The notes beneath the pieces are model-generated. The model saw nothing but the letters and a program-made list of their open reading frames with translations. It ran no database searches and was not told the origin of the DNA. From contig DATEZQ010000001.1 in NCBI GenBank assembly GCA_035583355.1, forward strand, positions 10,566 to 74,565: a stretch of DNA of 64,000 bases. Direction: 5' to 3'. This DNA comes from Minisyncoccota bacterium. GTDB taxonomy: Bacteria > Patescibacteriota > Minisyncoccia > Phycocordibacterales > UBA6899. The number at the start of each line of letters is the position of its first letter. Positions within the stretch are counted from its first letter, which is position 1. Shown one piece after another: positions 1 to 64,000 of the stretch. Both the position numbers and the translations under genes were made by a program.

Positions 1-316
1 GTCATATATCCTCGACAAGACGCTCCCTGATGGTGCGCATACTGCGTATGTTGCGATGGTGGATAATGGAGGACGCATTCTTGCAAAGTCTGCTCCATTG
101 CCATTTATCAAGGAAGCAAGCGCGTTGACCGTTGAAGCAGCTGGCCTCGGTATCGGTGCGCCTGTTCCTAAGGGTCTTTTCAGTGGCCTTACTCCACTCG
201 CTCTGGTCGCACTTGTTGTTGGCGTGCTTGGTCTTGGACTTTCGGTCATTGGTGCGGTCATCGGTATTAGGCATTCAGGTAAGTCCGCAAACGATTCTGG
301 TCTTAGTGCTAACTAA
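1..316 (+). CDS. 3' end of a CDS entering from upstream; hypothetical protein with hydrophobic C-terminal membrane anchor
   Basis: Frame open from base 2 through the ORF 56-316 without a stop. The C-terminal segment LALVALVVGVLGLGLSVIGAVIG is TM-like. No recognisable family. Confidence 0.35.
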   Translation, partial: SYILDKTLPDGAHTAYVAMVDNGGRILAKSAPLPFIKEASALTVEAAGLGIGAPVPKGLFSGLTPLALVALVVGVLGLGLSVIGAVIGIRHSGKSANDSGLSAN

Positions 317-318
317 AT

Positions 319-1695
319 ATGCAATCCCCAAACTCATATATGAAGAGTGGTGTGCAGTTCGTTCGAGATAACCCTCAGCTTCTGTATACACTTTTCTTGC
401 TCGTTATTATTCCAATGGCTTTCGTTATTTCGAGCGAACAGTTTCTTGGAATTGCGCGAACTCAAAATGATAAGGCGGAGCAAGCGCGCGTCGGGCTACT
501 GCACGACGCGTTTGCTGCGTTTTTGCCAACTCAATTCGAGCCTGCGCTGATAGACGAGCATATCCGAAAGATTGCAGAGAAGAATGAGACAATCACCGGT
601 TTTGCAGTGCTCGAGGAATTGGAATCCGCAACAAGTTCCACATATCAAGTTGTTGGGTCGCTCAACAAGCAGGAGATTCCCCTGGGGGAATATCTTCCTG
701 ATCCGACGACTGCAGCACTTATGCGTTTTGCGCTTGCAAATCCAGATCAATCACTTACGTTGGAGTTTACAAAGAGCGCAGTACGGCAATGGAAAACTGC
801 TCGTGTTATTCCACATCCTCATGATGGTGTTGCGCGTGCCTATGTAGTTACTGATGTCTCAATGTCGCAGAGCGATGCAGTATTGCAGGGTAACATTCGC
901 GCTGCATATGCATCACTTGCACTCATTATTGCGCTTATTATTGTTTTGCTTGCGCGGCAGGCTCGCATCGTTGATTACGCGACACTCTATAAGAAACTTG
1001 AAGAAGTGGACAAGATGAAGGATGACTTCGTTTCTATGACTGCTCACGAGTTGCGCTCGCCATTAACGACCATCCGTGGCTATGCAGATCTGCTTAAGGA
1101 GGTACAGCATCTTTCACCCAAGGGTGAGGAGATGTTGTCGAACATCGATAGGTCTGCTCGCGACCTAAACGATCTGATCACAGACATCCTTGATGTCTCC
1201 AAGCTGCAAGAGGGACGAATGTCATTCAAGCTTGCACCACTTGCACCGGTTGCTGAATTGCGTGATGTTGTAGAAGCATTTAGAAAGCCTGCCGAAAGCA
1301 AAGGACTGACAATTGGACTCACTGTAGGAACATTGCCCGATCTCATGGTGGATAAAATGCGATTTCATCAAGTGCTTGTAAATCTAGTGGGAAATGCAGT
1401 GAAGTATACACCGAAGGGAAGCGTGACTCTTTCTGCTCGTTCAATCGATAGTGCGCATATGTGTGAGTTTCGCATTTCTGATACAGGTCTTGGTATCAGT
1501 GCCGAGGCGCAGCAAAAACTCTTTTCAAAATTCTACCGCGTAAAAACGAAAGAAACGGAGATGATTACAGGAACCGGACTTGGATTGTGGATTACCGCTG
1601 AAATCGTCAGGCAAATGCACGGAACCATTGCTGTAGAGTCTATCGAAGGTAAGGGTACTGACTTCATTGTCCGTTTCCCGATTGCGAGTGTATAG
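319..1695 (+). CDS. sensor histidine kinase
   Basis: HisKA motif MTAHELRSPLTTIRGYADLL, an HATPase_c region (GLGLWIT...GKGTDF) and an N-terminal TM segment. Confidence 0.85.
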   Translation: MQSPNSYMKSGVQFVRDNPQLLYTLFLLVIIPMAFVISSEQFLGIARTQNDKAEQARVGLLHDAFAAFLPTQFEPALIDEHIRKIAEKNETITGFAVLEELESATSSTYQVVGSLNKQEIPLGEYLPDPTTAALMRFALANPDQSLTLEFTKSAVRQWKTARVIPHPHDGVARAYVVTDVSMSQSDAVLQGNIRAAYASLALIIALIIVLLARQARIVDYATLYKKLEEVDKMKDDFVSMTAHELRSPLTTIRGYADLLKEVQHLSPKGEEMLSNIDRSARDLNDLITDILDVSKLQEGRMSFKLAPLAPVAELRDVVEAFRKPAESKGLTIGLTVGTLPDLMVDKMRFHQVLVNLVGNAVKYTPKGSVTLSARSIDSAHMCEFRISDTGLGISAEAQQKLFSKFYRVKTKETEMITGTGLGLWITAEIVRQMHGTIAVESIEGKGTDFIVRFPIASV

Positions 1696-1735
1696 TCAAT
1701 AATATTGATGTTTTAAGCCATATTTTGTTCAGTCG

Positions 1736-1760
1736 GGAAGCCACCACTTTGGTGGCTTCC
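1736..1760. other. 10-bp stem hairpin (ggaagccacc/ggtggcttcc) after the kinase gene, followed by a TATAAT -10 box at 1765-1770
   Basis: Perfect inverted repeat read directly. There is no T-run, so it may not be a classical intrinsic terminator. Confidence 0.4.
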
Positions 1761-1830
1761 ATGCTATAATGCCCTTGGGTTTCTAGATACTTGAGCGACA
1801 TTTTAGCAGTAACGTTGTTATCTATACCGT

Positions 1831-2211
1831 ATGTGCGAACTTAAGCTGATTGAGATTACTGAGCACCCAATTACTTCTACATTTGAAATCTATGCTAAAG
1901 GGGAACGTGTAGGTAGGTGTATGCTTCATCACGAAGCACGCAGCGAATCGCATCTCCCTGAGGGATTTTCTGGACATATTTTCTACGAAATATTTGAGCC
2001 TTTTCAGGGCAAGGGATACGCAAAGGCAGCTCTTGAGAAGCTCGTCGTTGCTGCGCGTCATATCGGTCTTCCTCGCGTGTTTGTGGTCGTAAGTGATGAG
2101 AATGTTCCATCACAGAAAGTCATTGAAGGGCGAGGGGCACAGCTCATTGGTGCCACGATGGGAAGTGATGGTCGTTATTATCGTCGCTATGCAATAGATT
2201 GTAATAAATAA
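1831..2211 (+). CDS. GNAT-family N-acetyltransferase-like protein
   Basis: QGKGYAKAALEKLVVAARHIGL resembles the GNAT acetyl-CoA binding motif. Length is 126 aa. Confidence 0.6.
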   Translation: MCELKLIEITEHPITSTFEIYAKGERVGRCMLHHEARSESHLPEGFSGHIFYEIFEPFQGKGYAKAALEKLVVAARHIGLPRVFVVVSDENVPSQKVIEGRGAQLIGATMGSDGRYYRRYAIDCNK

Positions 2212-2235
2212 AACACCACATTGTGGTGTTTTGTT
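2208..2235. terminator. bidirectional intrinsic terminator between convergent genes
   Basis: Hairpin aaaacaccac-att-gtggtgtttt flanked by A-run and T-run. Confidence 0.7.
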
Positions 2236-2237
2236 TA

Positions 2238-3248
2238 TTAGACTGGCGTTGCGACAAAATCCGTTGGTTTCTCAGCGAGATATTTTTCTAGTTGAGGGCG
2301 TGTGAGTAGTCCCTCCTGAGCACCGATATACTGCACGACCGACATCGAATTGATTGGGCCCCAAAGGAGTGCTTCTTCGAGTGGTAGTCCGAGTCCGAGT
2401 GCAACGACGATTGTGGAAGAGCATGCATCTCCAGCACCAGTGCGATCATATGGGGGTTTTGGATCTGGGTATGGTGGCACGAACCAGGTCTTGTCCACAT
2501 CTGCATCATAAGCATAAAGTCCTTTTGGTCCATCGGTGATGACCGCGATGCGCGGGCCGATTGCGGACATCATCTTCGGGAGTTTTGACGGATCCTTCTC
2601 GTTGGTTTTCAGGATGATACGGGCTTCATCAGTATTACAGAAGAAGATAGAGCACGATTGGTACAGTTCCTTGAGTTTCTCGGCTCCAAGCTTGATCTGG
2701 AACGTACCTGGCTGGAAGGCAAACTTTACACCAGGGTGTGCTTTGATATAGTTCAGCACTTCTTCGTGATAGGGGAGTGAGTTTTCACCGAGGGAAGAGA
2801 AGTATATCCATTTTGGTTGTTCGAATGCCGGAAGTTTGTAATCGAAGGTCTCATGTTTGATGAGAATTGTGCGTTCTGCTTTGAACCAGAGCACGTAGTG
2901 ATAGTTTGATGACTTTCCTGGATTAACGCGAACCATATCGGTGTTCACGTGATCGTGTGCAAGTGCAGCGATGATCTCCTTTCCCTGAGCATCCTCGCCA
3001 ACATCAGCGATCAGTGCAGAAGAGAGTCCGAGACGTGCTGCGCAGACCGCAGCATTTGCTGAGTTACCGACTCCCGGTATTACCTTAGCAAATTCATAGG
3101 GAATCTTTGCTCCGTTAATGAAGCAGAGATCTTGCTCTGTCTCACCAGCTTCACCCTCGATAGTGTGCACAGAAGCCTTCTGTATGCGAATAAATGCGTC
3201 AGTGACTGTGTCTCCAATAGCCACGAAATCAAAAGATTTTTGTTCCAT
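2238..3248 (-). CDS. PfkB-family carbohydrate/ribokinase-like kinase
   Basis: The C-terminal DRTGAGDA motif and the N-terminal GxGG region are typical of the ribokinase/PfkB superfamily. Confidence 0.8.
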   Translation of the reverse strand: MEQKSFDFVAIGDTVTDAFIRIQKASVHTIEGEAGETEQDLCFINGAKIPYEFAKVIPGVGNSANAAVCAARLGLSSALIADVGEDAQGKEIIAALAHDHVNTDMVRVNPGKSSNYHYVLWFKAERTILIKHETFDYKLPAFEQPKWIYFSSLGENSLPYHEEVLNYIKAHPGVKFAFQPGTFQIKLGAEKLKELYQSCSIFFCNTDEARIILKTNEKDPSKLPKMMSAIGPRIAVITDGPKGLYAYDADVDKTWFVPPYPDPKPPYDRTGAGDACSSTIVVALGLGLPLEEALLWGPINSMSVVQYIGAQEGLLTRPQLEKYLAEKPTDFVATPV

Positions 3249-3316
3249 CAGGAAATTATAGCATAAATTGCATATGCACTACTTACCACTTTCCACTTTC
3301 TTGCTATAATAAAGGC

Positions 3317-4360
3317 ATGAATATTGTACAGCTTGAATCCGTTGCACGAGCGCTGGTCGCACCAGGAAAGGGAATCCTTGCCGCTGATGAATCAAGTGCA
3401 ACTGCCAATAAGCGTTTTGCCGCAGTCTATGTCACTCAAGATGAAGACCACCGTCGCACGTTCCGCGAGATACTTTTGACGACTCCTGATGCAGTCGGTA
3501 TCGTCTCAGGCGTGATCTTTTATGACGAAACATTCTGGGAGAAGGGTTCTTCGGGTGAGCTTTTTCGGGAATATTGCGCAAAACATGGAATAATCCCCGG
3601 CATAAAGGTGGATGAAGGTCTTACTGATCTCCCGGGTTTCCCTGGAGAGAAAGTCAGTAAAGGTCTCGATACTCTTCCTGAGCGTATACAGAAATATGCT
3701 GAAGCGGGTGCTCAGTTTGCGAAGTGGCGTTCCGTCATTGTCATTGGTGAAAAAATTCCTACTGATGCTTGTATCGCTGCGAACGCGTATGTGCTTGCGC
3801 GTTATGCTCGAATCTGTCAGGAGGCGGGTGTAGTGCCTATCGTTGAGCCTGAAGTGCTCTTTGATGGCAAACATACTTCCGAGCAATGTGAGGCTGTGAC
3901 GAGTCATGTTCTTGAGACACTCTTTGCCGCAATGCGTACCTACCGTGTACATTTCCCTGGTGCGATATTGAAGACAGGTATGGTCCTTCCAGGAAAAGAT
4001 TCTGGTATCCCTGTTGATGAGACTGATGTTGCAGATCGTACGGTGCGCACTTTGCGTACCCATGTGCCTCATGATATTGGGGGTGTGGTATTCCTTTCGG
4101 GTGGTCAGACACCACATCAGGCCTTTGCGAACTTGAATGCGATCGCGCAGCGTGGTCCACATCCTTGGGGATTGACCTTCTCTTATTCACGCGCACTTCA
4201 GGATCCAGTGTTGAAACATTGGGCAGTACATCAAACAGATATCGTCGGAGCGCAGTCGATTTTTGCACATCAGCTCAAGGTTGCACAAGCAGCACGATCG
4301 GGAAGTATGAGTGTGGCGGCGCATAGTGATGATTTCGTTTCCCACTCCCAAGACATGTAG
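3317..4360 (+). CDS. fba: fructose-bisphosphate aldolase, class I
   Basis: N-terminal GKGILAADES signature and overall class I aldolase similarity. Length 347 aa. Confidence 0.85.
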   Translation: MNIVQLESVARALVAPGKGILAADESSATANKRFAAVYVTQDEDHRRTFREILLTTPDAVGIVSGVIFYDETFWEKGSSGELFREYCAKHGIIPGIKVDEGLTDLPGFPGEKVSKGLDTLPERIQKYAEAGAQFAKWRSVIVIGEKIPTDACIAANAYVLARYARICQEAGVVPIVEPEVLFDGKHTSEQCEAVTSHVLETLFAAMRTYRVHFPGAILKTGMVLPGKDSGIPVDETDVADRTVRTLRTHVPHDIGGVVFLSGGQTPHQAFANLNAIAQRGPHPWGLTFSYSRALQDPVLKHWAVHQTDIVGAQSIFAHQLKVAQAARSGSMSVAAHSDDFVSHSQDM

Positions 4361-4569
4361 AAAACCGCATATTTCGGCGCATCTTGCCATGCTTCGGCGT
4401 GCGACTCGCTCACCGTAGAACACCTACGGCTCGCTAGAGTTCGCATACCTCCAGCATAGCAACCTGCATCCGAAATCTGCGTTTTTTTGTTATCTCAAAT
4501 ATATAAATCGAATACTGAAATATTTAAATATTTAAATATGTATTGGATTGCGTAATTAAAAAACCAAGA

Positions 4570-4737
4570 TCAACTGATCTCGGTATCTAGAGTAGGGGTC
4601 GCATCTGGAGCTGCACTGAAGACGCGGATTTGTCCGCAGCCTTTACATTTAATTTCCACCGTCGCCTCGACAAGATTGCCCTTGAAGAGCAATTTTCCGC
4701 AAGAACATTTGTGATTTTTGAGCTCTGTATCTTCCAT
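4570..4737 (-). CDS. small zinc-ribbon protein (Com-like CxxC...CxxC), 55 aa
   Basis: Translated manually as MEDTELKNHKCSCGKLLFKGNLVEATVEIKCKGCGQIRVFSAAPDATPTLDTEIS. It falls below the ORF-track length cutoff. It is divergently arranged with the Cys-rich gene at 4900. Confidence 0.45.
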   Translation of the reverse strand: MEDTELKNHKCSCGKLLFKGNLVEATVEIKCKGCGQIRVFSAAPDATPTLDTEIS

Positions 4738-4899
4738 GTTCATGAGTGTGCTCGCGTGCTAATAATATATACTATACCATCATATAGTAGTAAGACCTAT
4801 GCAGTCTGTGCACAGTTTTTGCACAGTAAGTGAGTGGGGGTCGACAAAAGCCATATTTTGATGTAGATTAAGTCCTCGTTCTTTTCTAAGGAGGTTCTT

Positions 4900-5400
4900 T
4901 TGAACCACGAACCACTCGTTGAAAGTTTTCCTTGTGTCGAACCTGGCTGTGAAGGCCTTGTCGACCCCTGCTCTGAGTTGGCCATTCGGCTCAACCCTGA
5001 GAAGTACGGCACCAAGAAGGGTGTTTGCTGCAATAGCTGCGCTCGCCTGTATGGAACGGATGGAGAGCCTGTGCTCAATATCGAATTCATGAAGGTGTTC
5101 ATTGCTGGCGGTAGACTCGAAGGCAGGGTGCTCACTGCAGTCGAAAAGTGCAATCTGGTCCGTAATGAGATCGGCAAGATGTGCGATGCTGAAACTCATG
5201 AGGAGAAGGAAGCGCATCGTCGTAATATCTTCGCGCTCTGCGGGGGAGAAGAAGCCTTCCTCGATAAGAAGAAGAGCATGGAGGGACATACGGCTGACTG
5301 CGAAGCAATCGAATACCGTGCGCCACACATGTGCAGCTGCGGTGTCACGCACACTCGTAACTGGTTCAGGGATCACGCGGATATGGCTGGAGAAGCCTAG
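4900..5400 (+). CDS. cysteine-rich hypothetical protein (TTG start)
   Basis: Strong SD aaggagg 6 nt upstream of the TTG at 4900. Several CxxC/CxnC clusters. Followed by the terminator at 5407. Confidence 0.55.
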   Translation: MNHEPLVESFPCVEPGCEGLVDPCSELAIRLNPEKYGTKKGVCCNSCARLYGTDGEPVLNIEFMKVFIAGGRLEGRVLTAVEKCNLVRNEIGKMCDAETHEEKEAHRRNIFALCGGEEAFLDKKKSMEGHTADCEAIEYRAPHMCSCGVTHTRNWFRDHADMAGEA

Positions 5401-5406
5401 CATTTT

Positions 5407-5440
5407 ACCACCCCCCAAAAAAATGGGGGGTGGTTTTTCT
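5407..5440 (+). terminator. intrinsic terminator
   Basis: accacccccc-aaaaaaat-ggggggtggt followed by a T-run. Confidence 0.75.
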
Positions 5441-5481
5441 TTTCCTTTTGCCTTATGTCTGTCTTTTGCTATACTGGTCAA

Positions 5482-6726
5482 ATGCGACAATCCCAATTAT
5501 TTACAAAGACGCGCCGAGAGGCGCCAAAGGACGAAGTAGCGAAGAACGCACAGCTTTTGCTGCGCGGTGGCTACATTTACAAGGAGATGGCAGGTGCATA
5601 CTGTTATCTCCCCATGGGATTGCGTGTGCTCAATAAGATCATGAACATCATCCGCGAGGAGATGGATGGTATTGGTGCACAGGAAATTCTTATGACCTCA
5701 TTGCAAGACAAGGCAATCTGGGAAGCAACCGGACGCTGGAGTGATGATGTTGTCGACAATTGGTTTAAGACGAAATTGAAGAGTGGTACTGAGGTTGGTC
5801 TTGCATTTACTTGTGAAGAGCCACTCACGAATCTCATGCGCGAGTATATACACTCACACCGCGATCTCCCAATGGCCGCATATCAGTTACAGACGAAGTT
5901 TCGCAATGAAGCACGTGCAAAGAGTGGTATTATGCGTGGACGCGAGTTTATCATGAAGGACGCCTATACGTTCTGCAAGAATGTTGAGGAGCACAATGTG
6001 GTCTACGAGCAGTATGCGGAGGCCTACATGCGCATCTTCACTCGTCTTGGACTTGGCGAGCTCACCTACAAGACATTTGCATCAGGCGGTTCATTTAGTA
6101 AGTATTCTCACGAATATCAGACAATCACGGAAGCCGGTGAGGATACTATCTTCATTAGTGATGAGAAACATATCGCAATCAATCATGAGGTCATGAATGA
6201 TGAGGTGCTCGCAGATCTCGGCGTGAAGCGTGAGGAGCTTCGTGAAGCTAATGCAGTTGAAGTGGGAAATATTTTCACCCTCGGCACTAAGTTCTCCGAT
6301 GCATATGATCTGAATTATGTGGACGAAGAGGGTCATCCTCAGCGAGTCTTTATGGGTTCGTATGGAATTGGGCCTGGGCGCGTCATGGGAACCATTGTTG
6401 AGGTACTTTCAGATGAGAAGGGTATCATATGGCCAGAATCGGTTGCGCCATTTATGTTCCACCTCATTGCGCTTGGTTATGATGATCCTGCGGTCAAGGA
6501 AGAGGCGGATAAGCTATATCATGCACTCCGCGCTCGTGGCATTGAAGTACTTCTTGATGACCGAGTTGGCCCTTCTGCGGGAGAGAAGTTTAATGATAGT
6601 GATCTTCTTGGTATGCCTAAGCGTGTCGTTGTTTCAAAGAAAACTATTGCCGCAGGAATGTATGAACTCAAGGATCGTAAGACTGGTGAAGTAAGTCAGA
6701 TTTCTCACAGTCAGCTTCTTGCATAA
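5482..6726 (+). CDS. proS: proline--tRNA ligase (short form lacking the editing insertion)
   Basis: MRQSQLFTKTRREAPKDEVAKNAQLLLRGGYI and class II aaRS motifs. I chose the internal ATG at 5482 as the start. Confidence 0.9.
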   Translation: MRQSQLFTKTRREAPKDEVAKNAQLLLRGGYIYKEMAGAYCYLPMGLRVLNKIMNIIREEMDGIGAQEILMTSLQDKAIWEATGRWSDDVVDNWFKTKLKSGTEVGLAFTCEEPLTNLMREYIHSHRDLPMAAYQLQTKFRNEARAKSGIMRGREFIMKDAYTFCKNVEEHNVVYEQYAEAYMRIFTRLGLGELTYKTFASGGSFSKYSHEYQTITEAGEDTIFISDEKHIAINHEVMNDEVLADLGVKREELREANAVEVGNIFTLGTKFSDAYDLNYVDEEGHPQRVFMGSYGIGPGRVMGTIVEVLSDEKGIIWPESVAPFMFHLIALGYDDPAVKEEADKLYHALRARGIEVLLDDRVGPSAGEKFNDSDLLGMPKRVVVSKKTIAAGMYELKDRKTGEVSQISHSQLLA

Positions 6727-6752
6727 TAAAAACCCGAGAGGGTTTTTATTTT
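6727..6752 (+). terminator. intrinsic terminator after proS
   Basis: aaccc-gaga-gggtt followed by tttttatttt. Confidence 0.7.
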
Positions 6753-6920
6753 ATCGACATAAGAAAAATGGCTTGTAAAGAGGTTCACTTAAGGGAGCCA
6801 CAACGGTGGAGTGCGCGTTCTCCTTGCTGCGGTGAGCAAATGGGTAAATTCTATATTTCGCAACACTATTGAGTACACGCAACCCTTGCGGGAGCATGCT
6901 ATTTTCAGTAGACTGCAGTT

Positions 6921-7973
6921 ATGTTAATGGACCGCTTTCTTGGCTTTTCTGGCGCAGATATTGGTATCGATCTTGGTACGGCGAATACACTCGTCTATCT
7001 TCGTGACCACGGCATAATTATTGATGAGCCTTCGGTGGTTGCGGTCAATCAGAAAACGGGACGCGTTGTTGCGGTGGGTAGTGATGCAAAGCAGATGCTC
7101 GGGCGTACGCCAGGGCACATTGTTGCTATTCGTCCACTTGTAGGGGGAGTGATTTCTGACTTCGAGATTACTGAGGAGATGCTTGCACACTTCATCAATA
7201 AGGCGCAGCGACTTTCGAAGAAGCAGGGTCGTCCACGCGTTGTGATCGGTGTTCCAACACTTATCACTAATGTGGAGACGCGAGCGGTTCGTGATGCTGC
7301 GATGAATGCAGGTGCACGAGAGGTCTATATTGTCGAAGAGCCCATGGCTGCAGCGATTGGTATTCGACTTCCTGTCACAGAGCCTGTGGGTTCGATGATC
7401 ATCGATATTGGCGGAGGCACAACTGATATTGCAGTCATCTCTCTTGCTGGAATTGTGAATGCGAAGAACCTTAAAATCGCAGGGGATCGTTTCAATTCAG
7501 ATATTTCTTCATATATTCGGGATGAATTTAAGATTCTTATTGGTGAACGTACGGCAGAGGAGGTAAAGATTAAGATCGGTACTGCTACAAAGCCGAAGGA
7601 GCCTCGTGAGGCGGCAATTCGTGGACGCGATTTGCTCACCGGACTTCCACGTGAGGTAATCGTGACGGATATCGATCTCCGCGAAGCCCTCGCACCATCT
7701 CTTGCTGCGCTCGTTGAGGCGACTAAGGAAGTACTTGAGACGGCCCCACCAGAAATTCTTGCCGATGTGATGCATCGAGGAATCGTTATCGCAGGTGGCG
7801 GTGCACTTATTTATGGGTTGCCGGAACTTCTTGAACTCGCATTACATATTCCCGTCGTTACCGCAGATGAACCACTCACCGCAGTAGCACGTGGAACAGG
7901 TATCATCATTGAAAATTTGGATATGTATCGCGAAGTGCTCATCGAGCATGATAACGAACTTCCATCACGCTAG
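6921..7973 (+). CDS. mreB: rod shape-determining protein MreB
   Basis: Actin-like ATPase motifs (DIGIDLGTANTLVY, IDIGGGTTD) over the full length. Confidence 0.9.
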   Translation: MLMDRFLGFSGADIGIDLGTANTLVYLRDHGIIIDEPSVVAVNQKTGRVVAVGSDAKQMLGRTPGHIVAIRPLVGGVISDFEITEEMLAHFINKAQRLSKKQGRPRVVIGVPTLITNVETRAVRDAAMNAGAREVYIVEEPMAAAIGIRLPVTEPVGSMIIDIGGGTTDIAVISLAGIVNAKNLKIAGDRFNSDISSYIRDEFKILIGERTAEEVKIKIGTATKPKEPREAAIRGRDLLTGLPREVIVTDIDLREALAPSLAALVEATKEVLETAPPEILADVMHRGIVIAGGGALIYGLPELLELALHIPVVTADEPLTAVARGTGIIIENLDMYREVLIEHDNELPSR

Positions 7974-8008
7974 CTCTCCTACATTCTGTTTGATTCGGTC
8001 TATAAACT

Positions 8009-8875
8009 ATGCCAACTAATTTTCGACAGGAAAGGATGGTGAAAGAGCAGCGCCAAAAAATCTATGGCGCGCTTTTTCTCATTCTTGTCATCATCGTCCT
8101 TGGGCGTTCCTCTGTGCTTGGCGCAATTGGGCGATTTGGGCATTTGATAGGTCTTCCACTTTGGCATAGTGCGGATGCCCTCCAAGCTTCAGGAATTGAT
8201 ATCGCAAGCATGACTCGAACAAGAGCCTCACTGATTGAAGAGAATAAGGTGTTGCATGAGCAGGCAGAATTGAGTGACTTACGAGCAAAGACTATTGATG
8301 CACTTGTATCAGAAAATGAACATCTCAAGGAGCTGATGGGGCGCGATACAAAAGAGGATACTGTGCTAGCGCGCGTGCTTTCGAGGCCGCCATTTGAAGT
8401 CTATGATACTTTCATTATCGATGTTGGCATGCATGAAGGGGTGAGTGTTGGTGCGCTTGTGTACGGGAAGGGCTCATTTGTGATTGGTTCAATATCAAGA
8501 GTAATGGATAGGAGCTCAGTGGTAACACTCGCATCTGCCCCCGGTGAAACGCGCAGCGTTATGGTTGCAGAGTCATCTGGTGATGAAAAGCAAGCCTCAA
8601 GTACGACGGACACACTTTCTGAAAAGCATAATCTAGTCTTTGCAGGTATTGGGGGAGGAGGCTTTCGTGCTCAGGTTCCAAAGCAATTACATATCGCACC
8701 CGGGACGATGATGGCACTTCCTACGCTTAATCCTTCTTTCATCGGTATAATCACTACAGAGTATGTTCCCGAGGATGGGTCACTCAAAGAGATATACGGC
8801 ACACTTCCATTTGGAATTAATTCACTTGAGTGGGTGAAAGTTGTCCTTGCTCTGCGTACTCCAGTAACACCATAA
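8009..8875 (+). CDS. mreC: rod shape-determining protein MreC
   Basis: N-terminal TM, coiled-coil region and C-terminal beta-rich domain. Sits immediately downstream of mreB. Confidence 0.7.
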   Translation: MPTNFRQERMVKEQRQKIYGALFLILVIIVLGRSSVLGAIGRFGHLIGLPLWHSADALQASGIDIASMTRTRASLIEENKVLHEQAELSDLRAKTIDALVSENEHLKELMGRDTKEDTVLARVLSRPPFEVYDTFIIDVGMHEGVSVGALVYGKGSFVIGSISRVMDRSSVVTLASAPGETRSVMVAESSGDEKQASSTTDTLSEKHNLVFAGIGGGGFRAQVPKQLHIAPGTMMALPTLNPSFIGIITTEYVPEDGSLKEIYGTLPFGINSLEWVKVVLALRTPVTP

Positions 8876-9156
8876 TGTTCGGCTCAATCGACAAACAGCG
8901 TTTAGTAATTGGTGGCGCACTATTTATTGGTGTGTTTGTTTTGCCATCAATACTTACCCTGATTATTGGTGCATTGCTTGCATTGCGTTACAATAACTAC
9001 TTCGAGTTTCCGGTATTCGCATTACTCATTGATGCAGTTTATCGCACTAATAGCATGTCAACGTTCGGCTTGTTTGGTTTTGCGGTAATCTACGTGCTCG
9101 CTGTTGATTATTTCAGAGTGAGAATTCGTATGCGTGATAATCGTAGGCTTTACTAA
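8875..9156 (+). CDS. MreD-like small membrane protein (putative)
   Basis: Its ATG overlaps the mreC stop (ATAATG). The 93-aa product is hydrophobic and sits at the mreD position of the mreBCD-PBP2 cluster. Confidence 0.4.
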   Translation: MFGSIDKQRLVIGGALFIGVFVLPSILTLIIGALLALRYNNYFEFPVFALLIDAVYRTNSMSTFGLFGFAVIYVLAVDYFRVRIRMRDNRRLY

Positions 9157-10936
9157 CGTGGCTTCATTTTTCAAAAAAAGAACACTCGTCAATGAAGACA
9201 TCGCTCCCGATGAGATTTTTTTGGATGATCGAAATATGCCAGGCTTCGATCAGCAGCAGTTTGAGGGTCGTATTGAGCAACCGATTGCTCGTGCATCAAT
9301 TATTGCTCTTGGAGGTTTATTTGTACTCATCACTGTAGTTTTTTGGGTGAAGCTCGCGGATATGCAGGTTGCTCATGGTTCTGATTATGCAGCACAGTCA
9401 ACGCGCAACCGTATTGACGAAACATATATTTTCCCAGAGCGTGGCGTCATCAGTGATCGTAATGGAGTACCACTCGCTTGGAATCTTCCAAAGGAAGGGG
9501 ATGATGCAGACTTTGCGAAGCGAAAGTATATTGAAAAAGGTGGGTTCGGTCATATTCTTGGCTATCTAGGTTATCCACTCAAGGATAAGAACGGCTTGTA
9601 CTATCAGAAGGCATATACTGCAATCAACGGTATTGAGTCGCAGTATCATGAATTGCTTTCTGGTGCGATTGGTAAACACCTTGTTGAGGTGGATGCGCGT
9701 GGTAATGTTGTTTGGTCAAATACAATTATTCCTCCTGTACCTGGAAAGAATATTACGCTTGCAATCGATGCTGACTTGCAGCATCAAATGTACGAGATTG
9801 TTAGTGGAGTCGCTCGCGCGGGTAACTGGACCGCAGGTGCAGCAGCGATAATGGATATTAATAATGGTGAACTCATTACGCTCACTTCTTTCCCAGAGTT
9901 CAGTTCGAATGTCATGACCGAGCGTGATGATCCGGAAAAAATGGAATCTTATCATAAGGATAAGCGCTCTCCGTTTATTGATCGAGCGGTTTCGGGGCTT
10001 TTTGCGCCAGGATCTATTGTGAAGCCACTTATCGCGGCGGCAGCACTGCAGGAAAAACTGATTACAAAGAATACTATCATTGTATCTGAAGGAAGAATCA
10101 CCATTCCAAACAAGTACTTTCCTGATAAGCCTACCCATTTCAATGACTGGCGTGCACACGGAGCAATGACCGTGAAGGAAGGTATCGCGTATTCATCTGA
10201 CGTATTCTTTTATGAGATCGGAGGAGGCTTTGGTGCACAGAAGGGTTTGGGGATCGAGCGACTTGAGAAATGGTATCGTAGCTTTAGTTATGGCGCTCCA
10301 ACAGGGATCGATCTTGAAGGGGAGGCGAGCGGGACGCTTCCAAATCCTGCATGGAAAGAGAAGACATTTAATGGTGATCCGTGGCGTGTCGGTGATACCT
10401 ATTTCACAAGCATCGGTCAGTATGGAGTGCAATCAACCTTGCTTCAGCCACTAGTTGAAGCTGCTGCGATAGCGAATTATGGAACAGTGCTTACGCCACA
10501 CCTTGTAAAGGATCAGGTATTTCCAACACGAACAATTGCGATTGATAAAAAGAATTTTGATATCGTGCAAGAGGGCATGCGCTTGGCAGCATCTCCTTCA
10601 GGAACAGCGAATACGCTGGTAATGGATGGGGTACACTTCGGTGCAAAGACGGGAACTGCAGAACTCGGCGTTACTAAGAATCATGTGAACTCTTGGGTTA
10701 TCGGTTTCTTCCCATACGAAAAGCCGAAGTACGCTTTTGCCTTGGTGATGGAGCATGGTATGAAGGGTGATACAAAGAATGCTGCATATACAATGCGCAA
10801 GTTCTTTGATTGGCTTGCGGTGGCGCATCCTGAATATCTTGGCATGAAGGCTCCGCTTGCGGCACCTACAGAAGATAGCAATGGTCATGATGGTGAAGCC
10901 GAGGCCCCGATACCAGCTCCGGTCGTTGGTCAGTAG
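9134..10936 (+). CDS. mrdA: penicillin-binding protein 2 (peptidoglycan D,D-transpeptidase)
   Basis: SxxK (GSIVKP), SxN (SSD) and KTGTA motifs. Sits downstream of mreBCD. The exact start is uncertain (9134 or an internal ATG near 9236). Confidence 0.85.
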   Translation: MIIVGFTNVASFFKKRTLVNEDIAPDEIFLDDRNMPGFDQQQFEGRIEQPIARASIIALGGLFVLITVVFWVKLADMQVAHGSDYAAQSTRNRIDETYIFPERGVISDRNGVPLAWNLPKEGDDADFAKRKYIEKGGFGHILGYLGYPLKDKNGLYYQKAYTAINGIESQYHELLSGAIGKHLVEVDARGNVVWSNTIIPPVPGKNITLAIDADLQHQMYEIVSGVARAGNWTAGAAAIMDINNGELITLTSFPEFSSNVMTERDDPEKMESYHKDKRSPFIDRAVSGLFAPGSIVKPLIAAAALQEKLITKNTIIVSEGRITIPNKYFPDKPTHFNDWRAHGAMTVKEGIAYSSDVFFYEIGGGFGAQKGLGIERLEKWYRSFSYGAPTGIDLEGEASGTLPNPAWKEKTFNGDPWRVGDTYFTSIGQYGVQSTLLQPLVEAAAIANYGTVLTPHLVKDQVFPTRTIAIDKKNFDIVQEGMRLAASPSGTANTLVMDGVHFGAKTGTAELGVTKNHVNSWVIGFFPYEKPKYAFALVMEHGMKGDTKNAAYTMRKFFDWLAVAHPEYLGMKAPLAAPTEDSNGHDGEAEAPIPAPVVGQ

Positions 10937-11007
10937 AAAATAGGGAGAGTTTATAGGGCCCTCTTTCGACCTTTCTTTTATGAGAATTTGTGTTATATTA
11001 TGGACTT

Positions 11008-11472
11008 ATGGATACTCCAAAGGAATATTTGAGCAAGGAAAAGCACGGTGAGCTCGTTGCAGAGCTCGACTTCTTAACACGTACGCGTCGTAAAGAGATT
11101 GCAGAAGCACTCGAAGCCGCAAAGGCTCTTGGTGATCTCTCAGAGAATGCAGAATACCATTCTGCGCGTGAGGCTCAGGCCGCACTCGAAGAGCGCATCT
11201 CAATGCTTGAAGAAATTCTTCGCACTGCGATTGTTGTCGGTGAACATGCAAGAAAGGATACCGTTGATATTGGTTCTACCGTCACCATTAAACGCAATGG
11301 CGAGAAGCAAGTCTTTACACTTGTTGGTTCAGAAGAAACTGATGTGCTCTCGGGCAAGATTTCAAACCGCGCTCCACTAGGCGAGGCACTCATGGGTAAG
11401 AAGAAGGGTGATGTCTGTAAGTATAAGACACCAGTCGGAACTGCTGAGTGTACAATTCTCGAAGTCGCTTAA
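11008..11472 (+). CDS. greA: transcription elongation factor GreA
   Basis: GDLSENAEYHSAREAQ signature. I prefer the ATG at 11008 over the GTG at 10990. Confidence 0.85.
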   Translation: MDTPKEYLSKEKHGELVAELDFLTRTRRKEIAEALEAAKALGDLSENAEYHSAREAQAALEERISMLEEILRTAIVVGEHARKDTVDIGSTVTIKRNGEKQVFTLVGSEETDVLSGKISNRAPLGEALMGKKKGDVCKYKTPVGTAECTILEVA

Positions 11473-11541
11473 TACATTCTGCCCGCCGAAAGGCAGGCAG
11501 GATTTATTTTTATTACGTATTATATTTGATATAATTATTCC

Positions 11542-13005
11542 ATGGCATCACTTGAAGAAATTCGCACCGAGCGTCTGCGCAAGCACGCACTCCTCCTTGA
11601 GAAGGGAATGAATCCATATCCTTCGAAAGTCCCTCGTACGCATGCAGTAAGTGCAGTGCGCGCAAATTTTGCAGACCTCGAATCAAAGGCAGCGATCGTT
11701 GCGCTCGCGGGACGTGTCATGGCCATTCGTGGTCAGGGCGCCATTCAGTTCGTTGTGCTCGATGACGGTACGGGTACATTCCAGGCCGTCATGAAGCGTG
11801 ACACGCTCGGAGAGGAGAAGATGGATTTCTTCGGCGCTACTGTAGACATGGGTGATTTTATCTCTGTAACCGGAACCGTATTTACCACGCAGCGTGGTGA
11901 GGCAAGTATCCTTGTGACCGACTGGGTCATGGCAAGCAAGTCATTGCTCCCACTCCCTGATAAGTGGGGTGGACTCCAGGACGAAGAAGAAAAGCTGCGT
12001 AAGCGCTACCTCGATATTCTGACAAATGCAGAATTGAAGGATCTTTTCATCAAGAAGTCAAAGTTCTGGCAGGCAATGCGTTCATTCCTTATCAATGAGG
12101 GTTATCTCGAAGTCGAGACTCCGATTATCGAAGTGACAACGGGAGGAGCGGATGCTCGTCCATTTGCCTCACATCACTGGGCACTTGATATCCCTGTCTT
12201 TAACCGCATTTCTGCCGGTGAGCTGTGGCAGAAGCGCCTCATGGTCGCAGGTTACCCAAAGACCTTCGAGATTGGACGCATCTTCCGTAATGAGGGCATG
12301 AGTCCAGAGCACGCACAGGACTATACACAGATGGAGTGCTATGCAGCTTGGGAGAATTTCGAAGAGGGAATGCAGTTCGTGGAGCGTCTCTACCGCCATG
12401 TTGCGAAGGAGGCATTCGGGACCGAGCAATTCACCATTCGTGGTTTCGATATCGACCTCAGTAAGCCATGGGCACGCTACGACTACACGGAGACTATTCA
12501 TCGTATGACTGGTGTCCATATCGTGACGGCTACCCAGGAAGAACTCGATGCAAAGCTCAAGGAGCTTGGTGTGCGTTTCGACCCCAAGGGCTGGAATCGT
12601 ATGCGTGCGATTGATAATCTTTGGAAGTGGTGCCGCAAGCAGATTGCAGGACCAGGATTCCTTATTAATGCACCTGTGGAGATGGCTCCACTTGCGAAGG
12701 TTGCAAAGGATGGCAAGACCGTTGAGATGTACCAGCCAATCATCGCGGGAAGCGAGGTAGGTCGTGGATACAGTGAGCTCAATGATCCTATTGATCAGCG
12801 ACAACGATTCACGGAGCAGCAAGGTATGCGTGATGCAGGTGATGAGGAGGCACAGATGGCGGACTGGGAGTTCGTCGAAGCGCTAGAGCATGGTATGCCA
12901 CCTACATCAGGTTTCGGCGTCTCGGAGCGTTTGTTCTCATTTTTGGCAGATAAGCCAATTCGCGAAGCCCAGCTTTTCCCACTGGTGAAGCCAAAGATAG
13001 ATTAG
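11542..13005 (+). CDS. lysS: lysine--tRNA ligase (class II)
   Basis: OB-fold N-terminal domain, class II aaRS motifs and the GMPPTSGFGVSERL C-terminal motif. Confidence 0.9.
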   Translation: MASLEEIRTERLRKHALLLEKGMNPYPSKVPRTHAVSAVRANFADLESKAAIVALAGRVMAIRGQGAIQFVVLDDGTGTFQAVMKRDTLGEEKMDFFGATVDMGDFISVTGTVFTTQRGEASILVTDWVMASKSLLPLPDKWGGLQDEEEKLRKRYLDILTNAELKDLFIKKSKFWQAMRSFLINEGYLEVETPIIEVTTGGADARPFASHHWALDIPVFNRISAGELWQKRLMVAGYPKTFEIGRIFRNEGMSPEHAQDYTQMECYAAWENFEEGMQFVERLYRHVAKEAFGTEQFTIRGFDIDLSKPWARYDYTETIHRMTGVHIVTATQEELDAKLKELGVRFDPKGWNRMRAIDNLWKWCRKQIAGPGFLINAPVEMAPLAKVAKDGKTVEMYQPIIAGSEVGRGYSELNDPIDQRQRFTEQQGMRDAGDEEAQMADWEFVEALEHGMPPTSGFGVSERLFSFLADKPIREAQLFPLVKPKID

Positions 13006-13008
13006 AAA

Positions 13009-13040
13009 TAAAACACCGTCTAAAGATGGTGTTTTTCTTT
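13009..13040 (+). terminator. intrinsic terminator after lysS
   Basis: aaacacc-gtctaaaga-tggtgttt followed by a T-run. Confidence 0.7.
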
Positions 13041-13225
13041 CTCGAAGGATTTAATGTGCAATACTTTTGTCAAACTATATAACGGGTGTTTTGTGCAAAA
13101 TGCATGCCCATTCTGTTCGGCCGATGATTATGTGATTGTCGGGGTCATCGAATCAGTATTCCTAGGATTTCTTGACGAAAACAGTAACGACGGTAATGTG
13201 GGTAGAGAAGAACCTTGGAGGTAGT

Positions 13226-14590
13226 ATGTCCATCAATGATCGGCCACGTTGTGGCTTTTGTCTTTCCGATGAAGGGCCGCTTATTCCCGGAAGTGCCGTT
13301 TCTCGTCTTTTTGAAGGCGATGTAGTTCGAGAGATATTGAATGTGCTCGAAGATAACGGAATCTATAATCCCTCTCGAAACATTGCTGATGCAGTCGCGT
13401 ATGTTCATATCTGCCCCAGATGTGTGCTGCGCTATGCAGAGCAAGAGGTAGAGAAGCAGAGGAGTGATGCACGTGAAGATTCGGTTGACTATACACCACA
13501 GACTATTCATGGGTATCTCAACCGTTGGGTCGTAGGTCAAGATCGTGCGAAGAAAACACTCGCAATCGCGATTTACGAACATTACGCGCGAATGCGCATC
13601 AAGGAGATTTCAAGAGTTCCGAGTGATCCGTATCGCGATGTTGAACTCAAGAAGGCGAATGTGCTCCTTATTGGGCCAACGGGTAGTGGTAAAACATTGC
13701 TCATAGAAACGATTGCGCGCTATCTCGATGTTCCATTCGTTGTTGTTGATGCAACGACGATCACGGAAGCGGGCTATGTCGGCAAAGATGCGGATCATTG
13801 CATCAAACGCCTTTTGCTCCTTTCGGATGGTTCTGTGTCTCGCGCGGAACGCGGTATTGTTTATCTCGATGAGATTGATAAGATTGCATGTGCACAGGAT
13901 ACGAGCATCAATCGCGACATTGGAGGTGAGGGAGCGCAGCAGGCGTTACTCAAACTCATTGAAGGGGTCGAGGTTGAAGTGACGACGCGAAGTGATTCGG
14001 GCAGTCCGTCGAAGTCCACAGTGAACACGAGCGGCATACTCTTTATTGCAAGCGGTGCGTTTCCCGGCTTACCCGAGATCATTGGGAAGCGCAAGCATAG
14101 CAGGGGAATGGGTTTCCAGACCTCGCCACAGAAGAAGCAGTGTTCAGAGGATTGCCTCTGTGACGTCACCGTAGAGGATTTGAAGCGCTATGGCCTGATT
14201 CCAGAGTTTCTCGGCCGATTTCCGGTCATTGAGACACTGGAGGCACTCTCTCGTGCTGACCTCATTAGCATCCTCAAGGACCCAAGAAATTCGCTACTCA
14301 ATCAGTATCGCAAGTTGTTCTTATTTGAAGGAATACAACTCACCGTCGACGATGCAGTACTCGAATCTATTGCTGATGATGCTATGGGTAGTGGCACCGG
14401 CGCCAGAGGCTTGCAGAGTGTATTCGAGAAAATCATGAGAGATTTGGTGTACATTATCCCCGGGATGAAAATCGCTGAACCAGACCTGGTCAGTGTTCAG
14501 GTCACGATGAAATATCTCGAGGGCGGAACTGCAACCTTCGGATATAAAGAAAAAGGGCCTGATGGCTCTAGACGACGTGCACGTCGATGA
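13226..14590 (+). CDS. clpX: ATP-dependent Clp protease ATP-binding subunit ClpX
   Basis: N-terminal Cys pairs CGFC...CPRC and Walker A GPTGSGKT. GGAGG lies 4 nt before the ATG at 13226. The N-terminal zinc-binding region carries an extra ~33 aa between the Cys pairs. Confidence 0.85.
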   Translation: MSINDRPRCGFCLSDEGPLIPGSAVSRLFEGDVVREILNVLEDNGIYNPSRNIADAVAYVHICPRCVLRYAEQEVEKQRSDAREDSVDYTPQTIHGYLNRWVVGQDRAKKTLAIAIYEHYARMRIKEISRVPSDPYRDVELKKANVLLIGPTGSGKTLLIETIARYLDVPFVVVDATTITEAGYVGKDADHCIKRLLLLSDGSVSRAERGIVYLDEIDKIACAQDTSINRDIGGEGAQQALLKLIEGVEVEVTTRSDSGSPSKSTVNTSGILFIASGAFPGLPEIIGKRKHSRGMGFQTSPQKKQCSEDCLCDVTVEDLKRYGLIPEFLGRFPVIETLEALSRADLISILKDPRNSLLNQYRKLFLFEGIQLTVDDAVLESIADDAMGSGTGARGLQSVFEKIMRDLVYIIPGMKIAEPDLVSVQVTMKYLEGGTATFGYKEKGPDGSRRRARR

Positions 14591-14593
14591 TCA

Positions 14594-14621
14594 AAAGCGC
14601 TACGATTGTAGCGCTTTTTTA
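14594..14621. terminator. bidirectional terminator between clpX and the convergent minus-strand gene
   Basis: aaaagcgctacgattgtagcgctttttt. Confidence 0.75.
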
Positions 14622-14649
14622 TATGAAAAGGGACCGAAGTCCCTTATGG

Positions 14650-15219
14650 TTACTGCATGCAACATTTTTCCGCGCGCTCGTAAAGGAGCGGGCTTTTATT
14701 GCAGGCGATGTTGATGATCTGGAGGCGCGAATTTGGGAAGTCCCTGTGGTGCAAGAGGATCGCATTACGGATCGCCGCGCACGCATCCTCGAAAGGCTTG
14801 AACAGCGTCGTCTTGTTCGCGTCAAAGCGCGGGATCCCGATGGACACCACACGCATGAGCTCCTTGTCGGCGAGGGTGAGGGCGTTATAGACGATGTCCT
14901 CGATGGAGAGCTTGCCATCATCGACGACGAAGATGACATTGTCGAAACGAACAGGGTACATCTGCGTACGTTCGATCTTGAAAGCACTTCCAGCGGGGAG
15001 CGGGAGCCGCTTTTCGGCTCGGTGGTGGAAGTGATCCCCGACCAGGTGCATGATCGCCTGATCAGTGAACGTCTTTTCGCCGCCACCATCACCAATTGTG
15101 GTGATGATCGCGTCTGCGGCCAGATCGGTGATCGGCCTTTTGTGGATATTGATTGCGGGCACGAGGCCTCCTTTTAGAAAGAACATAATTGACACTACAA
15201 TAAATTTTCTCTTAGTCAA
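14650..15219 (-). CDS. macro-domain-like protein (divergent)
   Basis: By eye it aligns to E. coli YmdB: ITDLAADAIITTIGDGGGEKTFTDQAIMHLVG vs ITKLAVDVIVNAAH..GGGGVDGAIHRAAG, and VSIGIPRFDANKT vs SVAFPAISTGVYG. The overlapping plus-strand ORFs are low-complexity and look antisense. The true start may be internal. Confidence 0.45.
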   Translation of the reverse strand: MTKRKFIVVSIMFFLKGGLVPAINIHKRPITDLAADAIITTIGDGGGEKTFTDQAIMHLVGDHFHHRAEKRLPLPAGSAFKIERTQMYPVRFDNVIFVVDDGKLSIEDIVYNALTLADKELMRVVSIGIPRFDANKTTLFKPFEDACAAIRNAILLHHRDFPNSRLQIINIACNKSPLLYERAEKCCMQ

Positions 15220-15373
15220 GGTGAGTGTGGAGGCTGAACATCACGAGTAATATGCGCGAAATAGTCTGCTCAATAGTGAGCAATTATTCATGAAATATTT
15301 CTTGCAAAATGCTATGCAGGTTTTTTGATGAAATTTTTTTTCACTATCAAAAATATGGCTAACGCTCTGTGTT

Positions 15374-15469
15374 GTGGGGAAAGTGGGACTGTGGATAACT
15401 TTATTGTTGCATAATGGGGGAGAGTGGGATAAAATGGGAACATGTGGGAGAAAGTGGGAAACTTGAGGA
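15374..15469 (+). promoter_or_regulatory. MraZ-box-like direct repeat array upstream of mraZ
   Basis: GTGGGG/GTGGGA/GTGGAT at 15374-15396. Then GTGGGA, ATGGGA, GTGGGA, GTGGGA, TGAGGA at exact 10-bp spacing (15424, 15434, 15444, 15454, 15464). MraZ is known to bind GTGGG-type direct repeats in its own promoter. Confidence 0.6.
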
Positions 15470-15653
15470 ACAAAACATCAGCCACATTCGGGGTCATCAC
15501 CCGAGCAAAAAGATATCGAAGGGCATGTGGGTGCCACTCGGTATCTGCTCGGGGCGATGCCCTGGTGCTGGTGTGTTAGACCTGCTGGTGGGTCTAATGC
15601 ATCAACACTAGGGTAGCGCACAGTTTCATGACGAAACTTAACGTTCAAAATCC

Positions 15654-16088
15654 ATGTTTATAGGCGAATATACAAATACCATAGATGATAAAAAACGACT
15701 TTCTGTGCCCTCAAAATTTCGAAAGGAATTGGGTGAGAAGGCGGTTATCACGTATGGTTTGAATAAAGCGCTTACTCTCTATCCACTCTCAGAATGGGAG
15801 ATCTACGCAGAAAAGCTCGGTAGTCTCTCTGTAGGAAACCCTGAAGAACGTGCATATGCACGTGCAATGCTCTCGGGAGCATTCGAGGTAGAACTCGATA
15901 AGTCAGGACGTATTCTTTTACCGCAGCAGCTCACACAATTTGCAGCTATCGATGGACGTGTGGTGTTCACGGGAATGGCACGCTTCGTTGAGCTCTGGGA
16001 TGAAGCAACATGGAATGCATACCGTACCACCGTTATTCCAAATACTGATGCACTTGCAGAGTCGCTCGGTGCACGAGGTTCAATCTAG
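15654..16088 (+). CDS. mraZ: transcriptional regulator MraZ
   Basis: Two DxxxR-type repeats (TIDDKKRLSVP, LDKSGRILLP). First gene of the dcw cluster. Confidence 0.9.
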   Translation: MFIGEYTNTIDDKKRLSVPSKFRKELGEKAVITYGLNKALTLYPLSEWEIYAEKLGSLSVGNPEERAYARAMLSGAFEVELDKSGRILLPQQLTQFAAIDGRVVFTGMARFVELWDEATWNAYRTTVIPNTDALAESLGARGSI

Positions 16089-16096
16089 AGAGGCGT

Positions 16097-16993
16097 ATGA
16101 AGACACACATAAGCGTATTGTACCAGGAATCACTCGATGCATTGCTGCTCGCCCCGGGAAAGACAATCATTGATGGAACCTTTGGTGCAGGAGGACACAG
16201 TAGGGGTATCGCAGAGAAAATTGGTAAAAAGGGAACACTCATCGCATTCGACCAAGATGGAGAAGTGTTTACAAAACCGATTGTTGACGAAATTCGCTCA
16301 TTCACAAACTTTATTCCAGTTATTGCAAACTTCCGCACGATGGCTCATGAGCTCTCGCAGCAGAAAATTGATCACATTGACGGAGTACTTCTCGATCTTG
16401 GACTATCAAGCACTCAGCTAGAAGTATCAGGCAGAGGATTCAGCTTTCAACGTGATGAACCGCTCGCAATGACGTTCTCGGACAAGCCCGAAGAACAACT
16501 CGTCACTGCAGAAACAGTGGTTAATAATTGGAGTCGCGAAACGATCACCGAGATCCTTAGGGGTTTTGGCGAAGAACAGTTTGCGTGGCGAATTGCGGGA
16601 GCAATCGTTGAAGCACGAACAAAGAGTGCAATAAAAACGACTAATGAACTTGTTGCAATCATCAAGGGGGCAGTCCCTGGATGGTATCAGCACGGTCGCA
16701 CACATTTTGCGACCCGTACGTTTCAGGCTCTTCGTATGGCGGTCAATGACGAGACAGGTAGTGCTGAAGAGGGTATGCGCAGTGCATTCGCACTTCTTGC
16801 GCCGAAAGGGCGCCTTGCCGTCATATCGTTCCATTCGATTGAAGATAGACTAGTGAAACAAACGATGAAGGATCTTGCTGAGCATGCAGGGGGAACCCTT
16901 GTTACAAAGAAACCGATTATTGCAGGCGATGAAGAACTTTCAGAGAATCCACGTAGCCGTAGTGCAAAATTACGCATAATAGAAAAATCATGA
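16097..16993 (+). CDS. rsmH: 16S rRNA (cytosine1402-N4)-methyltransferase RsmH (MraW)
   Basis: HISVL...DGTFGAGGHS SAM-binding motifs. Follows mraZ. Confidence 0.9.
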   Translation: MKTHISVLYQESLDALLLAPGKTIIDGTFGAGGHSRGIAEKIGKKGTLIAFDQDGEVFTKPIVDEIRSFTNFIPVIANFRTMAHELSQQKIDHIDGVLLDLGLSSTQLEVSGRGFSFQRDEPLAMTFSDKPEEQLVTAETVVNNWSRETITEILRGFGEEQFAWRIAGAIVEARTKSAIKTTNELVAIIKGAVPGWYQHGRTHFATRTFQALRMAVNDETGSAEEGMRSAFALLAPKGRLAVISFHSIEDRLVKQTMKDLAEHAGGTLVTKKPIIAGDEELSENPRSRSAKLRIIEKS

Positions 16994-17126
16994 AAATCCC
17001 AATAACAGTACAACATACGATACGACCCGTTATCCGTATTTGGGATAAGACGAATCGACGCGCAAAGCCTCGATCACGCATCATGTCTATTTTCCGAATC
17101 GCCTAATCCATTAACATCAGAAAACC

Positions 17127-17468
17127 ATGCAAACACTCTACGCAAAAGCAAATGTAATGAACTCTTGGTACGCACAGAACGCACGTACTGTTTTCACTGT
17201 GATGCTCGCAATTCTTATTGCTAGCTTTGCTTCGTACATGTTTTTCATGGTTTCTTCATTGTCTTCTGGGGTCGCATATCAGAAGGTGCGTCGTGAGATT
17301 GCAAATACTGAATCACGCATTGCAAACCTTGAGGCTGAGCGTATTGCACGCATGAAAGCAGTTGATCTTGCATTTGCAAAGGATCGTGGCTTTGTTGAGG
17401 TTTCGCCTACTCGATATATTGCTTCTGCGGCAGCAACTGAGAAATTTACAATGCGTGACGCGCGCTAA
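17127..17468 (+). CDS. FtsL-like cell division protein (small bitopic membrane protein with coiled coil)
   Basis: Sits between rsmH and ftsI. Has one TM plus a leucine-zipper-like helix. Confidence 0.5.
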   Translation: MQTLYAKANVMNSWYAQNARTVFTVMLAILIASFASYMFFMVSSLSSGVAYQKVRREIANTESRIANLEAERIARMKAVDLAFAKDRGFVEVSPTRYIASAAATEKFTMRDAR

Positions 17469-17474
17469 TCCTCT

Positions 17475-19307
17475 ATGCGGAATCCACGTCAGTTACGATT
17501 GCGCTTGGCAAGCATACCCGTCCTACTCATAGGGCTGGTTTTTATTGCCCGATTGTATAATTTGCAAGTGCAGCACGGAAAGGAGTACGCCGCAGAGGGT
17601 GAGAAACAATATGTTTCAACCTCAGGCTACACCTATGAGCGAGGCAAGATATTCATGATGAACAAAGACGGGGAACGTCTTGAAGTTGCGAATATCGCAC
17701 AAGGGTGGCTCATGACTATCAATCCGCAGTTGATTACAAATCCGGAGGAAACGCATCAGAAGATTGCAGCATTCTATCCTTCGCTGTCATACACAGAGTT
17801 CATGAGTAAGTCGGCGAATAAGCAGGTGAAGTATGCAGAAGTTGCACACCGTGTTCCCGACGAGATTGGACTTAAGATTAGTGCACAAAAGATTACAGGA
17901 GTGCAGTTGTTTAGGGAAACCTGGCGCACGTACCCTGGTGGAGATATCGGAGGTCAGGTAATCGGCTTTGTGGGACATCAAGGTGACGACTTCACTGGTC
18001 AGTATGGTGTCGAACGCTACTACAACGAGGCGCTCACCAGAAACGAAGATAACATCAGAGTGAATTACTTCGCTGAACTTTTTGGGAGCATAAAAAATGT
18101 TGTCTATGATCGTAAGGAGGAGGAGCGTGGAGATATTGTGCTGACACTCGAGCCAACCGTACAGTCATTGCTTGAGCATACACTTACGAAGGTGCAAAAC
18201 GAATGGAACTCGAAGCAAGTAGGAGGGATTGTGATGGATGCGAAAACTGGTGCAATTTATGCCATGGCAGCAAATCCCACATTTAACCTCAATGAATATG
18301 GAAAAGTGAAAGATATCTCCGTATTTCGTAATCCGCTTGTAGAGGATGTTTTTGAGATGGGCTCCATCATGAAGCCTCTTACGGTTGCTGCGGGAATTGA
18401 TACTGGAGTCATTACTTCGAACTCTGTCTATAATGACGTTGGGGTTATGCGTCTGAATGCAAAGACCTTTAGCAATTACGATGGAAAAGCACGTGGTCCA
18501 AATACTCCCGTGCAGCAGATTCTAAGTCAATCCCTTAATACTGGTGCTGCATATGTTGCACTCAAAGTAGGGAAGGAGCAATTCAAGGACTACTTTTTGA
18601 ATAAGTATCAGCTTGGACAGGAAACTGGTATAGATCTCCCTGGAGAGGCTCATGGTCTTATTTCAAATTTTAATTCGAAGCGTGATATTGAGACGGCTAC
18701 CGCATCCTTCGGTCAGGGCTTTGCTGTGTCACCGATCAATACGATTGTTGCACTCGCTTCACTTGGGAACGGAGGCTATTTGGTTACACCACACGTGATG
18801 TCGGAAATCGTCTACAGTAATGGTACAACGCGTAAGATTGTAGCTCCGACGCCGGTACCGATTTTGAAACCAGGCACATCTGAAGAGATCTCGCGCATGC
18901 TCGTCACCGTCGTTGACAAGGCTCTTCTTGGTGGCAAACTAAAGATTCCCGAGTATACAGTCGCTTCGAAGACGGGAACAGCACAGATTGCACGAGCAGA
19001 TGGAAAGGGCTACGAAAAGGATAAATATTTGCACACGTTCTTCGCCTATGCGCCTGCATATAATCCACGATTCATTATCTTCTTGTTCAATAAGGAGCCG
19101 CAGCATGTGGACTACGCATCACAAACGCTTGGTGCACCCGCCATGGAGCTTGTACGTTTCTTGCTCAACTACTACAATGAAACACCAGATCGCGCCTCAA
19201 GCATTGAGAAGCCTTTATTCCCAAAGCAGGCAGATCCTGAGCCAGTAATCATTCCTACTCCTGCCACTTCCACTACTCCTGCAACCTCAACGCGAACAAC
19301 AACATAG
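17475..19307 (+). CDS. ftsI: penicillin-binding protein (FtsI/PBP3-like transpeptidase) with Pro/Thr-rich C-terminal tail
   Basis: SxxK (GSIMKP), SxN (SQSLN) and KTGTA motifs. The C-terminus is PTPATSTTPATSTRTTT. Confidence 0.8.
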   Translation: MRNPRQLRLRLASIPVLLIGLVFIARLYNLQVQHGKEYAAEGEKQYVSTSGYTYERGKIFMMNKDGERLEVANIAQGWLMTINPQLITNPEETHQKIAAFYPSLSYTEFMSKSANKQVKYAEVAHRVPDEIGLKISAQKITGVQLFRETWRTYPGGDIGGQVIGFVGHQGDDFTGQYGVERYYNEALTRNEDNIRVNYFAELFGSIKNVVYDRKEEERGDIVLTLEPTVQSLLEHTLTKVQNEWNSKQVGGIVMDAKTGAIYAMAANPTFNLNEYGKVKDISVFRNPLVEDVFEMGSIMKPLTVAAGIDTGVITSNSVYNDVGVMRLNAKTFSNYDGKARGPNTPVQQILSQSLNTGAAYVALKVGKEQFKDYFLNKYQLGQETGIDLPGEAHGLISNFNSKRDIETATASFGQGFAVSPINTIVALASLGNGGYLVTPHVMSEIVYSNGTTRKIVAPTPVPILKPGTSEEISRMLVTVVDKALLGGKLKIPEYTVASKTGTAQIARADGKGYEKDKYLHTFFAYAPAYNPRFIIFLFNKEPQHVDYASQTLGAPAMELVRFLLNYYNETPDRASSIEKPLFPKQADPEPVIIPTPATSTTPATSTRTTT

Positions 19308-19308
19308 T

Positions 19309-20631
19309 ATGAAAAACTTTCTTCGAGACATCACTACACGCATTATGTCCGCGCTTGCAGAAAGCGCGCTTTTGCGACATAAACCGTTTATTATCGGAGT
19401 CACAGGTAGCGTGGGGAAGACGACGACAAAAGACGCAATCGCGCACGTGCTCGCAGAACACACGAGCGTGCGCAAGAGTGATAAGAGTTTTAATAGTGAG
19501 ATTGGGCTACCTTTGGCGATTCTTGGGCTTCCGAATGCATGGCTTAGTCCGTGGGGCTGGTTCAAGAATATCGTTGCAGGAATAAAGATTGCATATTTCC
19601 ATAAGGAGTTTCCAAAGGTACTCGTACTTGAAATTGGCGCAGATAAGCCGGGTGATATCGGTCGTGCGATGAAGTGGATTCATCCATTGATTGGTGTGCT
19701 GACTAGGCTGCCCGATAGGCCAGTACATGTCGAGAATTTTCCTACGCCCGAGCTTGTGCGTGAAGAAAAGGCAAAGTTGATTGCAGCACTTCCAGAAAGT
19801 GGCGTATTTGTCGCAAATGCAGATGATGAGCGCGTTATGAAACTTGCCGAAGATGCACACATGAAGGTAATTAGTTATGGTTTCAAGGAAGGCGCAATGG
19901 TTATGGGTAGTAGCGTTGCTATCACATATGCGGATGCCAAGAAGACTATTCCTCGTGGTGTTTCGATGGACGTGACTTACGGTAGGGAGACCGCCGTGGT
20001 ACATATTGATGGCGTGCTTGGTGAGCATATTCTCGCAAGTGCACTTGCCGCAATTGCGGTGGCGCTTGCACGCGATATACGCTTCATGGATGCGGTTAGA
20101 GACGCAAGTGGATGGAAGACTGCACCAGGAAGAATGCGTATCATAAAAGGCAAAAATGGAGCAACCATAATCGATGATAGCTATAATGCTTCACCCGTAG
20201 CGATGAGAGCCGCTCTTGATACACTCAAAACTATTCCTGCTGTTCACCGTATTGCGGTGCTTGGGGACATGCTCGAACTTGGTAAGTACAGCGATGAGGA
20301 ACACAAAGCTGTCGGAGCATACGCAGCATCTTTCGTTTCTGGACTTGTTGTAGTCGGGAAGCGCGCACGACTAATGGCCGAGGCGGCCCTCCTTGCAGGA
20401 CTCCCCGCTAATCGCATTCGCATATTTACCAACTCCGTTGAAGCGGGTGAGGCGCTTGCTCGTGAAATTGGAGAAGGTGATGTGCTCCTCGTGAAAGGTT
20501 CACAAGGAAGTGGTGCAAATATGGTGCGCATGGAACGAGCGACAAAGCAAATGATGGCAGATATTGCCGATGCGAAGAAGCTTCTCGTAAGGCAGGAGAT
20601 GGAATGGGAAAAGCAATATCGAAAGGTATAA
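19309..20631 (+). CDS. murF: UDP-N-acetylmuramoyl-tripeptide--D-alanyl-D-alanine ligase
   Basis: GVTGSVGKTTTKD P-loop, NSEIGLPLAIL, DDSYNASP and Mur ligase C-terminal domain. Confidence 0.8.
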   Translation: MKNFLRDITTRIMSALAESALLRHKPFIIGVTGSVGKTTTKDAIAHVLAEHTSVRKSDKSFNSEIGLPLAILGLPNAWLSPWGWFKNIVAGIKIAYFHKEFPKVLVLEIGADKPGDIGRAMKWIHPLIGVLTRLPDRPVHVENFPTPELVREEKAKLIAALPESGVFVANADDERVMKLAEDAHMKVISYGFKEGAMVMGSSVAITYADAKKTIPRGVSMDVTYGRETAVVHIDGVLGEHILASALAAIAVALARDIRFMDAVRDASGWKTAPGRMRIIKGKNGATIIDDSYNASPVAMRAALDTLKTIPAVHRIAVLGDMLELGKYSDEEHKAVGAYAASFVSGLVVVGKRARLMAEAALLAGLPANRIRIFTNSVEAGEALAREIGEGDVLLVKGSQGSGANMVRMERATKQMMADIADAKKLLVRQEMEWEKQYRKV

Positions 20632-20635
20632 TGTG

Positions 20636-20664
20636 AAATGACCACGAATGTGGTCATTTTTATC
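20636..20664 (+). terminator. intrinsic terminator after murF
   Basis: aaatgaccacgaatgtggtcattttt. Confidence 0.7.
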
Positions 20665-20767
20665 TTGGCTCTCTTCTTCATGGGCGCTTCATGCGCCTGT
20701 GGTATACTGATAGGCCGTCATAATCGCGCCCTAAGGGCCCATTATTCGTCCATGTTATACTTTACCT

Positions 20768-21607
20768 ATGAATCTTACAGCTAGTGTCGTTTCTGCGTTC
20801 ATTTCTTCGCACCTGTTCATGCTAGGGCTTATTGTTGCCGTGCTTGTTTTTGAGCTTATTTTAAGCACCTATCTTCAGCAATTGAAATCATCCTATGAGC
20901 GCAAGCAGGTGGGTCTTTCTGATGAGTCTGAGATTGAGGAACTTTCCATTGAATATTACAGTAGGAAGCAACGTGTTTCGTTACTGCGCGCCGGCACAAT
21001 TACTGTCGCCCTTCTTGTGGGGCTTGTGGTATATGATGTACGTGCAATCACATTTATCGCCCTTGCTGTCGGTGCCAGTGTGCTTGTGTTCAAGGAGAGT
21101 ATTAATTCGATTATTTCCTACTTCCATATTCTTTCGAATTATCATGTTGGTGATGATGTGAGTGTGCTTGGGGTGCGTGGGGAAGTGCTCCATATTCGTC
21201 CCTTGGTGACGACCATCCTCGGAAAGAATGATGATGGTGAGTACAATGGACGCGTGACCGCAATCCCAAACTATCAGTTTACCTGGACACCTGTTGAGCG
21301 CATGCAGATGAAGTCAAACAGCTATATGCTGGTAAAGATGAATATCCCTTTTGAGTCTTCATTGTTTAAACAGACATTTGCTGAATTCGTTAAAGATCTT
21401 CGTGCGCACCTCGATGAGATGCTCCCAAGACGCACTATAAAGAAAGTTGGATATTTCAGATCATATGTCGGCTATCGTTACAAGATAGAATATAGTTATG
21501 ATCTTGATGCGCGCATTATTCTGCATATTACTTTTGTGAGTCAGTCGAAGCGCATCCCTGATCGCAAAGAGCGCATTATCGATTACGTTGAATCGTGCAA
21601 GAAATAA
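20768..21607 (+). CDS. MscS-like mechanosensitive channel family protein
   Basis: TM helices followed by an MscS-like beta domain (VGDDVSVLGVRGEVLHIRPLVTTILGKNDDGEYNGRVTAIPN). Confidence 0.6.
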   Translation: MNLTASVVSAFISSHLFMLGLIVAVLVFELILSTYLQQLKSSYERKQVGLSDESEIEELSIEYYSRKQRVSLLRAGTITVALLVGLVVYDVRAITFIALAVGASVLVFKESINSIISYFHILSNYHVGDDVSVLGVRGEVLHIRPLVTTILGKNDDGEYNGRVTAIPNYQFTWTPVERMQMKSNSYMLVKMNIPFESSLFKQTFAEFVKDLRAHLDEMLPRRTIKKVGYFRSYVGYRYKIEYSYDLDARIILHITFVSQSKRIPDRKERIIDYVESCKK

Positions 21608-21696
21608 CAGCAAAACACGCTGTTTTTCTTTGCATGAAACCTTTATTGCAATTGGTGGTTATATCATTGGACGCACCGCAAACGCAGAGGTCAATC

Positions 21697-22506
21697 ATGA
21701 ATATGTCAAAAAGAGTAATCAGGTGCACTTGTGTTTTGGATTTGTGGAAACACTTGGGGAAGTTTTTACTCATGGAAGCACATGCAGGACTATTTGTTGG
21801 ATTACTCCTTATTGTCTTTGCAATTTCTCGCGAGTACACATTTCTCTTACCCCGTTACGATTTCATTTTTGCTGCAGCACTCCTCATTCAGTCATTACTC
21901 ATCATTTTTAAGTTCGAGACAATGTCTGAGGTACGTGCTATTACGTTCTTTCATATCGTCGGCTTTGTGCTCGAAGTATTCAAGACGCATCCGAGCATCG
22001 GTTCGTGGTCTTATCCTGAGTTTGGATATACAAAAATATTGGGCGTCCCGCTCTATGCGGGATTCATGTATGCCTCTATCGGCAGCTATATGATGCGTGC
22101 ATGGAAGGACTTTGAACTTTCAATCATTCATCCACCGAAGAGATGGCTCGCGGTGCTGCTTGCGTCACTCGTGTACCTCAATTTCTTTACACATCACTAC
22201 ATCTTTGATTTCCGCTATATACTTATCGCACTCATACTCTTTGTGTTTCGTAAGACAACAATTCACTACAGGGCGTTTGGGGGAGTGCGACGCCTGCATT
22301 CAAGTTTGGTATTCTTTTTCTTTGGTATTATGATTTGGATTGCAGAGAATATCGCTACTTACCTTGGTGCATGGCAATATCCCCATCAGTCTTTGGGGTG
22401 GCACATTGTGCATCCCCAGAAGATCATTTCATGGGCACTGCTTGTCATCATTAGCTTCATCATAGTCGCATCTCGTGATAAAGCTTGGAGAGGCCTCGAG
22501 CGGTAA
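21697..22506 (+). CDS. integral membrane protein of unknown function
   Basis: Multiple TM helices. SD agagg 6 nt before the ATG at 21697. A terminator-like hairpin at 21607-21635 separates it from the upstream gene. Confidence 0.55.
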   Translation: MNMSKRVIRCTCVLDLWKHLGKFLLMEAHAGLFVGLLLIVFAISREYTFLLPRYDFIFAAALLIQSLLIIFKFETMSEVRAITFFHIVGFVLEVFKTHPSIGSWSYPEFGYTKILGVPLYAGFMYASIGSYMMRAWKDFELSIIHPPKRWLAVLLASLVYLNFFTHHYIFDFRYILIALILFVFRKTTIHYRAFGGVRRLHSSLVFFFFGIMIWIAENIATYLGAWQYPHQSLGWHIVHPQKIISWALLVIISFIIVASRDKAWRGLER

Positions 22507-22509
22507 TTC

Positions 22510-22537
22510 AAAACCAGGAGCATGCTCCTGGTTTTTT
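22510..22537. terminator. bidirectional terminator
   Basis: aaaaccaggagc-at-gctcctggtttttt. Confidence 0.75.
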
Positions 22538-23114
22538 AATCATTAAAGTGATGACCGAACTTCTTCTTTTTTGTATCGAGATAGTGCTTATTATGAGCAT
22601 TCGCTTCAATGATAAGAGGTATGCGTTCCGCGACATGCACGCCGAGTTCGCGCATAGAAGTAACCTTTTTGGGATTATTCGTAATGAGTTTGATGGTGTC
22701 AATCCCAAGATCGTCCAGAACATTTTTTGCCATTGCATATGTCCTCCCGTCCGCATCGTGGCCAAGGAGAATATTTGCTTCATAGGTATCATGTCCATCT
22801 TCTTGGAGTTTGTACGCTTTGATCTTTTCGAAAAGGCCGATACCACGACCTTCCTGGCGCAGGTAGATGAATACGCCGTTGCCTGATTCTGCAATCATGC
22901 GCAGGGATGCTTCTTTTTGAGGACCACAGTCGCAGCGTAGGCTGCCAAAGGTGTCACCAGTCAGGCATTCGCTATGAATGCGCACGAGCGGGTGCATATG
23001 AGGCGCCAGGCGGGGAGTGGAGAGTACGACGGTTTCTCTACCGAGTTCTTGTTTATAGACGGTGATAGAGAAATTCCCAAAGTCACTTGGAAGCTTTGCA
23101 GAGAGGTGTTCCAT
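22536..23114 (-). CDS. ribA: GTP cyclohydrolase II
   Basis: Zinc-binding CxxC...C signature (IHSECLTGD...CDCG) and a RibA-like C-terminus. I chose the internal ATG (MEHLSAK) as the start. Confidence 0.8.
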   Translation of the reverse strand: MEHLSAKLPSDFGNFSITVYKQELGRETVVLSTPRLAPHMHPLVRIHSECLTGDTFGSLRCDCGPQKEASLRMIAESGNGVFIYLRQEGRGIGLFEKIKAYKLQEDGHDTYEANILLGHDADGRTYAMAKNVLDDLGIDTIKLITNNPKKVTSMRELGVHVAERIPLIIEANAHNKHYLDTKKKKFGHHFND

Positions 23115-23198
23115 AGGGATATTGTAGCATGTGTGTAGAGGACCAGTATAAAAGGAAAGTATGTGCAAAAAACCGAGCACTGCTCGGTTTTTAACTGC

Positions 23199-24611
23199 TT
23201 ATTCACATTCACCATTATAGACCGGAAGACATCCGATTGATGGTTTTGCGTTAGGGTCCGCATTGAGATCATTCACGATATGCGCATCAAGTTTTGCGCG
23301 AAGCTCGTCCTTCTTTGCGATATTCGTCGCAGCGAGATCGGTGAGTTCTTTAGGATCTGAATTTAGGTCATAAAGCTCCTCCTTTCCCGTTTGTAATGTA
23401 CGGATGTATTTCCATCCATCCGCTGTGCGAATACTGCGCATATGAGTGAAGTCGCGGTAGTCCGTCTCGGTGAAGACGTCATAGCCGGGCTTTGCGGGGT
23501 CAGTGATGTACTCAAGAAGATTTGGTCGACCAGATACTTGCTGAGCGAATTGCGCAGAAGGTGTGACGCCTGCGATCTTGAGGATTGCTGCGGCAGTATC
23601 CATCATACTCACTTGATTCTTTACTACACTACCACCTGCAACACCAGGGATCTTGAAGATGAGTGGAACGCGTACGAGTTCATCATAGAGCGCGTGTCCA
23701 TGGTCAAAACCCTTGTGTTCGTAGAATTCCTCACCGTGATCGGAAACGACGACGATTACTGTCTTGTCGAGGAGTCCACGAGTCTTCAATTCGTCGAGGA
23801 ATCCTTGGAGCTTTGCGTCAGCATCATGTATCTTACTGTCATACCATGCAGTCCAGAATGCAGCATCCTCTTTGGTCATAGAGAGAGGGGCGACGAGCTG
23901 ATCCTCACGAAGCTTTGCCTCTTCTTCCATCGTACCTTTGAATGGGCCAGTATAGTTCGTTGGTGCAAACGTACCCTTGTAGTCTTTTCCGATTCCTGCA
24001 AACTGTCCGTGAAGGTCATAGCCGTGGAAGAACATGAAGAACTTTTGATCCTTTCCAAGGCTATCTAGCCACTGCATTGCATGCTGATTGCTATTTTCGA
24101 GGCCGCCAAACGTGACTTCGTCAGTGTATGCGTCGAAACCTTGGTTGTATCCGAACTTTGCGGAAACTCCTGCATCACCGGTGAATCCTCCCGTTGCGTA
24201 TCCTGCTTTTTTGAATTGTTCTGCGAGTGTCTCGATGTTTGGAGAAATTTCTTTAAGGTTCGAGAGTTTCTTTGTTTCTTTGGTAAAGATCCTGAACTTA
24301 TTGATGACCCCATGTACGCCAGGATAACTACCGGTCATAATAGCCATGAAACCAGGCACCGTCCACGGAGCCGCTGAGATCGATTGCTGAAAGATCGTTC
24401 CTTCGCTCGCAAGCGTATCAAGTACCGGGGTAGTTTTGCGTTCGTAGCCCAAGCTGCTTAAGTGGTCGGCGCGTAATGTGTCTACTCCAATAATGATGAC
24501 GTTACAGTCTTTGCAAGATGGATGCTTATCAAAAAGAGGTGATTTGATTATTGTAAATAGAGCAACAATTCCTATGATTCCTAGTAGTGTAATTTTTGTG
24601 TATGTGTGCAT
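23199..24611 (-). CDS. sulfatase-family (alkaline phosphatase superfamily) membrane-anchored hydrolase, paralog 1
   Basis: N-terminal TM then VIIIGVDTLRADHLS, typical of the sulfatase/LTA-synthase fold. No C-x-P-x-R formylglycine motif seen. Confidence 0.7.
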   Translation of the reverse strand: MHTYTKITLLGIIGIVALFTIIKSPLFDKHPSCKDCNVIIIGVDTLRADHLSSLGYERKTTPVLDTLASEGTIFQQSISAAPWTVPGFMAIMTGSYPGVHGVINKFRIFTKETKKLSNLKEISPNIETLAEQFKKAGYATGGFTGDAGVSAKFGYNQGFDAYTDEVTFGGLENSNQHAMQWLDSLGKDQKFFMFFHGYDLHGQFAGIGKDYKGTFAPTNYTGPFKGTMEEEAKLREDQLVAPLSMTKEDAAFWTAWYDSKIHDADAKLQGFLDELKTRGLLDKTVIVVVSDHGEEFYEHKGFDHGHALYDELVRVPLIFKIPGVAGGSVVKNQVSMMDTAAAILKIAGVTPSAQFAQQVSGRPNLLEYITDPAKPGYDVFTETDYRDFTHMRSIRTADGWKYIRTLQTGKEELYDLNSDPKELTDLAATNIAKKDELRAKLDAHIVNDLNADPNAKPSIGCLPVYNGECE

Positions 24612-24671
24612 ATGTTCAATTTATAGCAATATGGTTGGAGGGTAGTGCAATGGGTGGGATGGGGAGTGGTA

Positions 24672-26225
24672 CTAGAAATATGGCTGTATCTCTAGGGTTG
24701 TCTGTGCTGGCAACTTCATCTTGAATTGCTCACGTTCCCATTGCTTGAGTTTTTCTTCGAGGTAAATGATTTCAGGATTTTCGCGTTCTCTAGTGTAGAT
24801 GTTGTTTGTTTCCCTTGGGTCAGTACCAAGGTGATAAAGCTCATATTCTGAATAAGACTGAGGCGAAGCGCGGAAGTTATTGTGCCATGCCCATCTATCA
24901 AGTGCGCGGTGGGCACGTCGATGTATAAGCTTCCAATCATGCGTGCGGATCGCGACATCCGCAAAATGTTCCTGGTCATCAAGGGCAAGAAAACCCTCAA
25001 GACCCTCATAGTAGGACATCACTCTTTCCCACATGGAAGTGCGGGTGATGTAGACTGCCTCTCGAGGGTTATTTGCGCGCCCCATGATGTACGGAGAGAG
25101 ATCATAACCCTCCGTTTCAATTTGAGGGAATGTAAGGAGTGCGAGGAGTGTGGGGATGATATCGACTCCCGATACAAGGCCGTCTATTCGCCCGGGGTTC
25201 AACATTGGTGACTTGATGATGAGGGGTGTGTGTGTCTGCTCATCAAAAATATCATAGTGAAGAACGTATCCACGTTCATTCAGTCCCTCGCCATGTTCTG
25301 ACTCGAGAATAACAATGGTATTCTTATCGATTCCTGATTCCTTAAGGAAGCTGAAAAGTTGTCCAATTCTCCTGTCGGTCATTAGGATACCATCATCGTA
25401 CCTGCCGACGATGAAATCAAAATCATTTTTTCCGAGCTGTGCTATAGGCTCAAATTTTGCCTGTGGCCCGCGGCGAGCAAAGACTGTATTTTCAAAGAGA
25501 TGATCGACAAGCTTCCATGTGTTCTTCGATGCGGTTTTGAAGTACCCATCATATGTTGAGCTACTGAAGTGGTGCGGCTCTGATTGTCCGTAGGGCCAGT
25601 GCACTGATCCAATTGGTAGCCAGAGGAAGAATGGGCTACTGCTTGCACTTACTACGCTTATCCAATCAATCGAATCACCGATTAGATTTTTGTCACGTCC
25701 ATTGAATTCACTTGCTGTAGCCTCTGAGAATACGTAGCGGTCAAATCCTCGGCTCAAGCTATGGCCAGCATTATATCCTTTGAATTCTGGTGAAGTACCA
25801 AAGGCCGCAGTCTGATATCCATGGTCTTTAAGTAATCGAGCAAGATTCGGTGTCGAGGTAGGGAGTGTCTCTTGGAAATTTACAACACCTGTTGTGAAAG
25901 GGTATTTTCCAGTATGAACACTTACTTCACTGATTGGAGTTAGGTGGCTCGTGGAAAAATAATTATTGAACACAACCGCCTCCTTTGACCATTTGTCGAT
26001 ATGAGGAGTTGTGTCACGGGAATAACCATAGATTCCCATGTGGTCTGCTCGGAGACTGTCGATTGAGATGAGGATGACATTGAGTGGCTTTGCAGGTTTC
26101 GTAGGAAGGAGATATGAAATGCAAAGATACCCTGCGAAGAGGACGAGGGGGATGAGAAGGAGGGCGATGCGGAAGTGGTGGTGGATGCGGCGGGCGTGGT
26201 GTTTGATGCGGGGGTGAAGGTGCAT
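24672..26225 (-). CDS. sulfatase-family membrane-anchored hydrolase, paralog 2 (His-rich N-terminus)
   Basis: VILISIDSLRADHMG motif. In tandem with paralog 1. Confidence 0.7.
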   Translation of the reverse strand: MHLHPRIKHHARRIHHHFRIALLLIPLVLFAGYLCISYLLPTKPAKPLNVILISIDSLRADHMGIYGYSRDTTPHIDKWSKEAVVFNNYFSTSHLTPISEVSVHTGKYPFTTGVVNFQETLPTSTPNLARLLKDHGYQTAAFGTSPEFKGYNAGHSLSRGFDRYVFSEATASEFNGRDKNLIGDSIDWISVVSASSSPFFLWLPIGSVHWPYGQSEPHHFSSSTYDGYFKTASKNTWKLVDHLFENTVFARRGPQAKFEPIAQLGKNDFDFIVGRYDDGILMTDRRIGQLFSFLKESGIDKNTIVILESEHGEGLNERGYVLHYDIFDEQTHTPLIIKSPMLNPGRIDGLVSGVDIIPTLLALLTFPQIETEGYDLSPYIMGRANNPREAVYITRTSMWERVMSYYEGLEGFLALDDQEHFADVAIRTHDWKLIHRRAHRALDRWAWHNNFRASPQSYSEYELYHLGTDPRETNNIYTRERENPEIIYLEEKLKQWEREQFKMKLPAQTTLEIQPYF

Positions 26226-26329
26226 AAAAAGAAGATAAGACTTAGGCTTTGCTTAAGTATAATGCATGATAGGCGCGAGGGGGAGGGGATAGCAATACAA
26301 AAAACGAGGCTGCTATGCCTCGTTTCACT

Positions 26330-27540
26330 TTACTCATAGCGTAGCGCTTCGGCAGGTTCCATGCGTGAGGCCTGTCGTGCAGGAAGAAGTCCTGAGATTA
26401 CTCCGACGACAAAGGTGAGGAAGAGTATGACGAATAGCCCAAAGAAGTCTAACGATGCAAAAGAGAAGAGTCCACGAATTCCATTACTCTCACCGTATTT
26501 TCCAATAAGGAAGGCGAGTAGGATTCCAAAGGTGATACCCAGTATTCCTCCAACAAGTCCGATGATTCCTGACTCCAAGAGAAAAAGCGTGAGTACGTTG
26601 TCGTTTGTCGCACCGATTGCCTTCATGATTCCGATTTGTTTCGTTCGTTCAAATACAGAGGTATACATGGTATTCATAACCCCCACGGCTCCGACAATGA
26701 GCGAGATAAGCGCAATGATGACCAAGACAAGCTCGATGATGGTAAGGACATTGCCTGCAAGTCGTTCTGTTTTTGCAGGTGTTAGTACAGAGAAGTCTCT
26801 TACTTGGTCTTGCTTTCCCAACTCAAACTTGATCTGTTTTGCGATGAGGTTTACATTTGCGTCAGGATAGAGTTTTATATCAGCATTCATTGCCACGCCA
26901 CGAACACCCGTTAGGTTGCGGAATGTCCCAATAGACATGAGTATGATATTATCTGCCATTTGTTCACCGATAGAGGAGAGTACTCCTGCAACTTTCATTT
27001 TCTTCCCGCGAATGATGATCTCATCACCTACTTTTGGATGTCCTTTGAACAAAGCGTTCGCCACTTTATTTCCGATGATGATATCTGTTGAATCTATATC
27101 TGTAGGCCAATGGCCAGACTCGATTTTAATACCTTCGGATTCTTCCATGAGCTCCTTTGCAAGTCCCCATTGTATGCCATTGACGAGCGTGGATTTCTTT
27201 TCACCCATGAACTCTATGTTCATTGATGCAATGTCCTCAATCGCGACGAATTTGATTCCCTCGATTCTTTCAAGGGCGAAGAGGTCTTTTTCCTTGAATC
27301 GATCTCCACCAAAAAGGCTCGCAAGGGGATTACTCTCCTTGCCAGGAAAGACTACGATGAGATCAGAGCCGAACATTTGTAATGTGCTCTTGATTGAGTT
27401 CTGTATTCCATCTCCGAGCGCAAGAATGACCACGACGAGCATGATGCCGATGACAATACCCAAAATAGTCAACCAACTGCGCATCGGGCGATAGCGTATT
27501 CCTTTGAGGATTAAGACTAGGAATTTATTCAACATGATAT
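26330..27540 (-). CDS. ABC transporter permease (MacB/FtsX-like)
   Basis: MacB periplasmic core plus a C-terminal FtsX-like 3-TM domain. The start ATG lies 2 nt after the ATPase stop. Confidence 0.8.
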
Positions 27541-28394
27541 TAGCGTAGTTTTTCATGCACCGTACCATTACGCACCAAACGACCGTCTTTGAAGCTGATC
27601 ACTTGATCGGCCTTTTTTGCGATATTCAGATCATGGGTGACGATGAGCAATGTCTTCTTGTGCACCTTGTGCAGGTCAATGAGGATCTCCAGGATCTTTC
27701 CTCCAGTGACTGAGTCCAGATTTCCTGTGGGTTCATCGCCAAGAAGTATTGCGGGGTCATTTGCGAGGGCGCGCAAAAGGGCGATGCGCTGTTGTTCTCC
27801 GCCAGAAAGTTCCGTGGGTCGATGTTCCATACGATCCTTGAGTACCATCTCTCCAAAAAAGTGAGCGAGCATCTTTTCGTTCGGGGGAGTTGTGGAGAAT
27901 ACGAGTGGAAGGAGGGCATTTTCCTCAGCGGTGAGCCAGGGAATGAGATTGTACTGTTGAAACACGAAACCAAAAGTAAGCGAGCGCAACTGCGCGCGCT
28001 TGTCATCATCAAGATCGGTGATATCTTTTCCTTTAAGAAATATGCGTCCACTCGTTGGTCTGTCGAGTAGCCCCACCATGTTCAGCGTTGTACTTTTCCC
28101 GGAACCCGATGGTCCTACAATGACAGTAAAGTCTCCTTCCCAGATATGGAGGTGTAGCCCCTTTAGTACTTCAGTACGAATCGTTCCTGTGTCGAAGATT
28201 TTCCATACGTCATGCAGTCTCATCAAGGGCTCCTGTTCGTAGCGTGCTGGATCCTTCTTGTATCGTTGAACGCAAAATTTGCCACAGAAGTAGCGTTTTT
28301 GTTTACCACGTCCAAGTGAGGGGGAGTCAGAAAATTCTGCAATGTTCATTCCACAGACGGGGTCGATGATGAGTTTTGTTCCTTCATTGTCCAT
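27540..28394 (-). CDS. ABC transporter ATP-binding protein with N-terminal YHS/TRASH metal-binding domain
   Basis: N-terminal DPVCGM...YFCGKFCVQRYKKDPARY (YHS/TRASH signature). Then Walker A GPSGSGKST, LSGGEQQRIA and Walker B LLGDEPTGNLD. Confidence 0.85.
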   Translation of the reverse strand: MDNEGTKLIIDPVCGMNIAEFSDSPSLGRGKQKRYFCGKFCVQRYKKDPARYEQEPLMRLHDVWKIFDTGTIRTEVLKGLHLHIWEGDFTVIVGPSGSGKSTTLNMVGLLDRPTSGRIFLKGKDITDLDDDKRAQLRSLTFGFVFQQYNLIPWLTAEENALLPLVFSTTPPNEKMLAHFFGEMVLKDRMEHRPTELSGGEQQRIALLRALANDPAILLGDEPTGNLDSVTGGKILEILIDLHKVHKKTLLIVTHDLNIAKKADQVISFKDGRLVRNGTVHEKLR

Positions 28395-28400
28395 AGTGTA

Positions 28401-29867
28401 TCAATCAGCGGGAACAACAATGGTTTGTCCTTCGCTAAGACCATTCATGACTTCGATGGATTCTCCATCAGAGATACCGGTTTCTATTGGGTGTTCCACT
28501 TGCTTGCCATTCTCTATAGTGAACACAAAGCTTTTTCCTTCTTTGCTTATTACTGCAAGAAGTGGGATTTTGAGTACACTATCTTTTGTAGAGACGAATA
28601 TTGAGAGGTCAGCACTCATTCCCGAGCGCAATGGGAGCGCATTTGGCTCGATAAAGACATTAGTGCGATAATATTTGTCACCATCCTTCACTATCTCCTT
28701 TGGCTCGATGGAGAATACTTTTCCGTTTACTGTCGTGTTGGGGAATGCGTCGAATCTGATAAGCACAGTATTTCCGACTGCCTCATTAATCTTTACAATC
28801 TCAAGCTCAGAGATATCCGATTGAATCTTAAAGCTTGTGGTTCCTAATGTGATTGCAGTTACCTCAGGGAGCGCGAGTTCGCTTTTTTCAAGCCAAACTT
28901 TCGTAATTCTTGTGTCCATTGGTGCATATAGTGTCGACTTACGTATCTTCTCTTCTGTGATTGCTATCTGCGAACGATAGCTATTGATCTCCGCTTCGGC
29001 CTGGAGTACTTTCGCGCTCGCTATGGAGGTTTCTCCCTCCTCGGTTGCGAGTTCAGCACGTGCATCTTCAATTGCTTGGCTTTGTTCTTTTAGGGCTTGT
29101 TGATAGGCATTCTGATCATTCGAGTATGCAGCACTCTTTGTGTTTGGTATGTTCAGAATCCACGTTTTATCGACGTAATTTGAGAGGTCCTCTGGGAAAT
29201 CGACAAAGAGCCCTAGTGTTCCAAGTGGGGTAGGGCCAGTTTTGCTGATGAGTATAGGCCCGACTTTTTCAAGTCCAAAGACATGGAGGACGTAGTCCTT
29301 GATGGCGATGTTCTTTTGAGAAGTGGTGAATCTGTAGATTCCTTGTTCTCCTGCATAACGTCCTGTGATGCGAGGAGGAGTGATGTTGTAATTGATCTCA
29401 CTTGGTTCAGCGGTGAGATTATTTGAGAGCAGAGTACTGTATGCATTGTGCACAAGAGTCTCTTGTTTTTCAACGACCGTCGAAAGTCTTGATTCTGTAT
29501 TTCCTGCCTCTGCTTTTCTGATGGATAGATTTGCCTCTGCTTGTTTTTCATCATTGCGGAGCTTTCGGAGCTCGAGCTCAAGATCTTTTGTTTCAAGTTT
29601 CATTAGTGGCTCACCCTGCTTCACTTGCTGTCCTTCTTTGACGAAGATCTTTTCGACGATACCAGAAGCAGGGAAGTGAAGGTCAAAGTCTTTTTCAGTG
29701 ACGATATCTCCGCGCGCACGGACAGTTTCATTGACAGTACCGCGCGTTGCGGTGAAGTAGAGTAGCGGTGGAGTTTCCGATTTGAAATACTTCCCGTAGA
29801 TCCAGAAAGAGACTAGGGAAATTCCGATAAGAGAAATGATAAAGACGATAAAGGAAGTGCGTCTCAT
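28401..29867 (-). CDS. HlyD-family membrane fusion protein (efflux adaptor)
   Basis: N-terminal TM, biotinyl/lipoyl-like hairpin, long coiled coil and beta-barrel. First gene of the MFP-ABC-permease operon. Confidence 0.8.
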   Translation of the reverse strand: MRRTSFIVFIISLIGISLVSFWIYGKYFKSETPPLLYFTATRGTVNETVRARGDIVTEKDFDLHFPASGIVEKIFVKEGQQVKQGEPLMKLETKDLELELRKLRNDEKQAEANLSIRKAEAGNTESRLSTVVEKQETLVHNAYSTLLSNNLTAEPSEINYNITPPRITGRYAGEQGIYRFTTSQKNIAIKDYVLHVFGLEKVGPILISKTGPTPLGTLGLFVDFPEDLSNYVDKTWILNIPNTKSAAYSNDQNAYQQALKEQSQAIEDARAELATEEGETSIASAKVLQAEAEINSYRSQIAITEEKIRKSTLYAPMDTRITKVWLEKSELALPEVTAITLGTTSFKIQSDISELEIVKINEAVGNTVLIRFDAFPNTTVNGKVFSIEPKEIVKDGDKYYRTNVFIEPNALPLRSGMSADLSIFVSTKDSVLKIPLLAVISKEGKSFVFTIENGKQVEHPIETGISDGESIEVMNGLSEGQTIVVPAD

Positions 29868-29920
29868 ACACTATAGTATAGCATAGGTGGAGAAGGATAG
29901 TGGGAGAGGGGGATTCAAGG

Positions 29921-30217
29921 AAGATGCTAGAGAGTGATACGCAGAGATATCTCACGAGCTTTGCTCGCGCACCCTAAAGGGGCCCGCACGGCCAGGCTCC
30001 TCGATTTCATTACATGAACGGTACACCTTTTGGACCTTTTGTATCGAAGACTCACAAAAGTCCTCAAAAGGTCTTGCTCTCTCGCTCCCATAAGAATGGG
30101 ACCCATGAGCAAGAGCTCACCCACGGTTCTCGACGGAACCTCTTCGAGGTTCCTGCTTTCCTCCACGGGAGAGGTGTCCCTCTCCCGACCCCTTCTCCGT
30201 TCGATTCTCTGTAGGGA
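29921..30217. ncRNA. candidate structured RNA/repeat element R1, paired with R2 at 52722-52884; strand not determinable
   Basis: Aligns to the reverse complement of 52722-52884 with conserved blocks and compensatory changes: GGAACCTC-TTCG-GAGGTTCC here vs GGAG-cctacaaga-CTCC there. Other shared helices are cgggagagg-tgtc-cctctcccg and the GCTTTGC helix, here carrying a ~170-nt insertion. The termini CAGAGA...TCTCTGTAGGGA copy the T-stem and acceptor of the adjacent tRNA-Glu. Confidence 0.4.
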
Positions 30218-30269
30218 TTCACAAAATAGAAAAACCTCCCAAGCTTTGCTTGAGAGGTTTTTCATTTTG
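30218..30269. terminator. bidirectional terminator at the centre of a ~45-bp-arm inverted repeat that includes the tRNA-Glu 3' end
   Basis: aaaaacctcccaagc-tttg-cttgagaggttttt. The arms extend outward to gttcgattctctgtaggg on both sides. Confidence 0.65.
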
Positions 30270-30341
30270 TGACCCTACAGAGAATCGAACTCTGATTTAA
30301 GGCTTGAGAAGCCTCCGTCCTAACCGTTAGACGATAGGGCC
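30270..30341 (-). tRNA. tRNA-Glu (anticodon CUC)
   Basis: Manual cloverleaf of GGCCCTATCGTCTAACGGTTAGGACGGAGGCTTCTCAAGCCTTAAATCAGAGTTCGATTCTCTGTAGGGTCA. 7-bp acceptor, D and T arms, anticodon loop TTCTCAA. CCA is not encoded. Confidence 0.8.
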
Positions 30342-30614
30342 AGTCGCTGCGCGAACCAGGCTGGCCATTTTGCTAGAGGAATCGGCCACCGCCGATACAT
30401 TTCCTCGCGCCTTTCTCGCAAAACCTCGTAAGGCTGTCGCAATAGGGCCAATGACATTTCTGAGTTCTTGCTAGTCTGTTTCCTTTCTCACAGAGCCCCG
30501 AAGGGCTTTGCAATAAGGGTTACGGGCAACCACAATTCAGCAGAAAAGTGATCAGCTCGTTCGAATATCATAGCAGATTATTCAAGTTTGTAAAGTGCTA
30601 AAAGGGGTGTAGTA

Positions 30615-31235
30615 TTGGGAGATATGGAGAACAGCATGGATCAAACGACTGCAACCTATAAAGAGCATTTTCGTAAGTTTATTGAGGGTACGCGGGGGCT
30701 TGATGTGCCTAACGCAGATATAAAGAAATGGATTGATTCCTTTTTACATCATATTCAGAAGGGTGGCACCATAATCGAAATGGGTTCAGCGTTTGGACGC
30801 GATGCGGATTATATGAAGTCGCATGGGTACAAAGTAGTCTGTACAGATATTGCAGAGCCCGCACTCGAGAAATTACTGACCAAGGGTTACGAGACGCATA
30901 TGTATGATGTACGTGATGCAGTTCCCGAGGAATGGCGTAGGCGTTTCGATGGTTACTTTGCAAACGCGGTCCTGCTGCATCTTACTGATGATGCTTTTCG
31001 GGATGCGCTCACGAATGCATACGATATGCTGAAGCACGGCGGTGTTGCTGCTTTCTCTCTTAAGATCGGCATGGGCGATGAAGTGACTTCGAGGAAGATG
31101 GATGCACCGCGCTATTTCCGCTACTACTATAAGCCGGAAGTGGAGGCAATCATCGGCGAGCTTCCATTCGATATTATCTCTATCGAATATACCGCTGATG
31201 AGAAATGGATCGTTGCGATCTTGCGTAAGCGCTAA
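30615..31235 (+). CDS. class I SAM-dependent methyltransferase
   Basis: Motif I-like IIEMGSAFGRDA and post-I acidic residue. 206 aa. Confidence 0.65.
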   Translation: MGDMENSMDQTTATYKEHFRKFIEGTRGLDVPNADIKKWIDSFLHHIQKGGTIIEMGSAFGRDADYMKSHGYKVVCTDIAEPALEKLLTKGYETHMYDVRDAVPEEWRRRFDGYFANAVLLHLTDDAFRDALTNAYDMLKHGGVAAFSLKIGMGDEVTSRKMDAPRYFRYYYKPEVEAIIGELPFDIISIEYTADEKWIVAILRKR

Positions 31236-31270
31236 CTCGACGGTCTTTTGCTTTATGTTATGCTCTCTGT

Positions 31271-31552
31271 GTGAGCAAGGGGAATAAATATATCTTTGTG
31301 CCCGATGAGATTCTTGATCTGCATGGTCTTACAGGCAGAGAAGCAGCCGAGGAGGTTGCCGATTTGCGTTCTCGCTATGAACGTGGCACACACCTACGCA
31401 TCATTATCGGAAAAGGGACGCATAGCCGCGATTACCCGGTGATTCCGCATGTGGTACGTAATGCGCTAATGTCTCAGAACATTCCATGGAATTACGCAAA
31501 ACAGCGAGACGGAGGGGAGGGCGCGATAGACTGTGTCATCAAGTATAAATAA
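31271..31552 (+). CDS. Smr-domain protein
   Basis: LDLHGLTGREA...IIIGKGTHS matches the Smr (small MutS-related) signature. Probable GTG start. Confidence 0.6.
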   Translation: MSKGNKYIFVPDEILDLHGLTGREAAEEVADLRSRYERGTHLRIIIGKGTHSRDYPVIPHVVRNALMSQNIPWNYAKQRDGGEGAIDCVIKYK

Positions 31553-31580
31553 AAAGACGCAATGTGTCTTTTTATTTTTA
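31553..31580. terminator. bidirectional terminator
   Basis: aaaagacgcaatgtgtcttttt. Confidence 0.7.
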
Positions 31581-31934
31581 ATGTGAACTTAAATTCTGCT
31601 GACTTAAGCCAAGGAATATCATCGTTCCTGCATGGATGCCGGCGAGGATAATAATGCCGAGGATGATATAAGTAGCGAACATGAGTTTCTTTGATACGAG
31701 TGGGTGAGGACCCTTTACGCCATTTACTGTATGCACGATGAGCAGATAGGTGAATATCAGGTAAATTCCATAGCCAACGAAGCTGTACACAAATGCACGC
31801 ATATCATTCTGTCCAAAGAGAGGTGCAACCATGATCGGAAGTGCGATCTCAATCCACACGAAGAATACTGGAGCTAGGAAGAGAAGGTTTTTATGTGCGC
31901 TAAGCCCCAACTTGTGTGTATGTGATTCAGACAT
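31578..31934 (-). CDS. small integral membrane protein (hypothetical)
   Basis: Three predicted TM helices. No family recognised. Confidence 0.4.
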   Translation of the reverse strand: MSESHTHKLGLSAHKNLLFLAPVFFVWIEIALPIMVAPLFGQNDMRAFVYSFVGYGIYLIFTYLLIVHTVNGVKGPHPLVSKKLMFATYIILGIIILAGIHAGTMIFLGLSQQNLSSH

Positions 31935-31944
31935 ACATTAAGTA

Positions 31945-31981
31945 TACCAGAAAAACAACCACACAATGTGTGGTTGTTTTC
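31945..31981 (-). terminator. terminator after pyk
   Basis: aaaacaaccacacaatgtgtggttgtttt. Confidence 0.65.
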
Positions 31982-33409
31982 TTAGACGGTCTGTATAATT
32001 GTAAGATTCGTTCCGCCTATGGTTCCGAATGGAACACCGACGCAGAGCACGAATTTATCACCTTTCTTTGCAATCTTCTGCTCGAGCAGTGTCTTGCGAG
32101 CGACGAGGATGGCGGTCTCAACCGAGTTCACTTTCTCTTCGTGAACGACCGGTGAGGTGCCGAAAGAAATAGCGAGCTGGCGCGCAACCTCTGCAAAAGG
32201 CGTAATTGCAATAAGTGGAAGGTGTGGCTTGTGGCGAGCGAGCATGCGTGCAGTGAAGCCCGACTGTGTAAGTGCGACAATTGCCTCTGCTCCAACCTGG
32301 TGCGCTGCATGTGTTGCGTGGAGTGTAACTGCATCGACTGCAGAAGGGAGCTCTTGTGCGCGACGATCTTCCATCGCCTCAACGAAGAATTCACTTTCTT
32401 CTGCACGCTTTGCAATCGTTGCCATTGTATGGACGACATTTACGGGGTCATTACCAACAGCAGACTCTTGTGAGAGCATGACTGCATCGGTTCCATCGAA
32501 GACGGCATTCGCAACATCTGCGACTTCTGCGCGTGTTGGTACTGGTGCGTCCGTCATGGAGTCGAGCATCTGTGTTGCGGTGATAACGGGCTTTCCTGCA
32601 GCACGACACATACGGATGATCATCTTCTGGAGCAGAGGCACATCTTCCTTTGGTACCTCGACTGCGAGATCACCGCGAGCAACCATGATGCCATCAGCAA
32701 CAGCGAGAATGCTTGCGATGTTGTCGATTGCAGCCTGTGTTTCGATTTTTGCAAAAATAAGTGCATTACTCTTTGCCTTCTTCATCATCGCGCGAAGGTT
32801 CGTTATATCCTTTGCAGTCTGGACGAATGAAAGTGCGACGATGTCGACATTCTTTGTAACCCCGAATGCGAAGTCTTTCTTGTCCTTTGGTGTGATAGCA
32901 CCGATCGAGAGCATAGCCCCAGGAACATTTACTCCTCGGCGTGAGCGAATATTTCCTCCGGCAATGACCTTTGTATGGATGTCTTCGCCAGTAACTGAAA
33001 GTACCTGGAGGATATACTTTCCATCCTCGAGCATGATCTGCATACCCGCCTTCACCTCCTTAGGTAGCATGGCGTAGTTCACTGAGACCTCCTTCACAGA
33101 GCCTTCTACCTTACGTGTAGTGATGGTGAACTTCGCGCCGTTTTTGAGCTCGATACTTCCTGAAGGGAAGTCACCAATACGGATCTTTGGTCCGCAAAGG
33201 TCTTGAAGGATTGCAATTGGTTGACCTAACATTGCCGATGCTTTGCGTGCGTTGTCGATACGCTCGCCATGCTCTGCATGATCACCGTGAGAGAAATTGA
33301 TGCGCGCGACATTCATGCCGTTCTTGATCATTTCTGCAATCACGAGTGGGTCATTGGATGCAGGTCCTAATGTTGCTACAATTTTGGTTTGCTTTTGGAG
33401 TACTTTCAT
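31982..33409 (-). CDS. pyk: pyruvate kinase
   Basis: MKVLQKQTKIVATLGPAS...NFSHGDH and a full-length PK fold. I chose the start at the internal ATG. Confidence 0.9.
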   Translation of the reverse strand: MKVLQKQTKIVATLGPASNDPLVIAEMIKNGMNVARINFSHGDHAEHGERIDNARKASAMLGQPIAILQDLCGPKIRIGDFPSGSIELKNGAKFTITTRKVEGSVKEVSVNYAMLPKEVKAGMQIMLEDGKYILQVLSVTGEDIHTKVIAGGNIRSRRGVNVPGAMLSIGAITPKDKKDFAFGVTKNVDIVALSFVQTAKDITNLRAMMKKAKSNALIFAKIETQAAIDNIASILAVADGIMVARGDLAVEVPKEDVPLLQKMIIRMCRAAGKPVITATQMLDSMTDAPVPTRAEVADVANAVFDGTDAVMLSQESAVGNDPVNVVHTMATIAKRAEESEFFVEAMEDRRAQELPSAVDAVTLHATHAAHQVGAEAIVALTQSGFTARMLARHKPHLPLIAITPFAEVARQLAISFGTSPVVHEEKVNSVETAILVARKTLLEQKIAKKGDKFVLCVGVPFGTIGGTNLTIIQTV

Positions 33410-33544
33410 TTGAATAGTATTAGGAATAGAGCAGTCAGTGTACCACAAAATATGCATTTAGGAAAGATGAATTGTGAAATCTACACTATAAAAGGTGCAA
33501 GTTTTGTGTCTTTTCCTTTTCACTTTTCGTGTTATCATCAGCAC

Positions 33545-34009
33545 ATGATAGGTATCGCACTGACGAATGAGCAACTCGCGACGCTCTTAAAGATGGTATA
33601 TGTCGCAAATACGGTTGCGAATGGGCCTTTTGGGGATCGTGTTTCTCGTAAGGATTTTGATGACATGGAACAGTATGTATTCTCTCGCGCGAAGGATGTT
33701 TTTCCAATGGCAGTGTATCAACACAAGGCAGATGAAGGGGATGAGCATCATCACCCTTCAGTCATCTTCGAAAGTGATCCTGATGTGAATGCTCTCTTCG
33801 ATCAATATGAGGAATATGTCGCACGTATGGTAATGGCAGAAAAGCTCGCGGAGCGTGATGTGGAGCGCGAATTTGGTGCGCATGCGAAGGACCAGATGAA
33901 TGCGGCCCAATTTGAGGAGCTCGTAGCGGAGCGTTCAACTGAATACGAAGAACTCCTTGAGGAGCATGGTTTGAAGATTCTGGACATGCCACCGCAGTTC
34001 AAAAAATAA
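33545..34009 (+). CDS. hypothetical acidic protein
   Basis: The ORF begins at MIGIALTNEQ. No family recognised. Confidence 0.4.
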   Translation: MIGIALTNEQLATLLKMVYVANTVANGPFGDRVSRKDFDDMEQYVFSRAKDVFPMAVYQHKADEGDEHHHPSVIFESDPDVNALFDQYEEYVARMVMAEKLAERDVEREFGAHAKDQMNAAQFEELVAERSTEYEELLEEHGLKILDMPPQFKK

Positions 34010-34010
34010 C

Positions 34011-34583
34011 ATGGTTATTTTCCTTGATTGTGATTGGACCATTTTCGATGCGCAACGCTTTATTGACTACATGAATGCGCATGAAAATGATATTACTGCT
34101 CTTTTGGAGAAAGATCCTCAGGCGCCACTCGCCTCATGGCTTTATGCTGATGTTGTTGATTTTTGCATTGCAGCACGGGGGAAGGGGTACAAGATAGTCA
34201 TTCTTTCAATGGCGAGGAATATTGAGGGGCAGATCGCAAAAATTCGAGCGACGGGCATTGCGGCATATGTTGACGACATTGTTGTAGTACCCGGGGAGAA
34301 AAGTACTGCTGCGGGGGATTGGCTAAAGGAACACAATGAGCGACCCAATGGTCACTACTTTATTGACGATGCACCGCTTTTCCTTAACGATATGAAGCGT
34401 ACGCACCCAGGCATCTGGTGTATTCGCATGGAGCGCACTGCGCTACTTCCGTCCCAAGAATCCATCGCCGCCGTCGATCTCTCTGATCGAACCATAACGA
34501 GCCTCGATGAGCTAAGGGGAATCTTGGGACTAGAAGTCTACGAGGAAGAAACTGCAGAGCATCAAAGTCCTCCGCTTGCGTAG
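34011..34583 (+). CDS. HAD-superfamily hydrolase-like protein
   Basis: N-terminal DCDWT (DxDxT motif I) and a Rossmannoid pattern. Confidence 0.5.
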   Translation: MVIFLDCDWTIFDAQRFIDYMNAHENDITALLEKDPQAPLASWLYADVVDFCIAARGKGYKIVILSMARNIEGQIAKIRATGIAAYVDDIVVVPGEKSTAAGDWLKEHNERPNGHYFIDDAPLFLNDMKRTHPGIWCIRMERTALLPSQESIAAVDLSDRTITSLDELRGILGLEVYEEETAEHQSPPLA

Positions 34584-34706
34584 CAAGCTGTCACGCGCTA
34601 CACATAAATTTAGGTTGATATAATCCACCTCGTTTACATTACCCATAGTGGGGGCGACGGAATTCTCTCCGTCGCCAACTAACGCCGTGAGGCGGACTTG
34701 TGGTTG

Positions 34707-34766
34707 CTTTTCACTACTTTAAAAATACCCAAGCTTTGCTTGGGTATTTTTAAAGTAGTGAAAAGC
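34707..34766. repeat. 60-nt perfect hairpin (28-bp stem, TTTG loop) inside a hairpin-rich ~350-nt intergenic region
   Basis: cttttcactactttaaaaatacccaagc-tttg-cttgggtatttttaaagtagtgaaaag. Further stems at ~34780-34800, 34828-34852 and 34903-34927. Confidence 0.9.
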
Positions 34767-34993
34767 CCGTGCTTGCGGACACGGACTTCTCGGTAAGCCG
34801 TCAAGCATTAAGCGCGCATCGTTTCATAAGGACCGTGAAGAACCTTATGGCGTATGTGTGCTCGCAGCCACGAGCGGTCTATGCTTATAATATAGCATAT
34901 TTTAAAGAAAAGTGGAGTGCCTGAGCACTCCACTGTGGATAACTGATTTAGTCAACTTTTAGGGCCAAAAACTTTCCGTCTCATCTCATGGCG

Positions 34994-35437
34994 CTACACG
35001 TGCCGTTTGCGACCCAGTCCTTGAGCCTTGCGTAGCTCGCGAAAGTGCTTGCACGCACGGTTGTAGGCGGTCGTCATGATGCGTCCATCGACCTCGACTT
35101 CCTTCGGTTTCGGAGTCTCTCCGACCCAGCGCACATTCTGAAGAACGGTACGATGACCCTTCGGCATGAAGGCCACCTCGGTATTCTTGTTGATGGTGAA
35201 GATGATGCCGAGCGGATGTGCACGTACGAGCTGGATAGGGTCGCGGAGTCTCTGCTGTTCGATCCGCATGTGACTGAGCGCAGAACCGACTTTGCTTTTG
35301 AGTTCATGCTCGTCGATGCCCACAGGGACCTCGAGCTCTTTGATCACCAGTGCGAACGCCTCGTGAAAGCCGAACTGATGGAGGAGCGCACTGGTTCCGT
35401 CCACATACTTCTTGAGCACTTCTTCGGTGATGGGCAT
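34994..35437 (-). CDS. hypothetical protein (147 aa), second gene of a two-gene module
   Basis: Coding-like composition. No family recognised. Basic C-terminus. Confidence 0.45.
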   Translation of the reverse strand: MPITEEVLKKYVDGTSALLHQFGFHEAFALVIKELEVPVGIDEHELKSKVGSALSHMRIEQQRLRDPIQLVRAHPLGIIFTINKNTEVAFMPKGHRTVLQNVRWVGETPKPKEVEVDGRIMTTAYNRACKHFRELRKAQGLGRKRHV

Positions 35438-35446
35438 GTGCCCTCC

Positions 35447-35638
35447 TTATTGATCAGGTGAAGGTTGCTTGCGCATCGGAATGCGAGAGCGTACGAGAGA
35501 GAGCAGGGAAGCCCGCTGCTGAGTACTGAGCCAATAGTCTGCGATTGCTACTTCAAATGCTTCTTCGAACGAAACACTATTTGCGCGCATGTTCGCACTT
35601 ACCAGTAACACAATCTCAGAAATGAATAATTCATCCAT
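35447..35638 (-). CDS. small hypothetical protein (63 aa) upstream partner
   Basis: Lies 9 nt upstream of the 147-aa gene on the same strand. Confidence 0.35.
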   Translation of the reverse strand: MDELFISEIVLLVSANMRANSVSFEEAFEVAIADYWLSTQQRASLLSLVRSRIPMRKQPSPDQ

Positions 35639-35754
35639 TGATGCCTCTTTGATTTTCCGACATATTTATAACATAAAATATGAACTTTAGCAAGTGCAGT
35701 ATGTGTTTTCTAAGCATTAGACTTTGTGTGTAATTGACCTATAATGCAATTATC

Positions 35755-36210
35755 ATGTCCATACAAGCAAATGTAAAAGAGGAGATTAAGAATGCGATGC
35801 GAGCAAAGGATCAAACGCGCCTTCTTGTTCTTCGTGGTATGTCTACCGCATTTACCAATGAGCTCGTTAGTCAGCGCAAGACGCCACAAGACGAGCTTGA
35901 TGATGCTGCTGCACTTAATGTTATAAAGCGTCTCGCGAAGCAGCGTAAGGATTCTATTGATCAATTCACTAAGGGTGGGCGCAGTGATCTTGCAGAGCAT
36001 GAGCAGGCGGAGCTTGCAATCATTGAGACATTCCTCCCAAAGATGCTTACACGTGATGAGATCAGGCCTGTTGCAGTTGCTAAGATCGCTGAGCTTGGTG
36101 TCTCGGATAAGTCTGGCCTGGGTAAACTCACTGGTGCTGTCATGAAGGAGCTTGGTGCAAACGTTGACGGAAATGACGTTCGTGCAGTACTCGACGAATT
36201 GCTTTCGTAG
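35755..36210 (+). CDS. GatB/YqeY-domain protein
   Basis: KEEIKNAMRAKDQTRLLVLR...TGAVMKELGANVDG matches the YqeY family. Confidence 0.75.
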   Translation: MSIQANVKEEIKNAMRAKDQTRLLVLRGMSTAFTNELVSQRKTPQDELDDAAALNVIKRLAKQRKDSIDQFTKGGRSDLAEHEQAELAIIETFLPKMLTRDEIRPVAVAKIAELGVSDKSGLGKLTGAVMKELGANVDGNDVRAVLDELLS

Positions 36211-36288
36211 TTGTATTTCAAAAAAGCGCGTTGTGCGCTTTTTGCTTTTCTGCTTATCCACTTGTCTGAATAGGCTAATGGGGTACCA

Positions 36289-37092
36289 TTGAAACAGCGG
36301 TCAGATACTATGGAAACGCACATGCAGAATGGAGGAATAATACCGCCTACACCACACCTTGCGCGCGAACGAGAGTCGGCGCAGCTGAAACGATTACAAG
36401 AGGCATATGAACAGGCAATAAGTTGCCAAATGGCTCTTGAACAGAAGATTTCAGACTTGAACGAAACGATTGAGCGATCGGAGCGTAATTTTAGCATTCT
36501 GCAGGTTCAGCTTGATAGCGCACGAAAGAAGATTGCGCGTCAAAATCGATTGCGTGAGGAAGCTGAGGCGCGCTCACTTCGTCATCAATTCATCGATATA
36601 TATAACCTTGAAGGTTTTCGTCATGAGTATAATCGTTTTGTGCGTGAACTTGCGCGTGGAATGTGGCGCTCTGGTACAATCGTCTATTTTGATCTCGATG
36701 GTTTCAAGCTTGTGAATGATCTTCTTAGTCACGATGTGGGTAATGAAATCCTTATTGCCTTTGGGAAATGTCTTACTGATGCGAGCCGACCTGAAGATGT
36801 CGCAGCATGTTTGCATGGTGATGAGTTTGCACTCATACTTCCAAATGCTGAACGTAAGGATGCAGAAGCCGTTATGGATCGTATCCATCGTGCAGCGGCG
36901 AATATCAACGCAGGGGAGCTTGATTACAAGCATATCTTTGCGGAACTTGGTAGAGATCAACTCGTTGCATTTTCATCCGGATATTACACTATTCAGCGGG
37001 AAGATCCCGTGCTCTCTCCAGAAGAAGTGCTTGCACAGGCAGAATCAATGATTCCAAAGTTTTTTGAAAAGCGTACGGCGAGAATACGATAA
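36289..37092 (+). CDS. GGDEF-domain protein with degenerate HGDEF motif, N-terminal coiled coil; paralog A
   Basis: FDLDGFKLVNDLLSHDVGNEIL and CLHGDEFALIL. It is 80-90% nt-identical in blocks to the gene at 37274. Confidence 0.7.
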   Translation: MKQRSDTMETHMQNGGIIPPTPHLARERESAQLKRLQEAYEQAISCQMALEQKISDLNETIERSERNFSILQVQLDSARKKIARQNRLREEAEARSLRHQFIDIYNLEGFRHEYNRFVRELARGMWRSGTIVYFDLDGFKLVNDLLSHDVGNEILIAFGKCLTDASRPEDVAACLHGDEFALILPNAERKDAEAVMDRIHRAAANINAGELDYKHIFAELGRDQLVAFSSGYYTIQREDPVLSPEEVLAQAESMIPKFFEKRTARIR

Positions 37093-37273
37093 AGCGACCT
37101 TCGGCCGCTTTTTTGTTATAAGAAACAGAGTAGTTTAGTCCTAGAATCAATTGTTATGAGTTGAGTTATTTGTGCGCAATATCTATAATTGTTATCCACT
37201 TGCGCTCGTGTTACGATACAGTACTATAGGGTGAGGAATTTCAGCGACGAAGGTTATTTTCGATATTCAAATT

Positions 37274-38056
37274 ATGGCCACGAAGCTACGCATCACACCA
37301 GACGAGAAAACTGCTTTACGGCGTGCTCTCGAAGAGGAGGCCGCTGCGCACAAAGAGACACAAGCAGCGCATGAGCGATCAATCGAACGTCAAATGGCGC
37401 TTGAGCGACAGCTCGCAGATCTACGCGAAACGTTTATGGAGACGGAGCGCAGTTTTAGTATTATGCAGATTCAGCTTGATAGTGCCAAGAAGAAGATTGC
37501 TCGTCTTAGTAAATTACGCAGAGAGGCAGAAGCACGTTCCTTGAGGCATCAATTCATAGATATATACAACCTTGAAGGTTTTCGTCATGAATATAATCGT
37601 TTTGTGCGTGAACTTGCGCGTGGTATTTGGAACTCCGGTACTATAGTCTATTTCGACCTCGATGGATTTAAGCTAGTGAATGATCTTTTGAGTCACGATG
37701 TGGGTAATGAGATTCTCATTGCATTTGGAGAGTGTCTGCATAATGAAAGTCGACCCGAAGATATATCTGCCTGTCTGCATGGGGATGAGTTTGCATTGAT
37801 TCTCCCTGACGCAGATCGCAAGGATGCCGAATCCATCATGGCGCGCATTCATAAGGCTGCTGCGGGTATTAATGCCGGTGATATGGACTACAAACATATC
37901 TTTGCCGAGCTCGGGAGGACTCAGCTTGTCGAGTTCTCTTCGGGATATTTTACGATGCAGCGTGGTGACCCTATCCTCTCTGCAGAGGAAGCACTAATGA
38001 AAGCTGAGGCTACGATTCCTAAGTTTTTCAATCGCCGAAAGCCGAGAAATAAGTAG
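37274..38056 (+). CDS. GGDEF-domain protein with degenerate HGDEF motif; paralog B
   Basis: Same motifs as paralog A. Tandem duplicate. Confidence 0.7.
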   Translation: MATKLRITPDEKTALRRALEEEAAAHKETQAAHERSIERQMALERQLADLRETFMETERSFSIMQIQLDSAKKKIARLSKLRREAEARSLRHQFIDIYNLEGFRHEYNRFVRELARGIWNSGTIVYFDLDGFKLVNDLLSHDVGNEILIAFGECLHNESRPEDISACLHGDEFALILPDADRKDAESIMARIHKAAAGINAGDMDYKHIFAELGRTQLVEFSSGYFTMQRGDPILSAEEALMKAEATIPKFFNRRKPRNK

Positions 38057-38115
38057 AAAAAGTAGCCCATTTAGGGCTACTTTTTTGAATTTTTGGGATG
38101 GTATAATAAATACAT

Positions 38116-40815
38116 ATGTCACCGAATTCGAAAGAATATTACAGGCTTGCAATAGCGGACCTTGAGAAGATGCTTGCGACCGATGTAGTGCACGGTCTTT
38201 CTCGTGAGCAGGCGGCAGAACGTCTACAAAAAGATGGGCCAAATGCTTTTGGAAAAGAAGAGAAGATAAGTCCACTTGATCGAATTGTCGATGAGCTTCG
38301 TTCGCCGCTTACTTTTACACTGCTTGTTGCGGGTATTGTGACGACTCTCCTTGCAGAATATGTTGATGCGACGGTGATATTTCTCGCGCTCGTGGTGAAT
38401 GTGCTCATTAATCTCTATCAGGAGGGTCGTGCGTCAAAAGCATTTGCTGCACTTAAAGCAGGTGAAGCTGCTTTTTGCACCGTTATTCGGGGCGGTGAAC
38501 CAAAATTAATTCCTGTTACCGAAGTGGTTGTGGGCGATGTGCTCTTACTCCAGTCAGGCGCAACCGTTCCCGCGGATGCTCGTATTATTGATGCTCATGG
38601 TGCACAACTTAACGAATCAGTGCTTACAGGCGAATGGGCTCCAGTAGTAAAACATGCAGAAGATGTGCCACACCTATTGCCGCTCACTGAACAGAAAAAT
38701 ATGTTGTTCATGGGAACCCTTGTTGCTTCAGGTGTAATCAAGGCTGTTGTAGTGCTCACGGGAGAGCACACTGCATTTGGTGGCATTGCAGCAAGTTTGC
38801 GTACAGTGAAAGCTGCACCGACGCCAATGCAAAAAAATATCGCTGCAATTGCGCGTATGCTTACAGTAATTATTATTGTGGCACTCGTAATTGTATTTTT
38901 GCTTGGAATATATCGAGGAGTCTCACTCACTGAGACATTGTTGATCGCAATTGCAATCGCAGTGGCCGCAATTCCTGAAGGGATGCCAGCTGCAGTATCG
39001 GTTATGCTTGCAATGAGTATGCAGCGTATCCTTGGAAAAGGTGGCCTTGTGCGCAGCTTGCTTGCTGCCGAGACATTAGGTAGTGCAACAGTGATTATTA
39101 CCGATAAGACCGGAACATTGACTGAGGGTCAGATGACACTTGAGCGTGTTGTTTGCTACCACGCACTCACTAGCAGTGAAGCCGGTTTCAAGGAGAAGCG
39201 TTTGCATGAGGAGCACGGTGATGAGCATGATGCGCTCTCGTTTGCATATCTCTCGAGCAATGTCATCATTGAAAATGAGCATGATCAATTTAGGCATCCC
39301 GAATTTCATGGACGTCCCGTTGAAGTTGCGATTGCACGTGCGGCGCATCTTTCTGGCGTTGATATGCGCGAGTTAGAGCGAGACTATCAGCGCATCGATG
39401 CGTCACCGTTCATTTCATCATTACGCATGTCCCTTGCGCTGACCGGTATTCGTGGGATGAAGCACAATCGCCTCATAGGGCTCGGCGCCGCAGAGGAAAT
39501 GCTCGCGCGGGCGCGCGCATACTATGCAGATGGAAAGGCACATCCTATGCATGAGGATGAGCGCAAGAAATTCGAAGAAGCACTTCGTGATGCTACACGT
39601 GAGGGGGTGCGTGTTGTGGCGGTTGGATACGTAGATTCACAGTTAGAAAAACTTCCAACCATACCAGAGGAGATTGAGGAGTTGTTTAGCGGAGAGGGGA
39701 CATTCGTTCTTTGCGGACTACTCTACCTTGCAGATCCGTTACGCAGCGATGTGCGTGCAGCAATCACGACCGCGCGTAATGCGGGAATTCGTGTCATTAT
39801 GGCGACCGGGGATAATCCTGAGACAGCGCGCGCTATTGCTATCGGTGCAGGTATTGTGGCGCATCCTCAAGCACCAGTACTCTTGGGTGCCGAGTTTGAC
39901 GATATGACGGATACGCAACTGCTCGAGCAATTGCGTACGGTAAATGTTTGTGCGCGAATGCTTCCGACACACAAACAACGCATGGCACAGCTTTTGACGG
40001 AATCTGGTGAAGTTGTCGCAATGACGGGCGATGGAGTGAATGACGCACCCGCACTCCGTACTGCAGCAATCGGTATAGCACTTGGAAGTGGTACTGATGT
40101 TGCCAAGGAAGCGTCTGGTCTCGTCCTAACTAATAATAGTTTTGGAATTATCGTGAGTGCGATAGAAGAGGGGCGACGCGCTGTAGATAACATCCGTAAG
40201 AATGTCGCGTACCTTATTTCAACATCGTTTTCTGAGATTATGTTGGTGGTGATGGCACTTGCGCTGGCACTTCCTATTCCACTTTTGCCTACGCAGATCT
40301 TATGGACGAACATGCTCACTGAAGGTTTGATGAATTTCGCATTCGCTTTTGAACAGTCAGAGAAGGGGATTATGACGCGAAGTCCGCGAGTGCACGGTGC
40401 CAGCTCAATGCTTTCCCGTAGGTTTATGGTGTTCATCATTACTATAGGAGTTGTGACAGGTATCATACTTATCGGACTTTATGCGATACTTCATGCACAG
40501 CAGGTGAGTGAATCTGCATCGCGTACCGTGCTCTTCGTGGCACTCACGCTTCTTGCAACGTTTGTTTCATTCTCACTGCGTGACTTGCATACACCACTTT
40601 GGCACATTAAGCCATGGACAAATCCATATCTCCTTGTAGCACTTGTGATTACCTTGCTGGGTCTTGCGGTCGCATTGTTTGTACCACATGTTGCACGTCT
40701 GTTACAACTCGATCCTGCTGGCTTCAATGGATATTTTGGACACGTAGCTGTCGCACTCGCGCTTATGTTTGTCGGGGTCGAGTCAGCAAAGTATTTTATT
40801 CTTCGTAAGAGCTAA
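38116..40815 (+). CDS. P-type cation-transporting ATPase (type II, Ca2+/Mg2+-like)
   Basis: DKTGTLT, TGDNPETA, GDGVNDAPAL and 10 TM helices. 899 aa. Confidence 0.9.
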   Translation: MSPNSKEYYRLAIADLEKMLATDVVHGLSREQAAERLQKDGPNAFGKEEKISPLDRIVDELRSPLTFTLLVAGIVTTLLAEYVDATVIFLALVVNVLINLYQEGRASKAFAALKAGEAAFCTVIRGGEPKLIPVTEVVVGDVLLLQSGATVPADARIIDAHGAQLNESVLTGEWAPVVKHAEDVPHLLPLTEQKNMLFMGTLVASGVIKAVVVLTGEHTAFGGIAASLRTVKAAPTPMQKNIAAIARMLTVIIIVALVIVFLLGIYRGVSLTETLLIAIAIAVAAIPEGMPAAVSVMLAMSMQRILGKGGLVRSLLAAETLGSATVIITDKTGTLTEGQMTLERVVCYHALTSSEAGFKEKRLHEEHGDEHDALSFAYLSSNVIIENEHDQFRHPEFHGRPVEVAIARAAHLSGVDMRELERDYQRIDASPFISSLRMSLALTGIRGMKHNRLIGLGAAEEMLARARAYYADGKAHPMHEDERKKFEEALRDATREGVRVVAVGYVDSQLEKLPTIPEEIEELFSGEGTFVLCGLLYLADPLRSDVRAAITTARNAGIRVIMATGDNPETARAIAIGAGIVAHPQAPVLLGAEFDDMTDTQLLEQLRTVNVCARMLPTHKQRMAQLLTESGEVVAMTGDGVNDAPALRTAAIGIALGSGTDVAKEASGLVLTNNSFGIIVSAIEEGRRAVDNIRKNVAYLISTSFSEIMLVVMALALALPIPLLPTQILWTNMLTEGLMNFAFAFEQSEKGIMTRSPRVHGASSMLSRRFMVFIITIGVVTGIILIGLYAILHAQQVSESASRTVLFVALTLLATFVSFSLRDLHTPLWHIKPWTNPYLLVALVITLLGLAVALFVPHVARLLQLDPAGFNGYFGHVAVALALMFVGVESAKYFILRKS

Positions 40816-40820
40816 TATTC

Positions 40821-41942
40821 ATGGAACAATTACCATTTACAATTCTACTCCTTGCACTCATTCTTGCAGTGGTCGTTATTCTACGAAAGCTCGATAAGAG
40901 GAGCGGAGTTTCAGAAGAGATGAAGAACTTCGCACAAGTGCGCGAGGCAGACCGTGCGGCACTTTCAATGTTGCAGCAGCAATTAGGAGAGCTCACGAGG
41001 CAGATTGATTCACGACTTACTGAGTCTCGCAGAGATGTTTCTGAAGCAGTGCACCGTCAGTTTAGCGAGTCGCAAAAATTGCTTTCTGATATCAATACAC
41101 AAATGACCGATAGGTTGGTTGCCGTAGCGAAAGAGCAAATGCGCGCCAATGAAGCCGTGGAACACTTCGCGCAGATTGGTGATCAGCTTGCAAACCTTGA
41201 GCGCACATTGACTCATCAGAAACAGCGCGGTAATTGGGGAGAAGCATCGCTTGCGCTCATTCTGCAAAATATCCTTCCTCCTGATGCATATAAGATGCAG
41301 TATCCACTTACTGATAAGGATATCGTTGACGCAGTGATTATTACCAAGGATGGCATGATTCCGATCGATGCGAAGTTCTCGCTTGATAACTATCAACGGG
41401 TTACACTCGAAGAAGATGAGACGCGTCGCGAAGAGCTCGAGAAAGAGTTTCGTAATGACCTTAAGAAGCGTATCGATGAAACTGCAAAGTATGTGAACGA
41501 GAAAGCAGGAACGCTCTCATTTGCTTTTATGTATATTCCCGCAGAGGCAATCTACTATGACTTGCTTGTGAACGAGGTGGGTAAAATCAAGAGTAATACC
41601 CGTAGTCTCCTCGATTATGCGTATCACGAGAAGAAAGTAATTATCGTATCACCTACAACATTCTCTGCATATCTGCAGGCAGTCTTGTTTGGCTACAATG
41701 CATTCAAGATTGAGAAGGATGCAGTAGAAATCATCAAACGTGTCGAAGAGCTTGGTCGTCATATCAAGGCATATGAAGAGTTCTATAAGAAGCTCGGAGG
41801 ATCACTCTCGACAACTGTCAGCCATTATAATTCCGCTTATAAAGAATTGGGAAAGATCGATAAGGATGTGAAGCGCATTGCAGGTAGTGCGCCGGGCATT
41901 GAAGCAACACTCCTAGATAAGCCGGTCATGGAAGAAGAATAG
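40821..41942 (+). CDS. rmuC: DNA recombination protein RmuC
   Basis: N-terminal TM, long coiled coil, and the C-terminal RmuC block LSFAFMYIPAEAIYYDLL. Confidence 0.75.
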   Translation: MEQLPFTILLLALILAVVVILRKLDKRSGVSEEMKNFAQVREADRAALSMLQQQLGELTRQIDSRLTESRRDVSEAVHRQFSESQKLLSDINTQMTDRLVAVAKEQMRANEAVEHFAQIGDQLANLERTLTHQKQRGNWGEASLALILQNILPPDAYKMQYPLTDKDIVDAVIITKDGMIPIDAKFSLDNYQRVTLEEDETRREELEKEFRNDLKKRIDETAKYVNEKAGTLSFAFMYIPAEAIYYDLLVNEVGKIKSNTRSLLDYAYHEKKVIIVSPTTFSAYLQAVLFGYNAFKIEKDAVEIIKRVEELGRHIKAYEEFYKKLGGSLSTTVSHYNSAYKELGKIDKDVKRIAGSAPGIEATLLDKPVMEEE

Positions 41943-41944
41943 AA

Positions 41945-41975
41945 AAAGCCGCCCAAGTGGGCGGCTTTGTTATTT
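41945..41975. terminator. bidirectional terminator
   Basis: aaaaagccgcccaagtgggcggctttgtt. Confidence 0.75.
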
Positions 41976-42302
41976 CTTAAGGAGCTGGATAGCAAGGTTC
42001 GTGATCGCCATTGCGGACTCGAGCCCTGAAAGGTTTTCGTATTCGGTGCCGAGTGTAGCGATGAGCTGCTTGGCCTTGTCGAAAGCATTGATGAGGCGCT
42101 CGTGGAGGTCGTGCTCCATGTATTTCTCGGAGCTGCCGATCGTCGGCATGAGCATGCTCGCACAGACGAGTTCGCCTGCATAGTCGGGGCTAAGCTTCGC
42201 CATGACCATCTTCTGCGGCAGGGGAAGCGCTTCACGCACAGCCTTTATGGCAATGCAAAGCTGATCTTCCTTGTTGAGGTAGGCGTCGAGCTTGGTCATC
42301 AA
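41970..42302 (-). CDS. hypothetical protein (110 aa)
   Basis: Overlaps the upstream gene by 4 nt (operon). No family recognised. Confidence 0.35.
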   Translation of the reverse strand: MMTKLDAYLNKEDQLCIAIKAVREALPLPQKMVMAKLSPDYAGELVCASMLMPTIGSSEKYMEHDLHERLINAFDKAKQLIATLGTEYENLSGLESAMAITNLAIQLLKK

Positions 42303-42667
42303 GCTTCTCCTTCTTTCTTCTTTTTGAAAAGATGCCGCTTGGACGGAGGACGCATCAGCAGCACATTGCAGGCGAGCCGCGCCAGACAGATCGTCGTCTG
42401 CGGCATGTCTTCGGGGGAAACAGTCTGGAGATTCATGACTTCGCGCTCGTAGATGACCTTCGCGGTCGTGAGCGCATCGCGGATCGCGTCATTCATCTCG
42501 TCCGGAGGCACCTTAATGAGGCCCTCCATGATGATTGCTGCGCAGTGTGCCTCGTTTGTGAGGTCGTGCTTCTTCTCTTCGATGAAACTGGGGAAGCTGA
42601 TCTTCACCTGCTTCAAGACGAACGGGTAGAGCCAGTCCGGAAGAACGGGAGTCCTACGCTTAAACAT
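42299..42667 (-). CDS. hypothetical protein (122 aa)
   Basis: I preferred the internal ATG (MFKRRTPVL) so that it does not overlap recR. Confidence 0.35.
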   Translation of the reverse strand: MFKRRTPVLPDWLYPFVLKQVKISFPSFIEEKKHDLTNEAHCAAIIMEGLIKVPPDEMNDAIRDALTTAKVIYEREVMNLQTVSPEDMPQTTICLARLACNVLLMRPPSKRHLFKKKKEGEA

Positions 42668-42775
42668 GGGATATCCTTTCGTTTTTGTATTCGGTACAGT
42701 CTGGCACAAGATTACTGCATTTTGACGATTCCGCAAGGGTTTGCGGAGTAGTCTTAGCCGCGGTATGATAGCCCA

Positions 42776-43387
42776 ATGGACCCCATTCATCGATTAGAAT
42801 ACTTCTTCACTCAATTTCCAGGAGTGGGTGCTCGTCAGTCTCGTCGTTTTGTTTATTACCTCCTGAAGCAGCAACCGCAACATTTGAATGAACTTTCTCG
42901 ACTGATAGCGCAGCTTCCCGATCTAGTACTTGAATGTGCAGACTGTCATCGCTTCTTTCCAAGGCAAGGGGTGCATCAGGATCGCTGCCGCGTTTGTCTC
43001 GATGTGCAGCGTGATGCGTCGCAGCTACTTATCGTAGAGAAGGACGCGGACCTTGAGGCGATAGAACGTGCGCACGCATTCAATGGATATTATTTTGTTC
43101 TTGGAGGCACGCTTGGCATTCTTGAGAAGAATCCGGAGCGCGTTATTCGCATGAACGAATTACGTAAGCTCATTGCGCGCAGGCCAACACTCAAGGAAGT
43201 GATTGTCGCAACCGCTGTGACTCCGGAGAGTGAACATACGGGAGACTATATTCATGAAGCATTGCGCGAGAATGCAACTGAACGTGGCTACCGCGTGACG
43301 ACCCTGGGAAGGGGAATATCGACGGGAAGTGAAATTGAATATGCAGACGCAGATACATTGCGAAATGCAATTATCGGAAGGAAGTAA
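42776..43387 (+). CDS. recR: recombination protein RecR
   Basis: HhH (FPGVGARQSRR), C4 zinc finger (CADCHRFF...CRVC) and a Toprim domain. Confidence 0.85.
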   Translation: MDPIHRLEYFFTQFPGVGARQSRRFVYYLLKQQPQHLNELSRLIAQLPDLVLECADCHRFFPRQGVHQDRCRVCLDVQRDASQLLIVEKDADLEAIERAHAFNGYYFVLGGTLGILEKNPERVIRMNELRKLIARRPTLKEVIVATAVTPESEHTGDYIHEALRENATERGYRVTTLGRGISTGSEIEYADADTLRNAIIGRK

Positions 43388-43434
43388 AAACACCATAACG
43401 GTGTTTTTTAATATTTCAGAGTATATATTGTATA

Positions 43435-44493
43435 GTGTATAATGGATGGATGGAATTTGTCATGCAGGGCATCAGGGAATATATCAAGCGATTTGGTGTG
43501 CTTTTACTACTGCTTGTTGTGCTTTCCGCATCGATTATTTTTGCATATCCGAAATTATTCCTAGCTGTTCCACCCGCCCCGCTAACGCATATTAGATTAA
43601 ATCAACCCAGCTGGCCCGGCTTTATGATTGCACCGCTCGCTGAGGAGCTTGGGTATATGAGAGAAGAGGGTATCAAGATCGGATATAAGGAGTATCCGGA
43701 TAAAAGCGTCCTTAATGAAGTAGATATCGAGCCGTATGACGTCCGTGGCATGCTTGCTGTTGACCTTGTCGAAGAAGCAAGGAGAATCAGGCCTTTGGGC
43801 AAAATAGTAATCATCACCGATCGATCAATCGGAGGTGACGCACTGCTTGTATATCCAGGAGCTCCATCGATACAATCAAGTGAAAAGAAGACGATTACCG
43901 GTGATGACTCGTATCCGTTTTTCTTTCCGTATGTAATTGATCTCTTGAAGGGTGACATGAATTCATTCGTAAGTGATGTATCGATAACACAAGAGGAGGT
44001 CGTAGATAAGATAACAACAGGAAAGGTGAATTATGCGATGACGTATGAGCCGTACCTTTCATTGGCGATCAGTAAGGGTGCAGTGAAGGTATTTTCGAGC
44101 AAAGACGCCTCGGGAGTAGTGACCGATACGCTGATATTCAGTAATCACATCATTGAGCAGCATCCTCAGCTTGTCCAAGGATTCGCAAGGGCATACATGC
44201 GCGCATATAATTACTGGAAAGCAAATCCAAAAGAGGCATATCGTATGGTGCGCAAAGTGTTCAATCGTAGCCCTGAAGAGTTTGCTGCGCAAATGAAGGA
44301 GGTTGAAATGCTTGGCCTGAGTGAGAACAACGCAAGTATGTTTTCGGGAATTGGCTTACGTTCGATTTATGGAAATATCCGTGCTGTCCAAGTATATGAG
44401 AATCGAAAAGGGCCTGTAATAGACGTGAATGTTGATGCACTTGTATATCCTGATCCTATCCGCACTCTATTTCAAAGATTGTCGGAAATTTAA
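43435..44493 (+). CDS. ABC transporter substrate-binding protein (NMT1/SsuA-like)
   Basis: N-terminal TM/signal, then a periplasmic-binding-protein type 2 pattern. Confidence 0.45.
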   Translation: MYNGWMEFVMQGIREYIKRFGVLLLLLVVLSASIIFAYPKLFLAVPPAPLTHIRLNQPSWPGFMIAPLAEELGYMREEGIKIGYKEYPDKSVLNEVDIEPYDVRGMLAVDLVEEARRIRPLGKIVIITDRSIGGDALLVYPGAPSIQSSEKKTITGDDSYPFFFPYVIDLLKGDMNSFVSDVSITQEEVVDKITTGKVNYAMTYEPYLSLAISKGAVKVFSSKDASGVVTDTLIFSNHIIEQHPQLVQGFARAYMRAYNYWKANPKEAYRMVRKVFNRSPEEFAAQMKEVEMLGLSENNASMFSGIGLRSIYGNIRAVQVYENRKGPVIDVNVDALVYPDPIRTLFQRLSEI

Positions 44494-44521
44494 AAGACCA
44501 TACTTTCGTATGGTCTTTTTA
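44493..44521. terminator. bidirectional terminator
   Basis: aaaagaccatactttcgtatggtcttttt. Confidence 0.75.
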
Positions 44522-45970
44522 TTAAAATGCTGCGAATGCATCGTCGCTGTCGCCACCACCATATCCTGCGTGCATTGTGTCGATTTCGCGGAAGCTTGTG
44601 TGCTTTCCGTCGAAGTGTAACTCGACAACTCCAGTGGCACCATTACGGTGCTTCTCGATAAGGATTTCAGCAGTTTCACTGCGCTCACCATTCTCATTCT
44701 GTTCACGGTGAATGAACATGACAACGTCAGCGTCTTGCTCGATAGAACCTGAGTCGCGAAGGTCAGAAAGCCTTGGCTTTCCTCCACGCTGCTCCACGTT
44801 ACGAGAGAGCTGTGAGAGGGCAATAACAGGCACTTTAAGGTCCTTTGCGAGGCCCTTGAGTGAGCGAGAGATTTCCGTCACAATCTGCACCTGTGAGTCA
44901 GATTGGCGCATAGGGCTCATGAGTTGGAGATAGTCAACAACAATGAGCTTTACTCCGTATTCACTCACCATGCGGCGCGCGGTCGAGCGCATATTCATGA
45001 TGTTGATGCCCGCCTGATCATTGATATAGATTGGAGCCTTAGACAAGCGATCGATACCTTCGCGGAGATACTCAAATTCATTGTCTCTCGAGAGTTTACC
45101 GGTGCGAAGCTTCCATGCATCAATGCGTGATTCTGCCGAGACCATACGATCGATGATTTGCTGTGCGGACATTTCGAGCGAGAAGACGCCGACGGGGATC
45201 CCATGCTTGATCGCAGATCCGCGTACCATGTCGAGTGCGAACGAGGTCTTACCCATCGATGGACGTGCAGCAAGAATGATGAGGTCCGAAGGCTGGAAGC
45301 CCGCGAGCATCTTGTCGAGTGAAGGGAACCCAGTTGGAATACCACGGAGACCATCACCTGCTTCAGAAAGTTTTTCAAATCGCTCCCATGCTTGAGTTGC
45401 ACCATCTTTCATGCCAAGGATGGTTTGTCCTGGCGTCATCTGGGTAACCTTAAACACCGTAGCTTCCGCTTCATCAAGAATTTCCTCGAGCCCACGGTCT
45501 TCCTGAAAACCAAGTTCGGAGATTTGCTCTGCACCAGTGATGAGCTGACGGAGGACGTGTTTGCGGTGAATAATGTCTGCGTAGTGCCGAGCGTTGGCAG
45601 AAGAGGGGACTGCGTTGGTGAGTTCGGTCAGATAGGTGTGACCACCGATCTGTTCGAACTGTCCACGCTCAGAAAGTTTTGCTGACATCGTGAGGAGGTC
45701 GATAGGTTCACGACGGTTGTGGAGGTCGAGCATTGCCTGATAGATGATGCGATGCTTCTCCGCATAGAATGCCTCGGGGAGAATGAGGTCTGATACTTCG
45801 TAGAGTGTGTCCGCACGGATCATGAGTGCACCCAAGAGTGCGCGCTCAGAATCGAGATGTTGAGGAGGGATACGAATAGAGCTGAGGACGGGTGTGCGCT
45901 GTTCATTACTTCCGTAACTGCGCTTGTTGTATGGCTTCTTCTCGTACTGCGTGCTGGGAACGTTTTGCAT
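44522..45970 (-). CDS. dnaB: replicative DNA helicase DnaB
   Basis: DnaB N-terminal domain and RecA-like core (GARPSMGKTSFAL, Walker B VVDYLQLM). Confidence 0.9.
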   Translation of the reverse strand: MQNVPSTQYEKKPYNKRSYGSNEQRTPVLSSIRIPPQHLDSERALLGALMIRADTLYEVSDLILPEAFYAEKHRIIYQAMLDLHNRREPIDLLTMSAKLSERGQFEQIGGHTYLTELTNAVPSSANARHYADIIHRKHVLRQLITGAEQISELGFQEDRGLEEILDEAEATVFKVTQMTPGQTILGMKDGATQAWERFEKLSEAGDGLRGIPTGFPSLDKMLAGFQPSDLIILAARPSMGKTSFALDMVRGSAIKHGIPVGVFSLEMSAQQIIDRMVSAESRIDAWKLRTGKLSRDNEFEYLREGIDRLSKAPIYINDQAGINIMNMRSTARRMVSEYGVKLIVVDYLQLMSPMRQSDSQVQIVTEISRSLKGLAKDLKVPVIALSQLSRNVEQRGGKPRLSDLRDSGSIEQDADVVMFIHREQNENGERSETAEILIEKHRNGATGVVELHFDGKHTSFREIDTMHAGYGGGDSDDAFAAF

Positions 45971-46003
45971 GTATGCATTCTGCCCGAATACTCCACTTCT
46001 GCA

Positions 46004-46039
46004 ACTGTGGATAACGCGCGTTGTCCACAATGTGGTTAA
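46004..46039. promoter_or_regulatory. cluster of three DnaA-box-like 9-mers upstream of dnaB
   Basis: TGTGGATAA (perfect complement of TTATCCACA) at 46006-46014, TTGTCCACA at 46021-46029 and TGTGGTTAA at 46031-46039. Confidence 0.5.
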
Positions 46040-46182
46040 GCCATTAAATCATGTTTGCGCACCTATTGACTGGCATCAAAAAATAGGCGGTCTTGCCTCC
46101 CTCAGATTTATGTTGCCCGCATTGTCATGGTACAGAAATATATAGTGAATAGAACACTATTTTGCATGGTACAATCCTTTTC

Positions 46183-47070
46183 ATGACGATGAAAACGATC
46201 CTTGTAGCAAAGACGGGAAAGACGACTTACCTTGCCCTCGGTAATACAGAAGAGCAGATAAAAAAGGTTGGGCGCAAGCTTGTGGCACCACATATTTTGC
46301 GTGAAAAGATAAAAGCATTTGATGTGAAGGAGGGAAAGCTCACTGATGATGAATGGTTTGCACTTCCGGTGATTGGAGAAGATGAGAGTCTGATTACTCC
46401 ATACATCGAAGCAGCGATGGCTCCGCTCGATGACAAACGCATCGAGGAGCTGGACCTTGGACAAGTGCGCGCGCTTGCGCTCGTTACTACTGATGGGGTT
46501 CCTCGCGAGAGTACGATCATTGTGAGTAAGGTGACCAAGGCGAATATCTTTGATCGCAAGACATTGCTCGAGTTCGGCGTGCATGGTGTTGCTGTAGAAG
46601 AACGTACGCGTGGTATCGAACTTCCTGATGAGGTGCATGCATATTACAAAGATGGAAAACTATTCTTCAAGAGTTTTGCATTCTTCGCTGCACTTTTTCC
46701 AAATGGAGATAAGTTCTATCGCGAAGCAACAGACGAAGAGGTGAATAAATTCTGTAGTCTTGAGATGTTCCTTCTTGGTGAAGAGTTCGATGCTAACACC
46801 ATCGGACGCAGGCAGCGCAAGCAGATCGCACTCTCATTGCCGCTTATGCCCGACTTCAGTGATGATGAGGTACGTAAAGATCTTGCGAACTATGCGCGTG
46901 AGTACCTTATGCCCGAAGATATCGAACGCATGGTCCATGGTGATCGTTTCTCGATTGATACGCTCAAAGATTTGGGTTTCGTTTTCCATCTCGTATTCGG
47001 CGACTACTATACGCATGGACTGACGGGAGACAAAATGATTGCGCGCCGTAGCGAGAAGCTGATTGGTTAA
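46183..47070 (+). CDS. hypothetical protein (~295 aa)
   Basis: Coding-like. No family confidently recognised. Confidence 0.4.
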   Translation: MTMKTILVAKTGKTTYLALGNTEEQIKKVGRKLVAPHILREKIKAFDVKEGKLTDDEWFALPVIGEDESLITPYIEAAMAPLDDKRIEELDLGQVRALALVTTDGVPRESTIIVSKVTKANIFDRKTLLEFGVHGVAVEERTRGIELPDEVHAYYKDGKLFFKSFAFFAALFPNGDKFYREATDEEVNKFCSLEMFLLGEEFDANTIGRRQRKQIALSLPLMPDFSDDEVRKDLANYAREYLMPEDIERMVHGDRFSIDTLKDLGFVFHLVFGDYYTHGLTGDKMIARRSEKLIG

Positions 47071-47144
47071 TGAGGAGTATGTTTGACAGACCTCGTTCTT
47101 GATAGTAGTTTGCGGTTTAGAAGTATGACCTCATGGAGGTGTAC

Positions 47145-47381
47145 ATGAAATCCATCACGATTACGTTGCCGACTTTGTCTCGGCCGGCCATGATTATCCT
47201 CAGCTTCGCACTTGCGAGCCTAATTTGCTTCATTATCGGCTGGTGGCGCGGCAGGGACTTTAAGATCACGGGATACCCGATTCCTCTTCCGAATCACTTC
47301 AAAGGGTGCGGATCCTACTTGCTCGGTTGGGTCCTTGCAATCATCGCCGTGGCCCTTGCGCTCGGTAGACTCATGAAATAG
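47145..47381 (+). CDS. small membrane protein (hypothetical)
   Basis: GGAGG 5 nt upstream of the ATG. Two TM helices. Confidence 0.35.
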   Translation: MKSITITLPTLSRPAMIILSFALASLICFIIGWWRGRDFKITGYPIPLPNHFKGCGSYLLGWVLAIIAVALALGRLMK

Positions 47382-47401
47382 CCCCTCGGGGCTATTTTCT
47401 T
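47380..47401 (+). terminator. intrinsic terminator
   Basis: tagcccctcggggctatttt. Confidence 0.65.
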
Positions 47402-47461
47402 TTGGAATCGATCTTGTCTGGGATTCCTAGAAATTGCCTAATTTATGGTATTTTGAAGCAA

Positions 47462-47501
47462 TATTCCCTTATTCCCTCATTCCCTTATTCCCTCATACCC
47501 C
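47462..47501. repeat. tandem ATTCCCTY 8-mer repeats (x4 plus a degenerate copy) upstream of the rplU promoter
   Basis: attccctt attccctc attccctt attccctc ataccc. Confidence 0.8.
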
Positions 47502-47567
47502 TGTATTTTGTATTTCCCCTATATATCCCTTGCGTTTTTTGGAAATCTGGTGTATATTATCCCCACT

Positions 47568-47876
47568 ATGGCATTCGCAGTAATCGCAACAGGCGGCAAG
47601 CAATATAAGGTAGCAGTCGGAGACACTGTCTCGATTGAGAAGCTTGATACGCTCGAAAATACAGTTACCTTCAACGATGTTCTCCTTGTTGACGATGGTT
47701 CTTCAACAAAGATTGGTGCTCCGTATATCGCGGGTGCATCAGTCACTGCAGAAGTCGTCGAGCAGGGTAAGGGTCCAAAGATTTATGTCGTGAAGTATCA
47801 CGCCAAGAGTCGTTACTATAAGAAGAACGGACACCGCCAGCCTTTTACGCTCGTAAAGATCACCGCAATCAAGTAA
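47568..47876 (+). CDS. rplU: 50S ribosomal protein L21
   Basis: MAFAVIATGGKQYKV...KKNGHRQPFT is characteristic of L21. Confidence 0.9.
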   Translation: MAFAVIATGGKQYKVAVGDTVSIEKLDTLENTVTFNDVLLVDDGSSTKIGAPYIAGASVTAEVVEQGKGPKIYVVKYHAKSRYYKKNGHRQPFTLVKITAIK

Positions 47877-47883
47877 TTGCAAT

Positions 47884-47913
47884 AACAAAACCCCACTCGG
47901 GGTTTTGTTTTTT
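47884..47913 (+). terminator. intrinsic terminator after rplU
   Basis: aaaacccc-actc-ggggtttt plus a T-run. Confidence 0.75.
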
Positions 47914-47966
47914 GACGACATATATTTTGAACTGATGTCTATCGGTCAACAAAACATCAAAATTCC

Positions 47967-48010
47967 ATCCACAGACTTAAGTAGACGGCCGTCTACTTAA
48001 GTCTGTGGAT
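47967..48010. repeat. 44-nt perfect palindrome (22-bp arms)
   Basis: atccacagacttaagtagacgg|ccgtctacttaagtctgtggat. Confidence 0.9.
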
Positions 48011-48113
48011 TCCTTTTCACTTGGTTGTGGTGGTCGTGGTGGTCGTGGTGTTTGATGCAGAGTAAATAGAATTGTTGTATCTCTGTGGCAATACGATACA
48101 ATAGGAGGACTGT

Positions 48114-49331
48114 ATGCAAAAATATCTCAACGACCGTTTCGGTATCACGTTTCCTGTGTTCATTCTCTCTGTGGTGAGTTTTTTGAATGACGTCGCAACG
48201 GATATGATCTATCCAATCATTCCAATCTTCCTTACTCAAGTCATTGGTGCCCCAGTACAAGTACTCGGACTTATCGAAGGAGTTGCAGAGTCTACCGCAA
48301 GCTTTCTCAAGGTAGCCGCAGGTGTCATTTCTGATAAGCTTGAGCGACGCAAGCCATTTGTAGTCCTTGGTTATGTCCTCTCTGCTACCGCAAAGCTCTT
48401 CTTTGGATTCGCATACTCTTGGCATGCTGTTCTCGGTGGAAAATTCGCAGATAGGCTGGGGAAGGGAACGCGTACTTCGGCGCGTGATGCATTTATCGCG
48501 GAGAATTCAGCACCCAAGGATAGAGGAGTGGTCTTTGGTTTTCATCGTGGTATGGATACACTCGGAGCGGTCTTTGGTCCACTTATTGGAATCGTGTTAC
48601 TCTCGTATTTTCCAAATAACTTCCGTGAGATATTCCTCTTCTCGCTCATTCCAACCGTTTTCGCAATTGCACTCCTTATTATTTTCATCAAGGAGAAAGA
48701 GAAGGCTCCTGATACGATTCGTGTGACGATTCCTCTCCGCATCATGGTGAAGAATCTTTCGTATCCATTTTTTGCATTTCTTTTGGTGAGTGCGATGTTC
48801 GCGATCGGTAATAGCTCTGACGCATTTCTGATTTTGAAAGCGAATAATCTCGGCTATTCTCTGGTCATGGTGGTTGCACTCTTTGCCACATTCAATTTCA
48901 CGTATGCACTACTCTCGGTGCCTGCAGGTATTGTGGCGGACAAGGTGGGGCCAAGAAATATCATGATTGTCGGCTTTCTGGTGTTTGGCATCATTTACCT
49001 TCTTTTTGGCTATGTACAAACGCCAGCACTGCTCTGGGTACTCTTTCCACTCTATGGGGTCTATATGGCCTTTACAGATGGCGTAGGGAAGGCCTACATA
49101 TCGAATATTATCCCGCATGAGCAGTTGGGTACCGCATATGGTATCCATCAGACGGTTGTCGGCTTCTGCGCATTCTTCGCTTCGATTATCGCCGGTTTCC
49201 TCTGGGCGAATGTGAGTTCATCCGCACCATTCATCTTTGGTGGATCGCTCGCAATTGCCGCAGCAGTACTCTTTCTCTTCGTGGGCCCAAAGGGGAAAGT
49301 CGTTATTGAGGCTCATCATCACGCATCATAA
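48114..49331 (+). CDS. MFS transporter
   Basis: 12 predicted TM helices and an MFS-like GxLaDrxGrR loop (GGKFADRLGKGTR). Confidence 0.85.
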   Translation: MQKYLNDRFGITFPVFILSVVSFLNDVATDMIYPIIPIFLTQVIGAPVQVLGLIEGVAESTASFLKVAAGVISDKLERRKPFVVLGYVLSATAKLFFGFAYSWHAVLGGKFADRLGKGTRTSARDAFIAENSAPKDRGVVFGFHRGMDTLGAVFGPLIGIVLLSYFPNNFREIFLFSLIPTVFAIALLIIFIKEKEKAPDTIRVTIPLRIMVKNLSYPFFAFLLVSAMFAIGNSSDAFLILKANNLGYSLVMVVALFATFNFTYALLSVPAGIVADKVGPRNIMIVGFLVFGIIYLLFGYVQTPALLWVLFPLYGVYMAFTDGVGKAYISNIIPHEQLGTAYGIHQTVVGFCAFFASIIAGFLWANVSSSAPFIFGGSLAIAAAVLFLFVGPKGKVVIEAHHHAS

Positions 49332-49336
49332 ATACC

Positions 49337-49777
49337 ATGAAATACACCGAATATCTCCAGTCGCTTGATCATGATAAGTGCCCGTTCTGTGATCCGGGGC
49401 AGCGTGTCTATCGCAAGAATGATGCTGCATATCTCACGTACGCGCTTGCGCCGTATCATCGCCATCATCTACTCATCATACCGAATCGCCACGTGCTCTC
49501 TCTGCTCGAAATGAGTGACGAGGAGAGTGCGCAGCTCTGGCACCTCATTAAGGAGGGTATGCAAACGATGCGTAGTCTTGGATATGAGAATCTCTCAGTG
49601 CTCGTACGCGAGGGGGAGGTGGGTGCGATTAAGTCTGTTGCGCATCTGCATTACCACATCATCCCGAATCATCGTATTGGTGACCTCGACATCAATGGCG
49701 AGGCGCGCAAGATATTAACTGAAGAGGAAGTGGAGGCGATAAGCAATGAGTTGCTTGCCGTCATGCCACAAGATTAA
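49337..49777 (+). CDS. HIT-family (histidine triad) protein
   Basis: HLHYHII histidine triad. Confidence 0.8.
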   Translation: MKYTEYLQSLDHDKCPFCDPGQRVYRKNDAAYLTYALAPYHRHHLLIIPNRHVLSLLEMSDEESAQLWHLIKEGMQTMRSLGYENLSVLVREGEVGAIKSVAHLHYHIIPNHRIGDLDINGEARKILTEEEVEAISNELLAVMPQD

Positions 49778-49814
49778 AAATAGCCACAAGGCTGTTTTTT
49801 GTTATACTGGACAT

Positions 49815-50579
49815 ATGAAAAAGCGAGCAGTTATCGTGACAGGCGGAGGTCGGGGTTTGGGGCGTATTATCGCGGAGCGCCTCGTTGAGAGCCTTAACGT
49901 CTTCATCGTCGGCCGTACGGAATCCGATCTAAGAGACACCTGCTCAGCTCTAAAGGCAAAAGGCCATGAAGCAGCATATTTTGTCGGGGATGTTTCTCTG
50001 CCTACTACTGCAGACAATGCTATTGCAGCACTCGAGGAACTCGGTTGGGATATTGCTGCGCTTGTCTGTAATGCAGGTATAGGGAAGAGCAGGCCGACCC
50101 ATGAGCTAGAGAATGCAGAGTGGCAACATATTCTTGATGTAAATCTCAACGGAAGTTTCTATTTCAGTAAAGCAGTATTGCCACTGATGAAAGAGCAGAA
50201 GTCGGGAGTACTCTGTTTCATCAGTAGTATCGCAGGAGTGCGAGGATATGCATATGAGGCTGCGTATGCCGCAAGCAAGCATGCAGTTGTTGGCTTAGCA
50301 AAAAGTATTGCAGCAGAGTATGGCAAGCATGGTATTGTGTCCGTTGCGCTCTGTCCGAATTTCATTGACGGTGAGATGACGGAGCGCACGATAAATGGAC
50401 TCGCGCAGCGACGTGGCATAACTGCACAGGAAGCGAGGGAAGTCATCGAGCAAGCGAATCCACAGAAGCGCATCATTCCACCGGAGGAAGTTGCGGAAAT
50501 GGTCGCCAATATTTGTACGAATAAAGTTCCATTGCTAAGTGGCACTGCGATAGTTATGGGAGGTGGAGGAGAACTATGA
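49815..50579 (+). CDS. SDR-family oxidoreductase
   Basis: TGGGRGLG cofactor motif and YxxxK (YAASK). Confidence 0.85.
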   Translation: MKKRAVIVTGGGRGLGRIIAERLVESLNVFIVGRTESDLRDTCSALKAKGHEAAYFVGDVSLPTTADNAIAALEELGWDIAALVCNAGIGKSRPTHELENAEWQHILDVNLNGSFYFSKAVLPLMKEQKSGVLCFISSIAGVRGYAYEAAYAASKHAVVGLAKSIAAEYGKHGIVSVALCPNFIDGEMTERTINGLAQRRGITAQEAREVIEQANPQKRIIPPEEVAEMVANICTNKVPLLSGTAIVMGGGGEL

Positions 50580-51241
50580 ACAAACAAAAAACAATTGACA
50601 CCCTGATTGCGTGGCTCGCAGAAAAAATTCCCGCAGGTGGCGGGATTCTTGTGCCAGTGAGCGGAGGCTCTGATAGCGCACTGAGTTTTTGGTTGAGCGC
50701 TCAGAAGTTAAAGGCACAGACGAAGGCAGTGTATATTGGCGAGAACCTGCGAAATAAAGAATGGTTTGATATGCTCGGAGCTGTCTCACTCGATACTGTT
50801 GATTTTGGGAAGAATAATCCTGAGGTGGGGAGATGGGCATATTTCCTCACACTCTGCCTCGAAGAGAATCGCGTGCTCGTCGGCTCTCGTAATCGCACCG
50901 AGATGTACTTGGGGACCTTTAGCAATGCGAGCCGCGTTTCCGCGCTGCTTCCACTTGCGGGTCTGTGGAAGAGCGAAGTGATGGAGCTCTGCAAATATGT
51001 TGGTGTGCCTGAAGATATTATTATATCGAGCAACCGTGCAGATCCTGAATGTGGACGCCCTGAAACGATGGCGGATATTTCACATGATGTCGTGGACCGA
51101 TTCTTGCAGACAAAACTCGGGCTTCCTGTGGGTGAGGGACTCTGTGAACCTACCGAAGCACAGCGCGCATATCTTGAGACGGTATATATGCAGAATCGAC
51201 ATAAGGCGCAGCTTCCATTCATAGGTCCCGAGGCAATATAG
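50576..51241 (+). CDS. nadE: NAD+ synthetase-like PP-loop ATPase
   Basis: PP-loop SGGSDS and GSRNRTEMYLGTFS resemble the NadE nucleotide-binding blocks. Confidence 0.65.
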   Translation: MNKQKTIDTLIAWLAEKIPAGGGILVPVSGGSDSALSFWLSAQKLKAQTKAVYIGENLRNKEWFDMLGAVSLDTVDFGKNNPEVGRWAYFLTLCLEENRVLVGSRNRTEMYLGTFSNASRVSALLPLAGLWKSEVMELCKYVGVPEDIIISSNRADPECGRPETMADISHDVVDRFLQTKLGLPVGEGLCEPTEAQRAYLETVYMQNRHKAQLPFIGPEAI

Positions 51242-51261
51242 TGCTTGAGCGAGTTGAAATC

Positions 51262-51286
51262 AAAAACAGCCAAGAGGCTGTTTTTG
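51262..51286. terminator. terminator hairpin aaaacagccaagaggctgttttt (a member of a related hairpin family)
   Basis: Near-identical copies at 51821-51844 and 49778-49801. Confidence 0.65.
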
Positions 51287-51288
51287 AT

Positions 51289-51771
51289 TTAGAATACGCA
51301 ATATGCGCGGGCGACACCTGCAGGCGTCGGAGTACGATAGGTGAGGTGTGGGTATATCGTAGTTTCTGTCGAAAAATAGATGGTATAGAGCGATGTCGTC
51401 GAGCAACCCGCATTTGCGTCAACCGGTGTCGGATCATAGGCATAGTAGAACGAGCCAGTGTTGATCGGATCAATCGGCAATTTGGGGATGTAGCTCTTGA
51501 GCTCATTCTCAAGAATATTCCACCCTAGTGTTGGTTCATGACTGCGCACTCGGTTGCTGCCGTCTGCGGTTGTGGTCGTTGGATACTTTGCGTTGGTGTC
51601 GAAGTAGAGTTCAAGCGCTCTTTGGAACTGGTTTATATCGCTGATACGTCGTGCGTCTCTCGACTTTGCACGTGCAGTAGATAGCGAGGCAAGTACAACG
51701 CTCGAGAGGAGAGCAATGATTGCAATAACCACAAGAAGTTCGATGAGGGTGAAGCCTTTCTGCTGTTTCAT
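51289..51771 (-). CDS. type IV pilin / pseudopilin (prepilin-type N-terminal methylation domain)
   Basis: KGFTLIELLVVIAIIALL prepilin signature after a short leader. Confidence 0.8.
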   Translation of the reverse strand: MKQQKGFTLIELLVVIAIIALLSSVVLASLSTARAKSRDARRISDINQFQRALELYFDTNAKYPTTTTADGSNRVRSHEPTLGWNILENELKSYIPKLPIDPINTGSFYYAYDPTPVDANAGCSTTSLYTIYFSTETTIYPHLTYRTPTPAGVARAYCVF

Positions 51772-51842
51772 GTATAAAGTATAGCATGGAGAAGAGTGCA
51801 TCTGGAAAGAAGATGGGGAAAGAAAAACAGCCGAGAGGCTGT

Positions 51843-52274
51843 TTATTTATTGAAACGATAGATAATGAATATACCCGTAAAGACGACTGCAGCTCCGATA
51901 AGCGTTGGGAGATTCACTTTGCTCTTAAAGAAAAGATAGCTAAATAGTGCAATGAAGATGGGGTAGGAGATTTCGATCAGGCCTGCGAGTGTTGCGCTCT
52001 TTGCAGTGATGGAATAACCAATGAAGAGTTCGGCGATAAGGAGGGAAATGATGCCTCCTGCAACATAGCCTAATAGCTGACGAGAAGAGGCAATTTGCTT
52101 TATATCCTCGACAAAATTGCCCGAGGAGAGCGATAAGATGGTTGTGATTGCAAAGACTACAAAAGAGGCGAGTGCGAGTGAGGTGAGCACCGAGATCTTC
52201 TTGTAAGCCTGCTCATTGAATACATACGTAATACCCCAGAAAGTCGATGCGCCCAGCGCGTAATATAGCCACAT
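51843..52274 (-). CDS. small DMT/EamA-like membrane protein
   Basis: Four TM helices, 143 aa. Confidence 0.4.
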   Translation of the reverse strand: MWLYYALGASTFWGITYVFNEQAYKKISVLTSLALASFVVFAITTILSLSSGNFVEDIKQIASSRQLLGYVAGGIISLLIAELFIGYSITAKSATLAGLIEISYPIFIALFSYLFFKSKVNLPTLIGAAVVFTGIFIIYRFNK

Positions 52275-52413
52275 AAGTATATTCTAACATGGGGAAGAAA
52301 GTCGAAAGTAAAAAATGAATAATTATACAAGAGTCTAGTAATCTTATTATATTTGTGATATAACAGGACAGTTCAAATAGAATTTAAAGGCAGGAACTGC
52401 TTAGATAATTGAA

Positions 52414-52596
52414 TATTACGGGATCGTCTAAAGGTAAGAATAGCCCTATGGGCACCAGGTATTCTTGCCCGATAGAGAGTCGCCACCGCGACCCTGATCA
52501 ACTCACGCCTTCGCAGGCTCAGTCGTTCACGGGTAGGAAAGAGGCCGGCCTCCGTCCGGCTCTCCGTAAGTATTGAATTGTTTTTAAATATAGTAT
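52414..52596 (+). repeat. partial duplication of the tRNA-Gln 5' region followed by a ~155-nt structured pseudo-tRNA-like segment
   Basis: tattacgggatcgtctaaaggta at 52414-52436 is identical to 52594-52616, the start of the true tRNA. The downstream part contains a T-arm-like GCCGG-CCTCCGT-CCGGC and CTCCGTA. Confidence 0.55.
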
Positions 52597-52667
52597 TACG
52601 GGATCGTCTAAAGGTAGGACAGAGGCCTTTGAAGCCTTTAATCTTGGTTCGATTCCAAGTCCCGTAG
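52597..52667 (+). tRNA. tRNA-Gln (anticodon UUG)
   Basis: Manual cloverleaf of TACGGGATCGTCTAAAGGTAGGACAGAGGCCTTTGAAGCCTTTAATCTTGGTTCGATTCCAAGTCCCGTAG. Anticodon loop CTTTGAA. CCA is not encoded. Confidence 0.8.
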
Positions 52668-52721
52668 CAATGGCCAAAAAGAACGCGAAAGCGTTCTTTT
52701 TGTTTGCCATTGCTAACGGGA
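52668..52721. terminator. bidirectional terminator at the centre of a ~43-bp-arm inverted repeat that includes the tRNA-Gln 3' end
   Basis: aaaaagaacgc-gaaa-gcgttcttttt. The arms extend through agcaatggcc/gccattgct to ttcgattccaagtcccgt on both sides. Confidence 0.65.
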
Positions 52722-52884
52722 CTTGGAATCGAACGGAGAGGGGTCGGGAGAGGAATACCTCTCCTGTGCAGGAAAGCAGGAGTCTTGTAGGCTCCGTCGA
52801 GAACCGTGGGTTCTTGAAGAGCTTTGCTGTGCGAGGCTCCTCTGGAGTGCGCACGCAAAGCGAGTGAGATATCCAAGCCCCATA
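52722..52884. ncRNA. candidate structured RNA/repeat element R2, paralog of 29921-30217
   Basis: Conserved blocks with R1 (see R1). Terminal helix GGGGCTTGG/CCAAGTCCC, or GGGACTTGG/CCAAGCCCC on the other strand. The termini copy the tRNA-Gln T-stem and acceptor. Confidence 0.4.
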
Positions 52885-53005
52885 GCAGTTTGAAGAAATT
52901 TCTGTTTCGGAACACGGCACATCAATGTAACACATTGATTAGTACAATTTTTACACTATGTGATACTATATGTGTATTTATGTAACTAATAATGAATTAA
53001 GTAAT

Positions 53006-54772
53006 ATGCAGCAAAAACAAGAATTCGCTTTGCGTAAACTAGAGGAAGAAATTTCCGCTAAGATCCTATCCGTTTCGCAGCAAGTCCGAACCGCAAGAAC
53101 AGCTGAACAGTTTTTTGATTTGACATGCGAGCTCTATGCAGTGGTTGAAAAGATGAAAAATGAGAATCTGCTCTGGGTCGGTAATAAAACAAATTACCCA
53201 GTTCTGTTTTTGAGTGCGGTATTGAGAAATGAGACGATTCAGAGAGAGTTGATAAGGGTTACTGAGGAGGAAGAAGGAATATATGATCAAGCCATCATCT
53301 CAAATACAAATCTTGAGTCCAAGCTATTAATACGAACATCATTACTGTTAGCATTCATGCCAATAGCAGTTGGGTTAGAATCTCTAGAGGAGGTGAATAT
53401 AGTTTTCTATAGAAAGGTTATAAATGATGCACTTAAGGAGGCCATCAGAAATTCGCAATCAAATATTTCTATAATTAGCGTCTGCTTTAAGATTGAAGGT
53501 ATTATAAAGACAAAAGATTATTTTCATGGAACATCTTCATTACTAATAGATGTTGGCGCTTTGTTCGAAGTATTAAAACTGTCAAGAATTTTATGTGGGA
53601 TATCGTCCGCGGCAATGCCAGTTACGCAAATATTGGCAGCACAGTTTTCCAAGTCAAATGAAAAAATTCTGTCATTTGAACTAAATTTGTCCGAAATCCT
53701 TTCAAGTGTTTATAGTTCAATTTTCAAAGTTAGTCGCAGTATTGAATATTATATAAACACTCCTGTTGACGAAAGCTCAATTCGTGAAGTTGGAAGGTAT
53801 AGTGATTTGTATCAAACTTCAAACGAAAAAAACCTAATTTTCTTTCTGGAAAAGATCTCTTCAGATTTTAACTTCCAAGAGGGTAGGAGATTTTATGAAG
53901 TAATGATCTCAAAAATTAGTTCAGCCGATTCTCTTCGACTTGAGTTGGTGGATTTTGCAACAAAACACCTTAGCGGATTCCGCGGTGATATAAGCGAGGA
54001 TCATGGTGAGTGGTCGAATAAGGTATTTATTACTTCCCTTAGACTTCTATCAGTTCTGTCTGTGATAAATTTAGCAAAAGATTCGAGATGGAAAGTGTCT
54101 ACGTCGGTTAGGGAGTATGTAAGATGGCTTGAGGAAGTTCATGGAATAATTAACAAATATTCTCTTGAGGATGACTGGTCTGCTATTTCTGATTTTGTTG
54201 ATGATGAAACGTCTGAGATTGAATGGAAGTCAACATTTTTTACACCAACAGAGCAAATGTATTCTTCTAAAGAATCAGATTCTTTAGTTAGTAGAAGTAT
54301 ATTTGGCAAAATATCAAAAACAGTATTGGGGATGATGAATACTTCAGGCGGAACTATTCTCGTTGGACTTGTAGAAAACCCGAAATTAATCATACGAGCT
54401 GATATTTCCGAGAAGTTAATATGCAAAAATGGAAAAACATTTTATGATGTCGGTTATGAACTAAGTCAGATTGGTAGGTCTCTTGATAGTGTTAGGCTTC
54501 AAATGCTTGAAAATTTGAAGAATATGACGGATGAGTCATCGGAAAAATTTAATGATCTTTTCACATTTATTCCTTTGCAAATTAAGTCGGGAGGCGCTTC
54601 GGTTACAATTGTAAAAATTCAGATTAAAAAAGGGGCTAGAAAGTTCTATTCAGTTAAAAAAGAAAATAATTCAGTTTGGATTTCTCTAGCAATGCGTGCT
54701 ATGGGGCAGACGATAGATGTAGATGTCAGGGATTACCTTCCTGAAGGAGATATAGAAAAGGCTCAGGATTAA
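53006..54772 (+). CDS. large hypothetical protein with Schlafen/AlbA_2-like domain, in an AT-rich island
   Basis: EIEWKSTFF...VLGMMNTSGGTILVGLVEN resembles the AlbA_2 (PF04326) signature. About 400 aa of N-terminal sequence has no known domain. Local GC is visibly lower than the flanks. ATG at 53006 is preferred over 52970. Confidence 0.55.
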   Translation: MQQKQEFALRKLEEEISAKILSVSQQVRTARTAEQFFDLTCELYAVVEKMKNENLLWVGNKTNYPVLFLSAVLRNETIQRELIRVTEEEEGIYDQAIISNTNLESKLLIRTSLLLAFMPIAVGLESLEEVNIVFYRKVINDALKEAIRNSQSNISIISVCFKIEGIIKTKDYFHGTSSLLIDVGALFEVLKLSRILCGISSAAMPVTQILAAQFSKSNEKILSFELNLSEILSSVYSSIFKVSRSIEYYINTPVDESSIREVGRYSDLYQTSNEKNLIFFLEKISSDFNFQEGRRFYEVMISKISSADSLRLELVDFATKHLSGFRGDISEDHGEWSNKVFITSLRLLSVLSVINLAKDSRWKVSTSVREYVRWLEEVHGIINKYSLEDDWSAISDFVDDETSEIEWKSTFFTPTEQMYSSKESDSLVSRSIFGKISKTVLGMMNTSGGTILVGLVENPKLIIRADISEKLICKNGKTFYDVGYELSQIGRSLDSVRLQMLENLKNMTDESSEKFNDLFTFIPLQIKSGGASVTIVKIQIKKGARKFYSVKKENNSVWISLAMRAMGQTIDVDVRDYLPEGDIEKAQD

Positions 54773-54807
54773 ATATTTATTATATTCGTGTTACAATTCG
54801 AAGCAAT

Positions 54808-55122
54808 ATGGCGATGATAAAATGCACAGAATGCGGAAGGGATATTTCAGACCAGGCGTCTACTTGTCCAGCTTGCGGCATACAACTAAAGGAGATCGCA
54901 GTAGAGACGACTAAACCTGTGACAATAGAGTTGACTAGTAAGAAGTGGAAGGTGATAAAGCTTTTTGCATGGCCAGCAGTGATTCTTGGTTTCCTTTGGT
55001 ATATATCAGGAATGCAACAACCTGTACCCCCAACTTCTTCAGGGGTTGGTGCAATGTTCCTCTTTTTTGGAATAATCGGATTAATAGTTGCAAAGCTTGG
55101 AGCTTGGTGGACAAATAAATAA
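54808..55122 (+). CDS. zinc-ribbon membrane protein (104 aa)
   Basis: CTECG...CPACG ribbon followed by two TM helices. Confidence 0.45.
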   Translation: MAMIKCTECGRDISDQASTCPACGIQLKEIAVETTKPVTIELTSKKWKVIKLFAWPAVILGFLWYISGMQQPVPPTSSGVGAMFLFFGIIGLIVAKLGAWWTNK

Positions 55123-55128
55123 TTTCTT

Positions 55129-55389
55129 ATGAAAACCCGCATTACCCTCATCTCCGCATTACTCCTCCTTCCAATGATTGCCTCAGCATTCACGCTTTCC
55201 GACGTGCAGAACTCTGACTTCTGGCCGGGATTCTGGCAGGGACTTACCTTACCATTCCGTCTCTTCTTGCGCTTCTTCATGCATGATCTCGTTATCTTCG
55301 AGCCCGCACGCGCTATCTGGTGGTACCACGTCGGATTCCTCGTAGGAGTCTTCGCAATCTTCACCGGAGGACATCATTCAGCAAAATAA
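55129..55389 (+). CDS. small secreted/membrane protein (86 aa)
   Basis: Signal peptide plus a TM helix. Confidence 0.4.
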   Translation: MKTRITLISALLLLPMIASAFTLSDVQNSDFWPGFWQGLTLPFRLFLRFFMHDLVIFEPARAIWWYHVGFLVGVFAIFTGGHHSAK

Positions 55390-55420
55390 AACATCGGCCA
55401 CTAGTGGCCGATGTGTTTTG
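55386..55420. terminator. bidirectional terminator
   Basis: aaaacatcggccactagtggccgatgtgtttt. Confidence 0.75.
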
Positions 55421-56074
55421 TTATTGCCGTGAGCTCACGGCCGCCGCGCATTCGTAGATGCGCATTTCATGCGGGGAAAGAGCGAAATCGTCGAGTGTGA
55501 GGCCAAGGTGTCCGAGCATTCTTGCTGTCTCTTTCTTGAGACCTCGTCCGAGATTTTCTTTCACGTAATGTTCGATGATGGAAGGCTGGATGGGGAGGAC
55601 TCCGAGGTTGGTAAATGCGTGAACCTCGGATTCCTCGATTCTGTTGCGGGACACGTGTCTTTCGAGGATATACTGCGCTTCTTCCTTGGTGAGTTCACGT
55701 CCGAGGTGGGCAGCATAGAGTTGTGCGTAGCGCAGTGACCCTGTCCCCACGGCCCAGACGAGGAGTTCTTTGTGGAAGCAGCGAGCTTCATTCCCAGAGT
55801 AGCGCTCAGCGAGGGTAATTATGCTCGCCCAATGCTTCCTCATGGAATCCTTGATGATCGTTCTTGCGATCTGCTCCATCTGTTGGGCAGGAAGTTTCAA
55901 CTCGAAGATGCGCTTGATCGCGAATTCGAAATTAAGCTTTGCGAGTCCAAGCATGAACATCGTCAGTATCGTGGTGAACACGAGATTCTCCTTGTGGTTA
56001 TCGTCTGGTCTCTTTATACAATATTCAAATATGATTGTCAAATATACTTTTTCGAGCCCACAAATATAAAACAC
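55421..56074 (-). CDS. hypothetical alpha-helical protein, downstream partner of the SLOG-like gene
   Basis: Coding-like. No family recognised. The start may be internal. Confidence 0.4.
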   Translation of the reverse strand: MFYICGLEKVYLTIIFEYCIKRPDDNHKENLVFTTILTMFMLGLAKLNFEFAIKRIFELKLPAQQMEQIARTIIKDSMRKHWASIITLAERYSGNEARCFHKELLVWAVGTGSLRYAQLYAAHLGRELTKEEAQYILERHVSRNRIEESEVHAFTNLGVLPIQPSIIEHYVKENLGRGLKKETARMLGHLGLTLDDFALSPHEMRIYECAAAVSSRQ

Positions 56075-56090
56075 CCCTCAGGGTGTTTTA

Positions 56091-56621
56091 TTATTCCGCG
56101 ATTGTATATTGCTTATGTAGCGTAATCGGTAATCCCGCAGCCTTTGCTTTATCAATCGTGTCTTGTGTTCCTGAACTCGCATTCACCTGGAATGCATAGA
56201 CTTCATCGGCAACCTTCACTTCACCGTCATGGCGAAGGTTATAGTGCTCCTGTGTAATTTCTCCATCCTCAGGGAGTGCATGCACATGCTCGGGCTTTGC
56301 GCGACGCAAAAGCTTGAGGCAAGTGGCAAGTTCATCAATTGATTCTTGTGTCACTGGCGCATGGCACCAATTCTCGCGATAGTCACGAATGTAGTTCTTG
56401 AGATTCGTGGGCAAGAATACTTGTAGCCTTTCGCCTGAAGGATCATACTCCATCGCTTCCGTCATGGCGAAATAATCAACACCCGTTGCTCCGCCAGTGA
56501 TGATGCCATCACCGCGTTCGAGTACTTCTTTGGCTGCATTACGAACATCCTCCTCAACCTGCTTATTGGTAAGTCTCCAAGTTCCCGTAAATAGTATCCA
56601 ATGCATATATTCAATATACAT
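56091..56621 (-). CDS. SLOG/DprA/LOG-like Rossmann-fold protein
   Basis: IITGGATGVDYFAMTEA resembles the GxAxGxDxxA motif of DprA/Smf/SLOG nucleotide-binding domains. I chose the internal ATG (MYIEYM) as the start. Confidence 0.4.
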   Translation of the reverse strand: MYIEYMHWILFTGTWRLTNKQVEEDVRNAAKEVLERGDGIITGGATGVDYFAMTEAMEYDPSGERLQVFLPTNLKNYIRDYRENWCHAPVTQESIDELATCLKLLRRAKPEHVHALPEDGEITQEHYNLRHDGEVKVADEVYAFQVNASSGTQDTIDKAKAAGLPITLHKQYTIAE

Positions 56622-56687
56622 GGTATGAGATAAAGCGCAAAATACAATTTTGTTGTATGAGTTGCAAAACTGTGCGATGATTGTCCT

Positions 56688-57011
56688 ATGTTTACTATCG
56701 AATTCCTGCGTCATTACCGTGTGCTTGGTTACGCCGTATTTGACCTCACCGTGTCATTCCTCGGTATGGCGCTCCTCGCACCCTTACTTTCGCGTATTAT
56801 GCGCAAGCTTGGCTTTATCGTTCCTATGGTGAACTGGGTCTGGATGACGCTGCCGATTGGCATCCTTACGCATCTCATTGTTGGCAGGATGACCCCGATG
56901 ACCGTACAATTTTTGAATCCAAATGGTGACTACGTGCTCAAAGCGATTGTCTTTGTTATGTTTGTCCTTGGGCTTGTGGGTATCAGGCGCGCAAAGCCTG
57001 TGATGCGATAA
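56688..57011 (+). CDS. small membrane protein (107 aa, hypothetical)
   Basis: Three TM helices. Confidence 0.4.
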   Translation: MFTIEFLRHYRVLGYAVFDLTVSFLGMALLAPLLSRIMRKLGFIVPMVNWVWMTLPIGILTHLIVGRMTPMTVQFLNPNGDYVLKAIVFVMFVLGLVGIRRAKPVMR

Positions 57012-57043
57012 AAGTGCGGTATTGTGCGTACTACATATACAAC

Positions 57044-57625
57044 ATGACCACTCCAATAGATTGCACACTGAACTCTGACGAGGAGCTCGTCACACTTGCA
57101 CTCCAGAACTCGGATTGGTTTTTCTGTCTCGCAAAGCGCTATGAGGAAAAGCTTGCGCGTTATATTGCGCGCATTTCAGGTGGTCACAAAGAAGATGTCG
57201 AAGACACACTGCAAGATGTTTTTGTGAAAACATATCAAAACTTGAACAGTTTTGATACACGACTCAAATTCTCTTCATGGATCTATCGCATTGCGCACAA
57301 TGAATCAATAAGCGCAATGCGCAAGCGTTCCGTGCGTCCCGTGGTGCACCTCGAGGATGAAGACATGCAGAAGTTCGCTGGAACACTCGATATTGAGAAG
57401 GATATCAATAATATCTTCGATAGAGAGATCATCAACAGCATCTTGGCACTTATGGATCAGAAGTATGCTGAAGTACTCACACTTCGTTATCTCGAAGAGA
57501 AGGATTACATCGAGATAGCCGATATTCTCCAGAAGCCGATAAGTACGGTGGGGAATCTCATTAGCCGCGGAAAGAAGTTGTTTAAGGTCGAATATGAAAA
57601 TATAACTAACGAAAAACATGGATAA
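57044..57625 (+). CDS. ECF-type RNA polymerase sigma factor
   Basis: Region 2 (FSSWIYRIAHNESISAMRKR) and region 4 HTH (DYIEIADILQKPISTVGNLISRG). Confidence 0.8.
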   Translation: MTTPIDCTLNSDEELVTLALQNSDWFFCLAKRYEEKLARYIARISGGHKEDVEDTLQDVFVKTYQNLNSFDTRLKFSSWIYRIAHNESISAMRKRSVRPVVHLEDEDMQKFAGTLDIEKDINNIFDREIINSILALMDQKYAEVLTLRYLEEKDYIEIADILQKPISTVGNLISRGKKLFKVEYENITNEKHG

Positions 57626-58382
57626 GGATATTGCAAAGAGCGCAATGGAGCGCATAAAGAAACTCGGCATCACTCCTGAGTCAAAGGCCACGGTTATGCT
57701 CCGCAGACTCAAGTTTTGGGCACCGACAATGATTGCAGGAGCTCTTGCTGCGGTTGCAATAGCTGCAATCTATTTTAATTTAGATGGGAATGATTGGGAT
57801 CTTTTTCCAAGGCTTGGCTTCGGATTCATACTGCACTCAGTGCCATATTTCTGGATTGTAGCCTTCGTTATCCTGGTAGTGCTTGGCGACTTCTACTACG
57901 GGAAGACCGAGGTTGGCTATCGTTACAGTTTCGTACGTATTGCGGGGATATTCATACTCGTCACGATGCTCTTCGGTAGCCTCCTCATGTATATGGGTGC
58001 GGGCCGTATTTTCCAACGCTCTATTCGTGGAGGAGGTGGAGTGCTCCAGAATATGATGTTCCAGCAGACTGAAGTCTGGTCACATCCTGAGCAGGGGTTA
58101 CTCGCAGGGACGATACGTTCTGTTGCTGCAACAAGTTTTGAACTTACAGATTTTGAAAATAAAGTTTGGGCTATTGATATGACTAATGCGTTGGTGCGCA
58201 GTAGGGTACAGCTTGTGCCGGGGACATTGGTAAAGATTATTGGGCAAGCGGCTGGTGATCAATTTATAGCCAGTGAAGTCCGTCCGTGGATGGGTCAGGG
58301 AATGATGAATGGTAGCGGGGTTCACGGAGGTATGTTTGGTGGTGCAGTAGGTGGCGCAGGGAGGAAGGGGATGATGCGATAA
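57618..58382 (+). CDS. membrane protein co-transcribed with the ECF sigma (putative anti-sigma-like), Gly/Met-rich C-terminus
   Basis: Overlaps the sigma stop. Four TM helices. The C-terminus is GQGMMNGSGVHGGMFGGAVGGAGRKGMM. Confidence 0.45.
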   Translation: MDKDIAKSAMERIKKLGITPESKATVMLRRLKFWAPTMIAGALAAVAIAAIYFNLDGNDWDLFPRLGFGFILHSVPYFWIVAFVILVVLGDFYYGKTEVGYRYSFVRIAGIFILVTMLFGSLLMYMGAGRIFQRSIRGGGGVLQNMMFQQTEVWSHPEQGLLAGTIRSVAATSFELTDFENKVWAIDMTNALVRSRVQLVPGTLVKIIGQAAGDQFIASEVRPWMGQGMMNGSGVHGGMFGGAVGGAGRKGMMR

Positions 58383-58440
58383 ATTTGTTTTTGATGCGTA
58401 TTAATAGGTGAAGGCCTTAATTAATATAACTTCAATTACA

Positions 58441-58815
58441 ATGAACAAGAAGATCATTACTGCAGGAGTTGCCACGCTTATCTTGGCAGCAGCTGCATCA
58501 ACTGCATTTGCTTATCAGGGTGACGCTACAAAGCGTGGTCCTAATTACTCGCCAGAGCGCCACACTGCAATGACCGCAGCAATCACAAGCGGTAATTACG
58601 ACGCTTGGAAGCAGCTCCATACTGCAGGTACTCGCGTATCAACAGTTATTACCAAGGACAACTTCCCAAAGTTCGTAGAGATGTGGAAGCTTGAGCAGGC
58701 AGGAAAGACTGCAGAGGCTAAGGTCATCAGGCAGCAGCTCGGTCTTGGTATGGGCGCAGGCATGGCAAATGGCCGTGGTCAAGGAATGGGTCGCGGAATG
58801 CATCGTGGTTTCTAG
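58441..58815 (+). CDS. secreted protein with Gly/Met-rich C-terminus
   Basis: Signal peptide MNKKIITAGVATLILAAAASTAFA. The C-terminus is GLGMGAGMANGRGQGMGRGMHRGF. Confidence 0.5.
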   Translation: MNKKIITAGVATLILAAAASTAFAYQGDATKRGPNYSPERHTAMTAAITSGNYDAWKQLHTAGTRVSTVITKDNFPKFVEMWKLEQAGKTAEAKVIRQQLGLGMGAGMANGRGQGMGRGMHRGF

Positions 58816-58835
58816 GCAAATTAACACCCCATAAA

Positions 58836-58866
58836 GAACATACATAACGTATGTTCTTTGTTGTTT
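58836..58866 (+). terminator. intrinsic terminator
   Basis: aagaacatac-ataa-cgtatgttctt plus a T-run. Confidence 0.7.
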
Positions 58867-58889
58867 ACAGATTTAGTTCTTTGGTGTAT

Positions 58890-58911
58890 CATTCAAATGT
58901 ACATTTGAATG
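58890..58911. promoter_or_regulatory. 22-nt perfect palindrome (operator-like) upstream of the rhodanese gene
   Basis: cattcaaatgt|acatttgaatg. Confidence 0.5.
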
Positions 58912-58954
58912 TAATTTGCACGGTAATGGCAAATATTCAGGCAGTTATTAATAT

Positions 58955-59383
58955 TTGAGCTATATGGCAAAGAAAGAGACCAAAGACACAAAGTTCTATG
59001 TGGGGATTGGTATAACCCTTCTACTTCTTATTGCATTGTTCGTGTTTTTCCCAACACAGCGAATGCAATTGTCGGGCAGTGAATTCATGCAGACGTTTAG
59101 TAAGACAAGCGATGCGGTCTTGCTTGATGTGCGCACGCCGACTGAGTTCGCTGCAGGACACATTGATCAAGCGATCAACGTCGACTACGAGGATGCAACA
59201 TTTGAGTCCGAGATCAAGAAACTTGATCCCTCGAAGACATATTTTGTTTACTGTCGCTCTGGTAACAGGTCGGGAAAGTCCATCACTATTATGAGAGCAA
59301 ATGGATTTCAGCATATTTACGAACTTGCAGGAGGAGTCGTAAGTAGTAAAGATTCGATAAAATTGATTCCTTTGAGTATTTAA
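58955..59383 (+). CDS. rhodanese-domain protein (membrane-anchored)
   Basis: LLDVRTPTEFAAGHI and the active-site CRSGNRS. Confidence 0.8.
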   Translation: MSYMAKKETKDTKFYVGIGITLLLLIALFVFFPTQRMQLSGSEFMQTFSKTSDAVLLDVRTPTEFAAGHIDQAINVDYEDATFESEIKKLDPSKTYFVYCRSGNRSGKSITIMRANGFQHIYELAGGVVSSKDSIKLIPLSI

Positions 59384-59415
59384 GGTTAGTTATTAAGAAA
59401 AATACAAACAACAAT

Positions 59416-59763
59416 ATGTTATATACAAACTTGCATCATATTACGAGCGTTGCGGAGTACCAGAAGGTATTGAGCGAGAACGAGAACGTTATGATTATCT
59501 GTGGACGCATGGGTCCTATGTGTATTCCTGTCTATGGCATCGCCGAGGAGCTCGAGCAGCAGTTCACTCATGTGAAATTCTGTGACTTCGAATTCGATAC
59601 TCCCGCAGCGGATGTTATTCGTGATCTTCCTGAGGTGCAGGGCTTCATGGGTATTCCATTCACGATCTATTACAAGAATGGCAAGGTGGTTAAGGCAACT
59701 TCAAGCATCCAGACGAAGGGTCAGGTAACCGCAATCCTCGAAAAGGAGTTCGGCACAAAGTAG
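59416..59763 (+). CDS. thioredoxin-fold protein with atypical CGRMGPMC active-site region
   Basis: Trx-like length and pattern. Not the canonical WCGPC. Confidence 0.55.
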   Translation: MLYTNLHHITSVAEYQKVLSENENVMIICGRMGPMCIPVYGIAEELEQQFTHVKFCDFEFDTPAADVIRDLPEVQGFMGIPFTIYYKNGKVVKATSSIQTKGQVTAILEKEFGTK

Positions 59764-59768
59764 TACTT

Positions 59769-60704
59769 GTGAAGACTATGGAAAATCATTATGACACTAT
59801 AATTTTGGGAGGCGGACCTGCGGGGCTTACTGCAGGAATCTATCTCTCAAGGGCAAAGCTAAAGACGCTCATTATTAATGAGGGTACTATTGGTGGGCAA
59901 ATGATTTTGACGCATGAAATCGCAAACTATCCCGGAGTGGAAAAGACGAGCGGATATCTGCTTGCCCGGACAATGCAGAAGCAGGCGGAATCATTCGGCA
60001 GCACAATACTTTCGAACAAAACTGTTCGAAGTTTTGTGCTTGATGGTGCACTAAAAGAAGTAATGCTTGATGACGGTATGCGATATACCGCACAAAGTAT
60101 TATCTTTGCGCAAGGCGGGAGATCGCGAACTCTTGGAGTTCCAGGCGAAGAAGAATTGAAGGGTAAGGGAATATCATACTGCGCTACATGTGATGGCGAT
60201 TTCTTTACCGGCAAAGAAATCATTGTGGTCGGCGGAGGGAATTCAGCGCTCGAGGAAGCGGTCTCATTGACGAAGTATGCCAAGAAGGTGACCATTGTGC
60301 ATAAGCTCGGACAGTTCGATGCACACAAGCATGCGATAGAGGAGGCAGAACAGCATCCAAAGGTTGATTTTCTCATGAAGTCTGCAGTAGTCGCCTTTCA
60401 TGGGGCAGAGAAGCTTGAAAGTGTTGATATAAAAAATTTGGAAACGAATGAGGTGGTCAATAGAAAAACTGATGGAGTATTCATATTCATCGGCTATATA
60501 CCAAATACTGAGACACTCATGGGTGTGCTTGATTTGAACCAGGCAGGTGAGATAATGGTTGGAGCGGAGATGGAGACAAGTTTGCCCGGAGTGTTTGCAG
60601 CAGGAGATAGTACACAAAAGCGCTATCGCCAGATTACTACAGCAGTCGCTGATGGTACGATTGCTGCACTTGCTGCTGCTGACTATGTCGAACGCATCAA
60701 ATAA
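59769..60704 (+). CDS. trxB: thioredoxin-disulfide reductase
   Basis: FAD GGGPAGLTAG, redox-active CATCDG and NADPH GGGNSALEEA. Confidence 0.9.
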   Translation: MKTMENHYDTIILGGGPAGLTAGIYLSRAKLKTLIINEGTIGGQMILTHEIANYPGVEKTSGYLLARTMQKQAESFGSTILSNKTVRSFVLDGALKEVMLDDGMRYTAQSIIFAQGGRSRTLGVPGEEELKGKGISYCATCDGDFFTGKEIIVVGGGNSALEEAVSLTKYAKKVTIVHKLGQFDAHKHAIEEAEQHPKVDFLMKSAVVAFHGAEKLESVDIKNLETNEVVNRKTDGVFIFIGYIPNTETLMGVLDLNQAGEIMVGAEMETSLPGVFAAGDSTQKRYRQITTAVADGTIAALAAADYVERIK

Positions 60705-60725
60705 TTATTCGATAACATTGTTATC

Positions 60726-61628
60726 ATGAATTTCTCAAAAAATGTCGGAAAGTGGGATAAGAAAGTGCGCATCGTACTTGCAGTAGTATTTGGCTTAGTT
60801 GCTTTTTACTGGGTCTCTGGGGCATTCGCAGTGCTCTTTTGGGCTCTTGCAGCAGTAATGCTCATTACCGCTATTACAGGCTTTTGTGGGCTCTATAAGC
60901 TCATTGGAGTGAGTACGTTTGTACCAGAGGAAAAATGTCCTGCAGTCCCTGTACGCATTGCATTTGTAGTCTTTGTGCTTGCGCTGCTCACGGTGGGCGG
61001 CTACTATAGCAATTTCTTTACGAAGAAGTTCTATCTTGAGGATTTCAATCGTATGAATAATTTCTACAAGCAGACGCTTTTCTTTACGGGGCAAGAGAAA
61101 CGCGCTGAGGCGGTAGAGAATTACCAGAAGCTGATAATGGCATACGCACCTTTCAGCGCGAAATATCAGTCGTACCATCCTTATGCATTGCGTGGTGATG
61201 GACAGCTCAATAGTGACCTCATTAGGGTGGGGCAAATCATTGCGTCGGTGAACGATAAGGTGAATACTGGTGATCTTAAGGCAGCACATACTGATCTGGA
61301 GCAAGTGCGTCCAGTATTCCAAGAAATCTTTAAGCGCAATAACTTCTCTATGCTTGCAGTAACGCTTGTGGATTTCCATGATGCGATGGAGAAGATACTG
61401 ACTCCTGCGACGGAAAAGAATATAGAGGGTACGCTTGCGGTCTACGGGGAGGTAAGCGAAAAACTCAAAGCCGTTGAGGCTGAAGCGAATGATACAGAGA
61501 TTCAATCGATTCGCCTAAGACTCGATGAGCTCTATCTTCTTGCACAGAAGGGAGAAGCAGCAAAGCTTCCTGAAAAGGGCAATGAGCTTAAGTCAGCATT
61601 TGTAAAAGTGTATCTCGTGCGTGGATAG
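60726..61628 (+). CDS. membrane protein with N-terminal DUF2892-like (YgaP-type) domain
   Basis: NVGKWDKKVRIVLAVVFG...ITGFCGLYKLIGVST matches DUF2892, a domain often linked to rhodanese. Confidence 0.5.
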   Translation: MNFSKNVGKWDKKVRIVLAVVFGLVAFYWVSGAFAVLFWALAAVMLITAITGFCGLYKLIGVSTFVPEEKCPAVPVRIAFVVFVLALLTVGGYYSNFFTKKFYLEDFNRMNNFYKQTLFFTGQEKRAEAVENYQKLIMAYAPFSAKYQSYHPYALRGDGQLNSDLIRVGQIIASVNDKVNTGDLKAAHTDLEQVRPVFQEIFKRNNFSMLAVTLVDFHDAMEKILTPATEKNIEGTLAVYGEVSEKLKAVEAEANDTEIQSIRLRLDELYLLAQKGEAAKLPEKGNELKSAFVKVYLVRG

Positions 61629-61701
61629 TGCTAAAGGAAAACACCCGAGTGTGGTATCGCGGGTGTTTTTTGTTGTCTCGTGCTCGTGTTATGCTTTATT
61701 A

Positions 61702-62343
61702 ATGAGTTTAGGTACGATCCTTATTCTTATTGTGCTTGCTGGCTACGTCAGTAACTGGCTGAACTGGCGCTATCTTAATTACCGCCTCACGCACTACCTC
61801 TATTATATTGGGGCTTTTGTGCATGAGTCATCACATGCACTTTTGTGCTTGTTAACCTTTGCAAAAATCGAAGAGTTCGTTGTGTTCTCTGAGCAGCCCC
61901 ACGTTGCGTATCATAAATCAAAGATTCCGTTCATTGGGAATATGCTCATTTCCTCAGCACCGGTCTTTGGTGGATTACTTTTCCTCTTTTTGCTCAATCA
62001 TTTTGTTTTTGGAAGTTTTTTCACGCCGGTCGTTCCTGACGCAGACACTCGCAGCATATTGATGGCACCACTCTCGCTTTTGCTACAACTCGACGTCTTC
62101 CACTGGCAGAGCTATGCCATGTTGCTCCTGTTGTTAAACGTTGGTGCTATGATCGGTCCATCTATTCAGGACATGAAGAATATGTGGTTCTTGCTTATTC
62201 TACTCTTTTTTGTCGAGATTCCTGAGTTTATGACCTTTGGGCTTGTTGCCCTCGGTCTCATTCTTGCAAATATTCTGCTGCAGATTTTACTTATCTTCAC
62301 TATTTGGTTTGGAGGGAGATGTATCGCACGTATCAGGGGCTAG
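61702..62343 (+). CDS. polytopic membrane protein with HExxH motif (putative metallopeptidase-like)
   Basis: VHESSHALL within or next to a TM helix. I chose the start after the terminator hairpin at 61641-61672. Confidence 0.4.
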   Translation: MSLGTILILIVLAGYVSNWLNWRYLNYRLTHYLYYIGAFVHESSHALLCLLTFAKIEEFVVFSEQPHVAYHKSKIPFIGNMLISSAPVFGGLLFLFLLNHFVFGSFFTPVVPDADTRSILMAPLSLLLQLDVFHWQSYAMLLLLLNVGAMIGPSIQDMKNMWFLLILLFFVEIPEFMTFGLVALGLILANILLQILLIFTIWFGGRCIARIRG

Positions 62344-62365
62344 TGTTATAATCACTCTATACGCT

Positions 62366-62785
62366 ATGAAAAAGCCAATTCCTGCACGTTATTTGCTCGT
62401 TGTGCGTCTCTTCATTGGACTACTTTTGGGTATCCTCGCATATCTTGCGCTTATTCTTGCTGCGCAGTACCACTATATCGCGCGCGAACAAATGGTGCAT
62501 GGCAAGCGGATGCAGATATCGAATTTCCGCAGACAGCACGCTCTTACTGTTGAGGATATTTCACTTATTGAGCCTTGGATGACATTTGATTACATTGCTA
62601 CGGTATTTCGAATTCCGTCTAGTTATATCAAGACGACACTCAATATCGCCGATCCAAGATTTCCTCGAATCACGCTTCATAGATATGCAAAGATCAACAG
62701 GCTCAGCGAGCGTGAGTTTACGCTTGCTGTTATCGATACTGTAGGGAAGTATTTTGTGGAAACGAGTACGGAAGCTAAGGAATAG
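62366..62785 (+). CDS. hypothetical membrane-anchored protein (139 aa)
   Basis: One TM helix. Internal ATG (MKKPIP) chosen as start. Confidence 0.4.
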   Translation: MKKPIPARYLLVVRLFIGLLLGILAYLALILAAQYHYIAREQMVHGKRMQISNFRRQHALTVEDISLIEPWMTFDYIATVFRIPSSYIKTTLNIADPRFPRITLHRYAKINRLSEREFTLAVIDTVGKYFVETSTEAKE

Positions 62786-62790
62786 AAACA

Positions 62791-63369
62791 ATGGATTACG
62801 TACTCTCCATACTACTTTCTTACCTGCTGCTTTACAAATATGTGACGTTATTCATCGTCATGTATGTTGCAGGTTTGCTTATCCCATTTCCTATTAACAC
62901 GCTGGTATTTGCGGCCGGCGTATTTGCAAGCCAAGGATTTTTGAATCTTTGGGCTTCCTTTGGGGTTGCAATATTGGGTAATGTACTTGGGGATTACACT
63001 GGTTATATGCTTACTGCGATATGGAAGCACCGCTACATCAAGCGCAGTCATCTCGAAAAGATCCCTTATCTCCCAAAGCTTGAGGCCTATCTCCGGGAGT
63101 ATGCGGGGCTCACGGTCTTTTTCTCGCGCTTCCTTGGTATTGCAGGGTGTACGGTGAACTTCCTCTCGGGGCTTGCAGGTGTCCCTATGAAGCGTTTTCT
63201 TACGTTCGATATACTCGGCAATGCATTTTCCGCAGGTATCTTCCTCTTTGGAGGTTATATACTCGGAACATTCACTGAGACATTCTCCGATAGCATGAGT
63301 CTCATTGGTCTCATGATTTCGCTCACATTTATTATCATTGTTGTGCTTAAATCAATACAGAGGAAGTAA
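62791..63369 (+). CDS. DedA/VTT-family membrane protein
   Basis: GNVLGDYTGYML and the overall DedA pattern. Confidence 0.75.
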   Translation: MDYVLSILLSYLLLYKYVTLFIVMYVAGLLIPFPINTLVFAAGVFASQGFLNLWASFGVAILGNVLGDYTGYMLTAIWKHRYIKRSHLEKIPYLPKLEAYLREYAGLTVFFSRFLGIAGCTVNFLSGLAGVPMKRFLTFDILGNAFSAGIFLFGGYILGTFTETFSDSMSLIGLMISLTFIIIVVLKSIQRK

Positions 63370-63446
63370 TTAATTACAAGTCAGTAGTGAAATAGGGTAT
63401 AATTACAGAATAATCATTAAGGCTCATTCGAGTGCCTAAAAATAAT

Positions 63447-64000
63447 ATGATGATGAATAGACGTGCGGTATATGTATCTCTCATAGTGCTTGTGCTTGGA
63501 ATCCTCATTTTCTCTTGGTACAAAAATACAAATAACGTGGAGGAGACATTACCGCCTCCTGTTGTTGATGCTGGGACAAATGTTAACCTTGGCCTAGACA
63601 TACGAAATGGTACGTATGTTTTTGATGGAAGGCCAGTGAAACTTGTACAGGGTACGATGAGTGAGCAAGTTGCTCCAGGTTCAGCATCTTTCATTACGAC
63701 GAAGTTTTTTGGCAATGAAACTTATGCCGACTTGAACAATGATGGAAAACAAGATGCTGTATTTTTCCTTACACAAGAACAAGGGGGATCGGGAACATTC
63801 TACTATGTTGCGGTAGCACTTGCGGCAAGAGATGGCCTGAGAGGTTCAGAAGCGTACTTCGTTGGTGATCGTATCGCTCCACAGTCTATTACAGTAAATG
63901 AACGTGGGATTATCCTCGTGAATTACGCAGATCGAGGCAAGGGGCAGTCATTTGCTGAGGCTCCAACGGAAGGAAAGACTCTTCGCCTCAAACTTGATAT
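63447..64000 (+). CDS. 5' portion of a CDS running off the window; membrane-anchored/secreted hypothetical protein
   Basis: Manual translation MMMNRRAVYVSLIVLVLGILIF..., with no stop up to base 64000. It is absent from the ORF track because it is truncated. Confidence 0.5.
   Translation, partial: MMMNRRAVYVSLIVLVLGILIFSWYKNTNNVEETLPPPVVDAGTNVNLGLDIRNGTYVFDGRPVKLVQGTMSEQVAPGSASFITTKFFGNETYADLNNDGKQDAVFFLTQEQGGSGTFYYVAVALAARDGLRGSEAYFVGDRIAPQSITVNERGIILVNYADRGKGQSFAEAPTEGKTLRLKLD

Follow-up and report, generated by a model that had tools for sequence, protein, structure and literature searches.

The locus considered here lies in a stretch of DNA of 64,000 nucleotides, called the window below, and its first operon gene is mraZ (15654-16088, + strand), which encodes a protein of 144 amino acids (Pfam PF02381, 1.7e-32). 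Directly downstream, and on the same strand, are rsmH/mraW (16097-16993), a gene for an FtsL-like small membrane protein (17127-17468; weak matches, with E about 0.06), an FtsI-type PBP gene (17475-19307) and a Mur ligase gene (19309-20631). The genes between 16097 and 20631 are presumably controlled by the mraZ promoter. The 5' side of mraZ contains an array of phased GTGGGA-type boxes, a predicted promoter that interlocks with it, a perfect DnaA box and a structured leader.

The MraZ protein scores 123.2 bits against the NCBIfam equivalog TIGR00242, for which the cutoff is 98.35. Its alignment to the M. genitalium cryo-EM chain (9qlr) is gapless, the two DXXXR motifs are found at residues 11-15 (D11-R15) and 82-86 (D82-R86), and the DNA-contacting residues K13, R15 and R86 are all present. 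Unchanged copies of the protein are found on two Logan contigs. The nearest genomes, which are uncultured MAGs, are "bacterium SKS1.bin43" (L003, with a MraZ identity of 94%) and two assigned to "Candidatus Saccharibacteria" (L004 and L005).

The intergenic region is bounded on its upstream side by a divergent macro-like gene on the − strand (14650-15165), which has homology to L003 and an AAGGAGG sequence before its GTG start. A + strand ORF at 14587-15177 (196 or 143 aa), called on the Logan contigs, was rejected in favor of this gene. The match to L003 has an E value of 1.6e-33 in the − frame, compared to 7e-5 in the overlapping + frame, and the public gene calls at 14587-15177 are thus probably on the wrong strand. 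Since the − strand gene ends the region at 15165, the intergenic region extends from 15166 to 15653.

Two further observations can be made about this region. The mraZ start codon is not preceded by a recognisable Shine-Dalgarno sequence (15640-15653), and the same holds for the other CPR loci displayed, while neighbouring genes do carry one, for example the AAGGAGG before the divergent gene at 15165. Also, a + strand promoter-like pair, TTTAGA-17-TACAAT (15173-15201), is followed by terminator-like hairpins with T-runs at 15267-15282 and 15301-15320. These signals (15173-15330) are located in the AT-rich part of the intergenic region; relatives do not conserve them, and they could represent a small transcript or chance matches.

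The phased box array and its conservation

The array consists of six in-phase positions on the + strand, which by direct reading start at 15414, 15424, 15434, 15444, 15454 and 15464, that is, with an exact 10-bp period. Numbered from the predicted transcription start, box 1 (ATGGGG, 15414-15419) is inside the promoter spacer at about −28 to −23, box 2 (GTGGGA, 15424-15429) abuts the −10 hexamer at about −18 to −13, and box 3 (ATGGGA, 15434-15439) overlaps the last two bases of the −10 at about −8. Box 4 (GTGGGA, 15444-15449), at about +3 to +8, is invariant in all clade members. Box 5 (GTGGGA, 15454-15459), at about +13 to +18, is kept in the displayed clade members, with ATGGG in L167. The degenerate box 6 (TGAGGA, 15464-15469) is at about +23. 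Three of the six cores are thus GTGGG, two are ATGGG (boxes 1 and 3) and one is TGAGG, with box 6 being without a TGG core. The first-pass annotation had described five boxes starting every 10 bp; all five were found in phase, but box 1 had been missed.

Upstream of the array, box a (GTGGGG, 15374-15379, + strand) is located exactly 40 bp from box 1, and box b (GTGGGA, 15383-15388, + strand) is directly 5' of the DnaA box. These two are spaced by 9 bp and do not form a phased array. Box a is specific to the window: the corresponding sequence in L003 is TTACGG, and none of the other relatives has the box. Box b is kept by roughly half of the close lineages (L003, L004, L163 and L084); L171 has a degenerate version, and the box is missing from L005, L165, L166 and L169. 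It may be an auxiliary MraZ box. All boxes of the two clusters described earlier are found where they had been placed; the second cluster is a conserved phased array, and the first is only partly conserved. The array itself is 185-240 nt upstream of the mraZ ATG (15654), and all boxes together lie at a measured 185-280 nt, in agreement with the range of ~180-280 nt given previously.

One can ask whether the array is merely a chance or low-complexity purine-rich repeat that has no function. The frequency of the single GTGGGA hexamer would be in line with this, as 19 copies are found in the 64-kb window compared to 20.6 expected. However, precisely because the lone word occurs at chance frequency, the signal has to be sought in the phased clustering and not in the word. 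The two-box pattern RTGGG-N5-RTGGG has 4 matches in 64 kb, all in the array, where 0.22 are expected, and the three-box pattern RTGGGR-N4-RTGGGR-N4-RTGGGR has 3 overlapping matches, again all in the array, while no three-box match is obtained in any of 100 shuffles. Tandem Repeats Finder likewise reports a period-10 array at 15423-15461, with the consensus AGTGGGAAAA. The shuffles, and the conservation of the array between flanks that cannot be aligned (see below), effectively refute an origin by chance, whose probability we consider to be close to nil.

For the comparison with other genomes, mraZ loci were gathered from a genome collection, from metagenomes and by exact-protein look-up, which yielded about 95 distinct loci ranging from CPR to Enterobacteriaceae (32 CPR-like and 62 non-CPR). 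Eleven distinct close relatives, with MraZ identities from 94% down to 61%, were considered (L003, L004, L005, L084, L087, L163, L165, L166, L167, L169 and L171). The core GTGGGATAAAATGGGaaCATGTGGGAGAAAGTGGGAA, with 4-5 phased boxes, is present in all eleven, which answers positively the question whether the array exists in orthologous mraZ promoters. Further upstream, the sequences of these relatives cannot be aligned with each other, and the neighbour gene on that side differs as well, being lysS in L163, DUF6624 in L166 and the − strand macro-like gene in the window.

Across the ~95 distinct loci, phased GTGG boxes are located 5' of mraZ in nearly all cases, and of the 192 intervals between boxes, 181 measure exactly 10 bp. 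The number of boxes varies: three are found in 42 of the 62 non-CPR loci, the CPR-like loci most often have four, and in this tally the clade of the window has five or more. The window shares box 1 with L003, L004, L163, L005 and L171, and it is missing from L087, L165, L166, L167 and L169. The position of box 6 is kept as CTGAGGAA in the nearer relatives, reads CTGAAAAA in L165 and L169, and is absent in L005. Because it is kept in the CTGAGGAA form in the nearer relatives, box 6 may be part of the leader RNA rather than of the operator.

Predicted promoter and fit to known MraZ sites

By direct reading, a promoter of the sigma-70 type can be predicted, with a −35 hexamer TTGCAT (15407-15412, + strand) and a −10 hexamer TAAAAT (15430-15435, + strand) separated by a 17-bp spacer, and the transcription start is predicted near 15442. 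The −35 is conserved, with TTGCAT, TTGCAG, TTGCCA or TTGCAA in all close relatives, and the −10 is TAAAAT, TAGAAT or TACAAT in the clade. Most of the displayed loci from distant CPR lineages also have a −10-like TAnAAT hexamer (TATAAT or TAAAAT) directly 3' of a GTGG box, and since the hexamer follows a GTGG box across CPR, this gives strong, if indirect, support to the −10 assignment. The pair TTGCAT-17-TAAAAT interlocks with the boxes. It was not called by a generic promoter scan, because the −35 agrees with the consensus at only 3 of 6 positions.

The array fits what is known about MraZ binding. EMSA and cryo-EM work has defined the site as GTG(G/T) cores separated by 6 nt and contacted by K13, R15 and R86, with cooperative binding to several boxes (PMC12957436). 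In M. genitalium, one subunit binds per box, cooperatively, and transcription starts inside box 1 (PMC12957436). In B. subtilis, repression depends on three GTGG[A/T]G motifs that are 4 nt apart (bioRxiv 10.1101/2022.02.09.479790). The repeats of B. cenocepacia are four in number, each 7 nt long and 3 nt from the next; they are 3' of the −10, "as in E. coli", and overlap with the start of transcription (PMC7761207). That MraZ boxes overlap the −10 or the transcription start is a property of the known systems (PMC12957436, PMC7761207, PMC8475190). The earlier statement that MraZ binds arrays of GTGGG-type repeats in the dcw promoter agrees with these sites in both motif and period.

The window shares with the MBRs of E. 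coli, B. subtilis, M. gallisepticum, M. genitalium and B. cenocepacia the GTG(G/T) direct repeats with 10-bp period, the location 5' of an operon headed by mraZ, and a MraZ protein with two DXXXR motifs and K13, R15 and R86. The overlap with the −10 and start known from these systems is predicted for the window. There are also differences. The usual number of boxes in an MBR is three, or four in some Mycoplasma and Burkholderia, whereas the window has five good boxes and a degenerate sixth. Unlike the MBRs of the known systems, the boxes fill the promoter spacer and continue to about +28, and one of them is fused to the −10 (TAAAATGGGA). Finally, the distance of 185-240 nt to the start codon is unlike that of known MBRs, which is explained by the long structured leader discussed below.

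By analogy with the M. genitalium cryo-EM structures, one GTGG core would be contacted in the major groove by K13, R15 and R86 of each MraZ subunit. With a period of 10 bp, the boxes would all face the same side of the helix, which would allow cooperative binding by an opened MraZ ring. As the boxes are located at about −28, −18, −8, +3, +13 and +23, bound MraZ is expected to occlude the −10 and the start site, covering a span of about −28 to +28. This occlusion would shut off mraZ-rsmH-ftsL-ftsI-mur and would thus constitute negative autoregulation.

Another option to be considered is that the phased GGG tracts form a G-quadruplex on the non-template strand, and that this structure controls transcription instead of MraZ. 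The array does fit the canonical rule of four G3+ tracts with N1-7 loops (GGGGGAGAGTGGGATAAAATGGGAACATGTGGG). A quadruplex has also been reported for the mraZ promoter of S. aureus, where both a reporter and in vitro transcription-translation are described as affected (PMC11796246), and the window resembles that case in having G-rich repeats with four or more G-tracts at the mraZ promoter. However, the G-tract property is not conserved in the CPR relatives, in which the GTGG period is kept. A canonical motif is found 5' of mraZ in 11 of 32 CPR-like loci and in 2 of 62 other loci, in contrast to the near-universal phased GTGG boxes, and many relatives have GTGGT or GTGGA boxes that cannot give three-G tracts. 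Nor does a quadruplex require the conserved T before GGG or an exact 10-bp period. Quadruplexes with 7-nt loops are weak. The quadruplex potential looks like a by-product of an array that has four or more GTGGG boxes, and control by such a structure in place of MraZ seems to us quite improbable.

The proposal in the first-pass annotation that the array is a candidate MraZ autoregulatory operator is thus strengthened by the calculations and comparisons above: the array is kept in relatives, it fits the published site, and the contact residues of MraZ are retained. Autoregulation by MraZ through phased GTGG repeats is already established in E. coli, Bacillus, Mycoplasma and Burkholderia, and an intact MraZ array in Saccharibacteria/CPR is an extension of this known mechanism, in itself unsurprising.

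The DnaA box upstream of the promoter

We now consider the element just upstream of the −35. A perfect ACTGTGGATAAC box had been reported to overlap the first cluster. It is indeed found, at 15388-15399, but what had been left unexplained is that it contains a consensus DnaA box. The criterion used for DnaA boxes is the 9-mer TTATCCACA, with the relaxed form TTATNCACA, and the window has a perfect match at 15390-15398, which reads TTATCCACA on the − strand and TGTGGATAA on the + strand. The 9-mer lies at about −52 to −44 relative to the predicted start, and the extended 11-mer CTGTGGATAAC is located at 15389-15399.

An unbiased count of the 9-mers present in the 400 nt 5' of mraZ gives the DnaA 9-mer as the most widely shared one, with 26 of 32 CPR-like loci, compared to 19 of 32 for the best MraZ-box word. 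It is found upstream of mraZ in only 1 of 62 non-CPR loci, and elsewhere in just 2 loci across 149 kb of flanks. The box is conserved in Saccharibacteria, Paceibacterota, Uhrbacteria, Nomurabacteria and Berkelbacteria. In the CPR-like loci it is present in both orientations (16 forward and 13 reverse). Among the loci where the −10 could be assigned, the majority have the start of the box 38-51 nt 5' of this hexamer, most often at 40 nt and irrespective of orientation. In the literature searched, no report of a DnaA box at a CPR mraZ was found.

The TGTGGATAAC element could alternatively be an additional MraZ box of the first cluster, with a GTGGA core, rather than a DnaA site. It adjoins box b, TGTGGATAA contains GTGGA, and this sequence is accepted as a MraZ core in view of the B. 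subtilis motif GTGG[A/T]G (bioRxiv 10.1101/2022.02.09.479790); GTGGA boxes are, moreover, found within the arrays of L010, L017, L019, L023 and L028. However, in 26 of 32 loci the element shows no variation at any of its nine positions, unlike MraZ boxes, whose fifth position and flanks vary. MraZ boxes are always direct repeats, whereas the DnaA-type element is found in both orientations. The distances to the neighbouring boxes are 8 and 23 bp, that is, out of phase, and the 11-mer is also the first of three clustered DnaA-type boxes 5' of dnaB, where a MraZ array is absent. We therefore regard the assignment as a further MraZ box as unlikely, and the element is treated as a DnaA box in what follows.

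The 11-mer CTGTGGATAAC has 3 copies in the window, all intergenic, where 0.02 are expected. One of them belongs to the cluster just mentioned, which consists of three DnaA-type boxes within 35 bp (46005-46039), namely a perfect CTGTGGATAAC, TTGTCCACA and TGTGGTTAA. They precede dnaB, the gene for the replicative helicase (44522-45970, − strand), by 36-70 nt, which suggests a DnaA regulon with a replication gene among its members. The third copy (34933-34943) comes directly after a strong hairpin, AGTGGAGTGC-CTGA-GCACTCCACT, in a 410-nt gap between convergent genes, with no obvious target. A motif search found no dnaA gene in the window.

Some relatives show additional elements in the same part of the promoter. 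A relaxed second DnaA box, TGTGCATAAC, which fits TTATNCACA, is found ~90-130 nt upstream of the perfect box in L087, L165, L166, L169 and L167; L167 has two tandem copies of it, and in L087, L166 and L169 a GTGGG box lies before it. An ATGGCT-N-AGCCAT palindrome precedes the DnaA box by ~5-40 nt in L165 (where it reads ATGGCTATACATAGCCAT), L166, L169 and L004. Only a half-site of it, ATGGCTAA (15356-15363), is present in the window, and the palindrome could be the site of another regulator or a terminator remnant.

With a perfect DnaA box next to direct repeats and an AT-rich stretch (15170-15370), a replication origin or an iteron-like element has also to be considered. The GC skew is, however, uniformly positive over the 64 kb and does not switch sign at 15.4 kb. 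Besides the one perfect box, there is a single one-mismatch box, TGTGGATAT (15141-15149), and this is 240 bp away in coding sequence, within the divergent gene. The repeats, furthermore, accompany mraZ in every genome examined and fit the MraZ site. With the flat GC skew and just one perfect DnaA box, the origin reading is rejected as very improbable.

A DnaA box at this promoter has a counterpart in B. subtilis: PMC2533591 and PMC8203912 cite Goranov 2005 for the binding of DnaA to the yllB(mraZ)-ftsL promoter and for the repression of this promoter by DnaA. As far as these citing accounts describe it, the likeness is that the initiator, predicted in our case, targets an operon headed by mraZ and containing ftsL and pbpB. 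On the same accounts, dnaB carries DnaA sites in both organisms, with the difference that B. subtilis dnaB encodes a helicase loader while that of the window encodes a DnaB-family helicase. A further difference is that DnaA binding is reported in these sources for B. subtilis, whereas the window offers evidence at the sequence level, namely a single perfect consensus box, near-fixed just 5' of the −35. DnaA at 15390-15398 would probably modulate the same promoter as MraZ.

The structured leader and the dcw promoter

Between the last box and the ATG there are 185-200 nt in the window and 200-306 nt in the clade, compared to medians of 59-73 nt elsewhere. This stretch belongs to a predicted 5' leader of roughly 210 nt, whose structured part is placed at 15479-15624 (+ strand), and in which covariation-supported hairpins are located at 15479-15638. 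They are P1 (15500-15553), with an invariant apical CATGTGGGTG, and P2 (15554-15619), with 28 bp; a small P3 hairpin (15622-15638) is given by fold prediction. The predicted transcript 15442-15660 has a folding energy of −93.7 kcal/mol with z = −6.9 on the + strand, compared to z = −5.2 on the − strand, and 11 of the 73 pairs in the + strand fold are G·U.

The structure is seen in the window and in L003, L004, L087, L163, L165, L166, L167 and L169. In an alignment of eight sequences, 95.7% of the cells pair, compared to 32-50% when the partners are slid, and compensatory changes are found in 11 pairs, compared to 1-3 in the slid controls. In addition to the apical CATGTGGGTG of P1, a 5' CAGCCAC is invariant. 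A covariance model (R1) built from the leader sequences matches mraZ leaders only, including a new one in L167, and an Rfam scan of 14500-16500 with E <= 1 matched no family. There is a likeness to the mraW RNA motif (RF01746), an actinobacterial leader upstream of mraW/mraZ, in that both are structured RNAs in the 5' region of the same operon; the leader of the window differs in being a distinct structure restricted to its clade and without an Rfam match.

Two other explanations for the leader sequence were rejected. Small ORFs within it (15414-15611 and 15442-15579) would have their frames broken by 2-nt indels in the relatives. A dispersed repeat or MITE was discarded too, as the window has no other copy and the covariance model is confined to mraZ leaders.

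It can be noted that the apical loop of P1 contains an invariant GUGGG, which resembles a MraZ box, and that GUGGG is also found at the apex of P2 in most members, with the exception of L004 and L163. These apices could possibly be downstream auxiliary operators or points of contact between MraZ and RNA. The leader itself could act in stability, processing or translation control.

The distance of the operator to the start codon is much beyond the usual 30-100 nt. There may be an unrecognised second promoter closer to mraZ, but no promoter nearer to mraZ than the array is visible.

Taken together, we find it very likely, on the grounds of sequence comparison, that the array is the MraZ operator of the dcw promoter in a Saccharibacteria-like (CPR) bacterium, with autorepression and a probable DnaA input. 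More tentatively, and with somewhat less than even confidence, one can propose that the dcw promoter in Patescibacteria acts as a dual-input switch, in which the DnaA box at −52 to −44 and the MraZ array would couple replication to the division and cell-wall operon; in the clade of the window, the leader is a possible third layer. Within this proposal, no single MraZ box is as well conserved as the DnaA box.

CPR bacteria are poorly characterised with regard to gene regulation, and the mraZ promoter offers three predicted cis-elements in this respect: a MraZ array that is longer than usual, a near-universal DnaA box at a near-fixed position, and a clade-specific structured leader. As Saccharibacteria are described in PMC10633639 as cultivated and genetically manipulated, these predictions are testable in principle. 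The position of the DnaA box suggests a direct coupling between replication and division in these organisms.

Follow-up and report, generated by a model that had tools for sequence, protein, structure and literature searches.

A YHS domain fused to the ATPase of a MacAB-like exporter in CPR bacteria

The motors of type VII (MacB-like) ABC transporters are known to be regulated at the level of transcription or by way of partner proteins. Were a metal-binding domain part of the ATPase itself, this would be a new, and directly testable, mode of control for this class of transporter. Such a domain was suggested by the initial annotation of a 64,000-nucleotide stretch of DNA (hereafter the window), in which the ABC ATPase of an exporter operon was seen to begin with a YHS/TRASH-like cysteine signature, and from which metal gating or sensing of the exporter was proposed. 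The question that this locus raises is, therefore, whether the ATPase carries a genuine metal-binding domain and, if so, what a metal would do there.

The exporter and its three genes

The locus comprises three genes of a Candidatus Paceibacterota (CPR) bacterium in one transcription unit, tightly packed on the minus strand from 29867 to 26330, in which a membrane-fusion adaptor is followed by an ABC ATPase and then by a MacB_PCD/FtsX permease; the three open reading frames thus lie in the order originally proposed. ATPase and permease read as separate genes, and only 6 nt separate the TGA of the adaptor from the ATG of the ATPase (28394). The trio is kept in every locus read, with the adaptor directly upstream in all relatives. 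At the 3′ end, a consensus scan places a terminator-like hairpin and T-run (26301..26326, minus strand) directly after the permease stop, which marks the end of the unit, an assignment that rests on position since terminator consensus matches in the region are not significantly enriched (7 found against 3.9 expected). At the 5′ end, 29868..29900 (minus strand) reads as a probable promoter-proximal region, in which a −10-like TATACT at 29880-29875 ends 7 nt 5′ of the adaptor ATG; in the relative L009 a TATAAT stands 6 nt 5′ of the ATG. Within the same positions of the window, reading of the sequence finds no Shine-Dalgarno sequence before the adaptor ATG, and a box search finds no CsoR box.

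The first gene (28401..29867, minus strand) encodes a 488-aa protein of the membrane-fusion type, a periplasmic adaptor. This protein matches HlyD_D23, Biotin_lipoyl_2 and HlyD_3 in Pfam, TIGR01730 RND_mfp (E=1e-39) and, over residues 254-485, the PDB profile of MacA (4dk0, E=3e-14), and has precomputed matches to BSH_YknX, CzcB_C and YknX_C. The adaptor is of YknX/MacA-like type, with a single N-terminal membrane anchor by hydropathy (residues 1-26) and with the short MacA hairpin replaced by a variable region (residues ~123-271). The last gene (26330..27535, minus strand) encodes a MacB-type permease of ~401 aa when read from the ATG at 27535; the longest open reading frame starts at 27568 and overlaps the ATPase stop, and the homologues are 400-401 aa long. 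Matches to MacB_PCD (E=3e-29), FtsX (E=4e-20), PDB MacB 5lil (E=2e-37, residues 12-400) and PDB Spr0695 5xu1_M (E=1e-29) are accompanied by four hydrophobic transmembrane segments (17-48, 256-292, 313-348 and 353-388, from hydropathy), the first two of which are linked by an extracytoplasmic domain or loop of ~205 aa. From family conservation, Cys and His are almost absent from both adaptor and permease, and neither has a conserved Met cluster.

Between them lies the gene for the ABC ATPase (27540..28394, minus strand; 284 aa), assigned from HMMs, Foldseek and an AF2 model (pLDDT 85.6, pTM 0.82), in which a YHS domain precedes a MacB/LolD-type nucleotide-binding domain (residues 58-284; 27543..28223, minus strand). 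The protein matches ABC_tran with E=1.4e-30, and its top-scoring models are LolD and MacB (NCBIfam E=1e-62 and 3e-60, both under the equivalog cut-offs). A motif scan finds the motifs complete and their positions invariant in the family: A-loop F67, Walker A at 94-101 (GPSGSGKS), Q-loop at 145-147, LSGG at 196-199, Walker B with the catalytic Glu at 216-221 and the H-loop H254 (253-255). Foldseek matches include the nucleotide-binding domain of E. coli MacB (5lj9, 43% identity, E=5e-26) and MetNI and, among the matches listed, only ~222-237 alignment columns of the 284-residue query are covered. There is no transmembrane segment in the ATPase, which is hence cytoplasmic.

The encoded machine is a Gram-positive-style MacAB-like tripartite exporter, a type VII ABC system of the mechanotransmission kind, such that the MacB-type classification of the initial annotation is borne out by HMMs, PDB profiles and Foldseek matches alike. 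In comparison with MacAB(-TolC) of E. coli, A. actinomycetemcomitans and A. baumannii, the nucleotide-binding domain has 41-44% identity and can be superposed in structure, the permease is matched to MacB from end to end with the same four transmembrane segments and periplasmic core domain, and the adaptor matches MacA. In MacAB-TolC sensu stricto, however, ATPase and permease form a single chain rather than separate polypeptides, and the adaptor lacks the long variable insert seen here. None of the operon genes in the window encodes a TolC-type duct; nor would such an outer-membrane duct generally be expected in a cell with a CPR envelope. Closer in organisation are Spr0693-0694-0695 of S. 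pneumoniae and YknXYZ of B. subtilis, which share the split ATPase and permease, the adaptor-first order, the YknX-type adaptor domains (BSH_YknX, YknX_C) and structural matches to the 5xu1 chains, but whose ATPases are without a YHS domain. The known roles of these two systems lie in resistance to antimicrobial peptides or toxins and not in metal regulons. An N-terminal metal-binding domain is seen in none of the solved MacB-family ATPases, and in Foldseek the first ~57 residues of the window's ATPase are left unaligned.

The N-terminal domain of the ATPase

These residues open with the peptide given in the initial annotation, which is present in the translation as quoted (IIDPVCGMNIAEF...YFCGKFCVQRYKKDPARY) and lies ahead of Walker A. 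The YHS domain occupies residues 9-53 (28236..28370, minus strand), as assigned from PF04945, invariant columns, a PDB profile and Foldseek. Its putative metal ligands, all on the minus strand, are D11 (28362-28364), C14 (28353-28355), C37 (28284-28286) and C41 (28272-28274), spaced D11-x2-C14-x22-C37-x3-C41, with a further invariant residue, M16 (28347-28349), completing a CGM motif (C14-G15-M16). Across 93 aligned sequences D11, C14, G15, M16, C37 and C41 are invariant, and F36 is found in at least 90%. The 45-residue domain is held by a very short, Pro-containing tether of about five residues to the first β-strand of the nucleotide-binding domain, just before the A-loop F67.

As a single sequence, the window's ATPase matches PF04945 weakly (18.2 bits, E=0.0025, with the whole protein as query and 23.5 bits, E=5.7e-5, with only residues 1-57, both under the gathering score of 30.3), albeit over profile positions 1-45 of 47. 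It is the family which secures the YHS assignment, since all 36 of the 36 family N-termini tested match PF04945 at E<=0.01 (best E=5e-15), PF04945 together with PF00005 is precomputed on most homologues, and the ligand columns are invariant. A YHS HMM hit, the lack of which would have removed the ground for the earlier claim, is thus weak for the window and strong for the family. The second half of that claim needs amending, in that the four-Cys TRASH signature C-x2-C-x19-22-C-x3-C (Ettema et al. 2003) is not matched, its first Cys being Asp, a substitution described as common in YHS/TRASH domains (PMC4626032). As read from the sequence, the motif is an Asp-Cys3 YHS variant (plus Met) and not a strict four-Cys TRASH. 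The predicted fold agrees with the YHS assignment, the AF2 model having strands at 26-29 and 32-35 and a helix at 39-47 (pLDDT 83-95), in other words a TRASH-like β-hairpin followed by the C-x3-C helix. The closest matches are the YHS region of phenol hydroxylase (2inp_A, PDB profile E=2e-4) and, weakly, ribosomal protein L24e; Foldseek with the domain model (pLDDT 83) has the same two as its best matches (TMq 0.64 for 2inp_A, TM ~0.58 for L24e) with E-values that are not significant for so small a domain.

A mis-called start, with translation truly beginning at M58 and a chance Cys motif lying in an untranslated 5′ extension, had been raised as an objection, and finds some purchase in the ATG of M58 just before the first strand of the nucleotide-binding domain and in the sub-threshold Pfam score of the window's own sequence. 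It is refuted by conservation, and its probability is now negligible. The extension is present in every full-length homologue and, with its invariant D/C/G/M/C/C, persists at 55-85% identity across more than 100 clusters of homologues, which are all CPR/Patescibacteria where named; the in-frame TGA of the adaptor stands two codons 5′ of the ATPase ATG, across the 6-nt gap already described; and the N-terminal fold is predicted confidently. Stop codon, gap and conserved ligands together mean that the start is correctly called, and homologues annotated from ‘MDL...’ have been cut short at the Met of their own CGM motif. The fusion, described at the outset as unusual, is so with respect to characterised pumps but is common within CPR bacteria, and JGI automatic annotation already labels it as an ABC ATPase plus YHS domain.

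Copper-stress genes around the fusion in relatives but not in the window

What is new here is the copper-stress neighbourhood of the fusion pump in relatives. Among 22 distinct fusion loci, which are not phylogenetically independent, ten have copper-stress neighbours in the form of CsoR-type repressors with operator boxes, Cu(I) P1B ATPases and DsbD/thioredoxin genes. The background frequency of a neighbouring P1B or csoR gene in CPR genomes is here an estimate, drawn from what is generally known of them. The loci with this context are spread across most of the family tree. A Cu(I) P1B ATPase is in the cluster at 8 of the 22, directly downstream and co-directional in L096, L010, L012, L017, L018 and L089, upstream in L011 and in a divergent cluster in L091. 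These P1B ATPases bear Cu(I) signatures (HMA, CPC or CPH, YNxxxxP, MxxSS), and the neighbouring CsoR-type repressors have C-H-H or C-H-C fingerprints. An unbiased Pfam count over the 204 neighbour ORFs of the fusion loci gives E1-E2_ATPase 8, CsoR family 7, DsbD_TM at least 5, HMA 5, Redoxin 5, Cupredoxin 4 and HMBD 3, which places copper-stress families among the most recurrent neighbours, with methyltransferase and FAD-oxidoreductase families at similar counts.

A csoR repressor gene, together with the GC-rich palindromic operator of CsoR, is present in L096, L091, L010, L012, L016, L017 and L018. In L096, L012, L017 and L018, CsoR boxes (ATACCCC-N3-GGGGTAT) sit in the spacer that separates −35 from −10 upstream of csoR; in L091 the box is in the divergent intergenic region between csoR and adaptor; and in L010 and L016 the upstream sequence contains variant boxes of altered spacing or a half-site. 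Since the pump of relatives thereby sits inside or beside csoR/Cu-P1B-ATPase/dsbD clusters with CsoR boxes, the metal idea gains independent support. The association, it should be said, is one of co-regulation of the pump and not of the YHS domain's function.

The window itself presents a different picture. Within its 64 kb there is no csoR, copA/P1B ATPase or HMA protein, and the two matches to the CsoR box are at chance level (0.87 expected). The only P-type ATPase in the window, at 38116-40815, is of P2-type (Cation_ATPase_N and Cation_ATPase_C). The nearest relatives are also without csoR/P1B copper neighbours, and the subclade (the window, L009, L002 and L006) has probably lost the copper neighbourhood while keeping the ligand residues. 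In the window's own genome, then, the pump is not obviously copper-linked.

A regulatory module or a structural one

Taken together, these features suggest a pump that is probably metal-regulated. Our best reading, the chances of which we put at about even, is that the ATPase carries a cytoplasmic regulatory module for a soft metal, probably Cu(I), on a type VII ABC exporter. From this we infer metal gating or sensing by the YHS domain, whose cytoplasmic ligand would be a soft metal (most likely Cu(I)) and which in its metal-bound form would tune ATP binding or hydrolysis such that the pump runs when cytosolic metal rises. Such control would form a post-translational layer atop that of CsoR, with parallels in the YHS adenylyl cyclase that copper activates and in the metal-binding domains that regulate P1B ATPases. 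In the window's subclade, the domain may be metal-responsive in a pump that forms no part of a cop operon. The bare metal ion is probably not what the pump exports, since the extracytoplasmic parts have no Met/His/Cys clusters; likewise, a direct role in copper export is not supported, given that adaptor and permease are almost without Cys and His and have no conserved Met cluster. More likely, the substrate would be something whose removal from the membrane or envelope becomes necessary in copper or thiol stress.

A fuller version of this reading, which we hold only tentatively, is of a copper-gated type VII pump of CPR/Patescibacteria, in which Cu(I)-YHS would license ATP hydrolysis and the MacAB-like machine would clear away, at the membrane's outer face, material damaged by or loaded with copper, alongside the adjacent CopA and DsbD/thioredoxin proteins. 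If true, it would be the first case of a metal ion directly switching an ABC exporter motor, and no MacB-family member before it would have been assigned a part in copper homeostasis. The genomes of CPR bacteria are tiny, and hardly any of their stress systems have been characterised by experiment. For their copper defence, the proposed csoR-controlled unit of P1B ATPase, thiol-redox proteins and pump offers a concrete hypothesis.

The serious rival is a structural zinc finger, in which Asp-Cys3 would bind Zn(II) constitutively and the domain would be a rigid module for stability or dimerisation of the nucleotide-binding domain or for docking of a partner, with no sensing; we consider it possible, if doubtful. 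On this account the copper-operon context reflects only the physiological role of the pump, and the account is in keeping with invariant ligands being kept in a subclade without copper neighbours and with a confident, compact model on its very short Pro-containing linker. Moreover, in the closest solved relatives of the domain by sequence profile and by structure, the YHS region of the phenol hydroxylase/toluene monooxygenase α-subunit and L24e, the site is structural or empty, and these proteins take no part in transport or regulation. The YHS of phenol hydroxylase is reported, by Sazinsky and co-workers in 2006, to bind a structural zinc. The site of L24e holds a metal ion, and the YHS of toluene 4-monooxygenase binds nothing (PMC4626032). 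Against a purely structural role, pure structural Cys4 zinc sites do not typically have an invariant Met by the first Cys (CGM) or an Asp where the first Cys would be, no characterised MacB, LolD, FtsE, HrtA or BceA ATPase needs such a module, and the only YHS fusion to have been tested biochemically is copper-regulated (PMC4626032).

Two other alternatives dispense with metal control of the motor. In one, which we regard as improbable, the YHS domain would capture cytosolic Cu(I) in the manner of CopZ and either pass it to the P1B ATPase or sequester it at the membrane. The frequent adjacency of a P1B ATPase would suit this, as would the YHS/HMA/HMBD-type domains on those neighbours and the lack of a standalone CopZ-like gene among the recurrent families of the 204 ORFs, where the five HMA matches are largely the four HMA-bearing P1B ATPases; but the covalent fixing of a chaperone to the ATPase of another transporter in every member is hard to explain, and the window's subclade retains the fusion with no P1B ATPase nearby. 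In the other, which we think similarly improbable, the three cysteines would sense oxidative or disulfide stress, of which copper is also a cause, and their reversible oxidation would act as the switch of the pump. DsbD_TM, thioredoxin, AhpC/Redoxin and pyridine-nucleotide disulfide oxidoreductase genes do recur among the neighbours, yet the Asp-Cys3 geometry fits the tetrahedral metal site of a TRASH fold, and the copper effect on the YHS adenylyl cyclase of Mycobacterium phlei was reversed by EDTA, which points to binding rather than oxidation (PMC4626032).

Returning to the regulatory module, its precedent is this M. phlei adenylyl cyclase, in which copper switches on an enzyme with a YHS domain whose proposed ligands are D178/C181/C204/C208, D-x2-C-x22-C-x3-C (Linder 2015, PMC4626032). 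The ligand spacing is identical to that in the window's ATPase, and in both a short linker joins YHS to a catalytic, nucleotide-utilising domain; in the cyclase, however, the YHS is C-terminal, the output is cyclase activity with no transporter, and copper was given as Cu(II) in vitro. P1B copper ATPases similarly carry a small, cytoplasmic, Cys-based N-terminal metal-binding domain (HMA, HMBD or YHS/TRASH) on a transport ATPase, and are the very class encoded beside the pump in relatives, but theirs is a P-type rather than an ABC motor and their metal is also the substrate, whereas the substrate-handling parts of the window's pump face outward and have no metal-ligand clusters. Among ABC systems, the C2 domain of MetN and ModC (trans-inhibition) are cases in which a small ligand-binding domain of the ATPase couples the cytoplasmic level of a ligand to the motor. 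Those domains are C-terminal, of another fold, bind the transported substrate and inhibit import; the domain here is N-terminal, of a zinc-finger-like fold, and on an exporter. As the family is large and its proteins small and soluble, metal-binding and ATPase assays are feasible without cultivation and, should the site prove to be only a structural zinc finger, it would still provide a well-defined example for telling metal-sensing YHS domains from those in which metal serves folding only.

A type VII tripartite exporter with a YHS domain on its cytoplasmic ATPase

Three closely spaced open reading frames on the minus strand (29867-26330) encode a membrane-fusion adaptor of 488 residues (29867-28401; Pfam HlyD_D23, Biotin_lipoyl_2 and HlyD_3, NCBIfam TIGR01730), an ABC ATPase of 284 residues (28394-27540; Pfam ABC_tran, with LolD and MacB as top curated models, both scoring under their NCBIfam equivalog cut-offs) and a MacB-type permease (from 27568 or, likelier, 27535 to 26330; Pfam MacB_PCD and FtsX), such that the order adaptor, ATPase, permease proposed in the initial annotation is borne out by both the reading frames and the domain assignments. 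From hydropathy, the adaptor has one N-terminal anchor, the ATPase has no membrane segment and the permease has four, with a loop of ~205 residues between segments 1 and 2. Compared with solved structures, the permease aligns with MacB along its entire length (5lil, E=2e-37) and also matches pneumococcal Spr0695, adaptor residues ~250-485 match MacA, and a model of the ATPase superposes on the ATPase domains of MacB, MJ0796, Spr0694, YbbA and LolD at 39-46% identity. A terminator-like hairpin lies 3' of the permease stop, and none of the three genes has a paralogue within the window. The identical ATPase sequence is recorded for a metagenome-assembled genome of Candidatus Paceibacterota.

The pump is a type VII ABC tripartite exporter of Gram-positive layout whose cytoplasmic ATPase carries a conserved YHS domain, and its closest known counterparts in layout are Spr0693-0695 and YknXYZ. 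Judged from its sequence, it has every testable feature of the MacB-type family save the fused-chain, TolC-dependent form of E. coli MacAB. Two further observations concern the adaptor gene. Residues ~123-271 of its product (gene 28401-29867) form a segment of ~150 residues where the coiled-coil hairpin region would be, in which no column is conserved across 21 homologues and nothing matches MacA structures; this may be a lineage-variable tip domain contacting the cell wall or surface layer. In addition, a -10-like hexamer stands 6-7 nt before the adaptor ATG, both in the window (TATACT, 29875-29880) and in L009, a related locus from another genome (TATAAT, ~8520), with no Shine-Dalgarno sequence before the ATG in either, and the operon mRNA may be leaderless.

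The ATPase begins with MDNEGTKLIIDPVCGMNIAEFSDSPSLGRGKQKRYFCGKFCVQRYKKDPARYEQEPL, and the first strand of the nucleotide-binding domain (NBD) follows at once. Necessarily, translation cannot start before the ATG at 28394, because the adaptor TGA lies in frame two codons upstream, with an intergenic gap of 6 nt. Were translation to begin later, at M58, 177 nt of coding-like and conserved sequence would go untranslated. In a search of a collection of 5.8 billion proteins, which gave at least 8,000 matches, the N-terminal extension is kept in nearly all of the best 120 (56-100% identity), for which the named sources are Paceibacterota, Nealson-, Harrison-, Magasanik- and Yonathbacteria; the few homologues beginning 'MDL...' are shortened at the Met of the CGM motif. 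Across an alignment of 93 sequences D11, C14, G15, M16, C37 and C41 are invariant, while V13, F36, F45, P49, F52 and P56 are at least 90% conserved. The initial annotation had allowed that its proposal might founder on a mis-called start; the in-frame stop, the short gap and a conserved extension with invariant ligands dispose of that reading and of a chance motif, and that the extension is an annotation artefact is effectively excluded.

As regards the identity of the extension, the Pfam YHS profile is covered nearly whole by the window ATPase, at 18.2 bits with the full-length protein and 23.5 bits with the domain taken alone, both under the gathering score of 30.3 bits. Across the family, YHS is matched by 36/36 aligned N-termini (best E=5e-15), which match the TRASH and FCS zinc-finger models more weakly. 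A profile built from the family finds phenol hydroxylase in its YHS region (2inp_A, E=2e-4) and gives a weak match to ribosomal protein L24e; the 57-residue N-terminus as a single sequence gave no match among PDB sequences. AlphaFold2 predicts a beta-hairpin and helix, with pLDDT 85-95 (pTM 0.82) for the domain in the full protein and pLDDT 83 for the domain alone. The best structural neighbours from Foldseek are the YHS regions of phenol hydroxylase and toluene monooxygenase, and L24e, at E-values which are non-significant, as is usual for only 57 residues. Moreover, the ligand pattern D-x2-C-x22-C-x3-C is identical to that of the copper-activated YHS adenylyl cyclase of M. phlei, for which D178, C181, C204 and C208 are the proposed ligands (PMC4626032). 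Motif, fold and family-level HMM all mark the N-terminal domain as YHS, though the window protein's own score falls short of threshold. Of the YHS/TRASH cysteine signature that was originally suggested, the YHS part stands; the strict four-Cys TRASH signature does not, the first position being Asp.

Spread of the fusion and its copper-stress neighbourhood

Fusion loci were gathered by exact-protein look-up and by scans of species-representative genomes and JGI metagenomes, using an alignment of the N-terminus and junction as query, together with narrow, family-specific peptide patterns. Genomes yielded at least 10 true fusions and metagenomes at least about another 10; after filtering by motif there were 22 distinct loci, that of the window included. 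The named loci among these are all from Patescibacteria (CPR) but for one 6.5-kb contig labelled Gammaproteobacteria, which is probably mis-binned, and the adaptor-ATPase-permease trio is kept wherever flanks exist. The description of the fusion as unusual holds in part: no solved MacB-family ATPase covers the residues of the N-terminal domain and none that is characterised has it, but the architecture is already visible in databases, since the JGI pipeline gives some members the label 'ABC-type lipoprotein export system ATPase subunit/YHS domain-containing protein'. No paper on the fusion was found in the literature on YHS with ABC transporters or MacB, on CsoR and copper, or on Patescibacterial copper. 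The YHS domain of Campylobacter FetA belongs to a membrane protein distinct from the ABC ATPase. When representative proteins were searched with the profile of the N-terminal domain (14,916 matches), the top ranks are held by proteins with 2-6 tandem YHS repeats; many public proteins have 3-6 tandem YHS domains in 185-1011 residues and outrank single-domain proteins (P0121-P0150).

The neighbours of the fusion loci were read both by seeded tblastn and by an unbiased Pfam count over 204 ORFs within ~6 kb, and the two agree on the families found. Among the most recurrent are E1-E2_ATPase (8), Trns_repr_metal, the CsoR family (7), DsbD_TM (at least 5), HMA (5), AhpC/Redoxin (5), Cupredoxin (4) and HMBD (3). 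A heavy-metal P-type ATPase lies directly downstream and co-directional in six loci (L096, L010, L012, L017, L018, L089), directly upstream in L011 and in a divergent cluster in L091. Four neighbour ATPases combine HMA, CPC, YNxxxxP and MxxSS, the Cu(I) P1B-1 signature; among those with HMBD, one has CPH and two have YN and MxxSS, the TM4 motif of these two not being matched by regular expression. CPR genomes of ~1 Mb are not known to hold more than one or two P1B ATPases, and far fewer than one would thus be expected by chance among 204 neighbours. The association of pump and copper genes is strong, with the qualification that the loci are not independent and the base rate is an estimate.

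The repressor fingerprint is C-H-H, found also in Thermus CsoR, in most of L096, L091, L010, L012, L017 and L018, and the classical C-H-C in L016; the L089 repressor (805-1089) has Cys-Tyr-Cys, with an upstream palindrome of a different kind. From these residues, effector specificity may vary among copper, another metal and persulfide. Upstream of csoR in six loci, ATACCCC-N3-GGGGTAT is placed between a TTGACA -35 and a -10 element, although in L010 and L016 the box is a half-site or differs in spacing; L091 has three boxes, one of which falls between csoR and the adaptor gene where these diverge. The L017 locus runs box-csoR-adaptor-ATPase-permease-copA, its first four genes only a few bases apart and its copA set off by 74 nt, and the L096 locus runs box-csoR-dsbD-redoxin-...-adaptor-ATPase-permease-P1B ATPase. 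Overall, the pump family is found largely within copper-stress clusters of the CsoR/CopA kind. To a specialist, a type VII ABC motor that bears a putative metal-binding module and keeps company with cop operons across CPR would be moderately surprising, and the idea is readily testable. The ATACCCC-N3-GGGGTAT box also occurs outside CPR, in Planctomycetota and further phyla, ~300-500 nt upstream of stand-alone or other YHS genes (YHS-only loci L045, L047, L052, L059, L134, L168); as a class, YHS proteins appear to be members of CsoR regulons.

The window's own pump locus is the least copper-linked branch of the family. In a neighbour-joining tree its ATPase groups with L009 (83% identity), L002 and L006, a subclade with no csoR or Cu-ATPase neighbours, and the copper contexts are scattered over the remainder of the tree. 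Within the 64-kb window there is no csoR, P1B ATPase, HMA, HMBD or second YHS; matches to the CsoR box are at chance level only, and the sole P-type ATPase (38116-40815) is P2-type. This subclade has the weakest Pfam YHS scores in the family, yet keeps all the invariant ligand residues.

Substrate, mechanism and alternative readings

Copper itself was considered as the substrate and rejected as the leading idea, metal-ligand residues being scarce in the extracytoplasmic partners. Across 21 adaptors and 17 permeases, Cys is virtually absent, His is very rare and Met forms no conserved cluster; each adaptor contains 0-4 His and 2-8 Met, and the permeases show no conserved extracytoplasmic Met/His/Cys cluster. 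Export of a bare metal ion is thus unlikely. The recurrent DsbD, thioredoxin and redoxin neighbours invite the speculation that the pump clears envelope damage or copper-loaded material.

As for the YHS domain, D11, C14, C37 and C41, with M16 as a possible further ligand, probably bind a soft metal, for which Cu(I) is the likeliest candidate. The domain would be well placed to affect nucleotide binding or NBD closure, because a tether of only ~5 residues (P56) connects it to the strand preceding the A-loop aromatic F67, and it may thereby act as a metal-dependent switch controlling the ABC motor. This is the reading we favour, at about even odds for the proposition as a whole; such a switch would have parallels in the YHS cyclase that copper activates and in the metal-binding domains that regulate P1B ATPases. 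The domain could instead be a constitutive structural zinc finger, in keeping with the nearest solved YHS and TRASH sites, which are structural, and with the persistence of the domain outside any copper context; this we consider possible, if doubtful. That it serves as a chaperone-like hand-off domain is quite improbable, and that it is a thiol redox switch a shade more so.

Other features of the window

In the non-coding region upstream of the adaptor gene, the Rfam matches are all chance ones of the hairpin type. The 360 nt that separate the adaptor gene from the tRNA-Glu terminator (29868-30228) match no Rfam family and are unusually structured, with MFE z-scores of -4.8 on the minus and -3.5 on the plus strand. 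The tRNA-Glu(CTC) (30269-30341, minus strand) overlaps a perfect 18-nt inverted repeat (30199-30216 and 30273-30290, arms 56 nt apart), of which one arm is the T-arm/acceptor 3' end of the tRNA and the other its inverted copy; the arms flank the tRNA terminator hairpin (30263-30229), and the resulting ~90-nt hairpin gives spurious microRNA-model matches. An 89-nt piece (30119-30207) is repeated at 86% identity within 52726-52873, downstream of tRNA-Gln (52597-52668), the window's other tRNA, in the same orientation relative to each tRNA, and could be a tRNA-downstream element or small RNA of a new kind. The tRNA-Glu and ~400 nt of flanks (30119-30600) are 81-86% identical to L009 7977-8384, where the block has the reverse orientation with respect to the pump operon. 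At 30594-30567, a promoter-like site (10/12 matches, extended TG) would give a leader of ~220 nt before tRNA-Glu.

After the pump, on the minus strand, are two paralogous membrane-anchored sulfatase-family (PF00884) genes (24672-26225 and 23199-24611), a pair that only L009 shares at this position. In each of the two, D[ST]LRADH takes the place of the canonical CxPxR formylglycine motif, and on this residue pattern they may be phosphotransferase- or phosphodiesterase-like instead of sulfatases. On the plus strand, tandem GGDEF genes (36289-37092 and 37274-38056) are followed directly by the P2-type cation ATPase (38116-40815; Cation_ATPase_N and Cation_ATPase_C) and an RmuC gene, the GGDEF pair being predicted to provide cyclic-di-GMP signalling in a reduced CPR genome.

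Follow-up and report, generated by a model that had tools for sequence, protein, structure and literature searches.

Transfer RNA genes are classic landing sites of mobile DNA, and the known users of these sites are integrase-bearing islands and phages. Tyrosine-integrase islands and prophages use the 3′ part of the tRNA from the T-loop onward and leave an intact tRNA gene, a displaced direct copy of the tRNA end and variable genes nearby. The structured repeats of bacteria (REP/REPIN, ERIC/IRU, pneumococcal BOX, Correia and other MITEs) are short, multi-copy elements without an ORF that sit behind genes at terminators, fold as palindromes on either strand, show paired changes in their stems, internal hairpin insertions, mosaic similarity and decay, and have any mobility enzyme encoded elsewhere in the genome; MITEs fold as one long hairpin. 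Integron attC sites, at which gene cassettes recombine through a folded single strand, form one imperfect hairpin of 57-141 nt that carries extrahelical bases, and are found in arrays and with IntI; group IIC introns insert behind terminators, carrying a domain V/VI ribozyme core and usually a reverse transcriptase ORF. Among RNAs, the omega/re-RNAs of IS200/IS605 elements (TnpB, IscB) and the IS110 bridge RNA join a constant scaffold to a segment that depends on the insertion site, and the tmRNA tRNA-like domain, mascRNA, viral tRNA-like structures and YrlA have a tRNA-like end with acceptor and T stem sequence.

The element described here has likenesses to all of these structured repeats, islands and RNAs, the comparisons being drawn from established knowledge. 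In the window, the 64,000-nucleotide stretch of DNA that was analysed, which comes from a Candidatus Paceibacterota (CPR) genome present in SRR5133178 and SRR5177929, its two copies R1 and R2 are paralogs of one conserved four-hairpin element, a terminal helix closing each, and the tRNA-Glu and tRNA-Gln genes of the window are each followed by one copy. It shares with the structured repeats all the properties listed above, but lies behind tRNA genes, has a four-hairpin junction core rather than one long hairpin, and has terminal repeats that are copied from the local tRNA rather than constant; we know of no partner transposase. Like the tRNA islands it uses the tRNA end from the T-loop onward and leaves a direct copy of it, but this ‘island’ is about 200 nt, lacks an integrase, has a core that recurs at five tRNA identities and adds an inverted copy of the tRNA end that is palindromic with the terminator. 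The scaffold and site-dependent segments recall the guide RNAs, except that here the site-specific segments pair with each other, and no TnpB, IscB or IS110 recombinase gene lies beside any copy. The acceptor and T stem sequence recalls the tRNA-like domains, although the element is without a complete T-arm, tag ORF, G3·U70 or D-loop analogue and its T-loop copy is paired in several copies. As in attC, stem structure is kept over sequence and single variable genes are adjacent, in one genome (L027) with a gene between two copies, but no single imperfect hairpin, array or IntI was seen. In a CPR lineage with reduced genomes, most of the tRNA genes sampled are followed by this small conserved four-hairpin element, whose ends are rebuilt for each tRNA. 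Whichever of the readings considered below holds, it is absent from Rfam, and the family is undescribed.

A conserved four-hairpin core

The original prediction placed two related elements in the window and aligned them block by block; both loci and the alignment were confirmed (Table 1). The 18-mer CCCACGGTTCTCGACGGA has exactly two occurrences in the window against a chance expectation of 0.02, which agrees with the earlier view that this is no random repeat. Beyond the window, three other Paceibacteria contigs hold five more copies; a phmmer search of a representative library, with a spurious ORF across R2 as the source of the query peptide, gave two matches that led to further copies. Seven copies, drawn from four genomes, make up the covariation alignment. 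A core of about 130 nt is conserved in each, the whole element being about 165 nt, and the covariance model built for it detects intact copies cleanly at 85-182 bits. R2 scores 180 bits over 52718-52882, and R1 gives two matches, 29937-30046 (37.7 bits) and 30060-30216 (101.7 bits). A metagenome scan returned one genuine but truncated copy (L015). A three-block pattern search of genome contigs gave chance matches in coding regions only, three scans of viral contigs gave chance matches or none, and R2 had no counterpart in BLAST searches of phages and plasmids.

Table 1. Features of the two copies and of their tRNA neighbours, in positions of the window
Feature	Coordinates	Strand	Basis or remark
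R1, rearranged copy	29936..30219		faces tRNA-Glu on + strand reading; covariance model and alignments
R1 far arm GATACGCAGAGATA and block TATCTCAC	29936..29955		block is the diverged T-loop complement
R1 H1 5′ strand and conserved tip hairpin GCGCAC-CCC-TAAA-GGG-GCCCGCAC	29956..29989		
R1 extra segment, 117 nt	29990..30106		missing from every other copy; own hairpins
R1 H1 3′ strand GAGCAAGAGCTC, then H2 loop and 3′ strand ACC-CAC-GGTTCTCGA	30107..30134		
R1 H3 GGAACCTC-TTCG-GAGGTTCC	30135..30153		‘hairpin 1’ of the original prediction
R1 conserved junction TGCTTTCCTCCA	30154..30165		
R1 H4 CGGGAGAGG-TGTC-CCTCTCCCG	30166..30187		‘hairpin 2’ of the original prediction
R1 conserved tail ACCCCTTCTCC, then near arm GTTCGATTCTCTGTAGGG	30188..30219		
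Hairpin common to tRNA-Glu and R1, A-tract and T-tract each side	30220..30268		terminator scan, both strands
tRNA-Glu(CTC)	30269..30341	-	ARAGORN and Rfam, 62 bits
tRNA-Gln(TTG)	52597..52668	+	ARAGORN and Rfam
Terminator-like hairpin common to tRNA-Gln and R2	52669..52710		inverted repeats I1, I2, I10
R2, intact copy	52711..52887		faces tRNA-Gln on - strand reading; covariance model
R2 conserved tail GACCCCTCTCC, then near arm GTTCGATTCCAAGTCCCGTTAGCA	52711..52745		
R2 H4 AGGAGAGG-TATT-CCTCTCCC	52746..52765		
R2 H3 GGAG-CCTACAAGA-CTCC	52779..52795		
R2 H2 TCAAGAACC-CAC-GGTTCTCGA	52797..52817		
R2 H1, two-tier helix GCTTTGC ... GTGCG-CA-CTCC-AGA-GGAG-CCT-CGCAC ... GCAAAGC	52821..52861		
R2 far arm TGCTATGGGGCTTGGAT and block ATCTCAC	52864..52887		

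On either strand the core folds into four hairpins, H1 to H4, with largely conserved junctions and almost purely Watson-Crick helices, at folding z-scores of -5.4 to -6.3. Across the seven copies the pairings are kept in 90.7% of cells, against 33-52% with the partners slid, and both sides have changed in 29 of the 48 base pairs, against 8-12 with the partners slid, a count reached by none of 500 shuffles; the compensatory changes reported from the window copies are thus genuine. The helices of the original prediction are real and covarying, its hairpin 1 being H3 (GGAACCTC-TTCG-GAGGTTCC in R1 against GGAG...CTCC in R2), its hairpin 2 H4, and its GCTTTGC/GCAAAGC helix H1. The terminal helix that it drew is likewise real (CAGAGA/TCTCTG in R1, CTTGG/CCAAG in R2). 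Two of its details have to be redrawn. The 18-mer had been taken as single-stranded, but most of it belongs to H2, a fourth hairpin, of which it supplies the loop and 3′ strand (AGAACC-CAC-GGTTCT, against GAGGACC-GAC-GGTCCTC in L010), and the loop of about 180 nt given to R1 is really a 117-nt extra segment within a rearranged H1/H2 region. No second copy of this segment was found in the window or the fetched loci. R1 also lacks the 5′ strand of H2 and is a damaged copy. In the junction between H3 and H4, CTGC..TC.T is invariant across the seven copies and the remaining positions vary.

Most reading frames across the element are open, several of them on both strands and without stop codons, and gene callers place predicted ORFs over it. 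The only relatives of these ORFs in 1.84 billion representative proteins are, however, two other spurious ORFs over copies of the element, and the changes are paired across stems rather than codon-like, so that the original prediction was right to set a protein-coding repeat aside. Known RNA families fare no better. Rfam 15 at the gathering threshold gave tRNAs only in the window and five related loci, and in E-value mode the two loci gave nothing but spurious matches of miRNA-hairpin, leader and small-RNA models to the palindrome and its flanks, all scoring far under the gathering thresholds (for example ylbH, 30 of 50 bits); no known family was matched in either mode. A tmRNA was rejected, there being no local T-stem 5′ strand, no tag ORF and no ARAGORN prediction, and the RNase P-like GAGGAAAG is a mere 8-mer resemblance. 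HEARO and related models had no Rfam match, nor had the group II intron models, the element being about 165 nt and without an ORF. A riboswitch or leader of the downstream gene was dismissed, as the downstream genes are mutually unrelated. With these results, coding sequence, chance repetition and membership in a known RNA family (tmRNA, RNase P RNA, SRP RNA, 6S RNA, riboswitch, ribozyme) are already refuted.

Arms copied from the local tRNA

The order is invariable: the tRNA gene, a terminator-like hairpin spacer of 42-52 nt, then the element. The near arm, directly past this hairpin, repeats the last 19-24 nt of the adjacent tRNA in inverted orientation, and the far arm repeats that stretch in direct orientation and is the more decayed of the two; together they form inverted repeats of 6-18 bp whose sequence tracks the local tRNA, be it tRNA-Glu, Gln, Arg, Phe or Ser. 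The near arm scores 19-24 of 24 against its own tRNA and 6-13 against other tRNAs. That of R1, in which the tRNA-Glu T-loop, T-stem 3′ strand and acceptor 3′ strand are inverted, scores 19/24 against 6-10 for non-Glu tRNAs, and that of R2, the inverted tRNA-Gln 3′ end (inverted repeat I1), scores 20/24 against 7-10. The acceptor-like arms of these two copies of one genome differ. Far arms score 7-18 of 24 against the cognate tRNA, and the own tRNA is best in five of six copies, with Phe a near-tie and the window Glu copy tying with Ser. On the tRNA strand the far arm and adjoining block of R2 read as a direct copy of the tRNA-Gln 3′ end (TCCAAGCCCCATAGCA), the arm scoring 12 against its cognate and 3-5 against other tRNAs; those of R1 repeat the tRNA-Glu 3′ end (GATATCTCTGCGTATC) in direct orientation but in decayed form, the arm scoring only 7/24. 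The equivalent of the R1 block TATCTCAC is GAATCGAAC in L027 and GAGTCGAAC in L026.

As the own-tRNA arm scores highest, the earlier observation that the terminal helix follows the neighbouring tRNA holds. Its equation of this helix with the T-stem is too narrow, the T-stem being matched but the match spanning the last 19-24 nt, and its statement that there is no T-arm was half right: there is no local T-stem 5′ strand, but the T-loop and the T-stem 3′ strand are copied. At Phe and Ser the copied T-loop is base-paired throughout, within a terminal helix of 14-18 bp, which rules out a functional T-loop mimic. A split or permuted tRNA assembled from an upstream 5′ copy and the element was rejected because the element is self-closing and upstream copies are absent at the L026 loci, and a link to GluRS, of which both window tRNAs are substrates, is ruled out by the copies at Arg, Phe and Ser.

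A single palindrome of about 95 nt takes in the tRNA 3′ end, the near arm and, at its centre, the terminator-like hairpin between them (30196-30293 at the Glu locus, 52642-52739 at the Gln locus). At the Glu locus the hairpin is G+C-rich with a T-run on both strands, and by these sequence marks it probably behaves as a bidirectional intrinsic terminator. Its Gln counterpart was not flagged in a simple terminator scan because the T-run lies within the stem.

Integrase-borne tRNA islands are bounded on the far side by a direct repeat of the tRNA 3′ end, and the element could be the remnant of a classical integrase-mediated integration into tRNA genes. The far arm would then be the displaced original 3′ end (attR), the present 3′ end and terminator would be element-derived (attL), and the core would be leftover attP arms with recombinase binding sites. 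The repeat does bound the insert in every copy, its length not fixed but running from about 14 nt up to 78 nt. It is longest in L010, where the core is flanked on both sides by an entire 78-nt unit of tRNA end, terminator and inverted arm and the direct repeat is perfect over 14 nt, continuing through the terminator; this looks like an insertion with a duplicated target. At the L026 tRNA-Arg gene the T-stem has an A·C mismatch of which the inverted arm carries the mismatching base, whereas the far arm retains a pairing-competent base, and the genes past the far arm are variable, some of them defence-like. Against this, none of the seven copies contains an integrase or has one nearby, the repeats enclosing only the spacer of 42-52 nt, the near arm and the core; a single core occurs at five tRNA identities, whereas attP carries the sequence of one tRNA; the inverted arm is foreign to att sites; and compensatory upkeep of hairpins is unexpected in decaying scars. 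We regard such a remnant as improbable.

Strand and transcription

The original prediction held that the strand cannot be assigned because both fold, and this remains so, R2 folding well on either (z = -5.6 and -5.4). Pairs of the G·U type in the internal helices are split 5 vs 5 between the strands in 226 pairs, a small sample from seven related copies, against 18 vs 2 in a control of 17 tRNAs from the same loci. Prediction of sigma-70-like promoters found none for either strand of the element and did detect tRNA promoters. An intrinsic terminator lies past the element in the anti-tRNA direction.

These results bear on the most serious rival to the reading preferred below, unlikely as we hold it to be, namely a genuine gene for a structured non-coding RNA, or a piece that is processed from the tRNA transcript. 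Read in the anti-tRNA direction, such an RNA would end at the common terminator with a 3′ end identical to that of the tRNA. On the tRNA strand it would be made by terminator read-through; its terminal helix would then mimic the stack of acceptor and T stems, allowing excision by RNase P, RNase Z and the CCA-adding enzyme. The core would then serve a tRNA-linked function, for example as decoy, scaffold or guide. The strong covariation in four hairpins with largely conserved junctions argues for this view, as do the folding z-scores, the terminator in the anti-tRNA direction, the presence of a copy beside tRNA-Glu in three related genomes (window, L009 and L010) and the carriage of a copy by six of the seven sampled tRNA genes. 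In L010, moreover, a second full terminator lies past the element in the tRNA direction, and the far arm ends GGGTCA exactly as the tRNA does. The tRNA-Glu copy in three genomes, the conserved junctions and the near-universal carriage would also fit a host function, and a five-way junction with conserved loops is more typical of functional RNAs than of MITEs; these points tell against the selfish repeat preferred below. The even split of G·U pairs, the lack of a predicted promoter on either strand, the decaying copies, the lack of a recurrent protein gene alongside and the paired T-loop copy at Phe and Ser, unable to act as a T-loop, all count against an RNA gene. Of the structured-RNA signature claimed in the original prediction, structure and compensatory change therefore stand, but RNA is not established, given the G·U counts, the missing promoter and the decay of copies. 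Were it an RNA, it would represent a new class of tRNA-linked RNA with locus-specific arms.

Occurrence and decay behind tRNA genes

The reading that we prefer, at a probability of roughly 45%, is that of a non-autonomous selfish repeat with tRNA 3′ flanks as its target, active at the level of DNA or on either strand. The multi-copy palindromic repeat, which in some Paceibacteria occupies the 3′ flanks of tRNA genes, would have spread to, or been retained at, the terminator flank of many different tRNA genes. This choice is made because of the association with tRNA genes, first of all. In a census of about 126 kb from element-bearing genomes (the window, L024, L016, L028 and L027) there are seven tRNA genes and seven copies; six of the seven tRNA genes have a copy 42-52 nt past the 3′ end and six of the seven copies are next to a tRNA, the covariance model finding none elsewhere in this set. 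It is made also because five tRNA identities are involved with arms matching the local tRNA, because the compensatory helices lack a G·U strand bias and a promoter on either strand, and because of the duplicated flank of L010 and the mismatch pattern of L026-Arg. The argument from G·U is weakened in that it rests on seven related copies only.

Birth and decay of copies speak for the same preference. Besides the damaged R1, L027 has a second copy that is degraded, with mismatched arms and no adjacent tRNA, and of the L015 fragment beside tRNA-Ser only H4, the tail and the near arm remain. The similarity between copies is mosaic: R1 and R2, in one genome at different tRNAs, have 82% of the core in common, R1 and its positional ortholog in L010 have 76% in common, and the 5′ half of R2 agrees at 65 of 72 positions with a copy that adjoins tRNA-Arg in a different genome. 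Variable genes past the far arm and contig breaks at the element or palindrome are further reasons for this preference. We infer that the element moved from tRNA gene to tRNA gene, the folded single strand, whether DNA or either transcript, being recognised by an enzyme encoded elsewhere. The inverted arm could be the product of fold-back copying over the terminator hairpin, or of palindrome correction there, and the direct arm could be a target duplication or the displaced original tRNA end. The alternative that the original prediction had put in brackets, an RNA-based mobile element, is upheld in its second half only: the findings agree better with mobility than with an RNA gene of the classical sort, and no sign of an RNA basis for any mobility was seen. 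If mobile, the element would point to an undescribed mechanism of targeting and duplication, and would explain assembly breaks and rearrangements at the tRNA loci of metagenome-derived genomes.

Counting against a selfish repeat of this kind, no transposase, integrase, reverse transcriptase or HUH enzyme was found in the 64-kb window or adjacent in any other locus, and neither an empty site nor an insertion polymorphism was seen among the copies examined. The window likewise has no related IS or transposase that a MITE would require, and no Y1 (HUH) transposase gene of the REPIN/RAYT type. Multiple copies and the lack of an ORF are as in MITEs, but the arms are not constant between copies, and such copy-to-copy differences are unlike the result of a transposase recognising fixed ends.

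A bolder form of mobility would be a self-propagating structured nucleic acid that homes to the universally conserved T-loop and the terminator flank of any tRNA gene, its arms built from the target by fold-back copying; this would be a novel mode of target choice and repair. Alternatively its transcript would be a programmable RNA, with a four-hairpin scaffold and tRNA-specific arms of about 20 nt, and an enzyme encoded elsewhere might process, protect, repair or cut that tRNA or its gene. We consider either quite unlikely.

The slightest chance among the readings still standing is given to a host feature of tRNA loci that acts at the DNA level and is not selfish. Candidates would be a reinforced terminator or insulator shielding tRNA genes from convergent transcription, or a folded-DNA site for cassette insertion like attC. 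Constraint symmetric between the strands agrees with this, as do the L010 core with terminators on both sides, the single variable genes right behind the element, the L027 gene between two copies and the orientation of the whole module, which is inverted between the window and L010. A conserved core of 130 nt, however, is more than a terminator needs; an attC site forms one imperfect hairpin and comes in arrays or together with an integron integrase, and neither setting was seen here; and a gene is flanked by two copies at one locus only.

Some observations concern the surroundings of the copies. A 20-nt direct repeat at 52344 and 54777, framing the tRNA-Gln/Schlafen-like block, was dismissed as no more than the chance expectation. 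Short-read contigs end at the element or the palindrome. Past the far arm there are extra small genes in L009 and L010, and beyond that of R2 a single low-GC Schlafen/AlbA_2-like gene. The ORF between the two copies of L027 is GIY-YIG-like.

Copies of the element beside tRNA genes

The window is chromosomal DNA from a Candidatus Paceibacterota (CPR/Patescibacteria) metagenome-assembled genome, with housekeeping genes (MreB, MreC, penicillin-binding proteins, Mur ligase, DnaB, RecR, L21, pyruvate kinase, two class II aminoacyl-tRNA synthetases), and no transposase, integrase or reverse transcriptase was found across its 64 kb. It contains only two tRNA genes, and the two elements of the original prediction, R1 and R2, adjoin exactly these; a gene for an HlyD-like protein adjoins R1, and its product is 100% identical to an NCBI protein listed under Candidatus Paceibacterota. 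Elsewhere, a short-chain dehydrogenase ORF overlaps an NAD-synthase-like ORF by 4 nt; the closest relatives in the databases, at 41-46% identity, have the two as one fused protein of ~480 aa.

Positions of features in the window and in contigs of related genomes or metagenomes (L handles); the strands of R1 and R2 are those on which the two align
Feature	Sequence	Position	Strand	Adjoining tRNA
R1	window	29936-30219	+	tRNA-Glu
R1 extra segment	window	29990-30106		
tRNA-Glu(CTC)	window	30269-30341	-	
tRNA-Glu promoter	window	30594-30567		
R2	window	52711-52887	-	tRNA-Gln
tRNA-Gln(TTG)	window	52597-52668	+	
Dehydrogenase ORF	window	49746-50579		
NAD-synthase-like ORF	window	50576-51241		
Schlafen/AlbA_2-like gene	window	52970-54772		
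Element copy	L026	5056-5218		tRNA-Arg
tRNA-Arg(CCT)	L026	5261-5333		
GIY-YIG-like ORF	L027	5333-5647	-	
Shorter-family copy	L015	about 1600-1760		behind tRNA-His
Shorter-family copy	L015	about 5525-5640		before tRNA-Val
Shorter-family copy	L018	about 11950-12050		behind tRNA-Asp
Shorter-family copy	L026	about 7135-7260		behind tRNA-Gly

Through relatives of the HlyD-like protein beside R1, copies were located on the contigs L010/L016 (67% protein identity), in which an identical tRNA-Glu is followed by an intact copy, and L009 (73%), whose end falls within the 5' end of a copy, and a metagenome pattern scan found a truncated copy adjoining tRNA-Ser in L015. Gene callers predict a spurious 138-aa ORF over R2; among 1.84 billion representative proteins its peptide matched only itself and two other spurious ORFs, the contigs of which (L026/L028 and L027) hold four further copies, three adjoining tRNA-Arg(CCT), tRNA-Phe and tRNA-Ser(GCT) and the fourth degraded and without adjacent tRNA. 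A covariance model trained on three copies gives every intact copy 119-182 bits and the degraded second copy of L027 85 bits, and it detects R1 as two pieces of 102 and 38 bits; the L009 fragment apart, it gave no other credible match in all fetched loci, the rest being sub-threshold at 15 bits or less. Searches of phage, plasmid, viral-contig and species-representative genomes were without yield, and no description of the element was found in the literature searched.

Fold, arms and palindrome

The proposed block-by-block alignment of R1 with R2 is confirmed, and an 18-mer common to both, CCCACGGTTCTCGACGGA, occurs twice where 0.02 occurrences are expected. For R2 as for the L010 copy, both strands fold much better than shuffled controls (z = -5.4 to -6.3), and each strand gives the same fold, in which four hairpins, H1-H4, radiate from a junction closed by the terminal helix P1. 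The three helices and terminal helix originally described are all present, while the block then called single-stranded is mostly the fourth hairpin, H2 (AGAACC-CAC-GGTTCT in the window, GAGGACC-GAC-GGTCCTC in L010). In an alignment of seven copies, drawn from four genomes, P1 and H1-H4 are all recovered by RNAalifold, and 90.7% of cells hold standard pairs, against 33-52% with slid partners. The compensatory changes first noticed between two copies extend to this alignment: 29 of 48 pairs are altered on both sides, against 8-12 with slid partners, and none of 500 shuffles attains any of the five pairing measures. H3 varies in length, and there is full or almost full conservation of the H1 tip, the H2 loop and the junctions (CTGCTYTCCT, CGACCC). 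Whether formed by RNA or by single-stranded DNA, the fold is real, and protein coding, a chance repeat and the known RNA families are excluded. By eye, the pyrimidine tail before the T-loop copy covaries with the H4 3' strand (30166-30198; 52765-52735; the same region in other copies), the partners being CCTCTCC with CCTCTCC, GTTTTCC with TTTTCC, and CCTTTCC with CCTATCC. Because the two change in step, the H4 purine strand might pair with one or the other, or enter a triple helix.

On the tRNA strand the order at every locus is tRNA positions 1-53, the T-loop with the 3' strands of T-stem and acceptor (A), a hairpin, the near arm (A'), the core and the far arm (A*). A' is the reverse complement of A, and A* a direct, more decayed copy. 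Out of 24, the near arm scores 19-24 with its own tRNA and 6-13 with the five others; the far arm matches its own tRNA best in five of six cases, with a near-tie for Phe, and that of the window Glu copy ties with Ser. The arms thus follow the neighbouring tRNA as originally claimed, but are not limited to its T-stem, since T-loop and acceptor 3' strand are copied too. A and T tracts border the intervening hairpin (42-52 nt) on either side, and at the Glu locus the terminator scan classes it as intrinsic on both strands. A, hairpin and A' make a ~95-nt palindrome, which is why Rfam in E-value mode gives spurious miRNA matches; the scan against Rfam returned no family match to the element, and ARAGORN bears out the stated absence of tmRNA. 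The conserved window block GATATCTCAC is a diverged T-loop complement, its equivalents being GAATCGAAC in L027 and GAGTCGAAC in the L026 tRNA-Phe copy. There P1 is a 14-18 bp helix incorporating the T-loop copy, which therefore cannot function as a T-loop. In L010 a 78-nt unit (tRNA end, terminator and inverted arm) is entire on both sides of the core, and in the window the second unit is still traceable in decayed form. At the L026 tRNA-Arg the T-stem has an A·C mismatch (GTAGG/CCCGC); the inverted arm reproduces the mismatching base and the far arm, CCTGC, would pair perfectly, as expected if the far arm were the older copy and the palindrome were homogenised as a unit.

Probable exchange between sites and the nature of the element

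A single core type lies behind five different tRNA identities, and these sites must therefore have been reached secondarily. Between R1 and R2, which share a genome but not a tRNA, the cores are 82% identical; between R1 and the L010 copy, at the same tRNA, the figure is 76%. Of 72 positions in the 5' half of R2, 65 agree with the tRNA-Arg copy of a different genome, and the H1 tip of R1 is of the L026 tRNA-Phe type, so the copies are mosaics. Between the window (29868-30614) and L010 (3281-4000), the block that runs from promoter and leader through tRNA-Glu and palindrome to the element has opposite orientations with respect to the HlyD-like and methyltransferase genes. Short-read contigs of this genome and its relatives terminate at element or palindrome, which evidently break up assemblies at tRNA loci; the ends of L007, L008, L009, L011/L017 and L018 lie inside an element or directly at a tRNA 3' end.

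Directly beyond the far arm lie strain-variable genes, including extra small genes in L009 and L010. The 600-aa gene directly behind R2, with a weak Schlafen/AlbA_2 match, is a single-gene patch of 35-38% G+C in surroundings of 46-49%; it looks horizontally acquired and is possibly defence-related. Between the two L027 copies is a 104-aa ORF with a GIY-YIG motif (Pfam E = 0.0013, below cut-off), and its neighbours (3749-4943) encode SMEK_N/CTD10, MC6 and DUF2326 domains, typical of conflict systems.

The internal helices are 93% Watson-Crick, with 5 G·U-type pairs on each strand among the 226 counted; the same count in 17 tRNAs from these loci gives 18 sense to 2 antisense. The promoter scan found a good match for tRNA-Glu, conserved in L010, and candidates for tRNA-Gln, and none on either element strand. 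Copies are dispensable, since R1 is rearranged (a 117-nt extra segment, the H2 5' strand lost, a far-arm score of only 7 of 24), the second L027 copy is degraded with arms not matching each other, and the L015 copy is reduced to H4, tail and near arm. The R1 segment has its own long hairpin (ACCTTTTGGACCTTTTGT...ACAAAAGTCCTCAAAAGGT) and no second copy in the window or any fetched locus. The structured-RNA reading of the original prediction thus stands as to the fold, while balanced G·U pairs, the lack of a predicted promoter and dispensability speak against a classical one-strand RNA gene, suggestively and not decisively, since the seven copies are related.

We favour a non-autonomous selfish repeat in the terminator flank of tRNA genes, its folded single strand being the recognised form (probability about 0.45). 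Fold-back copying across the terminator hairpin, or quasi-palindrome correction there, may give rise to the inverted arm; the direct arm may be either a duplicated target or the original tRNA end in a displaced position. Against this, no mobility enzyme was identified, no empty site was seen among the sampled loci, junction sequences are largely conserved across genomes and six of seven sampled tRNA genes have a copy. For these reasons we retain, as a serious though less probable alternative, a functional RNA; it would either have a gene of its own that ends at the shared terminator or be made by read-through, its terminal helix then mimicking the acceptor and T stems.

The selfish repeat would be comparable in kind to REPIN, ERIC, BOX and MITE sequences, differing in its four-hairpin core, exclusive tRNA association and arms built from the target. 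Its working features are found both in structured intergenic repeats and in tRNA-gene integration, and that it is something more unusual than these seems improbable. It belongs to no Rfam family, is neither a tmRNA nor a group IIC intron, and differs from strict MITEs in its inconstant ends and from integrase-borne islands in having no integrase and many tRNA identities. Integrase scars are an improbable origin, and a DNA-level role for the host is slightly less probable again.

Other repeats flanking tRNA genes

A second, shorter tRNA-flanking family has four copies with a common fold and 8 compensated pairs. Its order on the tRNA strand is the inverted tRNA end, AAAG-ACGGAG, GCGAG.C.GGGTCG, an A/T-rich hairpin, TGACC and a direct tRNA-end copy; the motifs GGGGTCG and CGGAG are common to it and the R1/R2 element. 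The tRNA-Glu gene has a long transcribed leader within 30342-30600, from the promoter TTTACA-16-TATGAT. The leader's last 110 nt open with a copy of the gene's first 10 nt (GGCCCTATTG, about 30442-30451), match L010 in blocks of 88-91% identity and are similar to the element before the L015 tRNA-Val; a ~70-nt extra stretch of this region is missing from L010. Upstream of tRNA-Gln, a 33-nt direct repeat (52407-52439 and 52587-52619, 180 nt apart, 88% identical) duplicates the gene's first 21 nt and 12 nt of upstream flank, and the sequence between the two has no folding advantage over shuffled controls (z = -1.25). In L018, tandem units of ~85-100 nt precede tRNA-Thr(CGT) (about 6012-6200) and tRNA-Met (about 12860-13040), each unit starting with a copy of the downstream tRNA's first 9-10 nt (GCCGCCTTAG..., GCTGGCGTA...).
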